Source: a virus
Direction: 5' to 3' (one strand)
IMG/VR virus record: IMGVR_UViG_3300042731_007310
Coordinates: 1 to 64,000 of that record
Length of the DNA: 64,000 nt
Part shown: piece after piece, positions 1 through 64,000 of the stretch
Numbering within the stretch: the stretch's first letter is position 1
How the letters are laid out: every line of letters starts with the position of its first letter
Notes under the pieces: model-generated
Told to the model about the DNA's origin: nothing
Databases searched by the model: none
Seen by the model: the letters and a program-made list of their open reading frames with translations, nothing else
Program-made: the position numbers and the translations under genes

Positions 1-2
1 TA

Positions 3-191
3 GAAACGTGTAAGTGGCCGTCAACTACATTGGTAGCGGTTGATAGAGACGTTCTTAGGCGTGTAACCAACATTCATGTTCAAAATGGAAAAGGGAACAC
101 CATAGTTGTTCCGGTTTCAGATAGTGTAATAGAAAAAGATGGTATTTTCGATTTTGATTTTCCGCATTATGAATCAGTGACACATGTCTAA
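3..191 (+). CDS. 5'-truncated hypothetical protein
   Basis: Open frame from the window edge to TAA at 189-191, overlapping the next ATG. Confidence 0.6.
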   Translation, partial: ETCKWPSTTLVAVDRDVLRRVTNIHVQNGKGNTIVVPVSDSVIEKDGIFDFDFPHYESVTHV

Positions 192-732
192 ATTAGATGA
201 CATAAGAGAACAGTTGAAACGGCCATTGATATTTACTCCTAATGAGCCGATATCACGAGATCTATTGATACAGATATCAAACGATCTAGCTATTTCTGTT
301 GGTATGGATCCGGATTACTTCATAGAACTATTTGAAGATATGAGTGGTTCAGCTATTCCGGGTTCACCAGAAGAAGCGCTTAGGTCCGTGATGAAGGTAA
401 TAGGATCGTATTTGTATGGTTGTGCTGTGAAGCCAGATGTAATTAGGTATGTTTCTTTTTGTGTACCAGGATCTATATTTGGTGGTCAATTGCAATCATC
501 CATTTGTGACTTTGCTGTATTAGAAGCGCAATGGCCAAGGGGAACTAGGGTTGTGATGGGTCCTAATCCGGAATTGAATTTTGAAGATCAGAGAGCTTAT
601 ATATTGAAGCCAGACAAAAACGTTTTTCTGATTCCATACTACGGTAGTGCACTGTGGAAACATATTGATGAAAAAAATAAGGTTATAATGTTTGAAGACG
701 ATGATGATGGTATGGATGAAATTCCTTTTTAG
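184..732 (+). CDS. hypothetical protein, N-terminal tag family (MSKLDDIR)
   Basis: ORF with the shared N-terminal motif; acidic C-terminus ending DEIPF. Confidence 0.8.
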   Translation: MSKLDDIREQLKRPLIFTPNEPISRDLLIQISNDLAISVGMDPDYFIELFEDMSGSAIPGSPEEALRSVMKVIGSYLYGCAVKPDVIRYVSFCVPGSIFGGQLQSSICDFAVLEAQWPRGTRVVMGPNPELNFEDQRAYILKPDKNVFLIPYYGSALWKHIDEKNKVIMFEDDDDGMDEIPF

Positions 733-739
733 GTGAGTT

Positions 740-1183
740 ATGAATTTAGACGATCTGAGAAAGAAAGCACGTGGTGGTGACTTAGAACCTGAACCAGATA
801 AGCCGTGTGATTTTGAAGGTTGTGATAATTTCGCTACCTATAGAGACGAAGAAGGTCATTGGTGTCACACTCATAGAATAAAAATGATAAGAGAGACAGT
901 TAGTATGGATCCTACTGGTGGTAGTTTTGGTGGATCGGCTGCAACTGTGTTGTATACTGGTTCGTTTGCTGCTACTTGTGCTGTTTCGCCATCAATATTA
1001 TATACACCACCGTCTTCAGGTTCAGCGCTTCCACCATTAGCACCTATTCCACCAGTGTTGTCTTCAATTGAAGAAGACAAAGAAGAACCTAGTATAGTAA
1101 AGATATTGAGGAAAGCTAGATTATTTGGTAAAGGTTTTGTTGAGGGGTTGATCGAAGATGAATCTGAAGGAACTAAGAAATAA
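740..1183 (+). CDS. tag-family protein with Cys/His finger and Pro/Ser linker
   Basis: MNLDDLRKKARGG; CDFEGC...WCHTH; AGGTGA RBS. Confidence 0.8.
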   Translation: MNLDDLRKKARGGDLEPEPDKPCDFEGCDNFATYRDEEGHWCHTHRIKMIRETVSMDPTGGSFGGSAATVLYTGSFAATCAVSPSILYTPPSSGSALPPLAPIPPVLSSIEEDKEEPSIVKILRKARLFGKGFVEGLIEDESEGTKK

Positions 1184-1376
1184 GGCGCGTAAAGGAATCG
1201 AACCCGAAAGGGATTGTAATAGTCCTTTGCTACCACAGAAAACGTTTTTTGGAATTGACTTCGGTGTAGTTGACTCGATTGCTTTTGTTTCTAAAAATAG
1301 AGACGCGGCTGATATAACACTAAGAGAATTCAAAAGACTGATGGGTATAGACTGGAATATACATGAAACTAGATGA
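1158..1376 (+). CDS. tag-family small protein
   Basis: MNLKELRNKARKGIEP; GAGG RBS. Confidence 0.8.
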   Translation: MNLKELRNKARKGIEPERDCNSPLLPQKTFFGIDFGVVDSIAFVSKNRDAADITLREFKRLMGIDWNIHETR

Positions 1377-1665
1377 TATAAGGCTAGTTCTGTCTAGTAA
1401 GAATGGTGTAGATAGATTCGAAAAGAAGAAGGAGAAATCACCTGTCTTAGACGAAGAACTTTGCAATCATCCCGGATGTTTTGAAAAAGGAATCGTGCCT
1501 GATGGCGGTATTCTGTATTGTAAAGAACACCATTTCAAGTGTGATGTGTGGTCAAGCTATGGTGAACACGCGTGTAAAAATAGGGTAGCTGAATTAGGTG
1601 ATGTATGTGAATTGTGCAAGGGTAAGGGACATACAAAAAGAATTCGACGCGGTAGAAGGTGGTAG
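1363..1665 (+). CDS. tag-family Zn-finger protein
   Basis: MKLDDIR; CNHPGC..YCKEH..C..C..CxxC. Confidence 0.8.
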   Translation: MKLDDIRLVLSSKNGVDRFEKKKEKSPVLDEELCNHPGCFEKGIVPDGGILYCKEHHFKCDVWSSYGEHACKNRVAELGDVCELCKGKGHTKRIRRGRRW

Positions 1666-1668
1666 AAT

Positions 1669-1944
1669 ATGAACCTGTCAGATCTAAGGAATAAGGCGCG
1701 TAAAGGGATCAAGGCACCTAAACGTAAGCGTAGAAGGCGTGATACACCTATAACACCTATAGTTACTATAAAGCCTATTGATGTTATGAATACAATTATG
1801 TCTAATGCGCCTAAATCCGATGACGTTGCTAAAGCTATGGACGCATTATCTAGGGTTGGTAGATTGTCACAAGAACAGTTGGACAAATTTGTTCAGCTAA
1901 TGTTTGATCCTTCCGTTATAAAAAATAAGGAGAAAAGAAAATGA
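1669..1944 (+). CDS. tag-family basic protein
   Basis: MNLSDLRNKARKGIKAP. Confidence 0.8.
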   Translation: MNLSDLRNKARKGIKAPKRKRRRRDTPITPIVTIKPIDVMNTIMSNAPKSDDVAKAMDALSRVGRLSQEQLDKFVQLMFDPSVIKNKEKRK

Positions 1945-2168
1945 GAAGAAGAACTATATGGATCTTAGCCAAACCTGGTGAAACACGTTTTTTTTGTCAA
2001 CCGCGTGAATACTCTCAAGAGTGGTTGGATATCCAAAGAAAAGACGGTTACGAATTATTCGAAGTAACCATCACTCTACCGGAACGTTATGATAGCAAGG
2101 CTGAAAAGGCATATGTAAGAAGGGTAAAGGAGATAATAGATGGAAGCCAAGGGACTTCGACTAAGTAA
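1941..2168 (+). CDS. hypothetical protein
   Basis: AGGAG RBS; ATGA overlap. Confidence 0.7.
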   Translation: MRRRTIWILAKPGETRFFCQPREYSQEWLDIQRKDGYELFEVTITLPERYDSKAEKAYVRRVKEIIDGSQGTSTK

Positions 2169-3081
2169 GAAGGTTCAGAAAGAAAAGTTGTTGAGAATAA
2201 GGGAGATTGAAAGGGATTTATATAATCTATTCTTCAATCATTCAGTCAAGGAAGATCTACCCGATGAGAGTTGTGATCATGTAAATGATTTCTTCTCTGA
2301 AAATGCCAATATTCTATCTAAACATATTCACAGGTTGATTGAAGAATGGAGATCGTTGAAGGGTGAAATTCTTCTATCGAATATTGGCATTATAGTAAAG
2401 GCCGTTAGTAGGTGGTCTATTCCGTCTACTTCAACTTATGACGATTTGCTACAAGAAGGTATAATAGCCGGTATGAAGTCGGTAGATAGATTCAATCCTA
2501 AATTAGGTTACGCGATTACTACCTATATGAGTAAATGTGTTTTTTATTCTATGTATCGTATTTTCTATGCTCACTCAAAGATAGTAAAGGAACCGGCTTA
2601 CTTGAGAGTTGTTAGGTGTGCCGATAACAAACAGACAAGAAAAAACGGAGGTAAACAGATTGATGAAAAACATCTTTCAGAAATAAGTGGTTTCAGAAAA
2701 ACGGCGATCAAAATTGCAAGAAATGAAGTTAGAGTGATATCGATAGAAGCGTTTAATAAATCAGCCGGATCTGATAGAAATTCTGGTGTTTCACTAATTA
2801 TACAAAGAGCCCTTACATATGAAGGTGAATCACAAGAAGAAGCTGTTTCAAATTCTCAATTGAAGAAATTCGCAATGGATTCTTTGAAGGTACTCAATAG
2901 GAGAGAGAAAGTAGTAATGATCAAGAGATACGGATTATTAGATTATAAACCATTGACGCTAAGAGAGATCGGTAAAGACTTAGGAGTATCCCGGGAAAGA
3001 GTACGTCAAATAGAAAATGATGCGCTATTCAAGTTGAGAAGAAAATTAAAACAACAGGATGTATTCGAGGTTATCAGGTGA
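2140..3081 (+). CDS. RNA polymerase sigma-70 family factor (RpoD/RpoS-like regions 2-4)
   Basis: DLLQEGIIAGMKSVDRF (region 2.2); LNRREKVV..TLREIGKDLGVSRERVRQIE (region 4). Confidence 0.93.
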   Translation: MEAKGLRLSKKVQKEKLLRIREIERDLYNLFFNHSVKEDLPDESCDHVNDFFSENANILSKHIHRLIEEWRSLKGEILLSNIGIIVKAVSRWSIPSTSTYDDLLQEGIIAGMKSVDRFNPKLGYAITTYMSKCVFYSMYRIFYAHSKIVKEPAYLRVVRCADNKQTRKNGGKQIDEKHLSEISGFRKTAIKIARNEVRVISIEAFNKSAGSDRNSGVSLIIQRALTYEGESQEEAVSNSQLKKFAMDSLKVLNRREKVVMIKRYGLLDYKPLTLREIGKDLGVSRERVRQIENDALFKLRRKLKQQDVFEVIR

Positions 3082-3311
3082 AATTGGAAGATCTAAGAAA
3101 TAAGGTCAAGAATGGCTTCAAGACTAGGCGTACATGTGGTGTCACGTTTTGTAGTAAATATTCGACTACAAATGGGTATTGCAAAGATCATATTTACGAG
3201 TGTAGAACAAGGGGGTGTAGTAATCGGGTTAGTCGTTTGAATGCAAAGTGCAGTGTGTGTTCTAGGCGAGACAATCAGATTAGACTGAAGGAAATAAAGA
3301 AGGTAAGATGA
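3078..3311 (+). CDS. tag-family Zn-finger protein
   Basis: GTG start, MKLEDLRNKVKNG; Cys pattern like 1363..1665. Confidence 0.8.
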   Translation: MKLEDLRNKVKNGFKTRRTCGVTFCSKYSTTNGYCKDHIYECRTRGCSNRVSRLNAKCSVCSRRDNQIRLKEIKKVR

Positions 3312-3553
3312 AGCTCTCCGATCTTCGAAAAAGGGCCGTGAAGGGGATAAAACGGCCTTCTATGACTCGTAAACAGGAACAACGTGTCAAGAATGGTGGT
3401 AAATGGAAGATTGTTTCTGTTGACAGTTTGAAGGGTCCTATCAAGGGACAAGTAATTGATAGAATTGACTTCCAGATAGTAGACGATGTACTAGATGAAG
3501 GTGATCTTTCGCGTGATGAAAGAAGAGATCTTCTTACATGGTACGGTGATTGA
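3308..3553 (+). CDS. tag-family small protein
   Basis: MKLSDLRKRAVKGIKRP. Confidence 0.8.
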   Translation: MKLSDLRKRAVKGIKRPSMTRKQEQRVKNGGKWKIVSVDSLKGPIKGQVIDRIDFQIVDDVLDEGDLSRDERRDLLTWYGD

Positions 3554-3758
3554 ATTCGAGGATAACGACGGTTTTTTGTTATTCTGAATGGGTAAAAAAT
3601 AATAAAAAAAAGCTTGCAAGTTGAAGCGAAAGCGCTAGATGGTCCACGGGTCAGGGAGGATCTGTCTTTTTTCATTCTTACATGATGTGATAACCGGATA
3701 TTGGTGGTATAAACGGTTACTAAAAACGTTTTTCTTCATAAAATAATGAAAATAAACC

Positions 3759-3787
3759 TTGAAAGTTGAAGCGAAGTAACGTATATT
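3759..3787 (+). promoter_or_regulatory. sigma-70-type early promoter
   Basis: TTGAAA-17 bp-TATATT with A-rich upstream element; the spacer recurs at 4478 and 14213. Confidence 0.8.
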
Positions 3788-3827
3788 TATTCTTATGGAC
3801 GCAACAACAATAAAGGGAGAAACGAAG

Positions 3828-4115
3828 ATGGCAACAATAAAAGAAATCTACCAAATCGGACTTGAAGCGGCTGCAAAGCTTGATTCTTGGGTTTTCACAG
3901 GAATAGTGGTTGACGGAACAACGGAAGCTTGCGAAAAGGCGATCGCGATTGCTAGTGAGATTCTACCTGGTATCGCGCTAAGTGAGACCTTGACGCTAGC
4001 TGAAGCCTTTCTTGAAAAGAATGAAGCGATTGTTCCGGTTCCGGGTGAAACCAAGTGTTTATTCGAATCAGTCAAGACCGAATATGCTCATTTCGTATTA
4101 GGTGGTAAGAATTAA
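3828..4115 (+). CDS. early hypothetical protein
   Basis: Start moved to the ATG after the GGGAG RBS; N-terminus resembles that of 14272. Confidence 0.75.
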   Translation: MATIKEIYQIGLEAAAKLDSWVFTGIVVDGTTEACEKAIAIASEILPGIALSETLTLAEAFLEKNEAIVPVPGETKCLFESVKTEYAHFVLGGKN

Positions 4116-4383
4116 AACTCATTTGACCTACATGGTCAGAAAGGCCCGTTCAATGTCTAAACCTATCGTAAACAATCCGTCTCTCAAGGGTCAACTTGCT
4201 AGCCGAAAGCGTCTTTTCGGACCTTGGAGCCGTTACGCTGTAGCAGCGGTTCACACCAGATTCGAAAATGTAGTTTGGATGGTTTGGGATTCAGAAACCA
4301 TCGATCTGGAAACGGATCTGATCGATATAATCCGTATCGCTGATACGGAAGAAAAGGCCGTAGAAGGCCTTCCGTTGTCATAG
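4102..4383 (+). CDS. hypothetical phage protein
   Basis: ORF ending just before a terminator; start uncertain. Confidence 0.7.
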   Translation: MVRIKTHLTYMVRKARSMSKPIVNNPSLKGQLASRKRLFGPWSRYAVAAVHTRFENVVWMVWDSETIDLETDLIDIIRIADTEEKAVEGLPLS

Positions 4384-4407
4384 CCCTAACGTTGTGTCGT
4401 TTTGAAG

Positions 4408-4440
4408 AAGGCCGTTTTAGAACGGCCTTTTTCTTTGTTT
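4408..4440 (+). terminator. rho-independent terminator
   Basis: AAGGCCGTT-TTAG-AACGGCCTT followed by a T tract. Confidence 0.85.
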
Positions 4441-4471
4441 ACGTATAGATACAAAATAATGAAAAAAAATG

Positions 4472-4500
4472 TTGCAAGTTGAAGCGAAGTAACGTATATT
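4472..4500 (+). promoter_or_regulatory. sigma-70-type early promoter
   Basis: TTGCAA-gttgaagcgaagtaacg-TATATT. Confidence 0.85.
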
Positions 4501-4537
4501 GATAATTATGACGACAACGACAAAAGGAGAAACGACG

Positions 4538-4705
4538 ATGAAGAAAGCTACTGTCAAATTGGATCTTGGAAACAATGAAGAAATCAGTCAAGGCGTAAAC
4601 AAGAATTCTGATGGTACTTACACTGCTATGACCTTCACTAAGTCGAAAACCTTCAAGACTCGAAACGGCGCTATCCGTTGGTTATCACGTCAACTATCAA
4701 AGTAA
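4538..4705 (+). CDS. DUF1391 (YdaF/YdfA-like) protein
   Basis: DLGNNE...DGTYTAMTFTKSKTFKT.NGA.RWL matches the family as recalled; AAGGAG RBS. Confidence 0.8.
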   Translation: MKKATVKLDLGNNEEISQGVNKNSDGTYTAMTFTKSKTFKTRNGAIRWLSRQLSK

Positions 4706-4718
4706 AGGAGAAACGACG

Positions 4719-5057
4719 ATGAAAAAGACTCATGACGGTTTAGATGTATATCCAGTTGGTTCGAAACTACCATGGACTGCTAAAGGCTGGACACAATGTA
4801 GGCTCTTTGATGGCGCTTGCCTTACTTGGATTGATGAGAAGGACATTGACACCTACAAAGAACACCTAAATAAAATAGATGAAGCTCTCAAGCTCATCAC
4901 TACGAAAAAAGGCGGAATTGCGGCAATGAAGGGTTTAGGCCTTTCTCTAATCGGTTGTGACAAGTTGAAGGATATGAAACTACGTATCCGGAATAACATA
5001 GTTGAGAGATCTTGGCCGTTGATCGAAGTAGATGACGCTGTGAGCGCTTCCAACTGA
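4719..5057 (+). CDS. early hypothetical protein
   Basis: Same AAAGGAGAAACGACGATG initiation region as 4538. Confidence 0.8.
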   Translation: MKKTHDGLDVYPVGSKLPWTAKGWTQCRLFDGACLTWIDEKDIDTYKEHLNKIDEALKLITTKKGGIAAMKGLGLSLIGCDKLKDMKLRIRNNIVERSWPLIEVDDAVSASN

Positions 5058-5082
5058 AAATAGACCTCATAGGTCAAGAGAA

Positions 5083-5113
5083 AAAAGGCCGTCTTAGAAC
5101 GGCCTTTTCTTTG
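5083..5113 (+). terminator. rho-independent terminator (near-copy of 4408)
   Basis: AAAAGGCCGT-CTTAGA-ACGGCCTTTT then CTTT. Confidence 0.85.
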
Positions 5114-5157
5114 CCTAAAAACCATCGATCACCGAAGAAAGGCGGTAAATAGAAAGT

Positions 5158-5670
5158 ATGAAACTTGACGATCTTCGAAAAGAAGCAATTTCAGGTATTG
5201 ATCCTTATCACAAGTGGGATAAACGGCCGTTACTAACGAAAAAAGGCATATTGGCTAGTAGTCCGGACTTCGACTATTCATTTATTCTTCAACGTTGTGA
5301 ATGTGGGAGTGTGATCGGAGTGAAATTAGGTTCTTCGATATGTCCGGTATGTGGGAAAGATCAAAATTCGATCATAAGTTCAAAAGTTGTTTTCGACATG
5401 TCGAAAATTAGGGTATTAGACGATTCAATGAGGAAAATAGGCGCTAAAATGGCTAGAATACGCGAACTGGCTAAAGCTGTTAGAACCACCTATGACTTTC
5501 ATAAGGTGGTTGAGAATGCCAGTTTAGGCCTTCCACCAAAACACTTCAATTCACGTTGTGATCGTTATTATCCGTTATTTGATCCGACTGATGCTAGAAT
5601 AGCCGATCTTCAAAAGTACGCTTATCCGCATAGGATCATTTTACCTGATGAATCAAAACGGAAATTATGA
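5158..5670 (+). CDS. tag-family protein with Zn ribbon
   Basis: MKLDDLRKEAISGIDP; CECG..CPVCG. Confidence 0.8.
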   Translation: MKLDDLRKEAISGIDPYHKWDKRPLLTKKGILASSPDFDYSFILQRCECGSVIGVKLGSSICPVCGKDQNSIISSKVVFDMSKIRVLDDSMRKIGAKMARIRELAKAVRTTYDFHKVVENASLGLPPKHFNSRCDRYYPLFDPTDARIADLQKYAYPHRIILPDESKRKL

Positions 5671-5741
5671 AGCTCTCCGATCTCAGAAGAAAAGCCGCTT
5701 CCGGAATCAAGACACCTAAACGCAAGGTCAAGAAAACCTAG
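5667..5741 (+). CDS. 24-aa tag-only peptide MKLSDLRRKAASGIKTPKRKVKKT
   Basis: Translated by hand; ATGA overlap with the upstream stop; below the ORF-track cutoff. Confidence 0.65.
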   Translation: MKLSDLRRKAASGIKTPKRKVKKT

Positions 5742-5801
5742 GTTACAAAAGAAGGCCGTGTTTTCATAATTGGCAATCCGTCAAATGGTGATGATCCGGA
5801 T

Positions 5802-5987
5802 GTGAGAGTTGTGAAGTGTGAGTGCGGAAAGCTGATATCAATAAAGCAAGGTTGCACATTGTGTCCAAAGTGCGGAAAAGATCACAATAACGCAATGAAA
5901 TACACCAAAACACAATTGAAAGCATACAACGAAATAGCGAAACGCCTATTTCGGCTCAATTCAGTCAAAGGTAAAAAGAAGAGGTAA
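5802..5987 (+). CDS. Zn-ribbon protein, paralog of the 5158 domain
   Basis: KCECG..CPKCGKDHN versus RCECG..CPVCGKDQN. Confidence 0.65.
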   Translation: MRVVKCECGKLISIKQGCTLCPKCGKDHNNAMKYTKTQLKAYNEIAKRLFRLNSVKGKKKR

Positions 5988-7306
5988 TACAGCGACGTAT
6001 TCCGCCTATGTAAGGCCGTTTTTCACCTTTTCCTTCTCAGTCAAACACTTACCTAGTGATTTATAGTCTTTCAGGTAAGTTTGTGACGGAAAATACAGAG
6101 GTAAGTGTGTGAGCGGACGTATTTCGCCCGTATGTATAGAAAGAGGATAAATCTATACGAACATAAGCAAGTGTGTGACGGAAATATCTATCTACCAGTA
6201 AAAACACACATCAGAAAACGAGGTAAACAGAAAAAGCCCTTCTACATACGAAAGAGTACTGAGAGACCTAGATAAAGAGGTTAGACTACACTCAACACTA
6301 CACACATATAGGGGATTACGGATACGCTATTTTTCGGATATTGGCACATGTACTCATGTAGTACGAAAGGCTATAGATTTATACGTGAAAACGTTTTTCG
6401 GATATTGTCACACGTAAGGATACGCACACCCAAAATCCCCCCTAAACAAACACCAAATCCCGAATAATGAGTAAGAGTAGATACAGGTAGAATGATGAGA
6501 TAGGTAGGTCTATACTCTATTTCCATATATACGAATGTATGTATATGATATCAGATAGTATTATTGTATAGGATTACAATTCTATATTGATACATTATTG
6601 CAGGATGAAAGAGAGATAGTACAACTCTCATCGTTCCGGATATTAGAGTATTGATGGTATTGTCGGCTATAGGTATAGGCGTAGTCGGCTACAGGAACAG
6701 GTATAGGAAGGCCCCCGCGCGCCCCCCTACGCCACTGCCCTACTTCGCCCACACACCGACCAACCAACCGCTTGAACTCCATAGATTTATGCTTCCGGAC
6801 ATATATCCGTCACACACTTACCTGAACATGATGAATAACCTATACCTAACAATCTTAGGCAAGTGTGTGACGGAAGCAACTATGTGACGGAAGGTGTTCA
6901 GTATTGAATGTATGCAATAGGGGGTGGGGTACTATGAGGGCTCCCTTTCGGCGTGGTGGCGGTGTGTTGGCTACACATGGCTGACCCAACAACCGTACGC
7001 TACTCAACGGGCAAAAAAAAATAAAAAAAATATCGATACTTCAATACAGGCGATATTTCGCCTATTGACAGAAACGCGCTATTGTGTATGCTGATACTTG
7101 TGACTGCATTTATTATCATCGCAAACCACGGTTCGGAAGGGGGTGATTCCGATGTTCTAGGCAATCTTTATATAGCAAAAAATATTGATATGGGATACGG
7201 TGCGTACTTGACGTTTGGGTCATTGCGCACTGTATCATTGAATCATTCACACACTTGCTTACGCAAGCAATTATGTGACGGAAACACGAAAAGGGGATAA
7301 CCGACA

Positions 7307-7507
7307 ATGCAAACGATATTCATAGTCATAGGCGTAACCGGAATCATGGCGCTAAACGCCACGTGCTTCTTTTTAGGACTGTCTATCGGTCGAATGTTAG
7401 AAGCGCGTAGAGCACTCCGAAAAATCAAACGTCTACAGCGCGAACTAACCGAACTTCAAGACTTTCGGAATATCGCGTGTCAAACCTACACGAACGAACC
7501 TAACTAG
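7307..7507 (+). CDS. single-TM small protein
   Basis: Hydrophobic N-terminus plus coiled coil; GGGGA RBS. Confidence 0.7.
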   Translation: MQTIFIVIGVTGIMALNATCFFLGLSIGRMLEARRALRKIKRLQRELTELQDFRNIACQTYTNEPN

Positions 7508-7516
7508 GGGTAGAAT

Positions 7517-7780
7517 ATGAAAACGAAGAAAAGAGAGTTGGATACGCATACGCATATCTGTTTTGAGATAGGCGAACACGGCCACCTATTCATAAACAGA
7601 AGGGGCTTCATGTACATGCAAGAATGCCACGTTAGAGAACGAAAATGTTCTCATGATTGCCCACACTTCAGCGAAGATAATCTTATATCAAGAAATGATG
7701 ACCCGTATCTAGAGCTTGTTTGTACAGGACGAAAGATACGGGGAACATGGCGCGACGAACGGCCAAAGGGAAAACTATAA
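7517..7780 (+). CDS. Cys/His-rich hypothetical protein
   Basis: ORF with CSHDCPHF. Confidence 0.7.
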   Translation: MKTKKRELDTHTHICFEIGEHGHLFINRRGFMYMQECHVRERKCSHDCPHFSEDNLISRNDDPYLELVCTGRKIRGTWRDERPKGKL

Positions 7781-7892
7781 TAACCTCGTTCACACACTTA
7801 CCTGTGTAAGCAACTGTATGACGGAAAACATTTTTACCGCTTTGCCCAAACTTCACGTTATATAAGTAGAAAACAAAAAGGAGTAATCGACA

Positions 7893-8204
7893 ATGGCAAG
7901 TAATCATGAACCGAAGAACAAGACGAGAAATGACGCTTGGATGCGTCTACTCTCATCCCGGACTGGAAGCTTCAAAGGTGCTACGCTTCCGTATCTTCAA
8001 GGACTGCGCGAATACGTTCATGCGTGGCTTCAGGATATCGAAGAAGAAATCGGAATCTTTGAACAACAACAGGTTGAACAAGAAGAAGATGAAGATTGCT
8101 ACTGTGATAGCGTTTGTCTCGACTGTGATGACCGTGATAATCCGAATAAGTGTTCATTGTGTAGCATAGTCAAGAAACCACCATCAGCACTTCGGACGAA
8201 GTAA
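7893..8204 (+). CDS. mosaic protein: 'DA..R..GAT..YL' domain plus Cys cluster
   Basis: AGGAG RBS; domains shared with 9391, 10479 and 12693. Confidence 0.75.
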   Translation: MASNHEPKNKTRNDAWMRLLSSRTGSFKGATLPYLQGLREYVHAWLQDIEEEIGIFEQQQVEQEEDEDCYCDSVCLDCDDRDNPNKCSLCSIVKKPPSALRTK

Positions 8205-8431
8205 TGAGCACAAGAGTAAAGCCGCACTGGATAACCGAACATGAGCGAGCCCAAATAGTCGCTACTATGAATGAAGTTGATATGTTCGTGTCCAGTTCTG
8301 TAGTCGAGATGAACGGCAAGTGGTATTTCATGAGTGTCCGGTTTGACTCCATAAAGGGACCGTACGATACTCACGAAGAATGTAAACGAGATTGCCGTGA
8401 ATACTACTTGAAAATGAAGAGTGTGTCTTGA
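8204..8431 (+). CDS. hypothetical protein, 'PHWIT..GKWYF..GPY' domain
   Basis: Paralog of the two domains in 11315. Confidence 0.75.
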   Translation: MSTRVKPHWITEHERAQIVATMNEVDMFVSSSVVEMNGKWYFMSVRFDSIKGPYDTHEECKRDCREYYLKMKSVS

Positions 8432-8655
8432 AGGGGATAATGACGATGATAACTATCAAAAAGTATATGAAGGGCAAGATATCAAAGGCCGTATACGAGA
8501 CTCAAAAACAGGTTCGGATACGCCATGCGAAACATGACGTAGTGTTTCGTGAGTGGTATCTTTCGACCGAAAGCAACGGTGATTTGACGCTTCACGTTCC
8601 ATATCGGATAGGGATCTGTGGTAGTAAGGTGTCTGAAGTCACCGTCAAGCTGTAA
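8428..8655 (+). CDS. hypothetical protein, 'WY..LHVPYRI' domain
   Basis: Paralog of 9995. Confidence 0.7.
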   Translation: MKGIMTMITIKKYMKGKISKAVYETQKQVRIRHAKHDVVFREWYLSTESNGDLTLHVPYRIGICGSKVSEVTVKL

Positions 8656-8725
8656 GCAAGTGTGTGACTGAAAACGTTTTTACCGCTTTGCCCAAAAGGA
8701 TGTCAAAACAGAAAGGACAATAACG

Positions 8726-8986
8726 ATGTGTGAAAAGAAAAAGATATACGTAAACTATTTTACTGAAGTGGAGTGCTGTGAAAGAGAGTACTTCGAACCA
8801 CTTCCGGACATCAGGTTGATGAAAGGTGATATCGTAGTTTCTCACAATGGTATCAAGATGGAAGTGTTATGGATAGAGTACGCTTCCGGTAGGACGATGA
8901 CTGCTCACCTTGGAATCCCGAAACACTTAGGTGTCAGTGAAAAAGAATTCGGCGAAATGGTGAGAGAGAAACGAAAAGGTAAATAG
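8726..8986 (+). CDS. hypothetical protein
   Basis: AAGGA RBS. Confidence 0.7.
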   Translation: MCEKKKIYVNYFTEVECCEREYFEPLPDIRLMKGDIVVSHNGIKMEVLWIEYASGRTMTAHLGIPKHLGVSEKEFGEMVREKRKGK

Positions 8987-9384
8987 TGAAAAGACAATAC
9001 ACCGTTCCTTCTTTGGTTAGACGATACACTGTTCAGTCAACGATTGATGACTTCAACTGTTCTTCGTCGATAATCATTTCCGGAATGATCCGTAGTGTTG
9101 CGATAGCTGAAGCGTGTTGCACTGGTGATGTGTGGATAATCTCTCGTGTATTCGTAACGAAGAAGTATCGTGATAGTGGGTTTGGAAGAATCGTCACTAA
9201 AGAAGTTCTATATCTAATAAGAGAGAAGGGAGTGAAAGAAGTTTTCATAACACCTGGTGGATATCCCGAATATCCTGTTAAGGTGAGAATAAGGTTCTAT
9301 GAGAATCTTGGTTTTGTGAAGACAAAAAGTAGAACCAAGAAATACATTTATGGTAGCTATGTCAAAACATTTGAAAGGGAGTAA
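8986..9384 (+). CDS. GNAT-family N-acetyltransferase
   Basis: SRVFVTKKYRDSGFG (motif A) and RFYENLGF (motif B). Confidence 0.8.
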   Translation: MKRQYTVPSLVRRYTVQSTIDDFNCSSSIIISGMIRSVAIAEACCTGDVWIISRVFVTKKYRDSGFGRIVTKEVLYLIREKGVKEVFITPGGYPEYPVKVRIRFYENLGFVKTKSRTKKYIYGSYVKTFERE

Positions 9385-9390
9385 TCGACA

Positions 9391-9990
9391 ATGAATAAAG
9401 ACTTAGTAGAAGAATTTGAACGTTGGAAAGAAAGTATGTGTGTTGAACCTGGTTGTCCAAACTTAGCGGCTAGTGGTTATATATATTGTGAAGAACACCT
9501 TCACGGTTTACCACAGAAACCGCCCCTTTGGGTGTTGGAAAAGCTTGGTTTTGCTTCAACTGACAAGGAAGATGTAAAAAAATCAATATCCAATATGAAC
9601 AAGGTCACAACAAAGTTTATAACAAAAGCAACGGAAGCCGAAATGTTGGAAATCCGCGAAGAACTTCTGTCCACTATCGTTGGTGTTGAAACAGAGTTAG
9701 GACGGGTTCGCGGAGAGAATGAGAGAAAAGAAGATGAACGGATGAGCGATGAAGATATCGATTTAGCAATCGAGAATATGGAAGTCGCGTTATCTAATAT
9801 CGATCTAAACAAATTGGATAATATTGAATTGCCAGAAATTGAAGAAGGAGAAGGTTGTCGTACGGATAGATGTTCTTCTATTTGTAATACTTGTGACTAT
9901 CGCCATAGTCCGGTCAAATGTTCTGTATGTACCGTTCCCTTACTTCTTCCGTACAGAATCGACAATCGTGAAAGGACTAAAGGTAAATAA
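9391..9990 (+). CDS. mosaic Zn-finger / coiled-coil protein
   Basis: CVEPGC..YCEEH; C-terminal Cys cluster and PYRIDNRE. Confidence 0.75.
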   Translation: MNKDLVEEFERWKESMCVEPGCPNLAASGYIYCEEHLHGLPQKPPLWVLEKLGFASTDKEDVKKSISNMNKVTTKFITKATEAEMLEIREELLSTIVGVETELGRVRGENERKEDERMSDEDIDLAIENMEVALSNIDLNKLDNIELPEIEEGEGCRTDRCSSICNTCDYRHSPVKCSVCTVPLLLPYRIDNRERTKGK

Positions 9991-9994
9991 AATC

Positions 9995-10186
9995 ATGCCA
10001 ATACAATACAATCAACAACTGATAGAACTAACAATAGCCGGAATCAAAGAATACGGTAGGAGTAAATATAAAGAACGTATCGTGTTCGGTGACTGGTATT
10101 TTACTACCATATGCAATGAAATAATACTTCATGTTCCATACAGAATCGATAATCGCGAAATCGGAGAATACACGGCTGAATTGTAA
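9995..10186 (+). CDS. hypothetical protein, 'WY..LHVPYRI' domain
   Basis: Start moved to ATG 9995. Confidence 0.7.
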   Translation: MPIQYNQQLIELTIAGIKEYGRSKYKERIVFGDWYFTTICNEIILHVPYRIDNREIGEYTAEL

Positions 10187-10482
10187 TGCCTATCCGTTGG
10201 AAGAAAATAGAGATTAGGGATTTCTTGGATCAACACTACCCTGGTGTTGATTTAGATCACAAACTTGTGAAAGATGTTTTATACTATTTTGATAATGAGA
10301 TATTGTCAGTATCGGTAGCAAAGAAGTCCTTCCGGATAGAAGAAGGGGAAAATATCACAGCGGAAAATTGTACTAGGGCTCTAGCTGCAATGTATGACGC
10401 TGGATTGATAAATGTAAAAGAGTACGTTGATACGGCTTACGAATGGAAAAAGGTTTTGAAACAAAAGGAGAAAGATAAATGA
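10186..10482 (+). CDS. hypothetical protein
   Basis: Translationally coupled ORF. Confidence 0.7.
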   Translation: MPIRWKKIEIRDFLDQHYPGVDLDHKLVKDVLYYFDNEILSVSVAKKSFRIEEGENITAENCTRALAAMYDAGLINVKEYVDTAYEWKKVLKQKEKDK

Positions 10483-11114
10483 ATAAAATAAAATTAGTAT
10501 CATTTCTAAATGAAGAAGAAAAGGCTGAAGCTAACAAAAGGAAGGTACATGCTATAAAGATGTATCGCGATCGTACGGGTGCCGATTTAATAACGGCAAA
10601 GGAAGAAGTGGAAAGGTATCTTTTCAATCCAAAATTGTATTTCAAACAATGCCGCGATTCTCAAGAAGGATCTGTATTCAATCAAAGTAAGTATGACGCA
10701 TATAGTCGTATATCGAAAGCGCGCGATATGAGCTTTTCAGGGGCGACAGAAGAGTATTTGGTAGCGTTAGCCAAACATCTGAAAAGTTGGCATACTGCTA
10801 CCATTTTGGAGCTTAGACGACTTCGGAAAGAGAAGGTAGTTGTCAACGGTGACGAAACATTGTCTAGTGGTCCGAATTTGCTTCAACACGCGCTGAACCA
10901 AAAGCGTCGATACACACATAGGGATCTTCAAAATCTAGCACGATGTGTAGAGAAATACATTCGTGAAAGATATTCGCATTCAGTGATCAAATTATTGAAT
11001 TTGGGTAAGTGGGAATGTGTGATGAGAGAAAGTGAAATCGTTTTTGTGTTACCATACAAGGTGAAAAATCCTGATGGTAGTAACGAAACATTAGAATACA
11101 AAATAACTCTCTAA
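10479..11114 (+). CDS. multidomain protein with ribosomal L7/L12 C-terminal-like domain
   Basis: KVHAIKMYRDRTGADLITAKEEVE. Confidence 0.7.
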   Translation: MNKIKLVSFLNEEEKAEANKRKVHAIKMYRDRTGADLITAKEEVERYLFNPKLYFKQCRDSQEGSVFNQSKYDAYSRISKARDMSFSGATEEYLVALAKHLKSWHTATILELRRLRKEKVVVNGDETLSSGPNLLQHALNQKRRYTHRDLQNLARCVEKYIRERYSHSVIKLLNLGKWECVMRESEIVFVLPYKVKNPDGSNETLEYKITL

Positions 11115-11171
11115 TCATCGTATTTCATCTTTTCTGTTATATATAGTAGTAACCCAAAAGGAGAAATAGAA

Positions 11172-11249
11172 ATGGTAGTAGTATGTTCAATCGTAACAAT
11201 CTTGTTAGGTGTATTGTCAACCTTTGTGGTATTGCGACTAACAAGGTAA
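11172..11249 (+). CDS. 25-aa single-TM peptide
   Basis: AAGGAG RBS; MVVVCSIVTILLGVLSTFVVLRLTR. Confidence 0.55.
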   Translation: MVVVCSIVTILLGVLSTFVVLRLTR

Positions 11250-11314
11250 TAATCGTTGATCGAAAAAACGTTTTCGCCCCTTTATAATGAAGGGGCAGAA
11301 AGTGAGACTATATA

Positions 11315-11728
11315 ATGAGTAATGAACCACGTTGGTTGTCAAAAGAAGAATTCGAAAATGAAACCAATACTAACGATCTCGAAAATGAATGTCTTGTGGA
11401 TATTATCGCTGGTGTATTTTGCCTGAATGAAAAATGGTTTTTCGTAGGAAGGGATTTTGAAGGCGTAAACGGACCATACGATAGTTATCTATCAGCTACC
11501 AAAAGTTGTTTGGATTATCTCGAAAATGATCCACACTGGATAACTGATGAAGAGATGGCGGATCTTATTATTGAGCACGAAAGCTTTTTGAGTTTATCCA
11601 CTAATTCAACAACTACAATTGGTGGTAAATGGTATTTCTATGATGAAACCGGTTCAGAATTATTTGGTCCTTACAAAACCAGGGAAGAAGCACAAGAAGC
11701 ACAGAAAAAATATTCAGATACATTATGA
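11315..11728 (+). CDS. protein with tandem-duplicated 'KW(Y/F)F..GPY' domains
   Basis: Two internal copies of the 8204 domain. Confidence 0.75.
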   Translation: MSNEPRWLSKEEFENETNTNDLENECLVDIIAGVFCLNEKWFFVGRDFEGVNGPYDSYLSATKSCLDYLENDPHWITDEEMADLIIEHESFLSLSTNSTTTIGGKWYFYDETGSELFGPYKTREEAQEAQKKYSDTL

Positions 11729-12045
11729 ATAATGGAGATTCATACAAAAGAAGGATGATATCAGAAAACGATTTTCAGTGCGGTTGTCATTGGATCAAGG
11801 ATCCTGTTTTTGGTGATGTATTGATTGAATGTCCAATACATCACCAAGCTACCGTTGCATCAGTAAGGAAACACGATAGTGAAGATGATTATACACTAAC
11901 TTGTCTAACTTATACTGGTAAAGAACAAATAGAAGGTGGAAGGGGAAAAGAAGATGTCAAGAAGAGAGAGAGTATATTACGTAGGTATCGGTGGATCGCC
12001 TATGGATACTTGGAAAGAGTATTATTGTTATTTCGACGCCGTTGA
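11725..12045 (+). CDS. hypothetical protein
   Basis: ATGA coupling; long 3' overlap with the next ORF. Confidence 0.5.
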   Translation: MNNGDSYKRRMISENDFQCGCHWIKDPVFGDVLIECPIHHQATVASVRKHDSEDDYTLTCLTYTGKEQIEGGRGKEDVKKRESILRRYRWIAYGYLERVLLLFRRR

Positions 12046-12205
12046 TGCGTGTTGGGAATTGGCGGAAGAAATGGCTGAAGAAAAAGGAATCCATCTAGAA
12101 AACTTATCACAATGGGGTTGTGACGATCCTTGTGTTGGTGCTGGTGTTTGTCCGGTTGGTGACAATGGCGGTTACTGGCCGAATGTTTTTATAAAATTCA
12201 AATGA
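11954..12205 (+). CDS. hypothetical protein
   Basis: AGGGG RBS before ATG 11954. Confidence 0.6.
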   Translation: MSRRERVYYVGIGGSPMDTWKEYYCYFDAVDACWELAEEMAEEKGIHLENLSQWGCDDPCVGAGVCPVGDNGGYWPNVFIKFK

Positions 12206-12396
12206 CGAAGTACAAGCTAGGTTTCAAGGAAAGCGTTGTTCGTCCATACCTGATGTATCGTGGTTGTGGACGAAAACGACTTCGGTACAATCACGAAGGT
12301 CAGGCTAGACGTGAAGCCTTCAAGCGCGGAATGAAAGCTTACAAGTGCGAATATTGCGGAAAGTGGCATCTTGCTAGTAAAAAGAATAAAAAGTAA
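12202..12396 (+). CDS. small phage Zn-finger protein
   Basis: CGRK..AYKCEYCGKWHLAS. Confidence 0.75.
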   Translation: MTKYKLGFKESVVRPYLMYRGCGRKRLRYNHEGQARREAFKRGMKAYKCEYCGKWHLASKKNKK

Positions 12397-12478
12397 ATGG
12401 AGTTTATTATAGTAGTATTCATTTTTTTGATCTTCGGTGTTCCACTATTCTTAGACATTGAAGACGGGAGTGATCAAG

Positions 12479-12700
12479 ATGAGTAAAAAGTTTCCTATGT
12501 GGATTCATAGGGTGAAAAATTGCAAAGAATGTCCTTTTTACAGAGAAGAAGAATACATGAGGTCATTGTGTTTTGTGTGTATTCATCCGGATGAAGAAGC
12601 AAGGCCAAAACTAAAATTAGCAACATTTGCACAATCCCGTGACAGGGATAAGGAATGTCCTTTGAATGACGGACCTATTACGATTGACAAAGATGAATAA
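12479..12700 (+). CDS. Cys-rich hypothetical protein
   Basis: NCKECPF..C..ECPL. Confidence 0.7.
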   Translation: MSKKFPMWIHRVKNCKECPFYREEEYMRSLCFVCIHPDEEARPKLKLATFAQSRDRDKECPLNDGPITIDKDE

Positions 12701-12911
12701 TTATACAAGAAGAGACGCGCGTATTCGTGTGATGCGTGCAAAAATGGGTTGTACAAAGAATGCTACTACAGAATACCTATTAGAGCTAAGAAAACAATTG
12801 CTTAGGTTTGTATATAGTATCGACAGAAATATTTTTTGTCGATCGTCATACATTGAAGTGGATGACGACGATATAGTGACCGAAGTGTATACAATCAAAA
12901 AGGAGAAATGA
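12693..12911 (+). CDS. 'DA..R..AT.EYL' domain protein
   Basis: Paralog of the 7893 N-terminal domain. Confidence 0.7.
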   Translation: MNNYTRRDARIRVMRAKMGCTKNATTEYLLELRKQLLRFVYSIDRNIFCRSSYIEVDDDDIVTEVYTIKKEK

Positions 12912-13126
12912 AAATGAAATGGTTATTACTTGGAACGGTGTTTACGTGTGGTTATCTTATCGGTGTAGAAGTCGGAAAGAAAATCTATGAACAACACATG
13001 CTTGAGAGATCAAAGGAGCTTTTGAATAATCTTCGTGTGGTTCCTATGGGAATGCCAAAGGACGGACCTTCACCTTTTGAAGAGATTTTGGGAAAGATCG
13101 CGAAGAAGGAAGAAGCTCCAAGTTAG
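12908..13126 (+). CDS. single-TM small protein
   Basis: Hydrophobic N-terminus; AGGAG RBS. Confidence 0.7.
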   Translation: MKMKWLLLGTVFTCGYLIGVEVGKKIYEQHMLERSKELLNNLRVVPMGMPKDGPSPFEEILGKIAKKEEAPS

Positions 13127-13172
13127 AGACTAACGTACTTCGAAAAACGTTTTATCAAGAAAGGCCTTAGTG

Positions 13173-13337
13173 ATGTTTGAAGTATTTTGTTTATTTATTG
13201 GTTTGGTTTTAGGGTATGGTATTGGTAAGTTCATTGAAGCCCGTAAAAACGCAATGGAAAAAAGACAGCTAATGCTTGAACTTGGTAATACGATTGATAA
13301 TGCGAAAGATAGGGCACGTAAGCGCTGGAATATGTGA
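13173..13337 (+). CDS. single-TM small protein, paralog of 7307
   Basis: Translated by hand: MFEVFCLFIGLVLGYGIGKFIEARK. Confidence 0.6.
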   Translation: MFEVFCLFIGLVLGYGIGKFIEARKNAMEKRQLMLELGNTIDNAKDRARKRWNM

Positions 13338-13443
13338 GTGTGTGAACTGTACATTCACTCACATAAATTTCTTTTTATTCATTCTATCCATATATCTTTG
13401 GTAATTAATAAATATGCATCAAACAAACAAAGGAGCAGATAAA

Positions 13444-13734
13444 ATGATATTGGTAGAATGTTGTGATTATGATGGTTGTGTAGCGCTAGAATGTTTCAGA
13501 ACGCTTATGGATGCGGAAATCGCTATCGAAGAAGTAGTAAGGTATATTCCGGATCATCCAGATTGTGTTTCATATAAGTGTGTTGAATTTTCAAAAGAAG
13601 GAAATCCTGTAGCTGAACACATTTATTGCAAGGATCTAGTAAACGGTGATTGGAAATGGGGTTCAAGGCCGTTGGTGAATGATGTGTATACCAAAAAATG
13701 GAAGAAGATCAGAAAGGAGTCTAAAGCCGCATGA
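13444..13734 (+). CDS. hypothetical protein
   Basis: AAGGAG RBS before ATG 13444. Confidence 0.7.
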   Translation: MILVECCDYDGCVALECFRTLMDAEIAIEEVVRYIPDHPDCVSYKCVEFSKEGNPVAEHIYCKDLVNGDWKWGSRPLVNDVYTKKWKKIRKESKAA

Positions 13735-13997
13735 AGTTAGAGAAGATTTCGTTTTCAATTAAATTTTATGATGCTTGGGTAGGTGCCTACTTAGACACAA
13801 AGAAGAAGCGATTATATTTGTGTCTTTTACCATTTTGCCTTCTCACGTTCCAATTCGTTGGTAGGTCTTGTATGGCCTTCCAAATCATTCGTTTATGGCG
13901 TGCTATTCGGTACCTATGTGGTAAACACTACTGGGTTCATCAACCTGGTAGAAGGAACCATCAATGGTGCGGACACTGTCTAAAACCAAAGGGGTAA
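13731..13997 (+). CDS. hypothetical phage protein
   Basis: FYDAWVGAY..LYLCLLP; AAGGAG RBS. Confidence 0.65.
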   Translation: MKLEKISFSIKFYDAWVGAYLDTKKKRLYLCLLPFCLLTFQFVGRSCMAFQIIRLWRAIRYLCGKHYWVHQPGRRNHQWCGHCLKPKG

Positions 13998-14206
13998 GAA
14001 AGATGTTTATTCCTGAAATATCGGAAACAATAATAAGCTTGTCGGTTGATCTAATCGAGTATTGTACGATCGGACTTGTTGTATTTTTTGTTGCTATAGT
14101 CATTGGTGCGATATCCAGTTCAGGTTAGAAAAACTTCTTTCGAATATGGTGTGTGTGTAACTGCTACTTATTTTCTTCAACCTTCATATTTTTTTATCTA
14201 AATACC

Positions 14207-14235
14207 TTGAAGGTTGAAGCGAAGTGGCGTATTCT
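14207..14235 (+). promoter_or_regulatory. sigma-70-type early promoter
   Basis: TTGAAG-gttgaagcgaagtggcg-TATTCT; leader nearly identical to that after 3787. Confidence 0.75.
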
Positions 14236-14271
14236 ATATTTATGGACGCAACGATAAAGGGAGAATCGACA

Positions 14272-14574
14272 ATGACGACAATCAAAACCGCATACCGAAA
14301 AGCTCATTCACTAGCAACCATGATCGAATCTTGGAAGGCTGGAAAAGCTCCAACTAAAGCTGAATTTCTAAGGGCTTCACGAGAACTATTGGCAGAAAAT
14401 GAGATTGCCGAAATAGTTCCGGGTAAATTTCTTTCGAATCTGCTAGATGTAGCAGAGTATGTTCACAACGAAGATCGTGAAGGATTCCGGAACTGGTTCT
14501 TCAACAATCTGACTTCTGATAGACTTGATGTTTCGCTAGCAAGCGAATACAGCCTACACGTTCTGTGTGGGTAG
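14272..14574 (+). CDS. early hypothetical protein
   Basis: GGGAG RBS; MTTIKTAY resembles MATIKEIY of 3828. Confidence 0.75.
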   Translation: MTTIKTAYRKAHSLATMIESWKAGKAPTKAEFLRASRELLAENEIAEIVPGKFLSNLLDVAEYVHNEDREGFRNWFFNNLTSDRLDVSLASEYSLHVLCG

Positions 14575-14606
14575 GACAAACAATAAAACAAAGGAGTAAC
14601 TAATCA

Positions 14607-14849
14607 ATGAAGCGTAAGGCAAATCCAAAACTGTACAACCGGACGTTCAAGGACGGTTGGAACAATGCAAGGGATCAATACCATTGTGGTAAAGACCTTT
14701 CAGAACTGAGATTGCAAAGTGGTGAACTCCGAAGTGGTGGTCCAAGGGAAAAGGGATACAAGGAAGGTTTTGTTTCATTTCTGGATACCACAGAAAGTTT
14801 AGACACACACGGTGCTCAATACGCCGTTTCACTAGGTCTAACATTGTAG
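14607..14849 (+). CDS. hypothetical protein
   Basis: AAGGAG RBS. Confidence 0.7.
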   Translation: MKRKANPKLYNRTFKDGWNNARDQYHCGKDLSELRLQSGELRSGGPREKGYKEGFVSFLDTTESLDTHGAQYAVSLGLTL

Positions 14850-14850
14850 G

Positions 14851-15126
14851 GTGGGGATTATGAAGAAGACAAAGAATTGTGTATCAATTGAACAATTAAT
14901 TGAACATCTCACAACGTCCAAAAAGCTAGGTAGAACACTTCCGGACTTAGCTAGACATTTCGGAACGACTAAAGACAGAATCAAGCGTACGCTAGCCAAG
15001 ATTCCAGGGGAATGGCGTTCCGTATCGGTTTCTGATGGAACGGTTGTTTATGCACTGAAGAAATATAAGAAACACCAGGTTAGACGGGTGTATCAGAAAT
15101 ACAGTGGTGTATCTATAAACACATAG
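14851..15126 (+). CDS. putative HTH DNA-binding protein
   Basis: TLPDLARHFGTTKDRIKRTL. Confidence 0.6.
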   Translation: MGIMKKTKNCVSIEQLIEHLTTSKKLGRTLPDLARHFGTTKDRIKRTLAKIPGEWRSVSVSDGTVVYALKKYKKHQVRRVYQKYSGVSINT

Positions 15127-15155
15127 TAACACACTCGCTTCAACTATAAACATTT

Positions 15156-15202
15156 TACCGTGTGAAGTAATCGGGTAACGGCTTCACGCGGTATTTGTTT
15201 TT
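15156..15202 (+). terminator. terminator hairpin
   Basis: TACCGTGTGAAGT...GCTTCACGCGGTA followed by TTTGTTTTT. Confidence 0.7.
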
Positions 15203-15234
15203 AATTAATTTTTTGATTTAGGAGAGAATTAGAT

Positions 15235-15456
15235 ATGGGATTTTTTGACAAAAAAACTATTTGTGAGATTTGCTTCAACGATAAATGTTCTGATAAGGGA
15301 AAGCGTAATTTGCATCGGGGTTATGATCCGAAAGCTTGCGCTAGTTTCAAGAAATCAAAAGAAGAAGTTGTTGAAGCAAAGAAAGTTGAATCTACAGAAT
15401 ACGATGATATGGATTATTCAACCCATCACGATCCTAATTATTGGGATGAATTATAA
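15235..15456 (+). CDS. hypothetical protein
   Basis: AGGAG RBS; Cys motif. Confidence 0.65.
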   Translation: MGFFDKKTICEICFNDKCSDKGKRNLHRGYDPKACASFKKSKEEVVEAKKVESTEYDDMDYSTHHDPNYWDEL

Positions 15457-15612
15457 TTCGTATATTTTACACGCTAAAAGTAACGGTTGTGGTATATCTA
15501 ATTGTGCATATGCACTAAACCGAGTATTACTTTCTGAATCAACAAGGAGACCATCCACCAACTACACACAACATAGAGACAAGTAGAATGTAAATAGTGA
15601 GAAAGTTATAGG

Positions 15613-15900
15613 GTGGGTGGTAGGGTAATCGAAAGGATGGATATAGCTATTAGTAAAATAAAGTCATTCGAATTAGGCGTTGCTTATCAGGGACATTATC
15701 CCGGTGTAAAGAAGCCAAGAGTAGCTGTATACGTTGTTGTGATGCGTGGAATGAACTATGAGGTTTTGGTTTCGCTTCCACACAAAGATGATTGGTTGTC
15801 GATATACCATTCCAAGTATGTAGGTGCCATTGTTGAATTCATGAATTCTATTTCTGGTGATACAATAGAAAAGGTGGTTCCGTATGTTTATAGTATTTGA
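15613..15900 (+). CDS. hypothetical protein
   Basis: ORF overlapping the tmk start. Confidence 0.6.
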   Translation: MGGRVIERMDIAISKIKSFELGVAYQGHYPGVKKPRVAVYVVVMRGMNYEVLVSLPHKDDWLSIYHSKYVGAIVEFMNSISGDTIEKVVPYVYSI

Positions 15901-16480
15901 GGGAATCGATGGTTCCGGAACAACTAGTCAGGTAAAACATGTTTCGAATATTTTGAGATCAAGGGGAAGGAAAGTTTACACTACAAGAGAGCCAAGTGAT
16001 AGACCGATAGGGAGATTTATCAGGGAAATTCTATGTGGAAATGTTCGTGTCAATATTGGTGATAAGACTATGGGATTACTCTTTACAGCGGATAGATCCG
16101 ATCACATAGAAGAAGAGATAAAACCAGCGATTAGAAATGGAAGTATTGTTTTATGTGATAGATACTATCATTCTTCTTTGGCGTATCAGAGTATGAAGCC
16201 AGATTCATATAAATATGTACATGTGATAAATGAAGGTATGTTGGTTCCTGATTTGACTGTAATATTAGATATTAGTGTAGAAGAGTCTATTAGAAGACGA
16301 ACAGAACGATCACATAGTGACTTCACAGAATCAGAAGAATTTCTTTCTCATTGCAGAAATGCATACAGGAAGATATTTATAGAAGAACCTTTTTCTGGAA
16401 GAGTTGAAATAATAAACGCCGATCAAAATATTGAAATTGTTACAGCAGAAATATTAGATGAAATAGAAAGCGTATTATAG
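15884..16480 (+). CDS. tmk: thymidylate (dTMP) kinase
   Basis: FIVFEGIDGSG, TREP, DRYYHSSLAYQ, PDLTVILD. Confidence 0.93.
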   Translation: MFIVFEGIDGSGTTSQVKHVSNILRSRGRKVYTTREPSDRPIGRFIREILCGNVRVNIGDKTMGLLFTADRSDHIEEEIKPAIRNGSIVLCDRYYHSSLAYQSMKPDSYKYVHVINEGMLVPDLTVILDISVEESIRRRTERSHSDFTESEEFLSHCRNAYRKIFIEEPFSGRVEIINADQNIEIVTAEILDEIESVL

Positions 16481-16488
16481 GTGGTGAT

Positions 16489-16905
16489 ATGGGTTGTATT
16501 CTTGACGCTTGTGAAGAACTAGAAGAAAGAGAGAGAGAACAGAGAGAAGAATTCAAACGAACCGGATTCAAGCCGGATTGTAGACGTTGTTATTCTCATG
16601 TTTATCTTTTAGATAAATCAATGAATCAGAAGTGTAGTTGGGATAGAAAGCCTGATAATTGTGGTCGTTATCAAGAATTATCTACCAAAGATATTTCAGA
16701 TCGTATGGAAGAGATATCTGAAAAGATAACCTCACTAAGAGAAAACCTTATGTTCTTAGAAGAAATGGAAAAAGAACATAAGGCCAAGGTTGCAGCCGCT
16801 TACTTCGGAATTTGTTACGACGAAGATAAAACTGAACCTGATGAAGATGACGATGAAGATTCTTTAGATGAAAATGATTTTCAGCTTCCAAAGAAAATGA
16901 GATAA
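16489..16905 (+). CDS. hypothetical protein (Cys motif, coiled coil, acidic tail)
   Basis: AGGTGG RBS. Confidence 0.7.
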   Translation: MGCILDACEELEEREREQREEFKRTGFKPDCRRCYSHVYLLDKSMNQKCSWDRKPDNCGRYQELSTKDISDRMEEISEKITSLRENLMFLEEMEKEHKAKVAAAYFGICYDEDKTEPDEDDDEDSLDENDFQLPKKMR

Positions 16906-17150
16906 CGTGTCTAAGTATGCTGTGTTTAGCAAGCCTAAGTTGGGCGGAAATAGAAGGATACATAGGCCTAGTGTTGTTTCTAATAGGATATCGAATGCTA
17001 TACGGGAATCAAGAAGGATTGTTGGATATTTCATTATCATAGAACTTTCTGATGTATTTAGTGATTCAAGAAAAGTACGTTTTTCAGGAAACCAACTTTT
17101 GTTTGAGTCGAAAATCGTTTTCACAAATTTTTTTAGAAAGGTTGGTAGTA

Positions 17151-17786
17151 ATGAAGATTGTAAAACCAAGTTACAAGATCAAGAAACTAAGTAATGGAAG
17201 AAGGGTTCTTAGAGAACTAGAAGAAGCGGCTAGGACCTGTTATAAATCAGAAGACAGGATTACCGACGTTTCCGCTAAAGGTTTTCTTAGAAAACTATTG
17301 AGTCATGATCCCGCTCACCTAAGCATAATCGAACACGAGTCTATGAAGGTGAAATTTATTTGTAACCGTGGATTCTCTCATGAACTAGTTAGACATCGTC
17401 CGGTTTCATATTCTCAAGAGAGTACTAGGTATTGCAATTATTCAAAGGGCAAGTTTGGTTCCGTGATATCTGTTATAAAACCATTGTATCGCAAACCCGG
17501 AACTGTAAACTATAAGATTTGGAAGGAAACCATAGAGACGATTGAAAGAACGTATATGAAGCTTCTAGAGTTAGGAGAAAAACCGGAAGAAGCTAGAGAT
17601 ATACTTCCGATCGGTCTAAAGACAGAAATTGTTACAACAACCAATTTGAGGCAATGGGGACATATCTTTTTTCAGCGAACAAGCAATCGTGCTCACCCAC
17701 AAATGAGAGAGCTAATGATTCCTTTGCTTGAAGAAGTCAGGTCAAGGGTTCCAGTTTTGTTTGACGACATTTCTATATATAGGTAG
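17151..17786 (+). CDS. thyX: FAD-dependent thymidylate synthase
   Basis: RHRPVSYSQESTRY motif, EARDILP, AHPQMR; start moved to ATG 17151. Confidence 0.95.
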   Translation: MKIVKPSYKIKKLSNGRRVLRELEEAARTCYKSEDRITDVSAKGFLRKLLSHDPAHLSIIEHESMKVKFICNRGFSHELVRHRPVSYSQESTRYCNYSKGKFGSVISVIKPLYRKPGTVNYKIWKETIETIERTYMKLLELGEKPEEARDILPIGLKTEIVTTTNLRQWGHIFFQRTSNRAHPQMRELMIPLLEEVRSRVPVLFDDISIYR

Positions 17787-17793
17787 TCCTATT

Positions 17794-18381
17794 ATGTCTA
17801 TGAAAGAGATTACATCAAATCTAATTAGAAAGTTTGCCTTTCCAAAAGAACTTCCTACTAAAAGAAAAAACATCATGAGAAAGGTTTCTATAGGCAATCA
17901 CAAATTGTTTATGAGCAATGGTGAATTTGACGATGGAACACTTTCTGAAATATTCCTAGATATACACAAAGAAGGTACGGCCACTAGGGCTCTATTGAAT
18001 TGTTTTGCGATAGCTGTATCTGTTGGTATTCAATGGGGTGTTCCATTGGAGATTTATGTTGACTATTTTGCTGATGTAAAATTTGAACCTAACGGAGTGG
18101 TAAGGGGATACGAAAAGATAAAGAATGCAGATTCGATCATATCTCTTATATTCCGTATATTAGCTATCGAATATCTTGGAATGAAAGAATACCAAGATAT
18201 TCCGGATGAAGTTGTTGAAGTCAAAAAGAAGGTTTGTAAAATCTGTACTGAATCGGAACAAGATGACAATGGTGTGGTGATAGGTGACGCACCGTTGTGT
18301 AAAGATTGTGGTCACCTTACAGTAAGAAACGGAACATGTTTCAAGTGTTTGAATTGTGGTAGTACTTCAGGTTGTAGTTGA
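17794..18381 (+). CDS. stand-alone class II ribonucleotide reductase C-terminal (TSCPD/NrdJb-like) domain
   Basis: GEFDDGTLSEIF..KEG..FAIAVSVGIQWGVPL..FEPNG; C-terminus RNGTCFKCLNCGSTSGCS. Confidence 0.88.
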   Translation: MSMKEITSNLIRKFAFPKELPTKRKNIMRKVSIGNHKLFMSNGEFDDGTLSEIFLDIHKEGTATRALLNCFAIAVSVGIQWGVPLEIYVDYFADVKFEPNGVVRGYEKIKNADSIISLIFRILAIEYLGMKEYQDIPDEVVEVKKKVCKICTESEQDDNGVVIGDAPLCKDCGHLTVRNGTCFKCLNCGSTSGCS

Positions 18382-18391
18382 AAGGTGAAAA

Positions 18392-18640
18392 ATGAAACGG
18401 GCAAAACCAAGCGGTTATATGAAGAGATCTGAATGTAAAAAAACAACTTTCTCAACTAGTGTAACGATAGACGCGGAAAGGTTAGGTAGGTTGTTAGGTT
18501 TTGATGTCGAAAAGGATAATCCAGTATTGGACTTGGTTGGTTTTGGTAAGAATATAAAAATCTCTTTGGCTAAAGCAAAAAGAAAAGATTTTCGTATGAC
18601 CATTTCATGGGAGAGACAGATAAAAAAGAAAGAAGAATAG
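18392..18640 (+). CDS. hypothetical protein
   Basis: AAGGTG RBS. Confidence 0.65.
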   Translation: MKRAKPSGYMKRSECKKTTFSTSVTIDAERLGRLLGFDVEKDNPVLDLVGFGKNIKISLAKAKRKDFRMTISWERQIKKKEE

Positions 18641-18742
18641 TAAACACCGATCTTCTGCGAAAACGTTTTTCAAAATTAGGTATCTCACGTTGAGGTACGG
18701 TATACTAATTTTGAGAGCAATTCAAAAAAAAGGAGATCGGTT

Positions 18743-18940
18743 ATGAAAAGTTTATATTACATTCTGGTCTTTTTTGTTCTTTGTGGGTGTACGATAAAGG
18801 TGAAAGTTGAAGGTCTTGAAAAGTTGGTTCCTGAAGGTGGGTTGATACACGTCCCTAAACATGTTGTTGATATTGATAATAAAACCATAAACGGTGTGTA
18901 TAACAGTAACTATGATGATTCGGGTGTTGACAATGAATAA
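18743..18940 (+). CDS. putative lipoprotein
   Basis: Signal peptide with LCGC lipobox. Confidence 0.65.
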   Translation: MKSLYYILVFFVLCGCTIKVKVEGLEKLVPEGGLIHVPKHVVDIDNKTINGVYNSNYDDSGVDNE

Positions 18941-19544
18941 AATTAATCTATTTGTAATTTCTATTCTATTTATTATATCAAGTTCATGTGGTGGTGGATC
19001 ACAAACGGTTTATCCAGAAATAGAAAGGACTGAAGAATTCGATGAAATCTATTATGTATTACTAGATTATTTCGAAGAAGAAAAAGGTGAATTGAGCGAC
19101 TATTGTATTTGGTTCACTCGTAATATGGATGTGAAGTGGTTGGATCATCCAAATACAATTGGTCATGCTGGTAGTAAACCAGGTAAAGATTGGTGTGGTA
19201 TATTTCTAGACGACCGTCTAAGGGGATGGCAATTGATTACCGTCATTACTCATGAGATGGCACATATTTTTTATTGGTGCCATATACCACAAGAAGAATG
19301 GACTGAAAAACAACACGGTGATAAAACCGTATGGGCTAATGGTGGTGGTGACTTTGATGTCAGTAAATTCTGTGATGATCCAAATATAGAAATAGATAAT
19401 ATAAAAAAGGATTCTATTCTTTTCAAGACTGCTTTCGAATTGGTTTGTCTGAATCATAAAGAATTGATGAAATGGACAAAGAGTGAAGGTAGACGAACTG
19501 ATATGAGAATCTACCAAGATTCCGGTATTGTATTTGAACAATAA
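18933..19544 (+). CDS. putative lipoprotein zinc metallopeptidase
   Basis: Signal ending SSC; ITHEMAH. Confidence 0.65.
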   Translation: MNKINLFVISILFIISSSCGGGSQTVYPEIERTEEFDEIYYVLLDYFEEEKGELSDYCIWFTRNMDVKWLDHPNTIGHAGSKPGKDWCGIFLDDRLRGWQLITVITHEMAHIFYWCHIPQEEWTEKQHGDKTVWANGGGDFDVSKFCDDPNIEIDNIKKDSILFKTAFELVCLNHKELMKWTKSEGRRTDMRIYQDSGIVFEQ

Positions 19545-19583
19545 TTCATCGTACTATGGCCGTAAACGATAGGTAATAGTATT

Positions 19584-19907
19584 ATGGATATTGTAGAGAT
19601 TGATCTGTTTGGTAGAACGTTTGTGTTGAAAAGAACTTCACACTTGAGTACTGAAGGGGATCAAGTGTGGTATCGTTGGATATTCGAAGAAAAAGGTTTT
19701 CAGATTGCATTGTGTAGAAGTGTGATGACCGGAAACTACAACGCATATGCAAACTTTGACGAAGAAGAACCAACCATAAGGCGCTTCAACGTATGGGGTA
19801 TTGAATCTAGCGATCCGGAAGAATCGATACGCAAGCTTCAAGAATCGATACTATCAGTAGGTATGTTGTTATCTAATGTGTTACGTGGTCAAGAGATAGA
19901 GTCATAA
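19584..19907 (+). CDS. hypothetical protein
   Basis: ORF in operon. Confidence 0.65.
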   Translation: MDIVEIDLFGRTFVLKRTSHLSTEGDQVWYRWIFEEKGFQIALCRSVMTGNYNAYANFDEEEPTIRRFNVWGIESSDPEESIRKLQESILSVGMLLSNVLRGQEIES

Positions 19908-20179
19908 TGTTGGTTCAAAGATTCATAGCTCTCTGTGATGAACCCGGATGTAAGGCTCATACAAAGGTTACTTTGAAAATCAGAATGGCGCCTTTGGAAG
20001 AAAGTTTGAAATACAAAAATGCTCTTTTACCGGATGATATAATAATACGTGAAGAAGGTTGGTCGTGGGGGTGGGATAGTAATAAACAATGGACTGGTAT
20101 CTATTGCCCTAAACATGGTGAAAAAAATGGAAGACACAAATCAAAACCAAAGAATAGGCGTTCCGGACGAAAACGGTAG
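19907..20179 (+). CDS. Zn-finger protein
   Basis: CDEPGC...GWSW..YCPKH. Confidence 0.65.
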   Translation: MLVQRFIALCDEPGCKAHTKVTLKIRMAPLEESLKYKNALLPDDIIIREEGWSWGWDSNKQWTGIYCPKHGEKNGRHKSKPKNRRSGRKR

Positions 20180-20414
20180 TTTTCTTTTGTCTGCTACCTG
20201 TCGTTGTTCTGAATGTGACGCGGTATCAATTACTTCTATTACCATGAAGCTTGAAAGGGTCCGTATCGATGACAATCTTATTGGGTTGATAGATGGTTCC
20301 GGTGTAGCAATGATAGTGAAATATATCAACCTAATGGACGGATGGTCTTTAGGTAAAGACTTGAAACCACGGTGTTCTAAACATAGTAATGAGAATAATA
20401 AAAATGAACAATGA
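20049..20414 (+). CDS. Zn-finger protein, paralog of 19907 (true start probably at MEDTNQ)
   Basis: CSEC...GWSL..RCSKH. Confidence 0.6.
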   Translation: MKKVGRGGGIVINNGLVSIALNMVKKMEDTNQNQRIGVPDENGSFLLSATCRCSECDAVSITSITMKLERVRIDDNLIGLIDGSGVAMIVKYINLMDGWSLGKDLKPRCSKHSNENNKNEQ

Positions 20415-20628
20415 TACAAATACAATCTTGTCGGGTAAGCAAGAATTGGATATTCAAGAAGCCAAAGAAAAGGCGTATGGTAAGGGAAAGTCTGAAGGTT
20501 TCAAAATACAAAAAGCAGATCAACACAAGAAAAAGGTTGATAAAAATCGGAAGCGTAGAAAGATTTCTAAGGCTTCAAATAAAAAGAATAGAAAAAATAA
20601 ATAACTTACAAAGAAAGGTATCGGTGAA

Positions 20629-21057
20629 ATGATGGATCCACGAAAGGGTAGGCATATGAAATATCTTCTTACTGGCGATCCTGATTTTTTGAATGATGTA
20701 GGGGTGGTGAGAAGTTTTCTTGAAGACTTGGTCGAAGCAATAGGTATGGAAGCTGTAGATGAACCAAAGGTGTATTGGCTACCACCAATTCCAGAAAACA
20801 TGTCACTAGACTGCCCTAATGACGCTGGTGGTGTGACCGGTATTGTTGTATTGAGTACGTCACACGCGTCAATTCACACCTTCCCTGAATGCCACTATGC
20901 GGTATGTGACGTTTATTCGTGTAAGGACTACGATCCGCAAATACCGCCTGATGTAATGTCAGCTCATTTCGGAATAAAAACTGTTTTCGCTACAGATCTT
21001 TCATTTTCGTTGAAGTATCCATACCCACTTCCAAAACCAAATCATCGAAACGGGTAG
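20629..21057 (+). CDS. speD: S-adenosylmethionine decarboxylase-family pyruvoyl proenzyme
   Basis: GRH..GGVTGIVVLSTSHASIHTFPE..DVYSC. Confidence 0.85.
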   Translation: MMDPRKGRHMKYLLTGDPDFLNDVGVVRSFLEDLVEAIGMEAVDEPKVYWLPPIPENMSLDCPNDAGGVTGIVVLSTSHASIHTFPECHYAVCDVYSCKDYDPQIPPDVMSAHFGIKTVFATDLSFSLKYPYPLPKPNHRNG

Positions 21058-21076
21058 GTTTCCGGTATATAGGTAC

Positions 21077-21532
21077 ATGTCTATAACACTGGAAAAAGCC
21101 AAAAAACGTTTTGAATCTAAGTTACATGATAGAAGGAAGTGTAAATGTCCTTTGTGTGGTCGTACTTCGATTGTGTATCTTAGGACGGTAGATAAGACTA
21201 TGGCTACAACACTTCAACTATGGGCTAAAGAATACGGTGATTCATTCGTTCATGTGAGAAAGTTCTTAGAGAGAAGGGGTTTAGATTCACAAGCCCGTGG
21301 TGGTAGCTTTACAAAATTGCGCCATTGGGGATTGATAGAATCAAAGGGGCGCCAAACTGGATACTGGCGTATTACGGAAAAAGGTTTTCGATATTTGAAT
21401 GGAAAAAAGAAAATCCATAAAACAGCATTAGTTGCAAACCAAGATGGTAAAGTGATCGGGTATTTAGTTGAAGACGGAAAGGTCACTATACATGATGCTC
21501 TAAACACTAAATTTGATAGGAATAAGATATGA
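21077..21532 (+). CDS. Zn-ribbon plus winged-helix-like phage protein
   Basis: CPLCG; KLRHWGLIE..GYWRITEKG. Confidence 0.65.
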   Translation: MSITLEKAKKRFESKLHDRRKCKCPLCGRTSIVYLRTVDKTMATTLQLWAKEYGDSFVHVRKFLERRGLDSQARGGSFTKLRHWGLIESKGRQTGYWRITEKGFRYLNGKKKIHKTALVANQDGKVIGYLVEDGKVTIHDALNTKFDRNKI

Positions 21533-21858
21533 ACGACAAAATTCTATACGCTATAAACGACAATAAAGTAACTAGGGAAAATAGAAGTGATGTAGAAGAA
21601 TTTTGTAAACTCGAAAAGTTACATAAACAAGGTAAGTTGAGTGAATCAAAAAAGAAGAGACGTAGTAGAATTATGGTTCGTCTAATGAAGGGTGGTATTC
21701 TAAAACAAATGAGTCGAAAGGCCTTAGAAGAAGCCGCACAAATCATGTATGACAACTTTCCTTGGCACAAGAAGGTAAAACTAAGATTCCAATTCTTGTA
21801 TAGGAAATTCAAGAATTGGTTTTCTTCAAAATTTCTCAAAAACAGAAAGGTGAAATAA
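21529..21858 (+). CDS. hypothetical basic protein
   Basis: ATGA coupling. Confidence 0.65.
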   Translation: MNDKILYAINDNKVTRENRSDVEEFCKLEKLHKQGKLSESKKKRRSRIMVRLMKGGILKQMSRKALEEAAQIMYDNFPWHKKVKLRFQFLYRKFKNWFSSKFLKNRKVK

Positions 21859-21860
21859 TC

Positions 21861-22445
21861 ATGTCAGTAGGAGCGATTGTAACATTGGTTTTGTCCATAC
21901 TCGGTTTTGTCGGAATCGCAATATGGGCTTTTACTTTAGGTAGAAAATATCGGTGGCCAAAAGGTGTACTAAGAAGTCGTAAGACAAAGGGTGGTATTGA
22001 AGTAGTAGTTATAAATGCACCAGGTTCGTCATTAGAAAAGGAGTTAGACGTAACTGATGCCTGTTGTCGTGCCGTACAAGCGTGTTTTACAGCATGGGAT
22101 AGACTTCATCCGGACAATAAGGCCAAAAGTGAAATTGACGTTGTTGGTGTTTCATTTATTTCTGATATCGAAATGGACAAGATACAAGAAAAAATGCCGT
22201 ACGAACGTGTAGCAGCATATTTGTGTTTCACTTCAAGGTCGGTTGGTTCTAGCGCTCCTACTGCGGTTGTTAGAAGTAGTTTGATTTTGAATGTGGTTTC
22301 CAAAGGTGAACCGGTGATTCACGAGATGATTCACGCGCTTTTACATCGGTGTTCTAATGTTGGATTTGACTATGAACACAAAGACGAATCGTGGATTATC
22401 GTTAGTAGAAGCGCAAGGGCAGAATATCAAAACTTGTCTTCTTAG
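21861..22445 (+). CDS. membrane-anchored HExxH protein
   Basis: N-terminal TM; VIHEMIHALL..HKD. Confidence 0.65.
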   Translation: MSVGAIVTLVLSILGFVGIAIWAFTLGRKYRWPKGVLRSRKTKGGIEVVVINAPGSSLEKELDVTDACCRAVQACFTAWDRLHPDNKAKSEIDVVGVSFISDIEMDKIQEKMPYERVAAYLCFTSRSVGSSAPTAVVRSSLILNVVSKGEPVIHEMIHALLHRCSNVGFDYEHKDESWIIVSRSARAEYQNLSS

Positions 22446-22505
22446 CCGATCTAAGGACTTCGGTTTTACCAGGTAATAAGATTTAAGTTTGTTTGGTGGT
22501 GACAT

Positions 22506-22550
22506 TATGGCCGTGATTCTGGTGGATCACGGCCATATTTTCATTCTTTT
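22506..22550 (+). terminator. rho-independent terminator
   Basis: TATGGCCGTGATT..GATCACGGCCATA followed by a T-rich tail. Confidence 0.75.
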
Positions 22551-22636
22551 GGTGGTGTACCATTCCAAGAACAATAATAGTTGAAGCGATATAGAAACAA
22601 TTCATCGTTACACTGTATCCTTGTTACGTATATTGT

Positions 22637-22843
22637 ATGACAAAGAAATCCGCTGACAGAATCATGTTTTGGGTGTATATGGCGTACATCATATTTTTCT
22701 TCTTTTGGTGCCTATTCGCTTGGGTAGGTTGTAATGGTGAAGAAGACAATTATCCATCTATGCTATGGCAAATTTTGTTCGGAATTTTTCTAGGAAGAAT
22801 AAACGATAGACACTTCATTCCATGGATTAGTGGAAAGGGATAA
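22637..22843 (+). CDS. 2-TM membrane protein
   Basis: Two hydrophobic segments. Confidence 0.55.
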   Translation: MTKKSADRIMFWVYMAYIIFFFFWCLFAWVGCNGEEDNYPSMLWQILFGIFLGRINDRHFIPWISGKG

Positions 22844-23210
22844 TATGAAAAATAAAAACACTAAAGTTCAAAGTCTATTCTCTTTGACCAAACAAGATTT
22901 GATATCGAAGATATTAGGTCTTCAAGATTCGATGACCAAATTACAAAATGAAATGTTGAAGGCACAAATAATAGCTGCTACTCGACTTGATGTAATCCGT
23001 TTACTAGGGTTTATAATGAACAGAGATCCATCACCAGATCCAACTAAGGTATCACCAGCGGTTCCGGAAGTGAAAAAAATAATGGCTGGTGAATTGAAAG
23101 ATTTAGCGATTCATCTTCGCGGTAGAGCTGATGAATTTGAAAATGTATCTAAACGTTTATTGAGTGAAATTGAAAATAAAGAAGATACTGATAAGCAAGT
23201 GAAAGAATGA
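22830..23210 (+). CDS. coiled-coil hypothetical protein
   Basis: ORF; true start probably at MKNKNT. Confidence 0.65.
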   Translation: MERDNMKNKNTKVQSLFSLTKQDLISKILGLQDSMTKLQNEMLKAQIIAATRLDVIRLLGFIMNRDPSPDPTKVSPAVPEVKKIMAGELKDLAIHLRGRADEFENVSKRLLSEIENKEDTDKQVKE

Positions 23211-23250
23211 AAAATTCATCGGATATTTTCTAATAATGTAAATATATGTT

Positions 23251-23766
23251 GTGGCGAGCGTAACCAAAAAACTTCGCAAGAAACAAGTAAAAAAGATCAA
23301 GCTACTAATCTTATCCGGAAAAGGCCTAAACAATGTAGCTGAACTTTACGGTGTTTCTTACATCACGATCTATAAGATCGCGGCTGGAATAACTTGGAGA
23401 AAAGTAAAACCAACCGGGAAACTTATAGGTAAAAGAGATTATGTTTCTAAGCGTGTTTTTTCTCTGAATGATTGTCAGATTATCGCTTTGAAGAAAATGA
23501 AAAAACGTTTTTCAAATGATGTTCTGTCAAAGCAGTATGATACTTCTGAATCTACTATTCAAAGGGCGATAGAAGACGGTAAAGCAGCGCTAGGGTTTCG
23601 ATTTCATAAGATGACTCTAAATGGTGGTGTTTCAAAGGCACAACAGAAGTGTCACCTAACAGACGATGAAGTTCAATCTTTGGTAAACATAAGTGTTTCT
23701 GGTGAAGTTCCGGAATGGATACGTAGGGAGTTCAAAAAATGTCAGAAGAGAAAAAAGTTGATATGA
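23251..23766 (+). CDS. double-HTH DNA-binding protein
   Basis: VAELYGVSYITIYKIAAGITW; LSKQYDTSESTIQRAI. Confidence 0.7.
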   Translation: MASVTKKLRKKQVKKIKLLILSGKGLNNVAELYGVSYITIYKIAAGITWRKVKPTGKLIGKRDYVSKRVFSLNDCQIIALKKMKKRFSNDVLSKQYDTSESTIQRAIEDGKAALGFRFHKMTLNGGVSKAQQKCHLTDDEVQSLVNISVSGEVPEWIRREFKKCQKRKKLI

Positions 23767-24245
23767 GTTTCATAGAAGATATAGAAAGTGAAACGAATCA
23801 AAAAGTGTTGATGGAAAATGAAATAAAGCTACAAAAAGAAAGAGTAGTTAGTTTCGAAAAACAATTGAACGAAGAAGTAGATAAAAGGATAAAGTTAGAA
23901 AAAGAAAACAAAAGACTTGAATGTGAATTAGATAAAGTAAAGGACAAACTGTATTGTCTTGCGCCACCCTTACCTACTGATTTGTGGCAAAGATCAAAAA
24001 ACGTTTGGGGCGCTGCTTTGCATTCTCATCTTTACGGTGAACATCTAGATCCGGGTCCATTGTCTATAATTGAGAGAGCACTTTTTGACGCTGAAAAACG
24101 TGGTTATTCTGGAAGAAAAGATCTGGATAAGGTACATTGTAATGGTGAATGTTCTTGTTCTTCTAACAAGGAAAGTAAGGATGAAACAAAAAAGAATAGA
24201 CCTTCAAAAAAGAAAACTAAAACCGTCACAAGAAAAAAGAAGTAA
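23739..24245 (+). CDS. coiled-coil hypothetical protein
   Basis: GGGAG RBS. Confidence 0.65.
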   Translation: MSEEKKVDMSFIEDIESETNQKVLMENEIKLQKERVVSFEKQLNEEVDKRIKLEKENKRLECELDKVKDKLYCLAPPLPTDLWQRSKNVWGAALHSHLYGEHLDPGPLSIIERALFDAEKRGYSGRKDLDKVHCNGECSCSSNKESKDETKKNRPSKKKTKTVTRKKK

Positions 24246-24531
24246 TATTGGTCAAGACCAAATTGGTTATCCCATATACAGGTGCTCTTTATGCGATGAA
24301 ATGATAACACAAAATTCGGTATCACCAGTTTCGTTGTCAACACTATTTTCATTGATGAATAATCATCATTTATTTAGTATAGGTACTCTTCAACGATTCA
24401 TAATTCATGAATGTGGAAATGGATCATATGGAGTAGCAAACATAGCCGGTATAGCTTCAGAAAAAGTTTTTGTTGATTCTAAAAAAATGCCTAGTGAATT
24501 GAGAATAGAAAAACCAGTAGAGCCAAATTGA
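24181..24531 (+). CDS. hypothetical protein
   Basis: YRCSLC..IHEC..GVA. Confidence 0.6.
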   Translation: MKQKRIDLQKRKLKPSQEKRSNIGQDQIGYPIYRCSLCDEMITQNSVSPVSLSTLFSLMNNHHLFSIGTLQRFIIHECGNGSYGVANIAGIASEKVFVDSKKMPSELRIEKPVEPN

Positions 24532-25220
24532 TGAAAAAAAAGAAGAACAAAATAGTATTGAGTTATAAAAAGAAGGTTGAACTTTCCGCTGAAATATACG
24601 GTATGATGATGGAAGGTGATAGTGATGGCGAGATTATCGAAAGCTTAGACATAACACCACAAGAATATTCGATAGCAAAAAAGTTTCTTCTCGAAAGTAA
24701 GGGGAGCGAAGAAGAACTATTGTCTAGTAAAGAACGCTTTGCTAAATACGTCATTGTTCAGGACAGAAACACAAGAGCCTTAGACGAATTGATTGTGAAC
24801 CTTGATCACAAAAACCAATACAACGCGCTAGTAGGTGCTATCAGATTGAGATCTGATATTGCTGATAGAGTAATCTCTACTGGTCAAACACTTGGAATAA
24901 TATCAAAAGAACCTGAAAAAAAGATGGTTATGAATGGTGTTGTTGTTGCGGAAGTAAGTGATAAGGACCTTAGAAAAGAACTAGCAAAATCGATTGTTAG
25001 TTTTGGAAAAATGATGAAGCGATATGGTGGCGGAAAAGATATTTTGGAAATCAAAACAGGTGATCTTCATTATGGTGAAGGCGTCAAAGTTCTTCCGGAA
25101 GATTTCACATCAACGGCTGCAATGGGAGCGCCACCTATGAAGCCAAAATCAAATGACAAAAAGAATCGAGCCAAGACCGGTAAAAGAGCGGCTGGACGTA
25201 GAAGGGTAAGGGAAAAATAA
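24528..25220 (+). CDS. helical protein, possible terminase small subunit
   Basis: N-terminal HTH-like segment, helical core, basic tail; about 3.5 kb upstream of TerL. Confidence 0.4.
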   Translation: MMKKKKNKIVLSYKKKVELSAEIYGMMMEGDSDGEIIESLDITPQEYSIAKKFLLESKGSEEELLSSKERFAKYVIVQDRNTRALDELIVNLDHKNQYNALVGAIRLRSDIADRVISTGQTLGIISKEPEKKMVMNGVVVAEVSDKDLRKELAKSIVSFGKMMKRYGGGKDILEIKTGDLHYGEGVKVLPEDFTSTAAMGAPPMKPKSNDKKNRAKTGKRAAGRRRVREK

Positions 25221-25221
25221 A

Positions 25222-25923
25222 ATGGCTAATGGAGTTATTATAGGCGGTAATAGTTATGAATTACTACATCCAAAAACCGGTTGTCCTATCCCTGTTTTCA
25301 ATTGGAAAGATACTGGAATGGAATTCAAGATCGGTGATGGATATAATAAACGTCGTAAGGAAGACATCACACTAGGTGTTATTCACTGGACGGGTTCAGA
25401 AAATTCTGTGGAAACGATGTTCAATGTTTTGAATAAACGAAAGTTAGGCGTTGAATACTGTATAAGTCCGTATGGATCACTTTATCAATTCTGCGATATG
25501 ATTGAAGTTGATACGGCTGACGCTGGTGCGGCTAATAAAATAAGTTGGGGTGTTGAAGTGGTCAACGCTGGTATTCGTAGGGCGAATACTTTATGGCGTG
25601 AACCGCGATATCGTAAGACGAAAATGGGTCCAAGACGCGGATACGAAACGCGTATTCATGATAGAAATGTAAAGTGTTGGGATTTTTACGAAGAACAAAC
25701 GATGACGTTATTAGCGTTGAATCTACTTATACACCATGTAGTACCAACGTATGGACCTAATGTTTGCGTTGCTAATGGTGAAATAAATTGGCGCGAATTC
25801 AAAGGTGCTGTAGGTCATTACCATATCACTAAGAAAAAGTTAGATCCCGGAACTGAACCAATGAAGCGACTTCATAGCTTTATGGAAAGTTCTATATTTG
25901 GTAGTGGAAGCGAATTTCGTTGA
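25222..25923 (+). CDS. N-acetylmuramoyl-L-alanine amidase (Amidase_2) endolysin
   Basis: VIHWTG, SWGVEVVN, GHYH..KLDPG. Confidence 0.85.
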   Translation: MANGVIIGGNSYELLHPKTGCPIPVFNWKDTGMEFKIGDGYNKRRKEDITLGVIHWTGSENSVETMFNVLNKRKLGVEYCISPYGSLYQFCDMIEVDTADAGAANKISWGVEVVNAGIRRANTLWREPRYRKTKMGPRRGYETRIHDRNVKCWDFYEEQTMTLLALNLLIHHVVPTYGPNVCVANGEINWREFKGAVGHYHITKKKLDPGTEPMKRLHSFMESSIFGSGSEFR

Positions 25924-26005
25924 AACAGAATCCACTGAAGCTACAAAAAAAATCTGAACCCTGCCCTATCTGTAATGGGCAGGGTAACGATAACTTATTG
26001 ACCAT

Positions 26006-26890
26006 TTGCTTGGACTGTTATGGGAGCGGAAAAAATATATTGTTTGTAGGGAATGTTGGAATAAAAAGTCACCATTAGAGTTTTTTGATTCGAAACGAAA
26101 CAGGTTTTTGAAGACTTGCAAACAATGTAGGGAAAAGAACAGATATCGTGAAAAAATCGATCCAAGAAATGGTCTTCCGGATCGTGGTCCTATAAGGGTA
26201 AAATTCAATCTAAATTCTAACAACACAAAAACCGGAAGTATTCCGGTTAGTATGACTTCTAGTCCTACTTGTCCATTATCTTGTTCTTTTCGTAATGGTA
26301 TTTGTTATTCAGAAGGTCACTTTGTTGGTATGCACTGGAAAAGACTAAGTAATCCTGATGGTAGTGGTGGTGTTACATGGGATAAATTTTGTGAAATGGT
26401 TTCTAAATTACCAAAGGGTCAAGTGTGGCGACACAATGAAGCTGGTGATCTACCAGGTATAGGGGATGAAATAGACGCTGTAATGTTGAAGAAATTGATC
26501 CTTGCCAATATGGGTAAGATGGGATTTACCTATACTCACAAACCAGTGTTGGAAGATTGTGGTATATCAATATTCAACAGAGTGTGTATTTACGAATCGA
26601 ACACAAAAGGTTTTTGTATCAATTTGTCTGCTAACGATTTAGAACAAGCTGACAGATTATTGAAACTAGGGATAGGTCCGGTAGTTGTTACTTTACCGGA
26701 AGATTGTCAAAAAGAACTGAAAACACCTGGTGGAAAACGTGTTACCGTATGTCCTTCTCAATGGTCGGAAGTTACCTGTAAAGAATGTAAGATTTGCGCA
26801 AACACTAAGCGTAAGTTGATAATAGGTTTTAGGGCTCATGGTTTAGGTAAAAATAAGATTGGCTCAAATTTCCAACTATCATTGTTTTGA
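26006..26890 (+). CDS. Cys-rich Gp88/DUF7227-like protein
   Basis: NTKTGSIPVS..TCPLSC..CY, WRHNEAGD, GFTYTH, TCKECKIC, IGFRAHG. Confidence 0.65.
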   Translation: MLGLLWERKKYIVCRECWNKKSPLEFFDSKRNRFLKTCKQCREKNRYREKIDPRNGLPDRGPIRVKFNLNSNNTKTGSIPVSMTSSPTCPLSCSFRNGICYSEGHFVGMHWKRLSNPDGSGGVTWDKFCEMVSKLPKGQVWRHNEAGDLPGIGDEIDAVMLKKLILANMGKMGFTYTHKPVLEDCGISIFNRVCIYESNTKGFCINLSANDLEQADRLLKLGIGPVVVTLPEDCQKELKTPGGKRVTVCPSQWSEVTCKECKICANTKRKLIIGFRAHGLGKNKIGSNFQLSLF

Positions 26891-26901
26891 AGGGATATCA
26901 T

Positions 26902-27435
26902 ATGCGAACATGGCGATCTTTATTTTTATACATCACCTGTATTGGTGCTGATATTATTGGTTTTATTGGTTTACTTTTGATTTGGTCGATATGGGGTAAG
27001 AATCTTCGATTCGAAAAGAAACCAATAGCACTTGAAGGACAAAAACCTCACCCTGGTAATTGGGCTCTTACGTGTGATGTGAAACAAAAACATCTTTCGA
27101 TTTTCAAATATAGCGGTATGACGATATCGCCACACGCGATCATTTACCGTGAAGGAAAACGTCCGGATGATCTGTATGTATGGTCAAGGATTCAAGAACA
27201 TGAACACTTTCATTGTGAGCAATATGAAGCCGCTTCAATAATCGGGTTCGTAATTCTGATTCTTGGTTTCGTTGGGTGGATTGAAATACTACTGTCAATT
27301 TCTATTTTTATTGTAGCTCCTTGGTTGTATATGGGAGCGGCTTACGTGACTTCTTGGATACGTGGCGAAGATCTTTATAGGGGCGCTCATATCGAAGAAG
27401 GTGCGTACGCAATTGATGACTTTTATGACGATTGA
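26902..27435 (+). CDS. membrane protein with HExxH
   Basis: TM segments; HEHFHCEQ; EEGAY. Confidence 0.65.
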   Translation: MRTWRSLFLYITCIGADIIGFIGLLLIWSIWGKNLRFEKKPIALEGQKPHPGNWALTCDVKQKHLSIFKYSGMTISPHAIIYREGKRPDDLYVWSRIQEHEHFHCEQYEAASIIGFVILILGFVGWIEILLSISIFIVAPWLYMGAAYVTSWIRGEDLYRGAHIEEGAYAIDDFYDD

Positions 27436-27452
27436 TCTACTTTGTTGTATGC

Positions 27453-27537
27453 TGTAGTTATGATGAAAACTACAACTTCAACCCTAGCGAAAGCAGGATT
27501 ACGCGTTGAAGACGGTTCGTAATCTGTCAAGGGTTGA
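27453..27537 (+). other. putative structured RNA leader
   Basis: TGTAGTT/AACTACA hairpin; TCAACCCT/AGGGTTGA stem enclosing GC-GAAA-GC and GATTACG/CGTAATC. Confidence 0.45.
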
Positions 27538-27558
27538 CACTACAAAGGAGAAAGTGAA

Positions 27559-27855
27559 ATGTCTTCAGGTGTACAACTAAGCAAGAATGGTGCTTTCTAT
27601 GGCACTGGTGCAAACATCGATGTTAGGACCGTAGGGTTTCGACCTAGAAGGGTAGAGCTTTACAACGAAGATGGTCTAGCGAAAGCCGTATGGACGGACG
27701 ATATGGCTAACGCGGCTGGATTGAAGCAAATCACCGCTGGAACGATGTCAAAGATGACAGCCGGTATTACGCCCCTTTCTGATGGCTTCAGACTAGGGAC
27801 TGATGCGGATATGAACGTATCCGGTGAAAAGGTTTACTGGGTAGCTCACGAATAA
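27559..27855 (+). CDS. probable virion/structural beta protein
   Basis: Strong RBS; Gly/Thr-rich; VGFRP motif. Confidence 0.6.
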   Translation: MSSGVQLSKNGAFYGTGANIDVRTVGFRPRRVELYNEDGLAKAVWTDDMANAAGLKQITAGTMSKMTAGITPLSDGFRLGTDADMNVSGEKVYWVAHE

Positions 27856-27873
27856 ACCCTTTGCCTATATACC

Positions 27874-27899
27874 GCTAGGCGCTCTTAGGGGCGCCTAGC
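27874..27899 (+). other. intergenic hairpin
   Basis: GCTAGGCGCTC-TTAG-GGGCGCCTAGC; no U tract. Confidence 0.6.
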
Positions 27900-27931
27900 A
27901 ATTCGATCCACTTCAACTAGGAGAGTTTTTC

Positions 27932-28387
27932 ATGGGCTACTTTGATCCAAGAGACGGTAGAAGAAAATCGGATCCATTGAGATCGTTAGATAGAGCACCA
28001 GCATACGCGCCAGACTGGCAACTTCACCGGGTAACGAATGCTCAAGATACGGTTTTTACAGAAAAGAAACATGGCGTAAATTGTGGTCATTATAAATCTG
28101 TAAGATTTGCTATTGTTCCATACGACAATGATCCTACAAGGGTTCCTGGTGCCACACCTGGTGGTTCGGCAAATCCAAATGTTGAGGTTATGATTTGGTC
28201 TGAAAGTGCTGGTGAATTTCTTTCATTTCCTACCGCACTAACCGGAACTGGTGTTGGTGCTGGTGATCCGTATATGGTTGACGTTGAAAATGCAAACGGA
28301 GCAATTTTATTTGTTGCCGTAACGGCCGCACCTGGTGGTGTTGTTGCAATATCAGCACAAGGTTACGAAATCGATCATACGTTGTAA
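27932..28387 (+). CDS. probable virion protein
   Basis: AGGAG RBS; beta-rich. Confidence 0.6.
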   Translation: MGYFDPRDGRRKSDPLRSLDRAPAYAPDWQLHRVTNAQDTVFTEKKHGVNCGHYKSVRFAIVPYDNDPTRVPGATPGGSANPNVEVMIWSESAGEFLSFPTALTGTGVGAGDPYMVDVENANGAILFVAVTAAPGGVVAISAQGYEIDHTL

Positions 28388-28656
28388 TGCCCTTCCCCAA
28401 CGAGCACGCGGCTAGACAAGCCGATCCTGATAGCTTTGATACTTTCCGTAGGGGAAAGCCGAAGGGCTTTCCCCGTGGTATATCTGTTATATTTGGTATA
28501 AAGAATGGTAAATCACGTATTCGGACCATCCGTTTCGATCGTAAACTATGGACTGTTGCGCGCGCTAGAGAGTGGCTAAAAAATCATGGTTTCAAATCAA
28601 CCATAGAAGCCGCTTCGAAAAAAGTAAAAAAAGGTTTTTGGAAAGGGATAATCTAG
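28387..28656 (+). CDS. small head-associated protein with scaffold-like C-terminus
   Basis: PFPNEHAAR domain; ends KKGFWKGII. Confidence 0.7.
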   Translation: MPFPNEHAARQADPDSFDTFRRGKPKGFPRGISVIFGIKNGKSRIRTIRFDRKLWTVARAREWLKNHGFKSTIEAASKKVKKGFWKGII

Positions 28657-28695
28657 TATCGTTATGTTCAACTTCAAATTTACAAGGGACTTCTA

Positions 28696-30168
28696 ATGTC
28701 CCTTGCACTATCCATACCGACTGAAAAACAGATTCGTAAGGCCGATAGGGTCCAATTGGAAACTTACTATCGCGATACGTATCAGACTAGGGATGGATGG
28801 ATTAGAAAACAAGTTTTAGAAAACAACAGGATTGACATACTGGCTATTGAAGTTCTTGGAAAGCAAATAGAACCTTTTCATTTGTCACTTCTGAAATATC
28901 AATTTGCTCATCCAGAAAATTTACAATTGTGTTTCCGTGGCGCTGGTAAATCAACCGTTTGTACTGAAATAAAAACGATACACTTACTTCTGAAAAATCC
29001 AAACCTAAGAATATTGATTGCTTCTAAAACTATAGCTAATGCTAAAGGATTTTTAAAAAATATAAAATCTCATTTTGAAACTAACCAAAGGTTAGAAGAG
29101 ATATTTGGTCAATACTATGATCCACGTCGAGTAGGAAAATGGGATGAAGTAGAAATAGAAGTGTTGCCAAGGACAATAGTTGCCAAAGAAGCATCAGTTA
29201 CTTGTGTTGGTGTTGAAGGTACTGTTGTTTCTAAACACTACGATATAATAATATCTGATGATTTGATTGATGAAGAAAACAGTAGAAGTAAGCTTCAAAG
29301 GGACAAAACACGTACGTGGTTTTACAACACGTTGATGCCAACGTTAGAACCGCCAGATCCGGAAGTGGAACACCGTGGTGAACATCATATGTTAGGGACT
29401 CGCTATCATTATGACGATTTATATGGTCATCTAATAGATAACGAATTGAAGGAACACCACCAAATAATTCCAGCGCTTGATAATAACGGCCGTAGTCCAT
29501 GGCCTAAAAAGTTTTCGCCTAAGTGGTTTGCGGAAAAACGTAAGCGTTCCGGACTAATCATCTTCAACTGTCAATATCAGTGTGACACCGAAGCGATGAA
29601 GGGCGAGATCTTCCAATATGATCAGTGTCAACAAATATCTGAAGAAGAATGGCCAGATCACAAGAATCTTCGCGTTTTTATGGGTGTTGATCTTGCTATT
29701 AGCGAAAGTGAATCAGCCGATAAATTCGCTATAGTAGTCATAGGAATAAATAGAGACAGAAGTGCTTACTACGTTCTAGATTATTATGAAAATCAATTGA
29801 GATTCAAAGAACAGACAAAAAAGATACTGGAATACTATCGAAGATGGCGACCTATTAGGTGTGCAATCGAGACAAATCAATATCAAGCCGCACAATATCA
29901 AACCTTGAAGGAAAAGAATCCAGATATTCGACTGAAGAAGGTTCAAACTGACAAAGACAAAATAACGAGAGCTTGGAAATTGTCGTCAATTTTTGAAGAC
30001 AATAGAGTGTTTTTTAGGAAGGGAATACAGGCATTATTGATAGAGCATATGGTTCTATTCCCAAACCATAGGTATAAAGATCTCTTTGATGCTTTCGATT
30101 TATCGGTACAAGCGAGTAAAATGAAACGAAAAAGGCGTAGAAGAGAAACGGAACCGGGAGTAATGTAA
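28696..30168 (+). CDS. terL: terminase large subunit
   Basis: FRGAGKST (Walker A), IISDDLID (Walker B), GTRY, GVDLA, DLFDA. Confidence 0.95.
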   Translation: MSLALSIPTEKQIRKADRVQLETYYRDTYQTRDGWIRKQVLENNRIDILAIEVLGKQIEPFHLSLLKYQFAHPENLQLCFRGAGKSTVCTEIKTIHLLLKNPNLRILIASKTIANAKGFLKNIKSHFETNQRLEEIFGQYYDPRRVGKWDEVEIEVLPRTIVAKEASVTCVGVEGTVVSKHYDIIISDDLIDEENSRSKLQRDKTRTWFYNTLMPTLEPPDPEVEHRGEHHMLGTRYHYDDLYGHLIDNELKEHHQIIPALDNNGRSPWPKKFSPKWFAEKRKRSGLIIFNCQYQCDTEAMKGEIFQYDQCQQISEEEWPDHKNLRVFMGVDLAISESESADKFAIVVIGINRDRSAYYVLDYYENQLRFKEQTKKILEYYRRWRPIRCAIETNQYQAAQYQTLKEKNPDIRLKKVQTDKDKITRAWKLSSIFEDNRVFFRKGIQALLIEHMVLFPNHRYKDLFDAFDLSVQASKMKRKRRRRETEPGVM

Positions 30169-30169
30169 A

Positions 30170-32020
30170 ATGGACAAATCAGAACAACATAAGGCTACTA
30201 TTTCGTCCAATAAAGCAAACAAGAAAGCGCTTCAGAAGGTTCGCGCTTTAGTAATAGACGTAAGTAAATCTGGTGCGGCTAATGGTTTGACAAGTAGTAA
30301 TGCTGAACCTGGTAGATCTGAAGCTTTACCTGAAGAACCGTTTCACGCATTAGGGCATATGGGGAAAATACTTCTTCCGCCTTTCGATATGCTTACGTTG
30401 TCAATGTTGGTTGAGAATAATAGCGAGCTAAATCAGTGTATAGAAGCGATGGAAACCAATATTGACGCAACCGGTCATAGGTTCATTTCTAGGCTAAGAA
30501 TGGATGATATAACACCTACAAGTAATGATTCGGGTGAATCACAAGGAGAGCTTACACCGGAACAAGAAAAACTTATCTTGAACGCAAAGAAAGAAAAGGT
30601 TGGTTTGATCAATTTCTTTACCTATGCGACTTCAGAAAGTTTCGTTTCTTTTCGTAGAAAGTTGAGAAAAGATATTGAGTCAACAGGAAATTGTTACTTT
30701 GAAATAATCCGGAATGACGCTGGACAGATTCAGGGTTTTACTCATTTGCCTAGCTATCAAATGAGAATAGGTAAATTAGAAGAAGAACCCGTTGAATCTG
30801 AAAGGAGTATTCTAGAACTTCAAATAGACGGATCTGTGAAAATAAAAAAGCAAAAAGTAATTCGAAGATTCAGAAACTATGTTCAAAGTAGATCTATTCA
30901 TCAGGGAAGGGCTCAATCATCCATTACTGGTCATAAGGTTGTTTGGTTCAAAGAATTTGGTGATCCAAGATTCTACAGTAAAAGAGATGGTAAAGAAAGG
31001 AAGAGAATACAAAAAGAAGATAGGGCTACTGAAGTAATGCATCTAAAAATTTATAGCCCTAGAAGTGCTTACGGATTACCGCGATACATTGGTAATCTAC
31101 TTTCAATATTTGGTGATCGTGCGGCTGAAGAAATAAATTGGATAACCTTCAAGAACAACAACATACCTAGTATGGTTATTGCTGTATCAAATGGGCAATT
31201 GACACAAGCAAGCGTAGAAAGAATTCAATCATTTGTTGAGTCTCAAATACAAGGATCTGACAACTATTCAAAGTTTCTTTTGGTTGAAGCTGAATCGTTG
31301 GGTGAAGAAGAAGGTGAAGATGGTGGTCAGGTAAAGATAGATATAAAGCCATTGACAGATAACCAACATAATGACGCACTATTTCAAAATTATAGTGAAA
31401 ATAATCAAGATAAAATTAGGCGTGCTTTTAGACTTCCACCTATTTTCGTTGGAAAAGCAAAGGACTATACGCGCGCTACCGCTGAATCTTCAAGACGATT
31501 AGCTGATGAACAAATATTCAAACCAGAAAGAGACGAATTCGACGAATGTATAAACAGAATGTTGTTTCCAGAAATGGGTATAATTTATCATAAGTATAGG
31601 AGTAATACGCCAAACACCACGGATAACGCTCAATTAGTGAAGATTCTTGGTGGTGCCGAAAAGACTGGTGGTATAACTCCGCGAATTGCAAGGTTCATAA
31701 TCGAAGATATTTTAGGTATAGACCTTCCGGACTTTCCGGATGATTTCCCCGCTGATGTTCCATTCTCTATGACTATGGCGCAAGCCGTAAAGAACAAGGC
31801 CGATCCGACTGAACCCGGTCAACAGGTCACAGCATTGAAGACATTGAAGTCACTTGGAATAATCGACGATGACGGTGATTTTGATTTGGCAAGTCTTGAA
31901 CTTGAGGATCTGGATGAGAGTGATCCTGAAAGTGTAATGGACGTTGCTAAAAAATTGTTGTCATTGAACAGAGCGGCTGAAATTTTGTGGCGTCAAAAAG
32001 TTATGGAAGAAGTTGAATGA
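30170..32020 (+). CDS. portal protein (PBSX type)
   Basis: GNCYFEIIRN, YGLPRYIG, FRLPPIFVG, YTRATA; follows TerL. Confidence 0.93.
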   Translation: MDKSEQHKATISSNKANKKALQKVRALVIDVSKSGAANGLTSSNAEPGRSEALPEEPFHALGHMGKILLPPFDMLTLSMLVENNSELNQCIEAMETNIDATGHRFISRLRMDDITPTSNDSGESQGELTPEQEKLILNAKKEKVGLINFFTYATSESFVSFRRKLRKDIESTGNCYFEIIRNDAGQIQGFTHLPSYQMRIGKLEEEPVESERSILELQIDGSVKIKKQKVIRRFRNYVQSRSIHQGRAQSSITGHKVVWFKEFGDPRFYSKRDGKERKRIQKEDRATEVMHLKIYSPRSAYGLPRYIGNLLSIFGDRAAEEINWITFKNNNIPSMVIAVSNGQLTQASVERIQSFVESQIQGSDNYSKFLLVEAESLGEEEGEDGGQVKIDIKPLTDNQHNDALFQNYSENNQDKIRRAFRLPPIFVGKAKDYTRATAESSRRLADEQIFKPERDEFDECINRMLFPEMGIIYHKYRSNTPNTTDNAQLVKILGGAEKTGGITPRIARFIIEDILGIDLPDFPDDFPADVPFSMTMAQAVKNKADPTEPGQQVTALKTLKSLGIIDDDGDFDLASLELEDLDESDPESVMDVAKKLLSLNRAAEILWRQKVMEEVE

Positions 32021-33249
32021 AAACGGTCGATTTATACCACGGACTTCATTGTGAATGTTGTTCTAGTCGTATCAATATTCTTCATGATGTTTTAGCGTAT
32101 TCTGATGAAGCCATAGCTAAGGCGTTGATGATAAGCGACGTTGCACATATGGCAAGGATTGAAGTGCGTATGCGCGAATACCTTTTGTCAAAATGGAGAT
32201 TACGCGCAGATCAAGCGGCTAAAAAGGCTGGTGGTGTATACGCGAGTACGGGATCTTTGAAAACGTCTTTCGCGGCTGTAGACAAAATAATGGATAAATG
32301 GGATGAAGAAGTAGCCGTTCGTTTTGGTAAAGATATAGGAGAAATTTACAAGTTAGCTAGAAATGCCGGTTGGAAAAAAGCAAACGGTCAAACTTCAGCT
32401 TCACTACAATATATTGTTCCTAACTTCACCGAAGAACTGGAAGAAAAGGTGAAGAAGGCAAAAAAAATAAAAAGAAGGGTTGCCGCTGTAAAACCTTCTT
32501 TCGACTTGTTTGATGAACAAGCCGTGATGCAACTACAAGACGATCAAATGTTATGGATAGGAGTTCATTACAATAAGAATGTAAGAGACACTGTAAGGGA
32601 ATCGGTAAAACCTAGTGTAGTAGAAGGGGTAAGTAGAACTGAAGCCGGAAGGCGTGTGGCTGAAGCCGTTGGAAAACAACTGAGAAAAATAACGGTCCCT
32701 GGTGGATTCAACGGATCTGATGCAAAGTATTTTGAAGGTTTAGCCGCTAATACGGCTACCAATAGTCGCGTTCGTGGTCAATTACGAAGCTTCGTTGATG
32801 TAGGGGTTACCAGATATGAAATAATGAATCCAATGGATAACAGAACTTCACCCATTTGTGCTTATATGAATGGAAAGGTTTTTACTATTAGAGAAGGGGC
32901 CTCACTAATCGCTAAAGTTTCTGGTGCTACTAATCCAGATCAGGTAAAAGAAGCTCACCCATGGGTATCAACAACGGAAGCAAAAAGAATAGGTAGTGGT
33001 GGTGAAAGAGCCCTTGCTAAAGCTGGTTTATCACTTCCACCATATCATTTTCGTTGTAGAAGCACGGTAGACATATCTACTGAATCTGTTTCATTTGGTT
33101 CGTTATCGAAAGCCGAAATGATAGACGTTCCTAGTCGTAAACAACCGACTAGACAAAATACTCCAAAGAATAGAAAGCCTACTTCAAAACCAAAGCAATC
33201 CAAACCTACCAAACGTCCTGCAACACTTCCGGAAATTGGTAAAGTTTGA
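32017..33249 (+). CDS. MuF/SPP1 gp7-like head morphogenesis protein
   Basis: DNRTSPIC..NG; PPYHFRCRS. Confidence 0.9.
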   Translation: MKTVDLYHGLHCECCSSRINILHDVLAYSDEAIAKALMISDVAHMARIEVRMREYLLSKWRLRADQAAKKAGGVYASTGSLKTSFAAVDKIMDKWDEEVAVRFGKDIGEIYKLARNAGWKKANGQTSASLQYIVPNFTEELEEKVKKAKKIKRRVAAVKPSFDLFDEQAVMQLQDDQMLWIGVHYNKNVRDTVRESVKPSVVEGVSRTEAGRRVAEAVGKQLRKITVPGGFNGSDAKYFEGLAANTATNSRVRGQLRSFVDVGVTRYEIMNPMDNRTSPICAYMNGKVFTIREGASLIAKVSGATNPDQVKEAHPWVSTTEAKRIGSGGERALAKAGLSLPPYHFRCRSTVDISTESVSFGSLSKAEMIDVPSRKQPTRQNTPKNRKPTSKPKQSKPTKRPATLPEIGKV

Positions 33250-33281
33250 AGGTCTAGCGGATATCACGCTATCATAAAAAT

Positions 33282-33821
33282 ATGAACGATATTGCGCGCC
33301 ACATTGAAGGCATAGCTGAATGTGTCAGAAAAACAACCGTTCCAGCGCTTAGAGAAGAAGCGCGAAAAGAAATGGTTGTTGATACAGAAAAAGATACGTC
33401 TACAGAAAATTCACCAGATGAACAGAAGTCCGTAAAAAAGCAGATAGAAGTTTCGATCGCTAAAGCAGACGAAGAACAACAGACGGTTACTGGTATTGTA
33501 CTTCAGCCTGAAGTGGTGGATGGTCAAGGCGATATCATGTCTGAAGAAGTTATTAGAGATAGCGCTTATGCTTTTCTGATGAACTTCAATAAGGCAACCA
33601 AATTAGGCATTCAGCACAATAAATTCCCTGTTGGAAAACTTGCGTTGGTTGAAAGTTGGCTTTCTCCTATGGAAATGGCAATAGGTACTAAGACGGTCAA
33701 ACAGGGTTCTTGGATTATGACCGTAAAAATACTGGACAAAAAACTTTGGGAGAAAGTAAAGAAGGGTGAAATAACCGGCTTTAGTATTGGTGGTAAGGCC
33801 AAGGTTGTTGCATCAACATAG
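33282..33821 (+). CDS. XkdF-like prohead serine protease
   Basis: VLQPEVVDGQGD, QH, VESW, GEITGFSIGG. Confidence 0.9.
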   Translation: MNDIARHIEGIAECVRKTTVPALREEARKEMVVDTEKDTSTENSPDEQKSVKKQIEVSIAKADEEQQTVTGIVLQPEVVDGQGDIMSEEVIRDSAYAFLMNFNKATKLGIQHNKFPVGKLALVESWLSPMEMAIGTKTVKQGSWIMTVKILDKKLWEKVKKGEITGFSIGGKAKVVAST

Positions 33822-33837
33822 CAAGGAAACCAAAATC

Positions 33838-34797
33838 ATGCCTAAGAAACCTACGAGAAGATTTCTAAAATTAGATACCAATGAGGTATCGTTAGTTGAT
33901 GTTCCAGCAAACGAAGTTCCGTTTCTGGTTACTAAAAATCAAGATCAAATGGAGAATGATAACATGAGTGCACAAGCCGGAAATCAAAACATCGACGGTG
34001 AAAGTGTTCAAGTGCAAGTTGACGGTTCCGAAAGTTCCGTTCAAAAGGCAATAGAACATGTTAATTCTATCGTCGAAAATATCACGAAAGTTGTCACCGT
34101 AAAAAACCAGGGAGCGGAAGGAAACGAACAAGATAACGCTCAATCGGCCGATTCCGGTGATACCACAGATGTTAGCAAGGCTACGATCAAGTCCGTACTT
34201 TCTGCTTTAGGAATGAGCGGAGATGATATGAAAAAGGCTTGCGACAAATTGAAGGCGGCTGGATTCAATCCAAATCAGCAATTCCCTTCAGCACAACCAC
34301 CTGTCAAAAAGGATGCAAAGGGTGAAGGTTCTGAAGGTGAAACGGAAACACAAAAGTCTGATACCGATTCTGTCGTACAGGATCAACCGCTTACCATGCA
34401 ATCGCTAGCTGAAGCTGTTCAAAAAGCAGCGGCTTTTACGCCTAGCAGAATAGAACAACTGAAGAATGCTCAGGAAATCTTGAAGCTTGTTCTTGAAGCG
34501 GTTGCTCCCAATACATCACCCAAAACAAAAGTTCCGGGTGTTGAGAGTCATAGCAATCCGAGTGCCGTAAGCGATCTTTCTCAACCGACCAAGAAGCCGG
34601 TTATGAAGAATGCTGATGATAACGGAGAATTTGTTACAGCACTCAAAGCGCTAGCTGATGGCGTAAAGACCCTAACGGAACGTGTCGAGAATATCGAAAA
34701 GACTCGTAACGCTAGCAATAGCGTAGAAGATGACGGTGACACTGACACCAATACGGATACACAAAAGAGTAAAGGCCTTTGGAACGGACTTCTGTAG
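33838..34797 (+). CDS. scaffold protein with N-terminal protease fragment
   Basis: EVSLVDVPAN at the N-terminus; low-complexity body; directly upstream of the capsid gene; ends KGLWNGLL. Confidence 0.75.
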   Translation: MPKKPTRRFLKLDTNEVSLVDVPANEVPFLVTKNQDQMENDNMSAQAGNQNIDGESVQVQVDGSESSVQKAIEHVNSIVENITKVVTVKNQGAEGNEQDNAQSADSGDTTDVSKATIKSVLSALGMSGDDMKKACDKLKAAGFNPNQQFPSAQPPVKKDAKGEGSEGETETQKSDTDSVVQDQPLTMQSLAEAVQKAAAFTPSRIEQLKNAQEILKLVLEAVAPNTSPKTKVPGVESHSNPSAVSDLSQPTKKPVMKNADDNGEFVTALKALADGVKTLTERVENIEKTRNASNSVEDDGDTDTNTDTQKSKGLWNGLL

Positions 34798-34849
34798 AGA
34801 ATAACGGTCACAAGGCGCAAACAAAAGAAACTTTCAAGGAGAAACAGAA

Positions 34850-36052
34850 ATGACTATTTCAAATGAGGACATTGTCAGCAAGGCGGCAATCACCGCTGAT
34901 GCAATAGCGGCAAGCGGAAAGTTGAACAATGCGCAATCAGATCGTTTCATCGATTTTGTTATTGATGAGACCGTTCTAAAGGACAACGCGCGTATCGTTC
35001 GGTTCCGAAACGAAAATCTAGAAATCGATAAAATCGGTGTTGGCCGACGTGTGGCCGTACCGAAGTCTGAAGCGGTTGACCCACAGGTTAGACGCGGAAT
35101 CACGACTTCAAAAGTTACTTTGACTCCGCACGAATTATGCGTTCCGTTCGAGATCGGTGATAGCTTCAGAGAGCTGAATATCGAAGGTGATAGCATCGAA
35201 GAAACAATTATCCGATTGATGGCTACGCAACTTGCAAACGATCTGGAAGATCTATACATCAATGGTAACGAACTAGGTCCAGCGGTTCCACAATCCGATA
35301 TTTTGGAAAATGGAAGTTCAGACGAAGTCAAAGATGCATACTTGGCACTCTGTGACGGTTGGTCTATTCTCGCTGATGGTTCGAACATCGTTGACGCGCA
35401 AGGCCAAAATATCGGTCTATCGATTTTCAGCAAAGCAATCCGAGCCATGCCGACCAAATTTAGACGGAATCGATCGGCTCTACGGTGGTTTATCAGTCCG
35501 GACCTTTGGCAGCTATACCTAGAGAAGTTGTCAACGCGCGCTACCGCGTTGGGTGATGACGCTGCTAGGGGTGGTGGTGGAATGCCTGGACCTTTCGGAA
35601 TTACCGCTGTTCCAGTTCCGTTGTGGGAGTTTGAACCGCTTACGGTTGAACATGTGACCTTGACCGGAACAACCGCTGTAGCTCTAGCTAACGCCCCTGT
35701 AGTTGACGTTGTAGTTCATCCGGAAACGTTGGATAAGGTTCCTACCGTTGCTTATGTTGAAGGCGCTGGTAATGACTATATCCTTGACGCAACCAACGGA
35801 ACGATAGCTCGTGACGGTGCTAGTACAATTGGTAGTGGCGATACGGTCAAAGTAACCTACCGTTCGAATCCACAGATTCTATTGACCCATATGAATAACA
35901 TGATCATTGGTATCGGACGTGATATCAGAATCGAAAAGGATCGTGATATCTATAAGGGCGTGAATCAGTATGCGATTACCGCGAAAGTTGACGTAGAATA
36001 TGAGGAACTTACGGCAATCGTGAAGGTTAGAAACATCGGAAAGGGTGTATAA
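34850..36052 (+). CDS. major capsid protein (HK97 fold, XkdG-like) with inserted beta domain
   Basis: GKLNNAQSDRFID, NIEG, ANDLEDLYING, AMPTKF, RDIRIE. Confidence 0.92.
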   Translation: MTISNEDIVSKAAITADAIAASGKLNNAQSDRFIDFVIDETVLKDNARIVRFRNENLEIDKIGVGRRVAVPKSEAVDPQVRRGITTSKVTLTPHELCVPFEIGDSFRELNIEGDSIEETIIRLMATQLANDLEDLYINGNELGPAVPQSDILENGSSDEVKDAYLALCDGWSILADGSNIVDAQGQNIGLSIFSKAIRAMPTKFRRNRSALRWFISPDLWQLYLEKLSTRATALGDDAARGGGGMPGPFGITAVPVPLWEFEPLTVEHVTLTGTTAVALANAPVVDVVVHPETLDKVPTVAYVEGAGNDYILDATNGTIARDGASTIGSGDTVKVTYRSNPQILLTHMNNMIIGIGRDIRIEKDRDIYKGVNQYAITAKVDVEYEELTAIVKVRNIGKGV

Positions 36053-36136
36053 TTACTACCCAAAAATAAGCTTGTGATGTATTTTCACTAAGCAACAACG
36101 ATCATTTTGATTGATCCAAACAAGGAGATTCAAGAA

Positions 36137-36625
36137 ATGGCAAAAGGTTTTCAAGCAAAAATACAGTTATCTAAGACAAAACGCGCCCCCGTATCCCACA
36201 CGGGATTTAGGGGGCGTTTCGTCAAAAAGGGCGATAGCTTCATCACAACGGATCCCGTTGAAGTTCGGTATTATCAGTCTCAACCTGGTTTTAGCATAGC
36301 GATCTTATCGGGAAAGTTTACGGCTAAACCGGTTCAAGAAGAAGAGATTGATGAAGATATCGACGAACGGGATGACGAAGATGAAGTTGAAGAAGAAGAC
36401 GAAGAACGTAACGAAGAAGTAGATGGTCTTTACGAAAAAGCAGACCTGAAAAAAATGAGTCAAAAGGATTTGAAAAAACTCATAAAAGACGATGACGAAC
36501 TTCCGTTGACGTTGAAGGATATTCCGAAGAAGGCGAGCAAAAACGAAATAATCGATTTGATTTTGGAAGCACAAAATCAATCGGACGATGACGACGAAGA
36601 AGACGACGAAGAAGACGACGAATAA
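36137..36625 (+). CDS. acidic protein with Rho_N/HeH-like helical domain
   Basis: LKKMSQKDLKKL..SKNEIIDLIL; D/E tracts. Confidence 0.6.
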   Translation: MAKGFQAKIQLSKTKRAPVSHTGFRGRFVKKGDSFITTDPVEVRYYQSQPGFSIAILSGKFTAKPVQEEEIDEDIDERDDEDEVEEEDEERNEEVDGLYEKADLKKMSQKDLKKLIKDDDELPLTLKDIPKKASKNEIIDLILEAQNQSDDDDEEDDEEDDE

Positions 36626-36658
36626 GCCGTATCATTGTCGCTTCAGGGAGATTGAACC

Positions 36659-37039
36659 ATGTTTTTTATCAAATTCGGACATAACGCTTCAATCCAACAG
36701 GTTGAAGGATTTCCGAAAGATTGTGAGCGTTCGTGTGAAGGCGCTCTACATGTGAGACCAGGGGCGACAAAAAATGTCACAAAATCCGAATTGGAACGAC
36801 TTCAAGAATTGAAAATTCCCCTGATGGTTATACGCGAGCCAGTAAAAGTCAAAGTGGTCGAATCAGAATCAACAGAATTGCCCAGTGACGATGTTGAAAT
36901 CATACTTTCTACGCCATACGACGAAAATTCTGATCTATCGGTCGTAGAAAACTTTGACGCCTTAGAAGGGCATTCTGTGGACTCTGAAGAAGATTCAGAC
37001 CAAAAAGAGAAAAAGGGGAAAAAGCGAAAGAAGTACTAG
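36659..37039 (+). CDS. hypothetical head-module protein
   Basis: GGGAG RBS. Confidence 0.7.
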   Translation: MFFIKFGHNASIQQVEGFPKDCERSCEGALHVRPGATKNVTKSELERLQELKIPLMVIREPVKVKVVESESTELPSDDVEIILSTPYDENSDLSVVENFDALEGHSVDSEEDSDQKEKKGKKRKKY

Positions 37040-37069
37040 TTCCGATCGGCTCCAACCGAAAGAACTGTT

Positions 37070-37483
37070 GTGCTGAAGATACACACATGTGACGGCCAAA
37101 CACTTAGGGTTGATTTGGCTGATGAAGAACAAGCGCGCTTTTGGCTTGAACGTTTGGGTAAAGAAGAGTTTCAAGCTACAATCAATGGTGTGTCATTGGT
37201 GGAACGACATAACGTTGGAAGGTGTTCTGAATGTGGTAGAAAATACGGTAAAGAGATCGGTGTTCAGTATTCGATTACAAGACCGGATGATTTCCGAAAA
37301 GTGTTTTTCCATATCGAAAATATTCCAGCTAACGGAAAGATAAAGGGTGGTGAAAGGGTAACCGTGTTTTCTGATGAAATACGCCTTGTCCTTATGGCTC
37401 ATCGTTCACAACCAGCGGCTAGAATAACAGTATCAAAAACCGGAAAGCAGAAATACAATCCATTTCAGGGAGCGAAAAAATGA
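37070..37483 (+). CDS. hypothetical protein
   Basis: ORF coupled to the next gene. Confidence 0.65.
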   Translation: MLKIHTCDGQTLRVDLADEEQARFWLERLGKEEFQATINGVSLVERHNVGRCSECGRKYGKEIGVQYSITRPDDFRKVFFHIENIPANGKIKGGERVTVFSDEIRLVLMAHRSQPAARITVSKTGKQKYNPFQGAKK

Positions 37484-38268
37484 GTAATCCCATTACACAA
37501 AATATTTTTGTTCGTAAAGATATCAAATTGGCAACTGGCGAAAGTGTCAGTGACTTCACTAAAAAGTTGCGTGAAAGTTGCGTGAAATGGGCTAGACAGA
37601 AATTGGCGCTTGATGTGAAGAAGGGAGATATCTATCCGGTTGAGATTTTCAGTTCAGCCGTTGTTTTTGATGTCTATAAATACGACTCTGAACCCGGAAA
37701 CAGACAACAGTATTTCGCTTGTAAATACAAGCGTCAAGATACTGGTGGGTTTGAATTTGAAAGTCTAATGGAAGTCGAAAGGGTTGTTTCATTTCAACAG
37801 AAACAAAATGCCCCTGTTATGAAGTCCAAAGGAATCGAAGTAGACGTTGAAAAGGCGCCATTGTCTACGGCTACAATCAACGATTTACCAGATGCGGCTT
37901 TCGCGATTATTCTACCTGGTGGAAAAAAAGACGCGAGCGGAAAAACTACACCACGTAATCTTCGAATGTTGCCGCATCATACGCGCAATGTTCAGAGTGC
38001 TAGCGAAGATAGTACGATTGATATGCCACGTTTGAGGAATGCATTAGCAAGATTGAATCAAGCTAAGTTGAGTCAGGAACAAAGAAGTAGGGCTAGTAAT
38101 CATTTGGATAAACACGCTAATGCGGTTTTGGCTAGCCGTGGTGGTGATCCAGGGAAGATCGATGCTACCCGTGGAAATCGCGCTGGTGCTAAACCAGTAA
38201 AGAAGGCACTTGACGTTTGTGATGGTTGGATAGAAACGTCAAAATCATTTTGGAATGGAGTGATCTGA
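37480..38268 (+). CDS. head-associated multidomain protein with scaffold-like C-terminus
   Basis: NDLPDAAFA..GKTTPRNLRMLPHH..RNALAR domain; ends KSFWNGVI. Confidence 0.75.
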   Translation: MSNPITQNIFVRKDIKLATGESVSDFTKKLRESCVKWARQKLALDVKKGDIYPVEIFSSAVVFDVYKYDSEPGNRQQYFACKYKRQDTGGFEFESLMEVERVVSFQQKQNAPVMKSKGIEVDVEKAPLSTATINDLPDAAFAIILPGGKKDASGKTTPRNLRMLPHHTRNVQSASEDSTIDMPRLRNALARLNQAKLSQEQRSRASNHLDKHANAVLASRGGDPGKIDATRGNRAGAKPVKKALDVCDGWIETSKSFWNGVI

Positions 38269-38314
38269 AAACATCTTTGGTATGGGAAACCATCACCATT
38301 TATAGTGAGGAATT

Positions 38315-40216
38315 ATGGTAGACACCATTGTCCAAAAAACAGAAAAAGATATAGTTGAAGCAAAGGCAAGAAGGGCTAATAATTCTGATCTTTGGAATAA
38401 ACTTTGGAGCGAAGAAGGGGATGATACGTGGAGAAAGGAAGCTCTTACGCGCGTGTACGCGCGAATATGCGCACTCATAAAGAGACTTCCACCGTTATCG
38501 CCTAAAGGAAACGTAGTAGTTGATATAGGTGGTGGTCGCGGAATACTAGCGAAACAGATTGTAGATGAATGTCATTTAGTTGGTCAGAATCCTTCTGAAA
38601 ACATGTATGTTGTTGATCACAGCGATTCCGCTCTAGAAGGTGTTACAGAAAAGGGTATGACTGGAATAAAGTGTGATTTGGAAGCTATCAGTGACGTTGA
38701 TGATTTTCCAAGTGCAACAGTATATGTGTCTACTGAATGCTTGGAACACCTTTCTACTATCACTCGTAATAGATTACTAAAGACTATAAAAAGAAATTCT
38801 AATTATGGTGCGTTGATATCAGTACCCAACAATCGATTAGGTCCGGAAGAAGAACCACAACACACAATAAAATTCAATGCTATGTCATTCAAAAAGACCC
38901 TTGAAAGTCATTTCGAACACGTAAGGATTGAAGTGATGGGTCCATTTTTGTTAGGCGTGTGTGGTCAATTAGCAAAGAAAGATTTCACGTTATCAGCTAC
39001 GCTTCCGGTTCGAGACGAAGAACACGATTTAGAACCGACCTTAGCAAGTTTGCGCGGTATAGCCGATCAACTTGTAGTAGGTATAGATCCAAGAACTAAA
39101 GATAAAACGTGGGAGATAGCAGAGCTATATGCTGATAAAGTTTTTTACTTACGCGATCCAATGGGTCCACCAGATAATCATAGCCTAAACGATTGTCTTG
39201 TTTGTGAAGGTGGTGAATGCAGAGAATATATGGGCGAAAATGGTGTGAATTTCTCATGGATAAGAAATCAGTGTATCGCTGAATGTGATGGTGAATGGAT
39301 CTTTATGACTGAAGGTCATGAAAGATTAGTTGGTGGACAAGACGTTTTGCTTCAACTAGATAGAATAGTTCCTAAACCAGCAAGGATAGGATTAGTTCTA
39401 AGACAAGGTAACGGGCAACAATGGTCATTTCCGTGGTTGTTTCGGAATGCTAAAGATATTTTCTTTACTCGTCCGGTTCACAATACTTTGGATTATCCTG
39501 ATGGAACTTACGTTGTAAAATTACCTCAAATAAAAATGCTTCATGATAGGCATGAAGAACGTGGAAAAAGTCGCGCCAAACAACGCAAGGCACAGAACAG
39601 AAACGCGCTACTAGATGACTGGCTAGCGCGCAAATCTGAAGCCAGTCTTTTCTATTTGGGTCAAGAGTGGCGTGATATCGATCCAAATAAAGCGATAGAA
39701 AGGCTTGAACAATTTTTAGTTGTTTCAAATAATGGTGTTCAACGCTATCAGGCTAGGCTTATCTTGGCCAAAGAATATATGAGAAAAGGAAACGTGAAAG
39801 ATGCTTTTAGAGTGCTACATGGCTGTACTTCTGATGATTGGACGCGTTGTGAACACTTTCTTTGGTTAGGTGATATTGCCTTTCTTCAAGAAGACTTTGA
39901 GAAGGCACATAGATTTTATACGTACGCTGCAACAGGCATAGGAGATCCACCTTTTACGGTGTGGTGGATCGACCTGATATACTATGGTCATCTTCCCGCG
40001 CAAAGGTTAGCACAAGTTTGCGCTCATATGGGTCGCATAGAAGAATCTTTGATGTGGGCTAAAAAGGTTATCGAACTTCTTCCGGGTGATTCACCTACGG
40101 AAGCTTTTACGGAAGCACAAGAAAACGTTACAATACTGGAAGAAGCATTGTCACAATGTAACGGAGAGAAAAGTCATGACACCAAAACAACTAATCAAAG
40201 ACATTCTGCAAAGTAA
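38315..40216 (+). CDS. class I SAM methyltransferase - GT2 glycosyltransferase - TPR fusion
   Basis: VDIGGGRG..TECLEH..ISVPN; PVRDEE..D.T.EIA..NFSWIRN; C-terminal TPR helices. Confidence 0.85.
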   Translation: MVDTIVQKTEKDIVEAKARRANNSDLWNKLWSEEGDDTWRKEALTRVYARICALIKRLPPLSPKGNVVVDIGGGRGILAKQIVDECHLVGQNPSENMYVVDHSDSALEGVTEKGMTGIKCDLEAISDVDDFPSATVYVSTECLEHLSTITRNRLLKTIKRNSNYGALISVPNNRLGPEEEPQHTIKFNAMSFKKTLESHFEHVRIEVMGPFLLGVCGQLAKKDFTLSATLPVRDEEHDLEPTLASLRGIADQLVVGIDPRTKDKTWEIAELYADKVFYLRDPMGPPDNHSLNDCLVCEGGECREYMGENGVNFSWIRNQCIAECDGEWIFMTEGHERLVGGQDVLLQLDRIVPKPARIGLVLRQGNGQQWSFPWLFRNAKDIFFTRPVHNTLDYPDGTYVVKLPQIKMLHDRHEERGKSRAKQRKAQNRNALLDDWLARKSEASLFYLGQEWRDIDPNKAIERLEQFLVVSNNGVQRYQARLILAKEYMRKGNVKDAFRVLHGCTSDDWTRCEHFLWLGDIAFLQEDFEKAHRFYTYAATGIGDPPFTVWWIDLIYYGHLPAQRLAQVCAHMGRIEESLMWAKKVIELLPGDSPTEAFTEAQENVTILEEALSQCNGEKSHDTKTTNQRHSAK

Positions 40217-40676
40217 AAAATTTGGCGGTTTCGTCGATATCGAAGTAATCCGCGATAGTGGTGACGGACCAAAAGTTATTCGTAGGGTAAGGACTCATAA
40301 TCTGGTAGTCAATACCGGTAAACGTCAAACGTGGCGTCAAGCTTGTGGTTTGAACCCTAATGACTGGGATCAATTCCGGGTTGGAACGTGTGGTGTAGCC
40401 GCTAACAGCGCGCAAACTAACGTTGTGTCGCCCGTAACCGGAACCCTGAATACGGCTGACTCGAAAACGCTTTTGGCTGGTACAAGAACGTTTCAGTTGG
40501 TTATCAGCTATCCTTCAGGTGCGGGTTCGAAGTCCGCAACCAACATTCAAGAAGTCGTTGTGTTGAATCAAAATACTTCACCTGGTGGATCGGCTCTTAT
40601 GCGCGCCATATTTACGCCAGTAAATAAAACGACTGCCGATAAGTTGAAGCTCACCTACAACGTTCGAATCGTGTAA
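40176..40676 (+). CDS. virion fibre/collar-associated protein
   Basis: HNLVVNTG..VNKT..LTY pattern typical of fibre-base proteins. Confidence 0.55.
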   Translation: MTPKQLIKDILQSKKFGGFVDIEVIRDSGDGPKVIRRVRTHNLVVNTGKRQTWRQACGLNPNDWDQFRVGTCGVAANSAQTNVVSPVTGTLNTADSKTLLAGTRTFQLVISYPSGAGSKSATNIQEVVVLNQNTSPGGSALMRAIFTPVNKTTADKLKLTYNVRIV

Positions 40677-40678
40677 TC

Positions 40679-41023
40679 ATGGGTATTACGGATAAACCGC
40701 AAATTGTTGATTCAGTCTTGGCCACAATTGAGACTGAACCAACAGATCCAATTTTTCCTTGTCCTGAATGCGGTTCAGAAACTAAACCCTATGGTGAAGC
40801 CGAAAGAGAAAATAGCGGTCAACGAATTTGTTCTTCAACGGTATGTAGAAAAGTTCAACCCAAAATAAAAGAAACGTTGAAGCAAATAAACGGTAGGATC
40901 GTGAGGTTTCCGTGTAGGGATTGTGGTTGCGAAACTAAAGTCTATAAGGACGGAAAAGTAGACGTAGTAAAATCAAGGATTTGTTCTAACAAGTCCTGTA
41001 AACACATTATTGAAGCGACATAG
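40679..41023 (+). CDS. tandem Zn-ribbon protein
   Basis: FPCxxCGxETKxY..RICS..C present twice. Confidence 0.7.
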   Translation: MGITDKPQIVDSVLATIETEPTDPIFPCPECGSETKPYGEAERENSGQRICSSTVCRKVQPKIKETLKQINGRIVRFPCRDCGCETKVYKDGKVDVVKSRICSNKSCKHIIEAT

Positions 41024-41070
41024 CCTAGATCCACGTCGGATCGGGCTATGCCCGAAAAGGAGAGTGGATC

Positions 41071-41502
41071 ATGGCTGAACGAAGAATAGCTAACGCTTCA
41101 GATTTCACAAGCGCAATACGCTCTAATAGCGGAGCAATATTAGGCGATCTAGCTACCAACCCCGGAAGTACGGCGGCTGAAGTCGCTTCTAGTACGTCGA
41201 TAAACCAAATCATTGTCGATCAAGTCTTGGCCTTTGGCGTGAAGGCTGGTGTGATAATCGCTAGGGCAAACTTCAGCGGTATAATCCGATTTTGGCGCGC
41301 TAACGACTGGTTTGAAATGATGCTTGACCATATCAGTACGGCGCGAACGTGGCTTTCTGGTGTTGGTTCTAATGGAGCATTAGAAGGAAATTTGGCTAGT
41401 GCGTTGGTAACCGCTGGTGTGAGTACCAACGAATCGGAAGCGCTCGCTACAGCGCTAGCGAACGTCTTGATAAATGAAGGCGCTGGTGAAACGGCTGGAT
41501 GA
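41071..41502 (+). CDS. hypothetical Ala-rich protein
   Basis: AAGGAG RBS after a hairpin at 41019-41049. Confidence 0.7.
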   Translation: MAERRIANASDFTSAIRSNSGAILGDLATNPGSTAAEVASSTSINQIIVDQVLAFGVKAGVIIARANFSGIIRFWRANDWFEMMLDHISTARTWLSGVGSNGALEGNLASALVTAGVSTNESEALATALANVLINEGAGETAG

Positions 41503-42214
41503 TATGACACAAGTTCTCTATCCCATTGGTGACGGAATATTTGTAGGTGATTGGAAGTCAATCGGTGGAATAGAGAAGTCTTATGTTATGAATCCATTAT
41601 TAGGTGATGACGCATACGTGTACATCAAAGAAGGTATGGTTGGAAATTTCTTTGATGTACATGTAGAGTCAAAAGGACCTATAGAATTTGGAAATTCACA
41701 ACTTCATGTAAGGGCTAATCGAATTGACGGTGGAAATGAATCCCAAATTTCAGCTTCGATATGGGGTGAAAATCCGCAAAGAACAAATAGCCCTAGACTG
41801 ATATCTACGATCGATCCGATATTCATAACATTTGAAGACTGGAACGATTATGTAAAGGTGATAGAAGGAAGAGATAGTGATTATATATCTAGTTATATGG
41901 GTGACCTTTGGATTAGAATTTGGATTTCTGCGATCATAAATGGTTCCGGATTTTATCCAAAGATAGGTATTTCTTCAGTTTGGATAGAAACACCGGAATC
42001 ACCGAAAGTTGTTTTCAATGATCTTTCAACTAAACCAACTGAAGGTATTTTGGTTTACGTTAGAACTTACAGTGGAAGGACTGGTGTAGCGAAATACTAT
42101 AAAGGTGAATGGCTAGACGAATCAGATCAACCATTTGAAAAAATGGAAAACGGAAGTGGACCTGATGGTAGATTGAATTTTCCGATAGCTGTAAACGGAT
42201 GGTCATACATGTAA
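41474..42214 (+). CDS. hypothetical, probable virion protein
   Basis: ORF in the structural operon; start may be 41504. Confidence 0.65.
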   Translation: MKALVKRLDDMTQVLYPIGDGIFVGDWKSIGGIEKSYVMNPLLGDDAYVYIKEGMVGNFFDVHVESKGPIEFGNSQLHVRANRIDGGNESQISASIWGENPQRTNSPRLISTIDPIFITFEDWNDYVKVIEGRDSDYISSYMGDLWIRIWISAIINGSGFYPKIGISSVWIETPESPKVVFNDLSTKPTEGILVYVRTYSGRTGVAKYYKGEWLDESDQPFEKMENGSGPDGRLNFPIAVNGWSYM

Positions 42215-42227
42215 AAGAGAAGAGATA

Positions 42228-45200
42228 ATGGCTATTCCATCTTATGAAGGTATTGCATCTAATACGGCGTTTGCTTCATCAATCACCGTAGATATATCTG
42301 GTATAGATGGTGGGAGTCCACCTACTGTTGGTGATTTACTAATTGCTAATGTTTCTGTAGTAAATATATCAGCTCCAACAAATGAACTTATAACCGCACC
42401 TGATGGATGGCACAAACTTGGAAAGGTACTTTTAGGTCACCGTGATGCTTTATTTTGGAAGATAAGGGAAAGCGGAGATAGCAACAGTGTTCAATTTGGT
42501 CATGCTGGAATAGGTGTACTAAACACAATAGCATATATCCATTGTATACGTGGCGCTGATAAAGCAAGGCCAATAGTAAGGCAATCAATAAATTATGAAG
42601 ATTCTGGAACCTATAATTGGGATGCAGAAACAACACCTGTAGCAGATTGTTTAGCGATAGCTTCAGTAAATTTAGCTGAAGGAAATAATACTGGTGCTAG
42701 TCCGGCTAGCGGTTGGACAGAAAGACTAGACATTGGAATTGGAATTTTGATTGATGAGCTTACTTCTTACGTTCAAACAAGGGGATTTGCAACGCAAGGA
42801 AGTAGTACTGGAAATCCATCAACTGATATTCCGGGTATAGTTTCGTATCAATATATTGCACGTATGATATTGGTTCAACCGCCACAAACGGCTACACCAA
42901 AAGATATTCGTGTTGCAACTGGAACATTTGCTAGTCCTACTTCAACAGGTAATCAAGATTTTACAAATCTAGGATTTGACTGCAAAGCGTTGATAATTTA
43001 CGGAATAAGGAACTCCGATCAATCAGCGGTGACGGATATAGAATACACACACGGAATAGGTGCCGACGACGGTGTGACCAGCGCGGCACAAAGATGCTTT
43101 GGAGTTTGGCATGATTCCGGATCTGGTGCGGCTGGATATAGTAGAAATGGAGAAATAATCGCGCTCTACATCGCCGGCAACTCTACGTTGGGCAGTCCGG
43201 ATTTATTGGCTACGTACAGCAGAATCACAGGCGGATTCAGATTGAATTGGACTTCCGTAATGGGAAGCGGTTATGCGTTTAGTTACATGGCTTTCGGAGG
43301 AGCCGATTTCCAAGCAGCTTGCGGAGCCGTTCAAGCCAGCGCAGGTTCAGTTAGTGGCTTGAATTTCAGACCTGAAGCTGTTCATATAATAGGTCAATGC
43401 CTTGATTCTGATTCAGATCAATTGAGGACCGTTTACGGTTTAGGAGCTTGCGGATGGTTAGATTGCCAAACCGGCGCCCAATTCTATTCTTTCATCGACA
43501 CACAAGAAACCGGAAACGGGGAATTCATATTCAGGGATTCTGGATTGTACGGTCAATCGGTCGGAGGAACTCCGGGTTGGGAGATAGAATTCGCAAAAAC
43601 CAATTCAGACGGTTGGAACTGGGCAGGGACCGATTCAGATTACTTCTTCTATTTGGCCATGTATTTCGGCGGAACCACGTATTTCCCGTATCAAGTTGAG
43701 TATATTGAATCAGATGATTCCGGAACTGGTGGGGCCGATCAATATCTACCTTCATTTGCGCTAGATCAGACATATGCAACCAAAAAATTAATTCATGCTT
43801 TAGGAAATAGGGACGGAACAGATGTGGGTTTAGAAGCTGGTGGATGTTCTGAAGGTCACGTAAAATTTTCGTATGAAGCGGTTGATCAAGATGGTATGGC
43901 AATAGCCAAAATCGGAAGTACATCAGAGAGAAGAAGGGCTACATTTCAAGCGATACTGATGCACTCTTCTGGTGATTTAGATTCGATTGGAAAATTAGGT
44001 AGATTTTATTATCCAGATTATATCGACTGGCAAGTAAATAATACCGTAGATCATTTGATAGGTTTATTTACTTTAGGATTTATAGGTCAAGTCTATACGA
44101 GAATAATCAATGATACAATATCCGTATCAGATAATCTTGACGTTGAAATGTTTTATGGAAGGACTACTGTTTCAGACAATGTTTCAGTAACAGATTCCAT
44201 TCAACGTGTTCATGATGCTCACCGGATTATAAACGACACTATTTCAGTCACAGATCAAATTCAACGCGAACATGACGCTGTTAGAATCATCAACGATACA
44301 GTAAACGTATCAGATCAAGTATATACTAATCTAGAATATGAAAGATCAATAAACGACACTGTTTCTATTTCAGATCAGATTCAAAGCGAACATGACGCTG
44401 TTAGAATCATCAACGATACTGTTTCTGTTTCTGATTCTTTATCCACAGAACTTTCATATGGAAGAACGCTTTCTGACACTGTTTCGGTTACAGATTCTAT
44501 TCAACGTGAACATGATGCTCACCGAATAGTAGGCGACGCTATTTCAATAACAGATCAAGCTTCTACCGAATTAGAGTATGGAAGGGCGGTAGGCGACACT
44601 GTTTCGGTAACCGATCAAATTCAAAGGGAACATGACGCTGTAAGAACGATTGATGACACCGTTTCAGTAACCGATCAGATTCAACGTGTTCATGATGCTC
44701 ACCGGATTATAAGCGATTCGATATCTGTTACAGATCAAATTCAGCGAGCCCATGACGCAAGTAGGATAATAGACGATTCGATATCTGTTACAGATCAAAT
44801 TCAGCGAGCCCATGAATCACATAGAATTATAAATGATAATATAAGTATTTCTGATTCGATAAATGTGAATACAGCTTTTTGTTTTTGTTTTAGCGATCCT
44901 ATAAACGTCATCGATCAGATTTTACGTGCTCATGACGCGGTTAGAACAATAAACGATCAAATTGCCGTTATTGATTCTGTCGTTAGAAACATGTATTTTG
45001 AAAGATCTGTAAATGATACGGTAAACATAACCGATCAACTTGTAGTAGAATTCTTTATAGAGAGAACTGTTAGTGACACCATAAGCGTATCTGATCAACT
45101 ATCAAGGGATCACGATTCTTCAAGAACGTTTGATGACAACGTATCAGTAGTTGATCAAATAGCGATAGAAGTATTTATAAAAAATGTCGATTCCATATCT

Positions 45201-47138
45201 GTCATTGATCAAGTGGTGGTCTCACTTGAATACGAAAGAAGTTTTTCAGATTCCGTTTCTGTAACTGATTCCGTAAAAGCAACATTGGAATTCGAAAGAA
45301 GTTTTTCAGATTCCGTTTCGTTATCAGATTCTTTATCTATTGAACTTGAATACGGAAGAATCATCAGTGATTCCATTTCTGTTGTTGATTCAATCCAATA
45401 CGTTCATGATGCTCATAGAATAATAAGTGATACCGTTTCAACTACTGACCAAATCGTTCCGGAAGTCTTTAGGGACTATGGTGATATGGTTGGTATTATT
45501 GATGAGTTGAAAGTATCGCTGGTATATGGTCGTATCATTTCTGATTACGTAGTAACTTATGACACGTTTAGTAGGGGAAAAGAGATCGGGTATGCAATAT
45601 CCGATAGCGTAAATATCATTGATCAAATTTCTACTGAAATGAATTTTGGTAGAGTGATAAATGATTCAACAAATGTTTCAGATCAGTTGATTGCAGAGTT
45701 CATAGAAGGACAAATAAAAAGAGAGTTTTATGAAACTATAGGTGTTACAGATTCTTTGTCCATTGAAATGGAGTACGGAAGGACTGTAAGCGATTCCGTG
45801 AATGTTTTAGATCAAATACTTACTGGTTATGCGCAAGGAATAACGATAAACGATTCTGTTTCAGTTTCAGATCAACTTATCAGATCTCAAGATGTAAATA
45901 TAGAAATCAACGATTCGATAAACGTATCCGATCAAGCTTCAGCCGGAATCTTCGATTATGCATTTTTTGATTCAGTTAGTTTGTCTGATTCTTTGTCCAT
46001 TGAAATGGAGTACGGAAGGTTAATAAGTGACACCGTTTCAACTGTTGACCAAATCGTATCACAAATAACTGGTGAAATAAATATAACGATAAATGATACT
46101 ATTTCGGTAGCAGATTCAATTCAAAGGGAACATGACGCTGTAAGAAACATCAGCGACAGTGTTTCTGTTTCTGACTTATTAGGTGCGACTAGCGAGAGAG
46201 AAATATCTGATTCAATAAATGTGTCAGATCAACTGATAGCAGAAACTTCTTATAATAGATCTATTAGCGACACAATAAATGTAACAGATTCCATTCAACG
46301 TGAACATGACGCGGTTAGATCAATCACTGATTCGATACAGGTTGATGATACGATATCTGTTTCTACTGGTGGAATTATTCTTCTTTCTGATTCCGTAAAC
46401 GTAGTAGAACAACTTTCGATCGAAATGGAATATGGAAGAACGATAAGTGAAACCATTTCTGTTACAGATCAGACTTCAGCTTTAGCAGAAAGAATTTTTG
46501 ATATTGCAATTGGTGATTCGATAAACGTTTCTGAAACGTTTATCAGTGAAGTCGAATATCACAGAATTATTTCTGATTCAGTAAGTGTCACAGATCAACT
46601 TTCTGTTTTCACTCCTAGTTTTGACGTTGAAATAGATGACTCAATATCAGTAGAAGATTTGATAATCGTTTCACTCGAAAAAGCGAAAACGATTTTCGAT
46701 TCTATTCAGGTTTCAGATTCAATAGAATCAGAGTTGACTTTAGGTGCTTATGTATCTGATAACGTATTTGTTACAGATCAGATTTTAGCAGACTTGATTT
46801 TCACAACACCGGATGAACTTGAAGTGGTTGATCTGTTGTTGGTAGAAGTGAACTATTCAAGGTCAACAAATGATAGTGTAGAAATTGAAGATTCAATAAT
46901 AGAAGGTGCTCAAATTTTACTTATTCATGGTATTGAAGACGGGATAAATTATGGTCCATTGAAAATTTATACCGTTTCTCCTACTGGACCTTTGAGTATT
47001 TCTGGTGGTAGAGACTGTTATCCAATTCCAACAGGATTTGTCATAATCAAGGGTGATTATGTAGAATGTAATGATAGGTTGGATTCAGGAATGATTTTCG
47101 AACAAACAATAGATGATTCTGTTCAAGTAACGGGGTGA
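42228..47138 (+). CDS. 1636-aa putative fibre/appendage protein with ~20-aa repeats
   Basis: N-terminal beta domains, then roughly 45 RxIxD[ST][VI]SV[ST]D repeats. Confidence 0.8.
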   Translation: MAIPSYEGIASNTAFASSITVDISGIDGGSPPTVGDLLIANVSVVNISAPTNELITAPDGWHKLGKVLLGHRDALFWKIRESGDSNSVQFGHAGIGVLNTIAYIHCIRGADKARPIVRQSINYEDSGTYNWDAETTPVADCLAIASVNLAEGNNTGASPASGWTERLDIGIGILIDELTSYVQTRGFATQGSSTGNPSTDIPGIVSYQYIARMILVQPPQTATPKDIRVATGTFASPTSTGNQDFTNLGFDCKALIIYGIRNSDQSAVTDIEYTHGIGADDGVTSAAQRCFGVWHDSGSGAAGYSRNGEIIALYIAGNSTLGSPDLLATYSRITGGFRLNWTSVMGSGYAFSYMAFGGADFQAACGAVQASAGSVSGLNFRPEAVHIIGQCLDSDSDQLRTVYGLGACGWLDCQTGAQFYSFIDTQETGNGEFIFRDSGLYGQSVGGTPGWEIEFAKTNSDGWNWAGTDSDYFFYLAMYFGGTTYFPYQVEYIESDDSGTGGADQYLPSFALDQTYATKKLIHALGNRDGTDVGLEAGGCSEGHVKFSYEAVDQDGMAIAKIGSTSERRRATFQAILMHSSGDLDSIGKLGRFYYPDYIDWQVNNTVDHLIGLFTLGFIGQVYTRIINDTISVSDNLDVEMFYGRTTVSDNVSVTDSIQRVHDAHRIINDTISVTDQIQREHDAVRIINDTVNVSDQVYTNLEYERSINDTVSISDQIQSEHDAVRIINDTVSVSDSLSTELSYGRTLSDTVSVTDSIQREHDAHRIVGDAISITDQASTELEYGRAVGDTVSVTDQIQREHDAVRTIDDTVSVTDQIQRVHDAHRIISDSISVTDQIQRAHDASRIIDDSISVTDQIQRAHESHRIINDNISISDSINVNTAFCFCFSDPINVIDQILRAHDAVRTINDQIAVIDSVVRNMYFERSVNDTVNITDQLVVEFFIERTVSDTISVSDQLSRDHDSSRTFDDNVSVVDQIAIEVFIKNVDSISVIDQVVVSLEYERSFSDSVSVTDSVKATLEFERSFSDSVSLSDSLSIELEYGRIISDSISVVDSIQYVHDAHRIISDTVSTTDQIVPEVFRDYGDMVGIIDELKVSLVYGRIISDYVVTYDTFSRGKEIGYAISDSVNIIDQISTEMNFGRVINDSTNVSDQLIAEFIEGQIKREFYETIGVTDSLSIEMEYGRTVSDSVNVLDQILTGYAQGITINDSVSVSDQLIRSQDVNIEINDSINVSDQASAGIFDYAFFDSVSLSDSLSIEMEYGRLISDTVSTVDQIVSQITGEINITINDTISVADSIQREHDAVRNISDSVSVSDLLGATSEREISDSINVSDQLIAETSYNRSISDTINVTDSIQREHDAVRSITDSIQVDDTISVSTGGIILLSDSVNVVEQLSIEMEYGRTISETISVTDQTSALAERIFDIAIGDSINVSETFISEVEYHRIISDSVSVTDQLSVFTPSFDVEIDDSISVEDLIIVSLEKAKTIFDSIQVSDSIESELTLGAYVSDNVFVTDQILADLIFTTPDELEVVDLLLVEVNYSRSTNDSVEIEDSIIEGAQILLIHGIEDGINYGPLKIYTVSPTGPLSISGGRDCYPIPTGFVIIKGDYVECNDRLDSGMIFEQTIDDSVQVTG
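44095..46900 (+). repeat. ~60-nt period coding tandem repeat
   Basis: For example, 42 identical nt at 44714 and 44774. Confidence 0.9.
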
Positions 47139-47141
47139 GTT

Positions 47142-48245
47142 ATGCCAGCTTTAGTACGCGGTGAAGTCAGCAATTGTAGCAATCCAAAACTTGACGTTTT
47201 TATGAGAGATCAATACGGACAACTTATAAATGTTTCCGAATTATCTTTTCAGATTTTTGACAAGGTTACAACTCCCGGAACACCAATTCAAATTTATCCG
47301 CTTACAGGTCGTCAAAGTGTTGATTTGAATCCTTGTCCGGTTGGTGGTCGATTAGAGACTGGTAGATATGTTGCTACATACACCATTCCATTTACGATAC
47401 CTATAGGTACTCATGAAATTAGGTGGTTTACAAAATTGAGTTCAACAGATCCGGAACAAGATTTTGCAGAAGAATTTCAGGTCCTATCTGAAGCAACAAT
47501 TTTACCTGGTGATTATTATGTTAGTGTATCAGAAGTAAGAGCGGCTGGATTGAATTCACAACCACCTGATGACGCTGAAATTCAAGCTTCAATTTGTTTA
47601 TGGCAACAGGTTCTAGAAAGAGCAACTAGACAGTGGTTTAGGCCAATAGAGATAGAAATGTATTTGGATGGAACCGATAGCGACGCGCTTCATTTTGCTA
47701 TTCCAATAATCTCTATAGAAGAATTAAAAATCAATGACGAAGATTCTGCATTGGATACTGATCGTTATAAAGTTTATAATAGCGTAAGGTATCCTGATGA
47801 TAGAAAGAATCCAAGAATAAAATTGATAGATCAATGGGGTTACAAAAGAGATATCTATAGCTCACAAGATAGAACTAGTAGAAGTCGCTTTTTCAAGGGT
47901 CGTCAAAATCAATACGTGAAAGGTGTTTTTGGATACGTTGAAGCTGATGGTTCTACGCCATTATTGATCAAACAGGCTATGATTAGATTGGTTGTGAAGG
48001 ATCTGACAACACCACTGATAGAAGATCCTGAAAGTGATATTTCACCACCCCCGTTAGTAACCGGAAATGTTTCTGAAGAATGGACTGATGGTCACAAAAT
48101 AAAGTATCAAATTAGTGGTGGTGAATTGAAGCCGCGCGCCCCTGGTTTATCTGGTTTGATTGACGATCCATTTGTTCAGAGAGTAATAACGTTATACAAG
48201 GCTCCTATAGGAATGGAAACACCCCCTAATCCAACATGGTCATAA
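47142..48245 (+). CDS. head-tail adaptor with N-terminal Ig-like domain
   Basis: YYVSVSEVRA, LERATRQWF, FGY..TPLLIKQA. Confidence 0.7.
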   Translation: MPALVRGEVSNCSNPKLDVFMRDQYGQLINVSELSFQIFDKVTTPGTPIQIYPLTGRQSVDLNPCPVGGRLETGRYVATYTIPFTIPIGTHEIRWFTKLSSTDPEQDFAEEFQVLSEATILPGDYYVSVSEVRAAGLNSQPPDDAEIQASICLWQQVLERATRQWFRPIEIEMYLDGTDSDALHFAIPIISIEELKINDEDSALDTDRYKVYNSVRYPDDRKNPRIKLIDQWGYKRDIYSSQDRTSRSRFFKGRQNQYVKGVFGYVEADGSTPLLIKQAMIRLVVKDLTTPLIEDPESDISPPPLVTGNVSEEWTDGHKIKYQISGGELKPRAPGLSGLIDDPFVQRVITLYKAPIGMETPPNPTWS

Positions 48246-48246
48246 A

Positions 48247-48669
48247 ATGGTTTTACCTAGACTCATACATCCGATACCAACACAAATTCAACCGTTTCTT
48301 CCACAAGATACGATTCAGGACGATGGTTATAATGAGCCCGTTCAAACTGTTGAATATGGTGAAACATACACAATAAAAGGTCAATGGAAATGGTATTCTG
48401 AAAAAGAACTTAGGCAAATGAGGTCCGGAACTGAAGAAGGTTCAGACGGATATGTATTGCTTAGGATGAAAGATTTGAAAGCGTTAGGAAAAACGCTTTC
48501 ACGTGGTGATAGAATTGCTGGTTATGGATCTGGAACTGGAAGAGTAGAACTTGATGTATACGTGGTAAAAATAAGGTATGAAGGACATTATCCGGATCAA
48601 GGTGGACCTGCACTTGTGAAAGCATTTTTCTTAGATAGACAACCAGATAGACAAACACCTGGTATTTGA
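48247..48669 (+). CDS. head closure protein
   Basis: Size, synteny, GDRI motif. Confidence 0.6.
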   Translation: MVLPRLIHPIPTQIQPFLPQDTIQDDGYNEPVQTVEYGETYTIKGQWKWYSEKELRQMRSGTEEGSDGYVLLRMKDLKALGKTLSRGDRIAGYGSGTGRVELDVYVVKIRYEGHYPDQGGPALVKAFFLDRQPDRQTPGI

Positions 48670-49292
48670 TGCCTACCCAATTCAAAATAAAAGGACTAAA
48701 AAAATGGCAACAAGCTATTGATGCACGCGGTTTTGATAGGGCGTCTAGAATACATATGAGACAAGCCACAAAACTAAATGGTTTGATGGCTACAAAATTA
48801 CAAAGACAGGTTATTCAAAGCGGAAAAAGTCTAAATAGAAACGCTACTCTTACACAAGCAATAAAGGGTGATGACAAGGCTTTAGTAGATGATGCAACTT
48901 TGTTTCAAAGTATAACGCATAAAGTTATTGATGACTTCACTGTTTTTGCTGGTGTTCTTAGATCTGATCGATCGTTTGAAGTTGCATCGATGATTCATCA
49001 TGGAGCTGAAGCAAGAGTCAGCAAAAAGATGCGTGGTTTATTCTATGTATTATGGAGGGCTAGCACTGGAAAAATGGATCCAAACAGACTAACCGGAAGG
49101 GCTAAGGATCTGTATGAGAGAATGCAAACTGGTTGGCTACCACTAAGTAACGATACTGAAGTTATCGTGATTCCGCCTAGACAATGGATTATAATTGCAT
49201 TTAGAAATACTCAAATGATCAAACAAGCGCGCGACAATTGGAAGATGGCCTTACAGCGTGCTTTCGCTGATAGAGCAAAGGGTGGTAAATAA
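48666..49292 (+). CDS. neck/tail completion (virion morphogenesis) protein
   Basis: LVDDATLFQSIT, IHHGA, IPPRQWI. Confidence 0.7.
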   Translation: MMPTQFKIKGLKKWQQAIDARGFDRASRIHMRQATKLNGLMATKLQRQVIQSGKSLNRNATLTQAIKGDDKALVDDATLFQSITHKVIDDFTVFAGVLRSDRSFEVASMIHHGAEARVSKKMRGLFYVLWRASTGKMDPNRLTGRAKDLYERMQTGWLPLSNDTEVIVIPPRQWIIIAFRNTQMIKQARDNWKMALQRAFADRAKGGK

Positions 49293-50539
49293 TGCCTAGA
49301 TTTAGAAAAATGATGAAAAGCTTTTTGTTCGAAGAGTCATTTAGAAGAGATATGGCCGATCTAAATTCTGGCGTAAGGCTGAATCCACAAACTAATAGAT
49401 TAGAAATAATGCCTGTTAGTGGCGGTTCCTATCCAACTACCCTAGATTTATTCGCAAGAACAAGATTGACAACACCGGAAGCCCTTAGAAAATGGTCTGG
49501 ATTTTTTGTCATATTGAATAATGCTAAAATTGCCGGTGACGTGGTTACTGATGTTAGGTTTAGAATTAGTGATGGGGTAAATGATTATTATTGGAATACT
49601 GGTGCTAATGACTGGGTTGTGGCCGCTCCAAACAATTGGAATACAGAACAAGAAGTAGCAGATAATATAGATAAGTGGTTGAATCAATCTATACAGGTTG
49701 TGATAAATCTGTCTACTCAAAATGAACGTGTAACGCCATACGTAAATGAAGTGAGGTTGTTATATGAAACCGATCTTGTTTTTCTTGAAGACTACGTTGT
49801 TAGATCATTCAAAGAAGATCTTTTGGACAATGTTAGGCCGATTTCTGTTATCGCGTTTAATTCAAGCGGTGAAACACAAAAAGATTTGAGTGTTATAAAA
49901 ACACCGTACGATATCGTAGACGTTGACGCGGTATATAACAACACGGTTGACGAAAAACATCTTTCACCACTTTCCGGTGTATCGTTCAATCCGACTTCGA
50001 AAACTGTTTTCTTTCCAGCGCAAACGGTAGGTGACCGAATTGAAATAAGATTTATTTGGCGCCCCTACGTTGTTTTGACGCAATCGCAAGATTATACAGA
50101 AGTCCGGAAAATTCCTGTCATAGTAATCGACGATGTTTCTATCGAAAATGAAAGTGTGATTAGAAATAGGCCGTACGTAATAAACAAAGGAACCGGTCAT
50201 GGTTTTGTTTTCGAAGAAGGTTTTCAAGCCGATATAAGGACACCGTTACGTATTATCACAAGCTCTAGAAGGGATTTGGATATATTATCTGATGAGTTGA
50301 AGCGGTACTTTGCTAACACCACATTTCTTAGATCTCGTGGTCAGGATGAAAATTACACATACCGTGTTTTGGAAGTTTTCAACGATAGTTCAACACCGTC
50401 ACAAAAGGAACTGTACACTGGTAGACTTACCGTTTTGATCGAAAAAGCTGTATTCTATAGTGAAGACGCTAAGCCGATAACTGGTGTCAAGCGCTTTAGC
50501 GTGACTGGTGGAAACATTACAATAGAAGTCACGAATTAG
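49292..50539 (+). CDS. putative tail/sheath terminator with extra N-terminal domain
   Basis: Position directly before the sheath gene. Confidence 0.5.
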   Translation: MPRFRKMMKSFLFEESFRRDMADLNSGVRLNPQTNRLEIMPVSGGSYPTTLDLFARTRLTTPEALRKWSGFFVILNNAKIAGDVVTDVRFRISDGVNDYYWNTGANDWVVAAPNNWNTEQEVADNIDKWLNQSIQVVINLSTQNERVTPYVNEVRLLYETDLVFLEDYVVRSFKEDLLDNVRPISVIAFNSSGETQKDLSVIKTPYDIVDVDAVYNNTVDEKHLSPLSGVSFNPTSKTVFFPAQTVGDRIEIRFIWRPYVVLTQSQDYTEVRKIPVIVIDDVSIENESVIRNRPYVINKGTGHGFVFEEGFQADIRTPLRIITSSRRDLDILSDELKRYFANTTFLRSRGQDENYTYRVLEVFNDSSTPSQKELYTGRLTVLIEKAVFYSEDAKPITGVKRFSVTGGNITIEVTN

Positions 50540-50550
50540 GAGGTTTTCCC

Positions 50551-52875
50551 ATGACAAGAAGATTTGGACCTACGCGAGCCGCTGGCACGGTGATCGAAGA
50601 ACAAGAAGGCGACAAGAGTATAAGTCCTGGTGCTTTAGGGTGGGCCGGATATGCTGGCATTATGGAAAAGGGACCTGTCGGTGAGCTTATGCTGGTTTCG
50701 TCAAAAACCGAATTGCTGGCAATGACAGGCGGTATTTTATCCGATAGTTTGTTACCCGATTGCGCGCAAGATTTTTTCAGTGTGGCTAATGGCGCTGGTG
50801 GACTTGCGCTTGTTCGTGTTACTGATGGTAACGAATTGCAATCAGAACGTACGTTATACGCGCGTATCGGAAGCCTTTTGACGCCTATGGGTACATTGAA
50901 AGCCGCAAATGGCGGAAGGTGGGGTGGTAAGAAAGATAATAGATCTTACGATCTAGATGCGGCTGGTGATCTTGCAAACACAACGCTTCAACTTCCCGCT
51001 GCTATAGCAAGTTCTTTAGTAACCGACCAATTAAAGGGTGGCTGGATTGAATTGGACGCTGTAGCGAATACAAGATATCCGATCATAGGAAATAGTAATA
51101 CTGGATTGATAACGGTTGCAGCCGATCAAACCATGAAAGATGACTGGACGGCCGCTGCGGTTCCTACAAATCTTCGATTCTACCTGATTTTGGAGAATGA
51201 AGGAAAATCAGTCTCTTTCAAAATTGGTGACGGTGAAGAAAATCCTGATACGGAATTCTCAATCGAATTCTTTGTTGATGGTGCAACGGTGAAGAAGTAC
51301 GGAAATCTTCATACGGATCCTAACAACGCGCGTTATTGGGTAAATGTAATCAATAACGACACTTCAAATTTTGTAGCTGAAGCCGTGGATCTTTGGACTG
51401 GTGCTCATGTGGCAAACGTAAGGCCAGCAAATTATTACGGGATAATCAAGACTGTAACGGCTACAGTTCTAACCGCTGAAATTCACGACTTTACAATCAA
51501 TAGCCCTAGTGGTGGTAATCCTACGTTTGCATTAGGGACTACAACCGACGAAATGATCGAACAACAAATCACCATTACGATGACAGCGCCTACCACTGGC
51601 GACGTAGTTTCTGACAAGTTTGGTGCATTGGGTACGGTTACGTTAGGTACTCTATTTGATCCGGTGAATGGTGCTGGTGGCGCGAACATAAACAAGTGGT
51701 GTCCACCGTTTACTGTAACGACTGGTGCCACTCCGTTAGTAGCTACTGACACGTTGGTTGTAAACTATAAGCCGTTTGTGGCTGATGAGTTGATCGGTGG
51801 TTATCTCTATCCTGACAAAGTGAATTACAAACTGGATAACTATAGGATCGTAGACAACGATCACAAATCCATCACTATCGCAAGTGGTAATGATATGACG
51901 ACGATAGCCGCTATAGCAGACGAATTCATGGTATCCGCTGCTATCGAAATGGCTTTCGGTAGAGACGGAAATGCAGACGTTGTTGACGCGGATTATGAAC
52001 TTCAAGCTTGGGATGTAGACACAAGCCCGTTCAACGATGTAGCTGGACTGAATCTAGGCCTAATCAAATTCGCTACCCCTGGTGTGAATTCAACGGCCGT
52101 TCAAAAAGCTGGTGTTGCGTACGCTGAAGCAAAGAATCATCAGTATCGATATGAAGCGGCTTCAACCGTACTAACCGAAAACAGCGCGTTGTCTCTCGTA
52201 AATGACACGCTAGGGCGTTCCGATTATGCCGTGATGGCTTGGCCGTCTTACGGATATGTTCCGGATCCTGACCCGAATTTCGCTCGTGAAGGCCGTTTGA
52301 AGCTCATACCGATGACTGGTATGATTCATGGTCGTGAAGCTTCAATAGCCCGTAATTGGAACGGTTATCACAAGGCTGAAGCCGGTGTTGATGCAACACT
52401 ACCACGTGTACTAAAACTTCCGACCTTGGATAGGCGACTGAATGAAGAACTGTTGAACCCTGCCGGAATCGCTGTTATCAAGAAGAAGCAAGGCAATTTC
52501 GTGATATGGGGTGATCGTACTCTACATAGAGATCCGTCTTGGAAATGGAAGCACCAACGCGAACAAATGTGTTATTACGAACAAGTTCTTCAAGAATCGT
52601 TTGATTTCATTATTTTCGCTATCAATGATGCAATAAGCGATAAACTAGCGGAAACAGCGCTAATCACTTTCTTCCTTCCGGAATTTGTGAAAAGAGCGCT
52701 ACGTGGTAAAACGTTCCAAGAAGCCGCGATCATCAAAGTAGATGAAGAGTTGAACACCGATGTCACGAGAGACGCTGGTGATAAGATCGCTTCAGTAAGT
52801 TTGCGTTTAGCCGATACGGTTGAACGGTTTATAATCAAAATCGGTAAACAAGGAATTTTTGAATCAGTAGCATAA
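50551..52875 (+). CDS. contractile tail sheath protein
   Basis: GTVIEE..EKGPVG; HKAEAG, LNPAGI, VIWGDRTL. Confidence 0.92.
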   Translation: MTRRFGPTRAAGTVIEEQEGDKSISPGALGWAGYAGIMEKGPVGELMLVSSKTELLAMTGGILSDSLLPDCAQDFFSVANGAGGLALVRVTDGNELQSERTLYARIGSLLTPMGTLKAANGGRWGGKKDNRSYDLDAAGDLANTTLQLPAAIASSLVTDQLKGGWIELDAVANTRYPIIGNSNTGLITVAADQTMKDDWTAAAVPTNLRFYLILENEGKSVSFKIGDGEENPDTEFSIEFFVDGATVKKYGNLHTDPNNARYWVNVINNDTSNFVAEAVDLWTGAHVANVRPANYYGIIKTVTATVLTAEIHDFTINSPSGGNPTFALGTTTDEMIEQQITITMTAPTTGDVVSDKFGALGTVTLGTLFDPVNGAGGANINKWCPPFTVTTGATPLVATDTLVVNYKPFVADELIGGYLYPDKVNYKLDNYRIVDNDHKSITIASGNDMTTIAAIADEFMVSAAIEMAFGRDGNADVVDADYELQAWDVDTSPFNDVAGLNLGLIKFATPGVNSTAVQKAGVAYAEAKNHQYRYEAASTVLTENSALSLVNDTLGRSDYAVMAWPSYGYVPDPDPNFAREGRLKLIPMTGMIHGREASIARNWNGYHKAEAGVDATLPRVLKLPTLDRRLNEELLNPAGIAVIKKKQGNFVIWGDRTLHRDPSWKWKHQREQMCYYEQVLQESFDFIIFAINDAISDKLAETALITFFLPEFVKRALRGKTFQEAAIIKVDEELNTDVTRDAGDKIASVSLRLADTVERFIIKIGKQGIFESVA

Positions 52876-52929
52876 GGCCAAAGTCGAAAAACGTTTTAGG
52901 CGCTTAGCGCTAAATTGGAGGTAAGGAAA

Positions 52930-53373
52930 ATGTCAAGAGCCACACTAAAAAGGTCGCTAGGCGAAGCTGGTGCATTTTTTGACGATTCGCACGGCGAAGA
53001 TAATCTGTTAGCAGTGCTAACGTCTATGGCTAACGTAGGCGAAAGTCTAAGTGTCAAAGAAGCGAGTCCATCAACAGGGATAAAAGCTTCAATGGTGATG
53101 GATGGCGCTTCAAGGATTGGAACGCTATACACGAAAATAGGCACTACCGGAACAGCGCTTCAAACAGACGTACGCGTACGCGTGAATGGAACCTTGATTA
53201 CCGGAACGCTTTCTACTCTCAATACGGAAGCTGATGGTACTTATAAGGGTCTAGCGTACAACTACAATCTTGCGGCTGGTGATTTGGTAGAAATCGATTT
53301 TACAGCCGTTGCTACTGGTGCGGCAAACGTCGCGGCTACCCTAAGAATGAAGCCTGTAACGGTTGAGACTTGA
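52930..53373 (+). CDS. small beta-sandwich protein between sheath and tube genes
   Basis: GGAGG/AAGGA RBS; Thr/Gly-rich, AAGDLVEI. Confidence 0.65.
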   Translation: MSRATLKRSLGEAGAFFDDSHGEDNLLAVLTSMANVGESLSVKEASPSTGIKASMVMDGASRIGTLYTKIGTTGTALQTDVRVRVNGTLITGTLSTLNTEADGTYKGLAYNYNLAAGDLVEIDFTAVATGAANVAATLRMKPVTVET

Positions 53374-53423
53374 TTTCTCAATAACGTCTAATTTCTACTT
53401 CATCCAATGCAAGGAGGATCAAA

Positions 53424-53861
53424 GTGAAAGGCGAAATTTTAGCAGACCATATGTCGGTCAATAAGTATACACTTCAAATTGTCGGATTGATTCCGATAAC
53501 AGCCGTTGAAATGTCGGGTATCGAAGATGAACTTGAAACCACAGAACTTCCGGATCGGACTGTTGCGAGTGGTGGTAATCGAAAGGCTACGGAATTCACA
53601 ATGATGGTTCCCGCCCACCATGCCGCTGAACAAGCCGCTTTAGAGTTATGGTATAGAGAGTCTCAAGATCCCGTTTCACCAACGTACAAAAAGCCGTGTA
53701 CCTTGACCTTGGAGTCAATATCTGGAAATGCAACACGCGGTTATACGCTTTCTGGCGTTTTTCCAAAAGGTAGAAATACCCCTGATTTGGAAAAGAAAAA
53801 TGAAGGCGAAATAGCCCTAATAGAATGGGTGATGTCAGTAGACGACATTATCCCAATATAA
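53424..53861 (+). CDS. tail tube protein (T4 gp19-like)
   Basis: SGIEDE, ELW, YTLSGVFP, IE; AAGGAGG RBS; synteny. Confidence 0.85.
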   Translation: MKGEILADHMSVNKYTLQIVGLIPITAVEMSGIEDELETTELPDRTVASGGNRKATEFTMMVPAHHAAEQAALELWYRESQDPVSPTYKKPCTLTLESISGNATRGYTLSGVFPKGRNTPDLEKKNEGEIALIEWVMSVDDIIPI

Positions 53862-53959
53862 TTCTTGGAACCTGGTGGTTCCTAAATTGCGATACAATCG
53901 CTTTCTGAAAACCTGTTGGTTTGACCTATCAAGGCTATTAGCCGATTGGAGGTAACCCG

Positions 53960-54838
53960 ATGAAAAAAGTAGGTACAAAAGAGATAAAAGAAGACGATCC
54001 GAAAGTCAAAGAAACACCGGGTCGAATGACTATAACGTTAGGGGAATACCGCGATAGATTACCTGTTGGTATATTGCAAGGCGGTAAACTCTATAAAGAC
54101 GTTATTTTGAAGCCATGGCGTACTAAAGACGAACGTGAATTAGGGAAGAAATTTCCTAATGACGCTGGTATGGCTGAACATGTTTCGATAGTAGTAGCCA
54201 ATATGTGTTCTAAATTAGGCCCTCATGATATGGACAGTATGAAGGACGCTGAAAAATCATTGGTTGTTTCTACTATGTATATGGCCGATGTTTTTTATGT
54301 CTATACGTTATTGAGATTGAAATCTATGGGCAAGGATTTGAAGCTTACAATTACCTGCCCTACACCTGGTTGTGGTGTTGAATTCCCATATGTTGGAAAT
54401 CTTGAAACCATAGAAGTATCGTACGTTGAAGATCTTGACGATATTTTGTGGAACTATGACCTTCACGATCCTATCGACATAAGAAAACAGAAAGTCGAAA
54501 AATTTAGGATGGCATATCCCAAATGGTCGGTAATGGAAGAAGGACGTGGAAACACAAACGAAGCTGAAGTGAAAGCTATGACTCTTCTTGGTTCAATCGT
54601 TGGTCTAAACGATGTAAATGAGCCCGTATCATTGACTATGTCTGAAATTGATGAGTTATCAAAAGTTGATTTTGAATGTCTCATTCAAGGAATAAATGAT
54701 CATTTTTTAGGCCCTAAAATGGGCATAGAAGGCGAGTGTACACCGGAAATTTGTACTAAGCTGAAGCGCGGTGGTCATAAATTTATCTTTCCGATAGATT
54801 GGAGGTATAAGAATTTTTTCGGTTCTTCTTCCCGATAA
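53960..54838 (+). CDS. tail assembly chaperone (T4 gp26-like, duplicated domain)
   Basis: LRLKSMG..CPTPGC; ends NFF; lies between tube and tape measure. Confidence 0.7.
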   Translation: MKKVGTKEIKEDDPKVKETPGRMTITLGEYRDRLPVGILQGGKLYKDVILKPWRTKDERELGKKFPNDAGMAEHVSIVVANMCSKLGPHDMDSMKDAEKSLVVSTMYMADVFYVYTLLRLKSMGKDLKLTITCPTPGCGVEFPYVGNLETIEVSYVEDLDDILWNYDLHDPIDIRKQKVEKFRMAYPKWSVMEEGRGNTNEAEVKAMTLLGSIVGLNDVNEPVSLTMSEIDELSKVDFECLIQGINDHFLGPKMGIEGECTPEICTKLKRGGHKFIFPIDWRYKNFFGSSSR

Positions 54839-55056
54839 CTAGTGTAGACGAGTTACGGGAAGAAACTTTTGGTCTATATTATTTTTCTGAAGGTGGAATC
54901 AATTACGACAATATAGATAATATGGATTCAGAAGAAAGAGCGTGGCATCTAAGACGAATTTATGATCAAAAGAAAAAAGAAAGTGACGCGGTAAAAAAGG
55001 CTCAAGGAGGTACGAATAAACCGGCTGGTGGTAGAATAAGAAGAAAACGGAGATAG
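54811..55056 (+). CDS. -1 frameshift extension of the tail chaperone
   Basis: Open -1 frame starting at T TTT TTC (54814-54820); LREETFGLYY..MDSEERAWHLRRI. Confidence 0.75.
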   Translation, partial: EFFRFFFPITSVDELREETFGLYYFSEGGINYDNIDNMDSEERAWHLRRIYDQKKKESDAVKKAQGGTNKPAGGRIRRKRR

Positions 55057-55060
55057 AAAA

Positions 55061-57442
55061 GTGGCGTTAGAAAAAGTCGGTTTAGGTGGTGTTCTTCAGT
55101 TTGATGAAAAACAAGCCGTTCGCGGTATGGGTAACGCCACACGCGCTTCAAAACTGTTTTCAAAATCATTCAATCAAATCACGAATGTAGCTAGGGCGGT
55201 TGGTCAAGGTATGGGTCAACTAGCCGGTTCAATGCGATCATTCGGTGTTGCCGCGCTTCCGGTGTCCGCTGCTATGGGGTTTGGAACCAAGCAAGCGATA
55301 GACTTCGAAAAGCAAATGTCAGCCGTTCGTGCTATTACTGGTGCGACTTCTGAAGAAATGGCAATGCTTGAAAAAGAAGCGAAGAAACAAGGCGCTACTA
55401 CGGCTTATAGCGCTACACAAGCTGGTGAAGGAATGGAATTCCTTTCACGTGCTGGTTTTTCTGTAAATGAACAAATGGCTGCAATAGGACCTTTATTGAA
55501 TGCGGCTGCGGCTGATGGTATTGGGTTAGGTGAAACGGCTAATATAGTTGCTAACTCTTTACGTTCTATGAATCTTCCAGCTAGTGATGCGGCTAGGGTA
55601 GCTGATGTATTAGCGCTTACTTCAGCAAAAACAAATACGAATATCCTTCAAATGGGTGAAGCTATGCGTTATGCGGCTCCACAAGCGAAGGCTATGAATG
55701 TTGAATTTGAACAGTTATCAGCCGTATTAGGTGCGGCGGCTGACGCTGGTTTACAAGGTTCTATTGGTGGTACTTCATTTACTCAAGCAATGGTAAAACT
55801 TTTGAAGCCAAGTGAAGAAGGAAGTAGGCTTCTACAACAATACAACGTTCAGGTTCATAAAACTGCAACTGGATACACTGATGTAATTGATCTATTTGGA
55901 CAAGTATCTAAGGGAATAAAATCAATAAGCGATCCTTTGGATCAAGCTAGAGCTGTAACAGAACTTTTCGGTGTACGTGGTCAAAAGGCAATAAATGCAG
56001 TTCTAACAGCTATAGAGTCCGGAAAGATGGAAGGTTTAGCTGAACAACTTTATAATGCTGAAGGTTCAGCTAAACGTATGGCTGATATACGTTTAGATAA
56101 TGTAGCTGGTGCTTTTACCCTTTTGAAATCGGCCGCTGAAGGTTTCGCGCTAGAGACTGCCGGATTGTTCTTAGGTCCAATGAAGGAAGGCGTTCAGGGA
56201 TTCACAAATAATCTTTCAAATGTTGTTCTTGTTCTTCAGGAATTGAATAGCGAAGAAGGTCTAACAGATGAAACTTCAAAGAAAGTTGGATCAACAATTG
56301 TTGAAGTAGCAAAGGGGATAAAAGAAGGTATAGACACTGTAATAGAAGCATGGACTACATTTAGAAAATCTGTTACTGATTTCATAGCAAAATTCACTGG
56401 AAGTCAGTCACCAGGTATGATCAAGCAATTTACAAAGATAGCTACTATTGCGCTGGTGGTAGCTGGTGCTATTGCTCCCATACTGTTAGCCGTTGGTGGT
56501 CTAGCGTTCTTTATTTCAACCGCCTTAGTTCCGGTTTTTAGTGTTATCGGATCTGTTGTTGGTGCTGTATTTGGTGGCGTTGTACTTCCTATTTTGGCGG
56601 TTTTAGCTGGTGCTTTTTTGATTATCAGAAGAGACGGTGAGAGTGTAGGGGAAACTTTCACTAGAATATGGGAAGGTATAAAACAAGGTTTTGATTTCGT
56701 AATGGAAACCGCGATAAATCCTTTTATTGCTGGTTTTCAGTACATACCTGATGTGTTTGGTTATGTACAAGAAAAATTTTGGGAATTTGTCGATTCATTG
56801 AGGACAGATTTTTATGATGTTATAAACGCTATAACACAAGCGGCTTCCGCATTGATGCCATTTTTTGAAGTAGTTTGGACTTTCCTAGGAAATATCGTAG
56901 GTACTGCCGTTGCTGGTATGGGGTTAGCATTCACTACGATGTTTGATATTGTAAAATGGGTAGTACGAGAATTGAAATTCTTGGTTGTATCGCTAATAGA
57001 AAGTATAGTAAACTTAGTAAAAAATGTTTCATGGGGTATAGGTAAACTTGGAGAGTTAGCCGGTTTTGACTGGGGTAAAAAAATGGTCGAATTCGGCAAG
57101 GATAAATTTCAAGTTGAATTAGGAACAAAACAACGCGGATTACAACCACCAGAAAAGCCTTCTGAAATATCGAAAAAGATAGGTGAAGAACAAGCTAAGG
57201 CTAAGGGTGATGAAAAAAGTGGAGATATGAAAGCGTTGGCTGATGAATTGGCTAAAGCAACAAAAGACGCACAACCTAAATGTGTTGAAGTAAATAATAA
57301 AATGTCGGTAGATGGTAAGACGCTTGCAAAATCTAGTAGTAGACATAGGATTGAACTTCAAGAACGATCTGGCTTCAAATCTACACCTTGGCAAAGAAGA
57401 TCCGCTGTAGAACATGGCGCAACACCGGTAGGGGGTGCATGA
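55061..57442 (+). CDS. tape measure protein (TP901-type core)
   Basis: FEKQMSAV, TAYSATQAGEGM, ADVLA, MADIRLDN; TM segments. Confidence 0.92.
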   Translation: MALEKVGLGGVLQFDEKQAVRGMGNATRASKLFSKSFNQITNVARAVGQGMGQLAGSMRSFGVAALPVSAAMGFGTKQAIDFEKQMSAVRAITGATSEEMAMLEKEAKKQGATTAYSATQAGEGMEFLSRAGFSVNEQMAAIGPLLNAAAADGIGLGETANIVANSLRSMNLPASDAARVADVLALTSAKTNTNILQMGEAMRYAAPQAKAMNVEFEQLSAVLGAAADAGLQGSIGGTSFTQAMVKLLKPSEEGSRLLQQYNVQVHKTATGYTDVIDLFGQVSKGIKSISDPLDQARAVTELFGVRGQKAINAVLTAIESGKMEGLAEQLYNAEGSAKRMADIRLDNVAGAFTLLKSAAEGFALETAGLFLGPMKEGVQGFTNNLSNVVLVLQELNSEEGLTDETSKKVGSTIVEVAKGIKEGIDTVIEAWTTFRKSVTDFIAKFTGSQSPGMIKQFTKIATIALVVAGAIAPILLAVGGLAFFISTALVPVFSVIGSVVGAVFGGVVLPILAVLAGAFLIIRRDGESVGETFTRIWEGIKQGFDFVMETAINPFIAGFQYIPDVFGYVQEKFWEFVDSLRTDFYDVINAITQAASALMPFFEVVWTFLGNIVGTAVAGMGLAFTTMFDIVKWVVRELKFLVVSLIESIVNLVKNVSWGIGKLGELAGFDWGKKMVEFGKDKFQVELGTKQRGLQPPEKPSEISKKIGEEQAKAKGDEKSGDMKALADELAKATKDAQPKCVEVNNKMSVDGKTLAKSSSRHRIELQERSGFKSTPWQRRSAVEHGATPVGGA

Positions 57443-58257
57443 TGGTATCACCGCTTTTAGAAGTCGGAGCTTCATTAGCGTCGCAACTTATTCCAAACAT
57501 GAAGGTTTGGCGATTATCTAATTTAGATTCAAGTGAAGTACTTGAAGGTCAATTTGAAGCTGAAGGATTATCTGAAGAAGTAAGTACGTCATGGGCTCAA
57601 TTTACGTCTTTGAATAGACAGAATCCAATACTTCAATTTGTACATGGAAACGCTGATACATTATCCTTTACTGGTAGGCTATTTAGAAACAATGCATTAG
57701 ACACAAACCCAAAAGAAAAATTAGATAAGTTGAAATCGTGGGCTAGGATAGACACTAGTGTTAGAAGACCACCTATTCTACAATTTTCGGTTGGTGATGG
57801 TCATGTATCGGTCAATTGTGTAATTGTTGGATTGTCAATTAAATATTCTAGACCTGATTTTTTTGGTGGATTGAGAGATGTTACCTTTGATGTTTCTCTT
57901 CTTCAATTTTCAACATTCAGTTTAGATGATGAAGAACAAACAGATACCAGATATGCGCGCGCTAGCGAGCGCGACTACTATGAAATGTTAGCTTATAAAG
58001 AGTATGGAAATCCTATTTTGGGTGATATCATAAGAAAAGACCATCCCGATAAACAAAGACTTCAACCTGGTGATATAGTGAAACTTCCGTCAATAGAAGG
58101 GATACGCGAAAAAGAAGTCACTCAAACTTCAACTACTTTGAAAACAGCTTTCGGAAAAAGAGATACAGCGCAAAAACGTTTACGATTATCGTTTTTTGAT
58201 AAACGATCAAAAAGTTATGTTTCTCATTTATTGCAAGCGCAAACAACCCCGGTGTAA
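57439..58257 (+). CDS. tube-initiator / LysM-tail X baseplate protein
   Basis: PILQF..RPPILQF; LAYKEYGNP..GDIVKLP. Confidence 0.75.
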   Translation: MMVSPLLEVGASLASQLIPNMKVWRLSNLDSSEVLEGQFEAEGLSEEVSTSWAQFTSLNRQNPILQFVHGNADTLSFTGRLFRNNALDTNPKEKLDKLKSWARIDTSVRRPPILQFSVGDGHVSVNCVIVGLSIKYSRPDFFGGLRDVTFDVSLLQFSTFSLDDEEQTDTRYARASERDYYEMLAYKEYGNPILGDIIRKDHPDKQRLQPGDIVKLPSIEGIREKEVTQTSTTLKTAFGKRDTAQKRLRLSFFDKRSKSYVSHLLQAQTTPV

Positions 58258-58259
58258 AA

Positions 58260-59555
58260 ATGGTTATAGGAATTTCCACGGTAGACAATCCATTTTCTAA
58301 TGACGTTGGGTTCAATGCGCCTAATTTTATGTTGAAAATTCAAGGTGCAAATGTACCGATCGGAATACGTCGATTGATCAGTAAAATAGAGTATGAATCT
58401 TCTGATGGTATGGCTGATATGATGCGGATAACCTTTGTTGATCCGGGTCTTATACCACCAAAAGGATTGAATGCTATTGGTCCTATAGGTGGATTTGGTG
58501 GTTTGGGCGGTGGAAGTGGTAGTTCTGTATCGTTGAGAGATACAAAAATAATACAACCTGGAAATGAAATAAGTTTATGGTTAGGATATGGAACACAATT
58601 AAAACACGTTGGTAGAACTATTATTAGAAAAATAAGGCCTAGATATCCACGTGAAGAAATACCAAGTCTTGAGGTAATAGGGTATACAAAAGATTCTGTT
58701 ATGATGGATCACGCCCCTGAAAAATCGAAGAAGAAAAAGGGAAAAGGTGGAAGAATATTCAAACAAACTACGTTCGCTAATGCAGTTAGAGAAAGAGCAC
58801 AAGATTATAATTTTTCATTAGATGTAGATGATACTTCTGATTCACCACACAACTTCATTCAAAAAGTTGGTTTGACAGATTATGACTTTATAAATGGTTT
58901 AGCAAATCTAACGGGTTATTATTTTTGGGTTGATGGTGATTCAAGTGGAAAATGGACGCTTCATTTCAAAAATCCAGAAACATTATCTAGAGATGTTTTA
59001 CAAGATAAAATATATACATTTATTTATGATAGAAGTGACTATAGTTCTTTACTGGAATTCGAGCCTGAATTAGCTATTCAAGGGGCAACAACCAAACTTC
59101 AAGCTAAAGTAAAGGATCCTAAAACCGGAAAGGTTTTGGATGCCGACTTTGAAGAAGAAAACGATCAATCGCCTGATATTACCGTTGAAGCCGGAACCGA
59201 TATACGGGCTTCAAGAAATGAACTCGAAGGTAATCATACTACGGCAAGCGATATAAAGATATTTATAGATGATTATAGTTTTGAAGTAAGGTCAAATAGG
59301 CGTTTTAAAACTGAAGCTGAATTGATTGCATGGGCTAAACAATGGTTTCGAAGAAACAGAGAGAACTTTGTTTTGTCCAGTGGAACCATAATAGGTGTAG
59401 AATCTGTTATGGCAAGGCAAATACATAAACTATCTGGGTTAGGCGCTGGTTTGAATGGAGAATATTTTTTTAGCAATGTAACTCATACAATGGACAAAGA
59501 AGGCGGTTATGAAATTGAGTGTAATATGAGAAAGGTGGTTCCGAGTTTAGCATGA
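58260..59555 (+). CDS. baseplate hub (P2 gpD-like)
   Basis: LWLGY, Q..TDYDF..LA, GEY..VTH. Confidence 0.85.
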   Translation: MVIGISTVDNPFSNDVGFNAPNFMLKIQGANVPIGIRRLISKIEYESSDGMADMMRITFVDPGLIPPKGLNAIGPIGGFGGLGGGSGSSVSLRDTKIIQPGNEISLWLGYGTQLKHVGRTIIRKIRPRYPREEIPSLEVIGYTKDSVMMDHAPEKSKKKKGKGGRIFKQTTFANAVRERAQDYNFSLDVDDTSDSPHNFIQKVGLTDYDFINGLANLTGYYFWVDGDSSGKWTLHFKNPETLSRDVLQDKIYTFIYDRSDYSSLLEFEPELAIQGATTKLQAKVKDPKTGKVLDADFEEENDQSPDITVEAGTDIRASRNELEGNHTTASDIKIFIDDYSFEVRSNRRFKTEAELIAWAKQWFRRNRENFVLSSGTIIGVESVMARQIHKLSGLGAGLNGEYFFSNVTHTMDKEGGYEIECNMRKVVPSLA

Positions 59556-60406
59556 TAAATACAGCTACATATTACGCTACTGTGACATTCAATGAAGATC
59601 CTGATAAGTTAGGAAGGATCCGTGTTGCGTGTGTTGGTTTATTAGGTGATGAAGAGACAGAAATACCTATAGACATTGAGCCCGTTCATGACTGGGGGTG
59701 GTTCTACATTCCGGATATAGGTGAAATAGTCGAAATAGAAGTGACTGAAGGTTCTTCTGAAGACGAGCAACACGGACAAATGTCAATAGACAATTTAGAC
59801 ATAAAGTGGCGTTCAGCGCGCGCTTACGGAAATGAAGAAGGTGACACACCAACACCCATCAATGAAGATTTCACGTCAACCAATTATGGAAAAAGACGCG
59901 GGTTCGCTACTCCTATGGGTCACGTGTTTTTGTTTGATGACAAAGAAGGTTCAGAACAAGTTTCTTTGAAGTGGCAAAATAAGGCTGGTGAAAACTGTTT
60001 TTTCGCAATGGATAAAGATGGTTCGATAGTCATGAGTAACAAGACTGGAACCACTTTATTTTTCAATGCTAAAGACGGTCAAATGTCGATTATCGATCAA
60101 CACGGAAACGTTTTTTCATCCGATAGCACTGGATTGAAATTGATTGACGCTAGCGGAAATTCTGTAGAGTTGAAGAGTGGCGCTATAATCGTGTTGGGTC
60201 AAAGTGGTGTAACCATCAGTTGTAAAGACGCTGTTATTGACGCTGGAAATGTTGAAATAACAGGTAATGTTGAAGCGGCTGTATTGGGAACTACGTTTCT
60301 TCCGCTCCTAAACGCACATGTACATCCAACTGGTGTAGGTCCGAGTGGAACGCCTACACCACCGTTTGCACCTACAATTCTTTCAACCAAGGTAAAGGTG
60401 GGTTGA
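59552..60406 (+). CDS. baseplate spike (gpV/gp5 OB fold)
   Basis: EDPDKLGRIRV, PDIGEIV, terminal HVHPTGVGPSG. Confidence 0.88.
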   Translation: MINTATYYATVTFNEDPDKLGRIRVACVGLLGDEETEIPIDIEPVHDWGWFYIPDIGEIVEIEVTEGSSEDEQHGQMSIDNLDIKWRSARAYGNEEGDTPTPINEDFTSTNYGKRRGFATPMGHVFLFDDKEGSEQVSLKWQNKAGENCFFAMDKDGSIVMSNKTGTTLFFNAKDGQMSIIDQHGNVFSSDSTGLKLIDASGNSVELKSGAIIVLGQSGVTISCKDAVIDAGNVEITGNVEAAVLGTTFLPLLNAHVHPTGVGPSGTPTPPFAPTILSTKVKVG

Positions 60407-60407
60407 T

Positions 60408-60761
60408 ATGTCAAAATGTAACTTTCAAGCGCCACCTTCTATAAGCCTTCCAGTGCCATTTCCACCAGGTGTTCCGGTAATCCCTGCCGTTCCAGCGGTT
60501 CCGATACTTGCGAGCCTTTCAAGTGTCAATATACCCGTTCCAACGCCACCAACGCCATCACTTCCAGTGCCATTTCCACCAGGTGTTCCGGTAATCCCCG
60601 GATTGCCTTCTACACCTACCTTATTTGTTATGCCTACAGGTGTAAATATACAGGTTGGACAACCACCTTCACTTACATTGCCAGTTCCATTCCCACCTGG
60701 TATACCGGTGTTACCGGCTTTACCAAGTGTACCTACAACGCCACCTTGTCCATTAGATTAG
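60408..60761 (+). CDS. proline-rich repeat protein
   Basis: LPVPFPPG(V/I)PV(I/L)P three times; Cys near both ends. Confidence 0.7.
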   Translation: MSKCNFQAPPSISLPVPFPPGVPVIPAVPAVPILASLSSVNIPVPTPPTPSLPVPFPPGVPVIPGLPSTPTLFVMPTGVNIQVGQPPSLTLPVPFPPGIPVLPALPSVPTTPPCPLD

Positions 60762-60768
60762 GTGAATC

Positions 60769-61053
60769 ATGTCTTTGGATAAATCAGGATTACAATCAGC
60801 TCTAGAAACAGTTTTCAGTGATGTTTCTTCGGAATCTACAGCGGCCACCAAAGCGGCTGCAATGGCAGATCTAATTGATGCATACGTAAAAACCGCGTTG
60901 GTGAATTGTAGTATTCCAGCGGGTTCAGTTATCATTAGCGTTTCTGGTGGTAGTGGTGCCCCCGCTGTAGGTGTTCCAAATCCAACACCGATAAGTTTGA
61001 CAGGTGATCCTAATGCAGCACCAGGATCGGATAATGAAGGGGGGTTATCATAA
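60769..61053 (+). CDS. small baseplate-region protein
   Basis: AGGTG RBS; ADLIDAYVK. Confidence 0.65.
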   Translation: MSLDKSGLQSALETVFSDVSSESTAATKAAAMADLIDAYVKTALVNCSIPAGSVIISVSGGSGAPAVGVPNPTPISLTGDPNAAPGSDNEGGLS

Positions 61054-61463
61054 TGGCTACTGGTTTAGCTCTCCCTGTAGGTGTTGACAATCAAGGTGGC
61101 GCAAAGATTGTTAGTGGTGATGAGAACGACAGCAAAATAATTCGCTGTGCGTTAGGTGATGACGATAATGAAAACGCTTTTCAGCAAAATATAGGTTTAG
61201 GCGTTGGATCAATATTTGGAGTTTCAGACGAATTAATTAGATCGAAAATTCTAAGAAGACTAAACGAAGTATTCAGAAGGTTTCAAGCTCAAAAAAGATT
61301 CATATTGAGACCAAATACGATAAAATGGGTTAGAGATGAAAATCAAAGTCAAGAATTAACGTTAGAATTTCGCTATGTGAGCATAGAAAGCGATGAAGAA
61401 AAATTGTTTCGACAAAACTTTGATTCTTCAAGTGGATCACTAACAGGTAATACGGGTGGATAA
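61053..61463 (+). CDS. baseplate wedge gp25/gpW-like protein
   Basis: Size and synteny before baseplate J. Confidence 0.7.
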   Translation: MATGLALPVGVDNQGGAKIVSGDENDSKIIRCALGDDDNENAFQQNIGLGVGSIFGVSDELIRSKILRRLNEVFRRFQAQKRFILRPNTIKWVRDENQSQELTLEFRYVSIESDEEKLFRQNFDSSSGSLTGNTGG

Positions 61464-61465
61464 TC

Positions 61466-63637
61466 ATGCCTTCAAGAGAAATAATAGTACCATCATTTGA
61501 TTTTAGCGCTTTCTATTATCCGCAAATATTAGAAGCACTGATTATTAGAAAAAGAATCGATGTTCCGGAACTAACCGATGAAAGTGATTTTGAACCATTT
61601 ATCCAATTACTTCGATCGTTTGCGCTAGTTGGTCATCTAAATAACGTTTTATTAGATATGGTAGCGAACGAAAATACGCTTCCCACTTCTAGTCTCGTTC
61701 AGACCGTTAGAGATATGCTTAATTTGATAGACTACAAATTGGCTTCAGCTTCACCAGCTACTACGGAATTGGTATATGAACTAAGTAAAGTTTTTACTTC
61801 AAGTTTTCAGATCGTTTCTGAAAATGCACAAGCGGCAACAGAGATAGAAGGTGATAATCCTGTTATCTATTTTGAATCACTTTTAGGAATCACAATAGAT
61901 AGAACGGATCAATTTACTTCTGTTCAATCTGTTGACGGTGGAACGTTTAGCGATCACACAACGCAAGCAAATTCAGGATCAAATTTCACACCTTGGCCTA
62001 GTCCGGTAACTGGTGATGCATTGTATTTTGGTCATTCAAGCGTAATGTGGGATAAGTTGAATATAGACGTTGTAACAGCAATGTCTAATATCGTTGGTAT
62101 TTGGGAATACTACGAAAATGATCTTTATGACATTCAACCAACTTCTGTTACTGATATAGGTGGTGGTAATCTAGAATTTGATTTGACTAGTCTATTAGGC
62201 ACAAGCGATAGACGTGGTACTGTTGTAAGGGTTTCATTGAATGAAACTGGCGTTTATGAAGATGTAACATCAACTTGGAGCGGTAGTAAAAACATAGCTA
62301 CTACTGGATTATTAGGTCAAACAAGTCCCTCAACAGATGAAGAAGATTATACGATAGGATCTGAATGGACTGAATTTGCTTTGGAATCACAACTTAGTTT
62401 CAGTGACGGAACGGCAGATTTGATTCAGGACGGTGATGTAGAATTTGTATTACCGCAAAACGAATTGAACAACTGGCAAAAAACAGAAATAAATTCAATA
62501 GAAGCCTTTTGGATTAGGTACAGAATCATAACTGTTAGTGGTCCTTCTTCGCCTACCTTGAATAGGTGTAGAATGGATACCGGAAAACAGTATGCTATAT
62601 CAGACGTTGTTCAAGGAAGAACGGTTAGTGATGATCCACTTGGTTCTTCAAATGGCGCGCAAAATCAATCGTTCGAAACTACACGCGATTATTTTATAGA
62701 TGGTAGCGAAACAGTAACGATAGATTCTGAAGAATGGACGCGAGTTGACAATTTTCTATCTTCAGGTCCACAAGATAAGCACTATATTTTAAAATTAGGG
62801 GATAATGATCGAGCAACTATTAGAACCGGTGATGGTGTAAATGGTAGAATACCATCAATCGGTCAAGGAAATATTTCTATAGAGTATAGATATAATGCTG
62901 AAGAAGACGGAAACGTAGGCGCAAACACCGTAACGGTAGACAAAACAGGTTTGACGTATGTGAATTCTATATTCAATCCACGTCAAGCTGGTGGGTGGGC
63001 TCAAGCTGAAGGTGCAACCGATGAAAGCCTAGAAAGAGCAAAGCTAACAGGTCCGGCTAGTCTGAGAGTAAAAGAAGTTGCATTGAATGGTGATGACGCG
63101 ATTGTTTTGACACAATCGTTTGTTGCGTCTGATGGTTCTTCGCCATTCAGTAGAGCAACATTTATAGAAGAAGGTTTTGGAGAAAAAACTTTAGAATTGA
63201 TAGTGGTTGGATCTGGTGGTGTTATTCCTACCGGAAATCAACTTGAAGAATTGGCATTGTATTTCAATGGAGACAAATTTGCTAATCCACAGATTCCAAA
63301 AAGATATGTAGCAAACAACGAAGTTGTTCCAGTTGCCTTTGAACCTAAAACGATAGATGTAACCGCTGTAGTTACCGCACCTGAAGGCGTTACAGCACAA
63401 GCTATAATAAACGGTCTAAACCAGGTTGTTCAACCTGAAGCATTGAAGAGTGACGGTGTTACATATGAATGGAGTTTTGGTGATAGCGTTCCGGTTTCTA
63501 GGCTTATACACGAAATATTTAGTGTAGATGATAGAATAGAAGACGTTGATATATCGGTTCCGTCTTCTGATGTAGCGCTAGGAATAAGAGAGTTACCGGT
63601 ATCTGGTACGTTTTCGATAACGATTCAGGAATCATAA
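61466..63637 (+). CDS. baseplate J-like protein
   Basis: ANE..LIDY, GDGVNGRIP, GNVGAN, ESLERAK. Confidence 0.85.
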   Translation: MPSREIIVPSFDFSAFYYPQILEALIIRKRIDVPELTDESDFEPFIQLLRSFALVGHLNNVLLDMVANENTLPTSSLVQTVRDMLNLIDYKLASASPATTELVYELSKVFTSSFQIVSENAQAATEIEGDNPVIYFESLLGITIDRTDQFTSVQSVDGGTFSDHTTQANSGSNFTPWPSPVTGDALYFGHSSVMWDKLNIDVVTAMSNIVGIWEYYENDLYDIQPTSVTDIGGGNLEFDLTSLLGTSDRRGTVVRVSLNETGVYEDVTSTWSGSKNIATTGLLGQTSPSTDEEDYTIGSEWTEFALESQLSFSDGTADLIQDGDVEFVLPQNELNNWQKTEINSIEAFWIRYRIITVSGPSSPTLNRCRMDTGKQYAISDVVQGRTVSDDPLGSSNGAQNQSFETTRDYFIDGSETVTIDSEEWTRVDNFLSSGPQDKHYILKLGDNDRATIRTGDGVNGRIPSIGQGNISIEYRYNAEEDGNVGANTVTVDKTGLTYVNSIFNPRQAGGWAQAEGATDESLERAKLTGPASLRVKEVALNGDDAIVLTQSFVASDGSSPFSRATFIEEGFGEKTLELIVVGSGGVIPTGNQLEELALYFNGDKFANPQIPKRYVANNEVVPVAFEPKTIDVTAVVTAPEGVTAQAIINGLNQVVQPEALKSDGVTYEWSFGDSVPVSRLIHEIFSVDDRIEDVDISVPSSDVALGIRELPVSGTFSITIQES

Positions 63638-63640
63638 AAA

Positions 63641-64000
63641 ATGGCCTTATATGAAAGAACAATTGATGATAGCGTAAGCGTTTACGATGCTATTACACAA
63701 GAACGTATTATAGCTGATTCTGTATCGGTCAATGACTCTATCATTGCGCAAAAAATAGAAACTCTAGAAATATCCAATGCTCGCGTTTTGACACCAACAA
63801 AAGTAAGAATAGATTTTTCGGCACCAGCGGTTATTAATTCAGCCTTGCAAGATCCGAATAGTTACACGTTCAATGCTGTTTCGGCTGGTGCGATTGATGT
63901 TATACCTCAATCCGTAGATTTGCCACCAGGTCAAACAAATCCTTCTTTCGTTGAAGTCAACGTCACAGAACATACTGATGGATCAATTTATTCTGTAGAA
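63641..64000 (+). CDS. 3'-truncated baseplate/fibre protein starting with two DSVSV repeats and an Ig-like domain
   Basis: Translated by hand: MALYERTIDDSVSVYD..ERIIADSVSVND..KVRIDFS..DPNSYTF. Confidence 0.75.
   Translation, partial: MALYERTIDDSVSVYDAITQERIIADSVSVNDSIIAQKIETLEISNARVLTPTKVRIDFSAPAVINSALQDPNSYTFNAVSAGAIDVIPQSVDLPPGQTNPSFVEVNVTEHTDGSIYSVE

What the first reader, a model, noticed from the sequence alone, without database searches (positions are those of the whole stretch)
184..5741. Array of nine unrelated small proteins sharing a conserved N-terminal peptide tag
Seen: ORFs at 184 (MSKLDDIRE), 740 (MNLDDLRKKARGG), 1158 (MNLKELRNKARKGI), 1363 (MKLDDIR), 1669 (MNLSDLRNKARKGI), 3078 (MKLEDLRNKVKNG), 3308 (MKLSDLRKRAVKGI), 5158 (MKLDDLRKEAISGI) and 5667 (MKLSDLRRKAASGI) all start M[KN]L[DSEK][DE][LI]R[KN]KAxxGI. 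After about 16 aa they diverge into Zn fingers, Pro-rich, acidic or basic bodies. The first Leu uses all six codons (TTA, CTG, CTA, TTG, CTC, CTT) and the Arg uses AGA, AGG and CGA, so the peptide is conserved rather than the DNA. Known precedent: T4 internal proteins share an N-terminal capsid-targeting sequence. Inference: a short amphipathic helix that addresses a diverse cargo set to one partner, such as the procapsid, RNA polymerase (the sigma gene sits inside the array) or a host machine. The array may continue left of the window.
Basis: partly seen in the sequence, partly recalled or inferred. Interest (0 to 1): 0.9.

Follow-up and report, generated by a model that had tools for sequence, protein, structure and literature searches.

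The report
Shared N-terminal tag on phage proteins
Ten small, mostly unrelated proteins of an uncultured wetland phage begin with the same 14-17 residue peptide, which looks like a portable docking label that spread from a protein tied to the phage's DNA polymerase, but what reads the label is unknown.

Summary
All nine ORFs start with M[KN]LxDLRxKAxxGI-type peptides at the stated coordinates. A tenth lies at 82330 of the same 84,478-bp record. No other start codon or internal segment in the record matches.

Selection acts on the peptide, not the DNA. In all six ortholog groups the first 17 residues are the best-conserved part.

An HMM read over 1.84 billion proteins finds the tag only in this small phage clade. 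In 79 related phage loci and three whole relatives, no genome has a comparable N-terminal family.

Context argues against a simple capsid-targeting reading:
- The array closes the replication module.
- The tenth tagged gene overlaps the start of a phage Pol III alpha gene.
- The N-terminus of that gene family is conserved in distant relatives.
- A sigma gene lies inside the array.

Best reading: a clade-specific docking peptide that recruits varied small proteins to one partner in the replication/transcription apparatus. The partner is not identified.

"Unrelated bodies" is mostly right. "Amphipathic helix" is not supported.

The scan has noted the same class of shared tags on other phage DNA, but none with this sequence.

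The parts
184..732 (+). Tagged gene t184 (182 aa, acidic). It is a weak tag member (MSKLDDIRE). Its C-terminus ends in an acidic run followed by I-P-F, like the tip of bacterial SSB (the SSB consensus is recalled).
   Evidence: Three orthologs keep both the tag and the acidic ...[IL]PF end. There is no Pfam or PDB match.
740..1183 (+). Tagged gene t740 (147 aa). It has a core tag, a CX4C..CX2H finger, a variable Pro/Ser/Lys linker and a near-C-terminal GKGFVEGLI motif.
   Evidence: The first 28 residues are invariant in all 7 sequences, while the linker is hypervariable.
1158..1376 (+). Tagged gene t1158 (72 aa). It has a core tag, and its first 26 nt overlap the end of t740.
1363..1665 (+). 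Tagged gene t1363 (100 aa, 7 Cys). It is a weak tag member with two Cys clusters.
1669..1944 (+). Tagged gene t1669 (91 aa, pI 10.8). The core tag is followed by a KRKRRRR stretch.
1941..2168 (+). Untagged 75-aa gene inside the array.
2140..3081 (+). Sigma-70 family factor (regions 2 and 4) inside the array.
   Evidence: Sigma70_r4 scores 8.1e-16, Sigma70_r2 5e-06 and phrog_351 4.3e-33. Close homologs (62-75% identity) occur only in the same clade.
3078..3311 (+). Tagged gene t3078 (77 aa, GTG start, 7 Cys, basic).
3308..3553 (+). Tagged gene t3308 (81 aa). It shares 17 identical nucleotides at its start with 5667.
3614..4500 (+). Three copies of a conserved sigma-70-like promoter (TTG[CA]AAGTTGAAGCGAA..., at 3614, 3759 and 4472), with terminators and untagged small genes. 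These early cassettes interrupt the array.
   Evidence: There are 7 matches with up to 3 mismatches against 0.67 expected.
5158..5670 (+). Tagged gene t5158 (170 aa) with a Zn ribbon.
5667..5987 (+). Tagged Zn-ribbon paralog of t5158. It is interrupted by one in-frame TAG at 5739-5741, which splits it into a 24-codon 'tag-only' ORF and the ORF at 5802.
   Evidence: The Zn ribbon is 50% identical over 28 aa (E 3e-10).

Best explanation
The first 14-17 residues (M-[KN]-L-x-[DE]-[LI]-R-x-K-A-x-x-G-I-[KE]-x-P) form a portable peptide module under purifying selection. I read it as a docking label by which one partner recognises a set of otherwise different small proteins.

Origin (inferred): the label most likely comes from the N-terminus of a small ExoX-like_C protein whose gene is translationally coupled to the phage's Pol III alpha gene. 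In this one clade it spread by duplication or recombination onto at least nine further small proteins. These are zinc fingers, Zn ribbons, basic and acidic bodies, and one with an SSB-like acidic tip. Their genes close the replication operon and surround a phage sigma gene.

Partner (inferred): I place the partner in the replication/transcription apparatus active inside the infected cell, not in the procapsid. Candidates are the phage Pol III alpha, the helicase, a host hub such as the sliding clamp, or RNA polymerase with the phage sigma.

Shown: the tag is real, N-terminal only, selected as peptide, clade-restricted and modular.
Inferred: that it docks at all, the identity of the partner, and the direction of spread.
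For: The tag is specific.
- It matches 10 of 8677 start positions, and there are no internal copies.

Selection acts on the peptide.
- Amino-acid identity is 0.59 against third-position identity of 0.35, and all six Leu codons are used at the invariant Leu.
- Residues 1-17 are more conserved than the rest in 6 of 6 ortholog alignments (0.79-1.00 against 0.48-0.78 in the five close groups; 0.50 against 0.38 in the wide t82330 family).

The tag is modular.
- BLASTP of the bodies finds only Zn-module similarities.
- The same Zn modules also occur untagged in the same genome, at 9391 and 7893.

The context is replication.
- The module at 69.9-84.5 kb encodes an SF2 helicase, a DnaC-like loader, DnaB, a methylase, a primase, a MoxR ATPase and a vWA protein.
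- The tagged gene at 82330 overlaps by 17 nt the start of a Pol III alpha gene (PHP 1.2e-36, DNA_pol3_alpha 1.8e-28).

The t82330 family is older than the array.
- Of the 8 related loci with Pol III alpha identity of 49% or more, 5 have a gene abutting the polymerase gene that starts M[PA][ST][LI][ED]E[ILM]R, and a sixth has a homolog about 2 kb upstream.
- These genes carry ExoX-like_C. The L010 copy scores 29.8 bits against a cut-off of 26.5.
- Their N-terminus and C-terminal domain are conserved across a linker that varies from about 20 to 200 residues.
- An HMM of the seven core tags alone ranks the L006 member first of 8329 ORF N-termini (9.4 bits). The window's own t82330 scores 7.6 bits.

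The phage depends on host replication factors or needs adaptors.
- No clamp, SSB or DnaQ-type exonuclease family is detectable in the held genome.
- None of three complete relatives has a clamp or an SSB.
- t184 ends in an SSB-like acidic tip.

Sigma and the tag array co-occur.
- Sigma70_r4 reaches the cut-off in 0 of 5 distant relatives.
- Those relatives also lack tag arrays.
Against:
- The similarity between the core tags and the t82330-family N-terminus is short and weak (7.6-9.4 bits). The L007, L009 and L010 members do not reach the top 30. In L008 the 'invariant' Arg position holds a Gln.
- Nine different proteins competing for one replisome site is unusual.
- The tag does not resemble the recalled clamp-binding motif QL[SD]LF.
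- The phage has a prohead protease (S78_2, 8.7e-33). The tag ends at a conserved G-I-[KE]-x-P boundary that could be a processing site. T4 internal-protein genes also lie outside the head module. So capsid targeting is not excluded.
- Expression timing is unknown. No RNA holder was listed.
- About 18% of the genome is missing by CheckV's estimate.
Confidence: 0.4

Rival explanations
1. Capsid-targeting leader. The tag binds the scaffolding core, loads the small proteins into the procapsid, and may be clipped off by the prohead protease. The cargo would then be injected with the DNA, as with the T4 internal proteins.
For: - T4 precedent: a 10-residue N-terminal peptide is the only thing shared by diverse internal proteins (passages read in PMC3012670 and PMC9026906).
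- The phage encodes an S78_2 prohead protease, a scaffold and a MuF-like protein.
- The bodies are small and strongly basic or acidic.
- A conserved G-I-[KE]-x-P boundary follows the tag.
- t740 also carries a near-C-terminal motif like the one that ends the scaffold.
Against: - The genes sit at the end of the replication operon and around a sigma gene, 22 kb or more from the head genes.
- One member is coupled to the polymerase gene, and its N-terminus is conserved in distant phages as part of that polymerase-linked family.
- A separate C-terminal motif already marks the scaffold and two other head-module proteins as the likely capsid-interior signal.
- t184 carries an SSB-like tip, which points to work at replication forks.
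- There is no conserved [LI]-x-E site. However, the protease here belongs to a different family from T4 gp21.
Confidence: 0.2
2. Substrate handle. The tag is recognised by an enzyme or ATPase that processes, remodels or degrades the whole set. Candidates are the phage MoxR AAA+/vWA pair encoded just upstream, or a host protease for which the tag would act as a timed degron.
For: - MoxR (AAA_5 1.1e-17, CbbQ_C) and CobT-like vWA genes lie at 76.9-79.8 kb, three genes before the tagged gene at 82330.
- The extreme N-terminal position and the invariant acidic and Arg residues suit a recognition handle.
That note is a lead only.
Against: - No test was possible.
- The closest of the distant relatives compared (L006) has a 620-aa gene at the syntenic position before its polymerase gene, but no tag array. 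I did not scan that gene against Pfam.
- No maturase-type enzyme (radical SAM, YcaO) was found among the neighbours that were scanned.
Confidence: 0.15
3. Family relic. The genes descend from one ancestor. The N-terminus is simply the slowest-evolving part, for instance a nucleic-acid-binding arm or a folding nucleus, and there is no shared protein partner.
For: - Some pairs still share DNA: 3308 and 5667 have 17 identical nucleotides, and 1158 and 1669 share codons 8-14.
- Zn modules recur among the bodies.
- The tag is basic and is often followed by basic residues.
Against: - Most bodies show no detectable similarity and range from pI 4.3 to 11.3.
- The same Zn modules also exist untagged.
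- The tag is conserved more strongly than the bodies in every ortholog group.
- In the t82330 family a hypervariable linker separates the N-terminus from the C-terminal domain. This is the signature of an independent module.
Confidence: 0.15
4. Translation-level signal. The first codons are conserved because they help initiation or re-initiation in the tightly overlapped operon.
For: - Seven of the ten tagged starts overlap the upstream gene's end or stop codon (1158, 1363, 3078, 3308, 5667, 184 and 82330), and 1669 starts 4 nt after a stop.
- All 6 D-L tags are encoded GAT-CTN, against 43.5% of D-L dipeptides genome-wide.
Against: - Synonymous sites are nearly randomised and all six Leu codons are used.
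- Conservation extends over 14-17 residues.
- Untagged genes in the same operon, 1941 and sigma, are coupled in the same way.
Confidence: 0.05

Closest known systems
Capsid targeting sequence (CTS) of phage T4 internal proteins IPI, IPII, IPIII and Alt
   Same: A short peptide at the extreme N-terminus is the only feature shared by a diverse, fast-evolving set of small phage proteins. It acts as an address (passages read in PMC3012670 and PMC9026906).
   Different: - There is no sequence similarity.
- The prohead protease here is S78_2, not the gp21 family, and there is no conserved [LI]-x-E site.
- The genes lie in the replication/sigma operon.
- One member belongs to a polymerase-coupled family.
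- Packaging and cleavage are untested.
Hub-binding terminal peptides of replication and late-transcription proteins. These are the T4 gp45-binding C-terminal tails of gp43, gp33 and gp55, and the bacterial clamp-binding motif QL[SD]LF. Both are recalled.
   Same: One short terminal peptide lets unlike proteins of replication and transcription share one hub. The set here lies between a polymerase gene and a sigma gene.
   Different: The peptide here is N-terminal and 14-17 residues long. It does not match QL[SD]LF. No clamp gene is found in the phage, and no binding has been shown.
ExoX-like_C (PF20600) small proteins encoded next to phage Pol III alpha genes
   Same: The tagged gene at 82330 is homologous to genes in L006, L007, L008, L009 and L010 (E 1.9e-26 to 4.6e-11). 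The L010, L016, L007 and L009 members match PF20600 at 3.7e-07 to 0.003.
   Different: The window's own copy gives no Pfam match. Only L010 passes the curated cut-off. The function of the domain is unknown to me, and the papers listed were not read.
Acidic C-terminal tip of bacterial SSB (recalled consensus D-D-D-I-P-F)
   Same: t184 and its three orthologs end in an acidic run followed by [IL]-P-F.
   Different: There is no SSB/OB match for t184. This concerns one body, not the tag.

Membership tests
T4-type capsid targeting sequence | A short N-terminal peptide is shared by otherwise dissimilar small proteins. | tested here: met
T4-type capsid targeting sequence | The peptide ends at a prohead-protease site (in T4, [LI]-x-E, cut by gp21). 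| tested here: not met
   The alignment shows no conserved [LI]-x-E at the end of the tag. The boundary is G-I-[KE]-x-P. The protease here is S78_2, and its specificity is unknown, so the T4 motif may not apply.
T4-type capsid targeting sequence | The phage encodes a prohead protease and a scaffolding core. | tested here: met
   Peptidase_S78_2 scores 8.7e-33 at 33282-33821. The scaffold-like gene at 33787-34797 hits phrog_3017 at 4.8e-06.
T4-type capsid targeting sequence | The tagged proteins are present in the virion and delivered to the host. | not testable with these tools
   The phage is uncultured, and no proteome is available.
Bacterial clamp-binding motif | A QL[SD]LF or QLxLxL pentapeptide or hexapeptide (recalled). 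| tested here: not met
   In the tag alignment the two aliphatic residues are spaced i, i+3, with an acidic residue between them and an Arg after them. There is no Gln.
RiPP-type leader peptides | The precursors lie beside a maturase gene (radical SAM, YcaO, lanthipeptide synthetase). | tested here: not met
   No such family appears among the 27 neighbouring proteins scanned against Pfam. The rest of the genome was not scanned protein by protein.
ExoX-like_C (PF20600), for the tagged gene at 82330 | A match to the family profile over the curated cut-off. | tested here: inconclusive
   The window's own protein has no match. The L010 homolog scores 29.8 bits against a cut-off of 26.5, and three other homologs fall below the cut-off. 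Homology of the own protein to L010 is shown by tblastn at 4.6e-11.
Ribosomal protein uL29 N-terminus (a resemblance I recalled) | A match to Ribosomal_L29. | tested here: not met
   The family is not listed for any tagged protein at E up to 1. The PDB profile search gave only a chance-level match, at E 1.1, to a different protein, eukaryotic L29.

The most novel reading that the evidence does not exclude
The tag is a hub-binding peptide that ties a phage-encoded Pol III alpha replisome to late transcription driven by the phage sigma. Polymerase accessory proteins and small zinc-finger transcription factors would all dock, through the same N-terminal peptide, on one mobile platform. That platform could be the host sliding clamp or the phage polymerase itself. 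This would be an independent reinvention of the replication-coupled late transcription known from T4, using a new peptide at the opposite terminus.
Probability: 0.12. Interest if true: 0.8.

Novelty: new variant of a known kind. Interest (0 to 1): 0.6.

Why it matters
Shared terminal peptides are how hubs such as clamps, SSB and scaffolding cores handle many clients. The best-known phage example I could confirm in print is the T4 capsid-targeting sequence.

This case differs in two ways. The label is confined to one uncultured clade, and it sits in the replication/transcription part of the genome. Its likely ancestor is still attached to the polymerase gene in distant relatives. It therefore offers a traceable example of how a docking peptide spreads onto new proteins.

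If the reader of the tag is found, about ten proteins of unknown function gain a context at once. The peptide could also serve as a small handle for bringing proteins to that machine.

Tried and rejected
- **Known families.** Pfam and PHROGs give nothing significant for any tagged protein. PDB profile searches with the t184 group, the t82330 group and the tag alignment give only chance-level rows. The ESM Atlas gave nothing usable for t184: best feature score 0.82, own model pLDDT 0.38.
- **Tag DNA pattern in IMG/VR.** There was one match, in a high-GC tape-measure gene, which I judge to be chance.
- **Sigma as a route to relatives.** IMG/VR gave none. JGI metagenomes gave one distant locus, L003, which I did not use. 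No isolated phage is close: TerL is at most 28.8% identical and sigma at most 30%.
- **Tag HMM on five relatives' records.** No match at E up to 10.
- **The 5'-open ORF at 3-191.** It is not the C-terminus of the polymerase and has no Pfam match.
- **Amphipathic helix.** The hydrophobic moment is not above that of shuffled tags.
- **GATC.** It is not enriched genome-wide (420 sites against 441 expected), although 6 of 6 D-L tags contain it.
- **Sequencing runs.** One DNA run, labelled wetland metagenome, holds the stretch. No RNA holder is listed.
- **Literature.** Five searches listed no description of this peptide or of an N-terminal tag family next to a phage Pol III alpha gene. Only listings and abstract openings were seen, except for passages of PMC3012670 and PMC9026906. 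Supplements were not opened.
- **Limits.** The homolog search with the tag alignment covered only proteins of 71 aa or more, so shorter tag-only peptides in relatives were not searched. No orthologs of 3078, 3308 or 5158 were seen. Gene calls in my scripts are crude (longest non-overlapping ORFs) and dropped some tagged ORFs in the control.

Full report
**What the window is.** The window is bases 1-64000 of an 84,478-bp linear IMG/VR virus record that CheckV estimates to be 82% complete. One public DNA run, labelled wetland metagenome, holds the stretch.

The genes are almost all on the + strand. The record encodes:
- a contractile-tailed virion module: large terminase, portal, MuF-like protein, an XkdF-type S78_2 prohead protease, a scaffold-like protein, major capsid protein and sheath;
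- a replication module at 69.9-84.5 kb: SF2 helicase, DnaC-like loader, DnaB-like helicase, N6/N4 methylase, primase, MoxR AAA+ and a CobT-like vWA protein;
- a Pol III alpha gene (PHP and DNA_pol3_alpha domains) that runs off the right end of the contig.

No isolated phage is close. TerL is at most 28.8% identical to anything in the phage collection.

**The observation.** A pattern for the tag matches 10 of 8677 start-codon positions on both strands of the whole record. These are the nine listed starts plus one at 82330, outside the window.

An HMM of tag residues 2-15, run on the six-frame translation, scores nine tags at 15.4-22.8 bits. The next best segment anywhere scores 4.4 bits, so there are no internal or half-way copies. 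The model was built from these tags, and the 5667 ORF lies in a segment too short to be in that search.

The codon claims hold. The invariant Leu uses all six codons, and the invariant Arg uses AGA, AGG and CGA. In the seven core tags, amino-acid identity is 0.59 and third-position identity is 0.35.

Some pairs do share DNA. The genes at 3308 and 5667 have 17 identical nucleotides at the start. This fits spread by duplication or conversion.

A conserved [KE]-x-P follows the G-I of the tag.

**How unusual it is.** I ran a crude control on 79 loci around related polymerase genes plus this genome (1944 ORF-called genes). Only this genome has three or more genes sharing an N-terminal 10-mer at 5 of 10 identities or better.

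Three whole relatives (82, 104 and 107 kb) have nothing comparable. One shows a trio that is an upstream-leader artefact, and one shows a chain of chance Arg-rich matches.

A profile of the tag alignment was read against 1,835,955,588 cluster representatives. It gave 7 proteins at E up to 0.001. Five were already in hand as this phage's own proteins or clade orthologs. One is a new ortholog of the 1669 protein. One is a 1369-aa repetitive junk ORF.

A word-indexed search of 5.8 billion proteins, limited to 71 aa or more, gave 28 proteins at E up to 10. Nine are this phage's own or near-identical. The other 19 are orthologs from a handful of short contigs. They fall into six groups: 740-like 6, 1158-like 4, 184-like 3, 1669-like 2, 1363-like 2 and 82330-like 2.

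The tag is therefore restricted to one small clade, as far as these searches can see.

**Is it a module?**
- BLASTP of residues 17 to the end, all against all, finds only small Cys modules. The Zn ribbon is shared by 5158 and 5802 (5.8e-10). There are weak matches of 1363 and 3078 to the untagged 9391 and 7893.
- 740, 1363 and 3078 share a CX4C..CX2H finger with weak Pfam echoes.
- So the bodies are mostly, but not wholly, unrelated, and the same Zn modules also exist without the tag.
- Body pI ranges from 4.3 to 11.3.
- In all six ortholog alignments, residues 1-17 are more conserved than the rest. In the 740 group the figures are 1.00 against 0.58.
- The 24-codon 'tag-only' ORF at 5667 is in frame with the ORF at 5802 across a single TAG. 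Together they form a tagged paralog of 5158.

**Context.** The tagged genes at 184-3553 are tightly overlapped. They have no strong promoter or terminator between them, and they include a sigma-70 family gene.

Three cassettes with a repeated sigma-70-like promoter and terminators separate them from 5158 and 5667.

The tenth tagged gene, at 82330, overlaps by 17 nt the start of the Pol III alpha gene.

The 5'-open ORF at the left end of the window is not the polymerase C-terminus. At least one more gene therefore lies in the gap.

**The lead from relatives.** The polymerase belongs to a large phage family. 583 IMG/VR stretches encode a relative, and 79 loci were kept.

Eight loci have 49% or more identity to the polymerase. 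In five of them (L006, L007, L009, L010, L016) the gene abutting the polymerase gene starts M[PA][ST][LI][ED]E[ILM]R. A sixth, L008, has a homolog about 2 kb upstream that starts the same way but has Gln where the others have Arg.

These proteins are homologs of the 82330 protein (E 1.9e-26 to 4.6e-11). They carry an ExoX-like_C domain. The L010 copy is over the curated cut-off, and three others fall below it. Both their N-terminus and their C-terminal domain are conserved across a linker that varies from about 20 to 200 residues.

An HMM built from the seven core tags alone ranks the L006 protein first among 8329 ORF N-termini. The window's own 82330 protein scores 7.6 bits, which would be third. 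The L007, L009 and L010 members are not in the top 30.

I read this as a likely, but not proven, common origin. The peptide is old in the polymerase-coupled protein and was copied onto other genes in this clade only.

The distant relatives have neither a tag array nor a sigma gene. Sigma70_r4 is over the cut-off in 0 of 5.

**What it probably does.** A peptide that is fixed at the free N-terminus, selected as protein, followed by a linker-like boundary and carried by varied bodies is best explained as a docking label for one reader.

The genomic position, the polymerase-coupled ancestor and the SSB-like acidic tip on the 184 protein all point the same way. So does the absence of detectable clamp, SSB and DnaQ-type genes in this record and of clamp and SSB genes in three complete relatives.

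T4 offers a functional analogy, which I recall rather than tested. There, polymerase, late sigma and its co-activator share a clamp-binding tail.

None of this is shown.

**Rivals.**
- Capsid targeting keeps real weight. The T4 precedent is exact in kind, a prohead protease exists, and the 740 protein carries a near-terminal motif like the one that ends the scaffold and two other head-module proteins. That same C-terminal motif, however, is the more natural capsid-interior signal in this phage.
- A handle for the neighbouring MoxR/vWA pair, or a degron, cannot be excluded.
- A family relic without a common partner cannot be excluded either.
- A purely translational role is unlikely, given the randomised synonymous sites.

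The tag is very polar, and its helical hydrophobic moment is not above that of shuffled versions. I therefore do not call it an amphipathic helix.

**Novelty.** Five literature searches listed no description of this peptide or of an N-terminal tag family beside a phage polymerase gene. Only listings were seen, apart from passages of two T4 reviews.

The scan itself has noted shared N- or C-terminal tags on small proteins of other phages, but nothing with this sequence. I class this as a new variant of a known kind. It is a terminal address peptide, here clade-specific, placed in the replication/sigma region, and with a traceable ancestor.

Noticed in passing
window 184-732 (C-terminus at about 690-729): The 182-aa tagged protein and its three orthologs end in an acidic run followed by [IL]-P-F, like the tip of bacterial SSB (consensus recalled). 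No SSB family match exists in this record or in four relatives' records, three of them complete. It may be a novel SSB or a mimic of the SSB tail.
   Followed up: partly
window 28627-28656, 34768-34797, 38239-38268 and 1127-1153: The motif [KS][KS][GS][FL]W.G[IVL][IL] ends three head-module proteins, including the scaffold-like one, exactly at the stop codon. A similar GKGFVEGLI lies 9 residues before the stop of the tagged 740 protein and is kept in five of its six orthologs (the sixth is shorter and lacks that end). Those last residues of 740 overlap the tag of the next gene.
   Followed up: partly
window 5739-5741: A single in-frame TAG splits a tagged Zn-ribbon gene into a 24-codon ORF and the ORF at 5802. 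It could be a pseudogene, an assembly error or read-through. This was not resolved.
   Followed up: partly
window 617, 1239, 3723, 6388, 8671, 11265, 13144, 18660, 21103, 23502, 52888: The palindrome AAAACGTTTT occurs 11 times against 0.37 expected. Ten of the sites lie in the first 24 kb. Two lie inside tagged genes, where they encode protein segments conserved in orthologs (KNVFL in 184; KTF[FL] in 1158). It may be an operator or a promoter element.
   Followed up: partly
codons 5-6 of the tags at window 740, 1669, 3078, 3308, 5158, 5667: All six Asp-Leu tags are encoded GAT-CTN, which places a GATC at the same spot. Genome-wide, 43.5% of D-L dipeptides are encoded this way, and GATC is not enriched overall. 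The phage encodes an N6/N4 methylase.
   Followed up: partly
L004 18643-19998 (record 82643 to the contig end): The phage encodes a Pol III alpha (about 1270 aa in relatives). This is a large family in uncultured phages of about 100-120 kb. No clamp, SSB or DnaQ-type exonuclease family is detectable in this record, and no clamp or SSB in three complete relatives.
   Followed up: partly
L007 9514-9993 and L010 9606-9995: In two relatives, the polymerase-coupled ExoX-like_C protein has a DnaJ-type CxxCxGxG zinc finger inserted in the variable linker.
   Followed up: no
window 3614, 3759, 4472, 14207: A conserved promoter word followed by a conserved leader is read as ..T[IT]KGE[ST].. before the real ATG. 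A relative (G002) shows the same leader artefact (..ATHKG..KM) on three genes.
   Followed up: partly
one search hit list: The nearest cellular relatives of the phage sigma (about 30% identity) are mostly labelled Omnitrophota and Planctomycetota. This is a weak hint about the host.
   Followed up: no

What the first reader, a model, noticed from the sequence alone, without database searches (positions are those of the whole stretch)
28387..38268. Shared C-terminal motif on the scaffold and two other proteins: a possible capsid cargo-loading signal
Seen: three otherwise unrelated ORFs end with the same motif right at the stop: KKGFWKGII (28656), SKGLWNGLL (34797, scaffold) and SKSFWNGVI (38268). 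Established: scaffold C-termini bind the coat protein interior (P22, herpesviruses), and encapsulin cargo uses terminal peptides. Inference: the two extra proteins mimic the scaffold tail to be co-assembled into the prohead, forming a portable packaging tag.
Basis: partly seen in the sequence, partly recalled or inferred. Interest (0 to 1): 0.8.

Follow-up and report, generated by a model that had tools for sequence, protein, structure and literature searches.

The report
Scaffold-tail address tag on phage proteins
An uncultured 84-kb tailed phage ends two otherwise unrelated head-region proteins with the same short peptide that ends its capsid scaffold, most likely a label that docks them inside the young capsid, although no binding or packaging test exists yet.

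Summary
Three + strand genes end in [FL]-W-x-G-[ILV]-[ILV]-stop: 28387-28656, the scaffold 33838-34797, and 37480-38268. This pattern occurs nowhere else in any frame of the 84,478-bp genome; 0.018 such tails are expected by chance.

The shared part is about ten residues: [TV]-x-K-[SG]-[FL]-W-x-G-[VI]-[LI]-COOH. It is conserved as protein, not as DNA. Apart from it the three proteins are unrelated.

- **Conservation:** the Trp tail ends 53 of 56 scaffold homologue clusters, 20 of 22 relatives of the small protein and 26 of 26 aligned relatives of the 262-aa protein.
- **Portability:** it sits on at least five domain architectures.
- **Link to the capsid interior:** both passenger domains occur elsewhere fused to prohead proteases of several families, or inside capsid-protein fusion genes.
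- **Co-variation:** within-genome co-variation of the tails is modest (p about 0.01-0.04 in some tests, not significant in others).

Best reading (about 0.65): a scaffold-type docking peptide brings both proteins into the procapsid. It is probably cut off afterwards at an adjacent [VT]-x-K site.

No binding, packaging or cleavage was tested. Unchecked notes from this scan record similar scaffold-tail tags on other DNA. This is a new variant of a known kind.

The parts
28387..28656 (+). Small tail-bearing protein (89 aa). It has a roughly 78-residue domain that starts M-P-F-P-N-E-H-A-A-R, a short linker and the C-terminal tail. It lies directly upstream of the large terminase gene.
   Evidence: One search gives the ORF. 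Searches give 22 homologue clusters, 20 of which keep the Trp tail. AlphaFold2 mean pLDDT 84.9, four strands and one helix, last block of residues about 50; the domain is widespread and often fused to prohead proteases.
28624..28653 (+). Tail of the small protein, last 10 residues (V-K-K-G-F-W-K-G-I-I).
33282..33821 (+). XkdF-type prohead protease (179 aa). It has no tail.
   Evidence: PF14550, E 8.7e-33; protease homologues in relatives end soon after the G-F-S-I-G-G block and carry no Trp tail.
33838..34797 (+). Scaffold protein (319 aa from the ATG at 33838). It is acidic and has a single Trp, which lies in the tail.
   Evidence: residues 197-319 match positions 298-401 of phrog_3017, E 4.1e-6; alignment of 18 non-redundant relatives; 49 D+E, one W at residue 315; 53 of 56 homologue clusters end in the Trp tail.
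34759..34794 (+). Scaffold tail, last 12 residues (T-Q-K-S-K-G-L-W-N-G-L-L).
34850..36052 (+). Major capsid protein (400 aa). It is the presumed docking partner of the tails.
   Evidence: phrog_1623, E 1.2e-72; tblastn matches to annotated major capsid proteins of cultured phages at about 31-39% identity; a [VIT]-x-K-[small] site at residue 11 is conserved in 21 of 22 relatives.
37480..38268 (+). 262-aa tail-bearing protein. It has an N-terminal alpha+beta domain (about 1-103), a linker, a middle domain with the D-L-P-D-A-A-F-A motif (about 125-220), a second linker and the tail.
   Evidence: W258 is invariant and W250 nearly so in 26 aligned relatives. AlphaFold2 mean pLDDT 73.4, with the linkers 104-124 and 224-243 below 50.
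38224..38265 (+). Extended tail of the 262-aa protein, last 14 residues (G-W-I-E-T-S-K-S-F-W-N-G-V-I).

Best explanation
The last ten or so residues, [TV]-x-K-[SG]-[FL]-W-x-G-[VI]-[LI]-COOH, form a short docking peptide at the end of a flexible linker.

On the scaffold it is the element that holds the scaffold to the inner face of the assembling capsid shell. This is inferred by analogy with 80alpha, P22 and the herpesviruses. The 89-aa and the 262-aa proteins carry the same peptide, so they are drawn into the procapsid alongside the scaffold. This too is inferred.

Their passenger domains belong to families that other phages bring into the head by direct fusion to the prohead protease or the capsid protein. 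The fusions are shown; the shared location is inferred.

The conserved [TV]-x-K-[SG] just before the Trp looks like the site type conserved in the scaffold body and at capsid-protein residue 11. After assembly the XkdF-type protease would therefore probably cut the anchor off and free the passenger inside the head. I give this last step about 45% on its own.

Shown here: the motif, its conservation, its portability and the fusions.
Not shown here: binding, packaging and cleavage.
For: 1. The pattern is far beyond chance: 3 terminal occurrences, none internal, against 0.018 expected.

2. Selection acts on the protein. Codons and stop codons differ among the three tails.

3. Conservation at the very C-terminus:
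- Scaffold: 47 of 56 homologue clusters match the strict pattern and 53 of 56 have a Trp tail. The other 3 have Phe at that place. In 53 of 56 the tail Trp is the protein's only Trp.
- Small protein: 20 of 22 clusters.
- 262-aa protein: 26 of 26 aligned relatives.

4. Portability. The tail ends at least five architectures:
- the ORF1-type domain alone;
- N-domain + D-L-P-D domain;
- N-domain alone (P0008, P0027, P0039);
- D-L-P-D domain + another domain (P0031, P0032);
- N-domain + ORF1-type domain (nine clusters, e.g. P0152).
It also ends a protease-scaffold fusion in L041.

5. Links to the capsid interior.
- Of 111 long relatives of the ORF1-type domain, 34 carry PF14550, 13 PF04586, 10 Mu-like_Pro and 1 Clp protease. 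Families may overlap on one member.
- In cultured Synechococcus phages S-CBS1 and S-CBS3 and in Roseobacter CRP-82x phages the domain lies inside genes annotated as major capsid protein. S-CBS3 gp04 is 836 aa.
- Relatives of the middle domain of the 262-aa protein carry PF04586 or PF14550.

6. Whole-genome scans of five complete relatives (104-114 kb) with a DNA pattern for the tail gave 9 matches. Eight are the three families. The ninth does not end an ORF of 40 aa or more. The reversed control pattern gave 1 match.

7. The tail goes with this capsid family. Among 80 loci holding an ORF1-type domain, 21 have a tail (17) or a degenerate tail (4), and 15 of those 21 hold a homologue of this capsid protein within the locus. 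None of the 59 tail-less loci does.

8. Co-variation.
- Scaffold against small protein: within-genome score 18.5, between-genome 11.5, n=13, permutation p=0.027; p=0.036 by identities.
- Scaffold against 262-aa protein: p=0.013, n=16.
- In L041 both tails have the same two-residue extension. In L043 both end in the same hexapeptide.

9. The tails lie in low-confidence, linker-like stretches of both models.

10. Precedents.
- 80alpha scaffold and SaPI1 CpmB share a C-terminal helix-and-hook that binds the same site on the capsid protein (PMC5644958, passages read).
- Herpesvirus UL26 and UL26.5 share a C-terminus. Scaffold C-termini bind the major capsid protein. UL26 has an M site after residue 610 of 635 (PMC12474303, passages read).

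11. Cut site.
- [VIT]-x-K-[small] is conserved at 4 of 6 conserved-Lys columns of the scaffold and at capsid-protein residue 11 (21 of 22).
- It is conserved at 0 of 12 such columns in the portal, 0 of 5 in the MuF-like protein, 0 of 4 in the protease and 1 of 19 in the terminase.
- Lys sits at -3 from the tail Trp in 22 of 26, 11 of 20 and 8 of 17 tails.
Against: - No binding, co-folding, proteomic or structural test was possible, so the partner of the tail is inferred.
- Co-variation is weak. By identities the scaffold against 262-aa protein test is not significant (p=0.18-0.44). Scaffold against small protein was not significant in the first set of 7 genomes (p=0.48). Small protein against 262-aa protein lost significance in the larger set (p=0.20, n=9). 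Related genomes are not independent.
- The prohead protease, which must enter the procapsid, has no tail in this genome.
- Two of 15 non-redundant homologues of the 262-aa protein (L013, L018) have no tail. Two of 22 clusters of the small protein lack the Trp.
- In the most distant capsid relatives (L022-L026) the ORF taken as scaffold ends differently, and no second protein within 10 kb shares its end.
- The cut-site motif is short and degenerate. No published specificity for XkdF-type proteases was found.
Confidence: 0.65

Rival explanations
1. The tail does target the procapsid, but it docks on another component instead of the capsid protein: the scaffold core itself (tail-to-tail or tail-to-scaffold association, as the T4 targeting sequence addresses the core), the portal, or the protease.
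For: - Nothing here identifies the partner.
- The large terminase of all relatives ends E-P-G-[VL]-[LIM]-stop, which shares its last three residues with the tail. From recall, terminase C-termini bind portals in other phages.
- The protease has no tail and must be recruited some other way. The scaffold N-terminus carries a conserved E-V-S-L-V-D-x-P-A-N strand.
Against: - Where the contact has been resolved, the scaffold's C-terminal end touches the capsid protein (80alpha; herpesviruses; summary in PMC12749128).
- The capsid protein, a likely protease substrate (site at residue 11 in 21 of 22), has no tail, so the tail is not a general substrate-recognition handle.
- In L041 the tail sits on the protease-scaffold fusion itself. 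That makes the protease an unlikely target.
Confidence: 0.17
2. The two proteins are assembly modifiers, not cargo. They compete with the scaffold for its site on the capsid protein and so tune shell curvature, size or timing, as SaPI1 CpmB does. They leave with the scaffold.
For: - CpmB is the one proven case of a second protein copying a scaffold tail, and it works by competition.
- Both proteins are encoded in the head module and are conserved across relatives with genomes of about 63-114 kb.
Against: - Both passenger domains occur in many phage groups as N-terminal passengers on prohead proteases of several Pfam families and in capsid-protein fusions. That fits a role inside the head, independent of this particular shell.
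- The small protein's fold is a compact beta-hairpin plus helix unit, with no long dimerising helix of the CpmB or scaffold kind.
Confidence: 0.12
3. The tail serves a purpose unrelated to assembly, for example as a C-terminal degradation signal for a host protease or a handle for a host factor. The scaffold and the two proteins share it for regulated turnover.
For: Hydrophobic C-termini can act as degrons in bacteria (recalled, not tested here). The tail is short, terminal and lies after a flexible linker.
Against: - An invariant Trp at -4 and Gly at -2 suggest a specific pocket, beyond a general need for hydrophobic residues.
- The tail was found only next to this capsid family: 15 of 21 against 0 of 59 loci.
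- It sits where scaffolds carry their shell-binding element.
Confidence: 0.05
4. The similarity is chance, or a leftover of common descent or recombination, and has no present function.
For: None beyond the shortness of the motif.
Against: - 0.018 occurrences are expected and 3 are seen.
- The tail is kept at the C-terminus of three families across dozens of clusters while the linkers before it vary in length and sequence.
- Synonymous codons differ.
Confidence: 0.01

Closest known systems
Staphylococcal phage 80alpha scaffold and SaPI1 CpmB (C-terminal helix-and-hook with the RIIK motif; Dearborn et al. 2017, PMC5644958, passages read)
   Same: A second, otherwise different protein carries the scaffold's C-terminal peptide and uses the scaffold's site on the capsid protein. 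The peptide is short, terminal and exchangeable between the two proteins.
   Different: - The motif sequence is different: no RIIK here, and instead a Trp-x-Gly-hydrophobic-hydrophobic end after an acidic linker.
- CpmB belongs to a satellite and redirects capsid size. Here the copies are the phage's own genes, and their domains look like passengers.
- Binding is proven for 80alpha and only inferred here.
Herpesvirus protease-scaffold UL26 and scaffold UL26.5 (shared C-terminal capsid-protein-binding tail, M site; PMC12474303, passages read)
   Same: Two proteins enter the procapsid through one identical C-terminal tail that binds the major capsid protein. UL26 has a protease site (the M site) just upstream of that tail, which matches the anchor-and-cut idea proposed here.
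   Different: In herpesviruses the shared tail comes from nested in-frame genes, so the two proteins share their whole C-terminal halves. From recall the same holds for lambda C/Nu3 and Mu I/Z. Here three separate genes with unrelated bodies share only about ten residues, and the protease of this genome lacks the tail.
Capsid targeting sequence of phage T4 internal proteins IPI-III and Alt (recalled; reviews listed, not read)
   Same: A short portable peptide loads unrelated proteins into the prohead, and the head protease removes it at an adjacent site.
   Different: The T4 signal is N-terminal, addresses the scaffold core and is cut at a hydrophobic-x-Glu site (recalled). Here the tag is C-terminal, copies the scaffold's own end, and the putative site is [VT]-x-Lys.
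HK97 maturation protease C-terminal targeting region (Duda, Oh and Hendrix 2013; only the title was seen in a reference list; the paper is not held)
   Same: A C-terminal stretch of a non-shell protein directs it into an HK97-type prohead (content recalled).
   Different: That signal is on the protease itself, in a phage whose scaffold is the capsid protein's own N-terminal domain. Here the protease lacks the tag, and a separate scaffold and two further proteins carry it.
Encapsulin cargo-loading peptides (recalled; no paper on them was opened here)
   Same: Short C-terminal peptides on diverse cargo dock to the interior of a shell built, in encapsulins, from an HK97-fold protein (recalled); the fold of this capsid protein was not modelled here.
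   Different: Encapsulins have no scaffold, portal or DNA packaging. This is a tailed phage with a terminase, a portal, a protease and a scaffold.

Membership tests
Scaffold-tail mimicry of the 80alpha SP / SaPI1 CpmB type | The motif lies at the extreme C-terminus of the scaffold protein | tested here: met
   The scaffold 33838-34797 ends in the motif. 53 of 56 homologue clusters keep a Trp tail.
Scaffold-tail mimicry of the 80alpha SP / SaPI1 CpmB type | The same motif lies at the C-terminus of a protein otherwise unrelated to the scaffold | tested here: met
   Two such proteins are present. There is no significant similarity outside the tail.
Scaffold-tail mimicry of the 80alpha SP / SaPI1 CpmB type | RIIK sequence motif within a helix-and-hook | tested here: not met
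   The tail consensus is [TV]-x-K-[SG]-[FL]-W-x-G-[VI]-[LI] and holds no RIIK. This is therefore not a member of that sequence family, though it may work the same way.
Scaffold-tail mimicry of the 80alpha SP / SaPI1 CpmB type | Both tails bind one site on the capsid protein | not testable with these tools
Herpesvirus-type shared scaffold/protease C-terminus with M-site release | The shared tail arises from nested in-frame genes | tested here: not met
   Three separate genes with unrelated bodies. The protease ORF 33282-33821 has no tail.
Herpesvirus-type shared scaffold/protease C-terminus with M-site release | The maturation protease cuts just upstream of the shell-binding tail | tested here: inconclusive
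   A [VIT]-x-K-[small] pattern precedes the Trp in 16 of 17 scaffolds, 21 of 26 relatives of the 262-aa protein and 10 of 20 relatives of the small protein. It matches sites conserved in the scaffold and at capsid-protein residue 11. No cleavage data exist.
T4 capsid targeting sequence | N-terminal position of the tag | tested here: not met
   The tag is C-terminal in all three families.
T4 capsid targeting sequence | The tagged proteins are packaged and stay in the head | not testable with these tools
   This needs virion or prohead proteomics.
Encapsulin cargo-loading peptide system | The shell has no portal, terminase or scaffold | tested here: not met
   Terminase, portal, MuF-like protein, protease and scaffold are all present.
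XkdF-type (PF14550) head module | A prohead protease of family PF14550 lies next to the scaffold and the capsid protein | tested here: met
   PF14550 E 8.7e-33 at 33282-33821. The capsid protein matches phrog_1623 at E 1.2e-72.
BRX domain (PF08381), for the small protein | Score above Pfam's gathering threshold | tested here: inconclusive
   The window protein scores 21.1 bits against a cut-off of 24.5, E 2.1e-4. 48 of 111 long relatives match at E up to 0.001. The best solved-structure match is a BRX domain, Foldseek E 0.26, TM 0.45/0.63.
DUF6582 (PF20223) / ChaB-like, for the middle domain of the 262-aa protein | Pfam match | tested here: inconclusive
   No Pfam family matched at E up to 0.1. 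However, proteins carrying PF20223 or PF06150 match residues of the middle domain at 49-54% identity over about 30% of the query.

The most novel reading that the evidence does not exclude
The ten-residue tail is a self-contained 'anchor-and-cut' loading module: a shell-binding hook joined to a head-protease site. It can be placed on any protein to load it into the procapsid and then release it. Phages of this group use it in place of fusion to the protease.

The passenger it carries here is a very widespread domain (3471 representative clusters) that always begins at a free N-terminal proline. This suggests an unrecognised encapsidated factor, possibly an enzyme, common to many tailed phages. 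If unchecked notes from this scan on other genomes hold, scaffold-tail copying is a general way for uncultured phages to load capsid cargo, and I found no description of it in print.
Probability: 0.3. Interest if true: 0.75.

Novelty: new variant of a known kind. Interest (0 to 1): 0.6.

Why it matters
If the tail does dock proteins inside the procapsid, it is a natural, minimal and transferable loading signal for an HK97-type phage capsid. It could be tested directly with a reporter protein and used for loading proteins into phage-derived capsids.

It would also show that phages can recruit internal proteins by copying the end of their own scaffold. Until now this is documented only for a satellite's size-redirection factor and for nested protease/scaffold genes.

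It also gives a first functional context, the capsid interior, to two widespread domains of unknown function that are often attached to prohead proteases.

Tried and rejected
**DNA repeat instead of a protein motif.** Rejected. The three tail-coding stretches differ at synonymous sites and in their stop codons, and nothing downstream aligns.

**The small protein as the small terminase** (it sits in that slot). Rejected. Its domain is fused to prohead proteases in many relatives.

**Programmed frameshift or stop read-through joining protease and scaffold.** Not supported. The scaffold frame lies in relative frame 0, 1 or 2 in different relatives; my own arithmetic on the coordinates puts 5 of 18 lineages in frame, about the third expected by chance.

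**Further tail-bearing proteins.**
- None elsewhere in this genome.
- None in five complete relatives.
- None within 10 kb of the capsid gene in the most distant relatives.
- None around the capsid gene of Streptomyces phage Elmer, whose protease-scaffold fusion has a K-W-G-G stretch followed by further residues.

**Fold searches.**
- The small protein gave only a weak BRX-like match.
- The N-domain of the 262-aa protein gave a common cystatin/NTF2/VirB8-like arrangement, best Z 6.2, below the level the tool calls meaningful.
- The viral library returned long uncharacterised phage proteins and some labelled prohead protease.
- No function follows from any of these.

**Cultured relatives of the 262-aa protein.** Only the middle domain matched, in Thermoanaerobacterium phage THSA-485A.

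**Literature.**
- Five searches found no paper on this motif, on XkdF protease specificity or on these domains.
- This covers only the held library. Virion-proteome tables of cultured phages with related capsid genes might bear on whether homologues are packaged, and I did not see them.
- The Duda et al. 2013 paper is not held. What I say of it is recalled.
- Notes from earlier in this scan were used as leads only.

Full report
**1. What is there**

The window is the first 64 kb of an 84,478-bp single-contig virus record. Nearly all long ORFs lie on the + strand.

The finding lies in the head module:

| Coordinates | Gene | Evidence |
|---|---|---|
| 28696-30168 | large terminase | PF17289; phrog_38, E 3.7e-79 |
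| 30170-32020 | portal | PF04860 |
| 32017-33249 | MuF-like minor head protein | below Pfam's cut-off; several PHROGs |
| 33282-33821 | XkdF-type prohead protease | PF14550, E 8.7e-33 |
| 33838-34797 | acidic 319-aa protein | see below |
| 34850-36052 | major capsid protein | phrog_1623, E 1.2e-72; about 31-39% identical to annotated major capsid proteins of Streptomyces phages |

I accept the 319-aa protein as the scaffold for three reasons:
- Its position between protease and capsid gene.
- Its last 123 residues match the C-terminal end of phrog_3017, a 402-residue family labelled head maturation protease (E 4.1e-6).
- In relative L041 a 400-aa protein holds the protease domain and ends in the tail.

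**2. The observation**

They are the 89-aa protein at 28387-28656, the scaffold, and the 262-aa protein at 37480-38268.

- The pattern [FLIMVWY]-W-x-G-[ILVMF]-[ILVMF] occurs three times in six frames of the window and three times in the whole genome. Each time it is directly before a stop.
- 0.018 such ends are expected among 512 frames of 50 aa or more.
- The DNA encoding the tails differs at synonymous positions and in the stop codons, and downstream sequence does not align.
- Outside the tails the proteins show no significant similarity.
- Anchored on the Trp, the three families share a longer consensus: [TV] at -5, Lys at -3, Ser/Gly at -2, Phe/Leu at -1, Trp, x, Gly, Val/Ile, Leu/Ile, then the end.
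- The scaffold's only Trp is the one in the tail.

**3. Conservation in relatives**

A search with the capsid protein brought in 27 viral loci at 51-98% capsid identity.

*Scaffold.*
- In 18 non-redundant relatives the scaffold has three conserved parts: an N-terminal stretch (R-R-F, then E-V-S-L-V-D-x-P-A-N), a helix near the C-terminus, and an acidic linker of variable length.
- Seventeen of these 18 scaffolds then end in the tail; one has Phe in place of the Trp.
- In a database-wide search, 47 of 56 scaffold homologue clusters match the strict pattern and 53 of 56 end in a Trp tail.
- The other three have Phe in place of Trp.
- In 53 of 56 the tail Trp is the only Trp. Overall identity falls to about 30%.

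*Small protein.* Twenty of its 22 homologue clusters keep the Trp tail.

*262-aa protein.*
- All 26 aligned relatives keep the tail. W258 is the only invariant column.
- In the loci, 13 of 15 non-redundant homologues carry the tail. L013 and L018 do not.

*Whole genomes.* A degenerate DNA pattern for the tail was run over five complete relatives of 104-114 kb.
- It gave 9 matches, against 1 for the reversed control pattern.
- Eight are members of the three families.
- The ninth lies on the strand opposite the local genes and ends no ORF of 40 aa or more.

The set of tagged proteins is therefore small and stable in this group: the scaffold plus these two families.

**4. Portability**

The tail ends several different architectures:
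- the ORF1-type domain alone;
- the N-domain plus the D-L-P-D-A-A-F-A domain (the window's 262-aa protein);
- the N-domain alone, about 145-150 aa (P0008, P0027, P0039);
- the D-L-P-D domain followed by a different domain (P0031, P0032);
- the N-domain plus the ORF1-type domain in one chain (nine clusters among the 148 listed, e.g. P0148, P0152, P0164; L037 is a locus of this kind);
- a protease-scaffold fusion (L041).

A ten-residue end that stays fixed while the domains before it are swapped is what a modular signal looks like.

**5. What the passengers are**

*ORF1-type domain.*
- It folds with confidence (mean pLDDT 84.9) into four strands and a helix. The tail residues are of low confidence.
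- Its nearest solved structure is a BRX domain, weakly. Pfam BRX scores just under threshold.
- A profile search of 1.84 billion representatives found 3471 proteins at E up to 0.001.
- In most of those the domain is the N-terminal part of a much longer protein.
- I scanned 111 of the 114 that are 190 aa or longer; three were dropped only to stay under the residue limit.
- Of these 111, 34 carry the XkdF protease family, 13 the HK97-type protease family, 10 the Mu protease/scaffold family, 11 DUF2213 and 1 Clp protease. Counts may overlap on a member.
- In cultured phages the domain lies inside genes annotated as major capsid protein: Synechococcus S-CBS1 and S-CBS3, and Roseobacter CRP-821, 822, 823 and 831. 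S-CBS3 gp04 is 836 aa.

*Middle domain of the 262-aa protein.* It has relatives in proteins carrying PF04586, PF14550, PF20223 or PF06150. In the viral structure library it matches long phage proteins, some labelled prohead protease.

*N-domain of the 262-aa protein.* It has a common helix-plus-sheet arrangement with no informative match.

Both passengers thus belong to domain families that other phages attach covalently to proteins working inside the procapsid. That is indirect but independent support for an interior location.

In distant relatives of this very head module the protease is the C-terminal domain of 821-1120-aa proteins. These also hold a D12 DNA methyltransferase, or a methyltransferase plus an ATP-dependent DNA ligase domain. 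Riding into the head on the protease therefore seems common in this lineage, and the tail looks like the alternative route.

**6. Association with the capsid family, and co-variation**

Among 80 loci fetched with the ORF1-type profile:
- 17 have an ORF1-type protein ending in the tail.
- 4 have a degenerate version.
- 15 of these 21 hold a homologue of the window's capsid protein within the locus.
- None of the other 59 loci does.

This is confounded by relatedness, but it agrees with a tail matched to this head module.

Permutation tests compared tails within a genome against tails between genomes:

| Pair | Set | n | Result |
|---|---|---|---|
| Scaffold / 262-aa protein | first | 13-15 | BLOSUM p=0.012-0.038; identities p=0.28-0.44 |
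| Scaffold / small protein | first | 7 | p=0.48 |
| Small / 262-aa protein | first | 6-7 | p=0.006-0.039 |
| Scaffold / small protein | enlarged | 13 | within 18.5 vs between 11.5; BLOSUM p=0.027; identities p=0.036 |
| Scaffold / 262-aa protein | enlarged | 16 | BLOSUM p=0.013; identities p=0.18 |
| Small / 262-aa protein | enlarged | 9 | p=0.20 |

Rows dropped as near-duplicates were L003, L005, L006, L010 and L017. From the second set I dropped L034, L035 and L046-L048, L056 (same contigs as the first set), L044, and L051 and L052.

Single cases are suggestive:
- In L041 the protease-scaffold fusion and the ORF1-type protein both carry a two-residue extension after G-V-L.
- In L043 both end in the same hexapeptide.
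- In L016 the scaffold and the homologue of the 262-aa protein both have Gly-Gly before the hydrophobic-Trp pair.
- In L008 all three have Asp at -2.

Taken together I call this modest support. The tail varies too little for a strong test, and the genomes are related.

**7. The adjacent site**

I tested how well such sites are conserved:

| Protein | Conserved sites / conserved-Lys columns |
|---|---|
| Scaffold | 4 of 6 |
| Capsid protein | 3 of 13, including residue 11 (21 of 22 relatives) |
| Portal | 0 of 12 |
| MuF-like protein | 0 of 5 |
| Protease | 0 of 4 |
| Terminase | 1 of 19 |

The same pattern directly precedes the tail Trp.

The ORF1-type domain gives independent support. It starts at a proline right after the initiator Met in 108 of 171 relatives. 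When the domain is internal, the residue before that proline is Lys in 36 of 53 cases, with [VILT]-x-K in 30 of 53.

This fits a protease that cuts after Lys in this context. It also fits removal of the anchor after assembly, as an M site upstream of the shell-binding C-terminus would allow in herpesviruses. From recall, HK97's capsid protein is cut after a Lys.

No cleavage data exist for XkdF-type proteases in the library I could search, so this step remains an inference.

**8. Comparison with what is known**

- 80alpha scaffold and SaPI1 CpmB: a shared C-terminal helix-and-hook, the same site on the capsid protein, exchangeable tails.
- Herpesvirus UL26 and UL26.5: a shared tail through nested genes, and an M site upstream of the shell-binding C-terminus.
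- T4's N-terminal targeting sequence, the HK97 protease's targeting region, and encapsulin cargo peptides (all recalled).

The present case works like these but is not a member of any of them:
- The motif is different from RIIK.
- The tag is C-terminal, unlike T4.
- The genes are separate and unrelated, unlike the nested pairs.
- The protease lacks the tag.
- The particle is a DNA-packaging phage, unlike encapsulins.

Five literature searches found no description of this motif, or of a phage tagging its own non-scaffold proteins with its scaffold's end. This holds for the held library only.

Unchecked notes from this scan report similar scaffold-tail tags on other genomes, one with a W-x-G-x-F end. 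I did not check them, and they are not independent evidence.

**9. Verdict**

It gains support from conservation, portability and the protease and capsid fusions of the passenger domains.
- The partner of the tail, the packaging and the proposed cut are all untested.
- I rate it a new variant of a known kind, of good but not exceptional interest. The prediction is clear and cheap to test at the bench.

Noticed in passing
window 28390-28420, and relatives P0121-P0291: The ORF1-type domain begins with a proline directly after the initiator Met in 108 of 171 relatives. In 36 of 53 internal copies the residue before that proline is Lys, and 30 of 53 have [VILT]-x-K. The domain seems to need a free N-terminal proline, exposed either by Met removal or by a protease cut. 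This hints at a functional, possibly catalytic, N-terminus.
   Followed up: partly
window 33838-34797 (scaffold) and 34850-34885 (capsid protein N-terminus): [VIT]-x-K-[small] sites are conserved at 4 of 6 conserved-Lys columns of the scaffold and at capsid-protein residue 11 (21 of 22 relatives). They are conserved at none of the 21 such columns in the portal, the MuF-like protein and the protease, and at 1 of 19 in the terminase. They are candidate cut sites of the XkdF-type protease.
   Followed up: partly
window 33282-33945: The protease ORF stops just after its G-F-S-I-G-G block. The next gene, the scaffold, opens with a conserved R-R-F ... E-V-S-L-V-D-x-P-A-N stretch. Relatives have the two genes in all three relative frames (coordinates), and L041 has them fused. 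The tail-less protease may be recruited through this scaffold N-terminus.
   Followed up: partly
L024:6091-8553 and L022:5796-9155: In distant relatives of this head module the XkdF protease is the C-terminal domain of 821- and 1120-aa proteins. These also carry a D12 N6-adenine DNA methyltransferase, or a methyltransferase plus an ATP-dependent DNA ligase domain. They may be enzymes carried into the capsid on the protease.
   Followed up: no
window 30139-30168 (C-terminus of the large terminase) and relatives: Nearly all terminase homologues in the relatives (all but L025, which has V-G-V-I) end in a run of basic residues followed by E-P-G-[VL]-[LIM]-stop. The last three residues resemble the end of the tail. 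The meaning is unknown; it may be a portal-docking end.
   Followed up: no
L029:3629-6139 (Synechococcus phage S-CBS3 gp04): The gene annotated as major capsid protein is 836 aa long and contains an ORF1-type domain near residues 125-196. It is probably a multi-domain head polyprotein rather than a plain capsid protein.
   Followed up: no
window 37480-37790: The N-domain of the 262-aa protein is predicted as one long helix packed on a four-stranded sheet, a cystatin/NTF2/VirB8-like arrangement. The best Z is 6.2, too weak to infer relationship or function.
   Followed up: yes
proteins P0094, P0096, P0099, P0107, P0109, P0111, P0113, P0115: A separate group of 338-417-aa proteins holding the D-L-P-D-type domain share another conserved C-terminal end: G-P-G-Q-x-W-F-N-[VI]. 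This may be a different terminal tag in another phage group.
   Followed up: no
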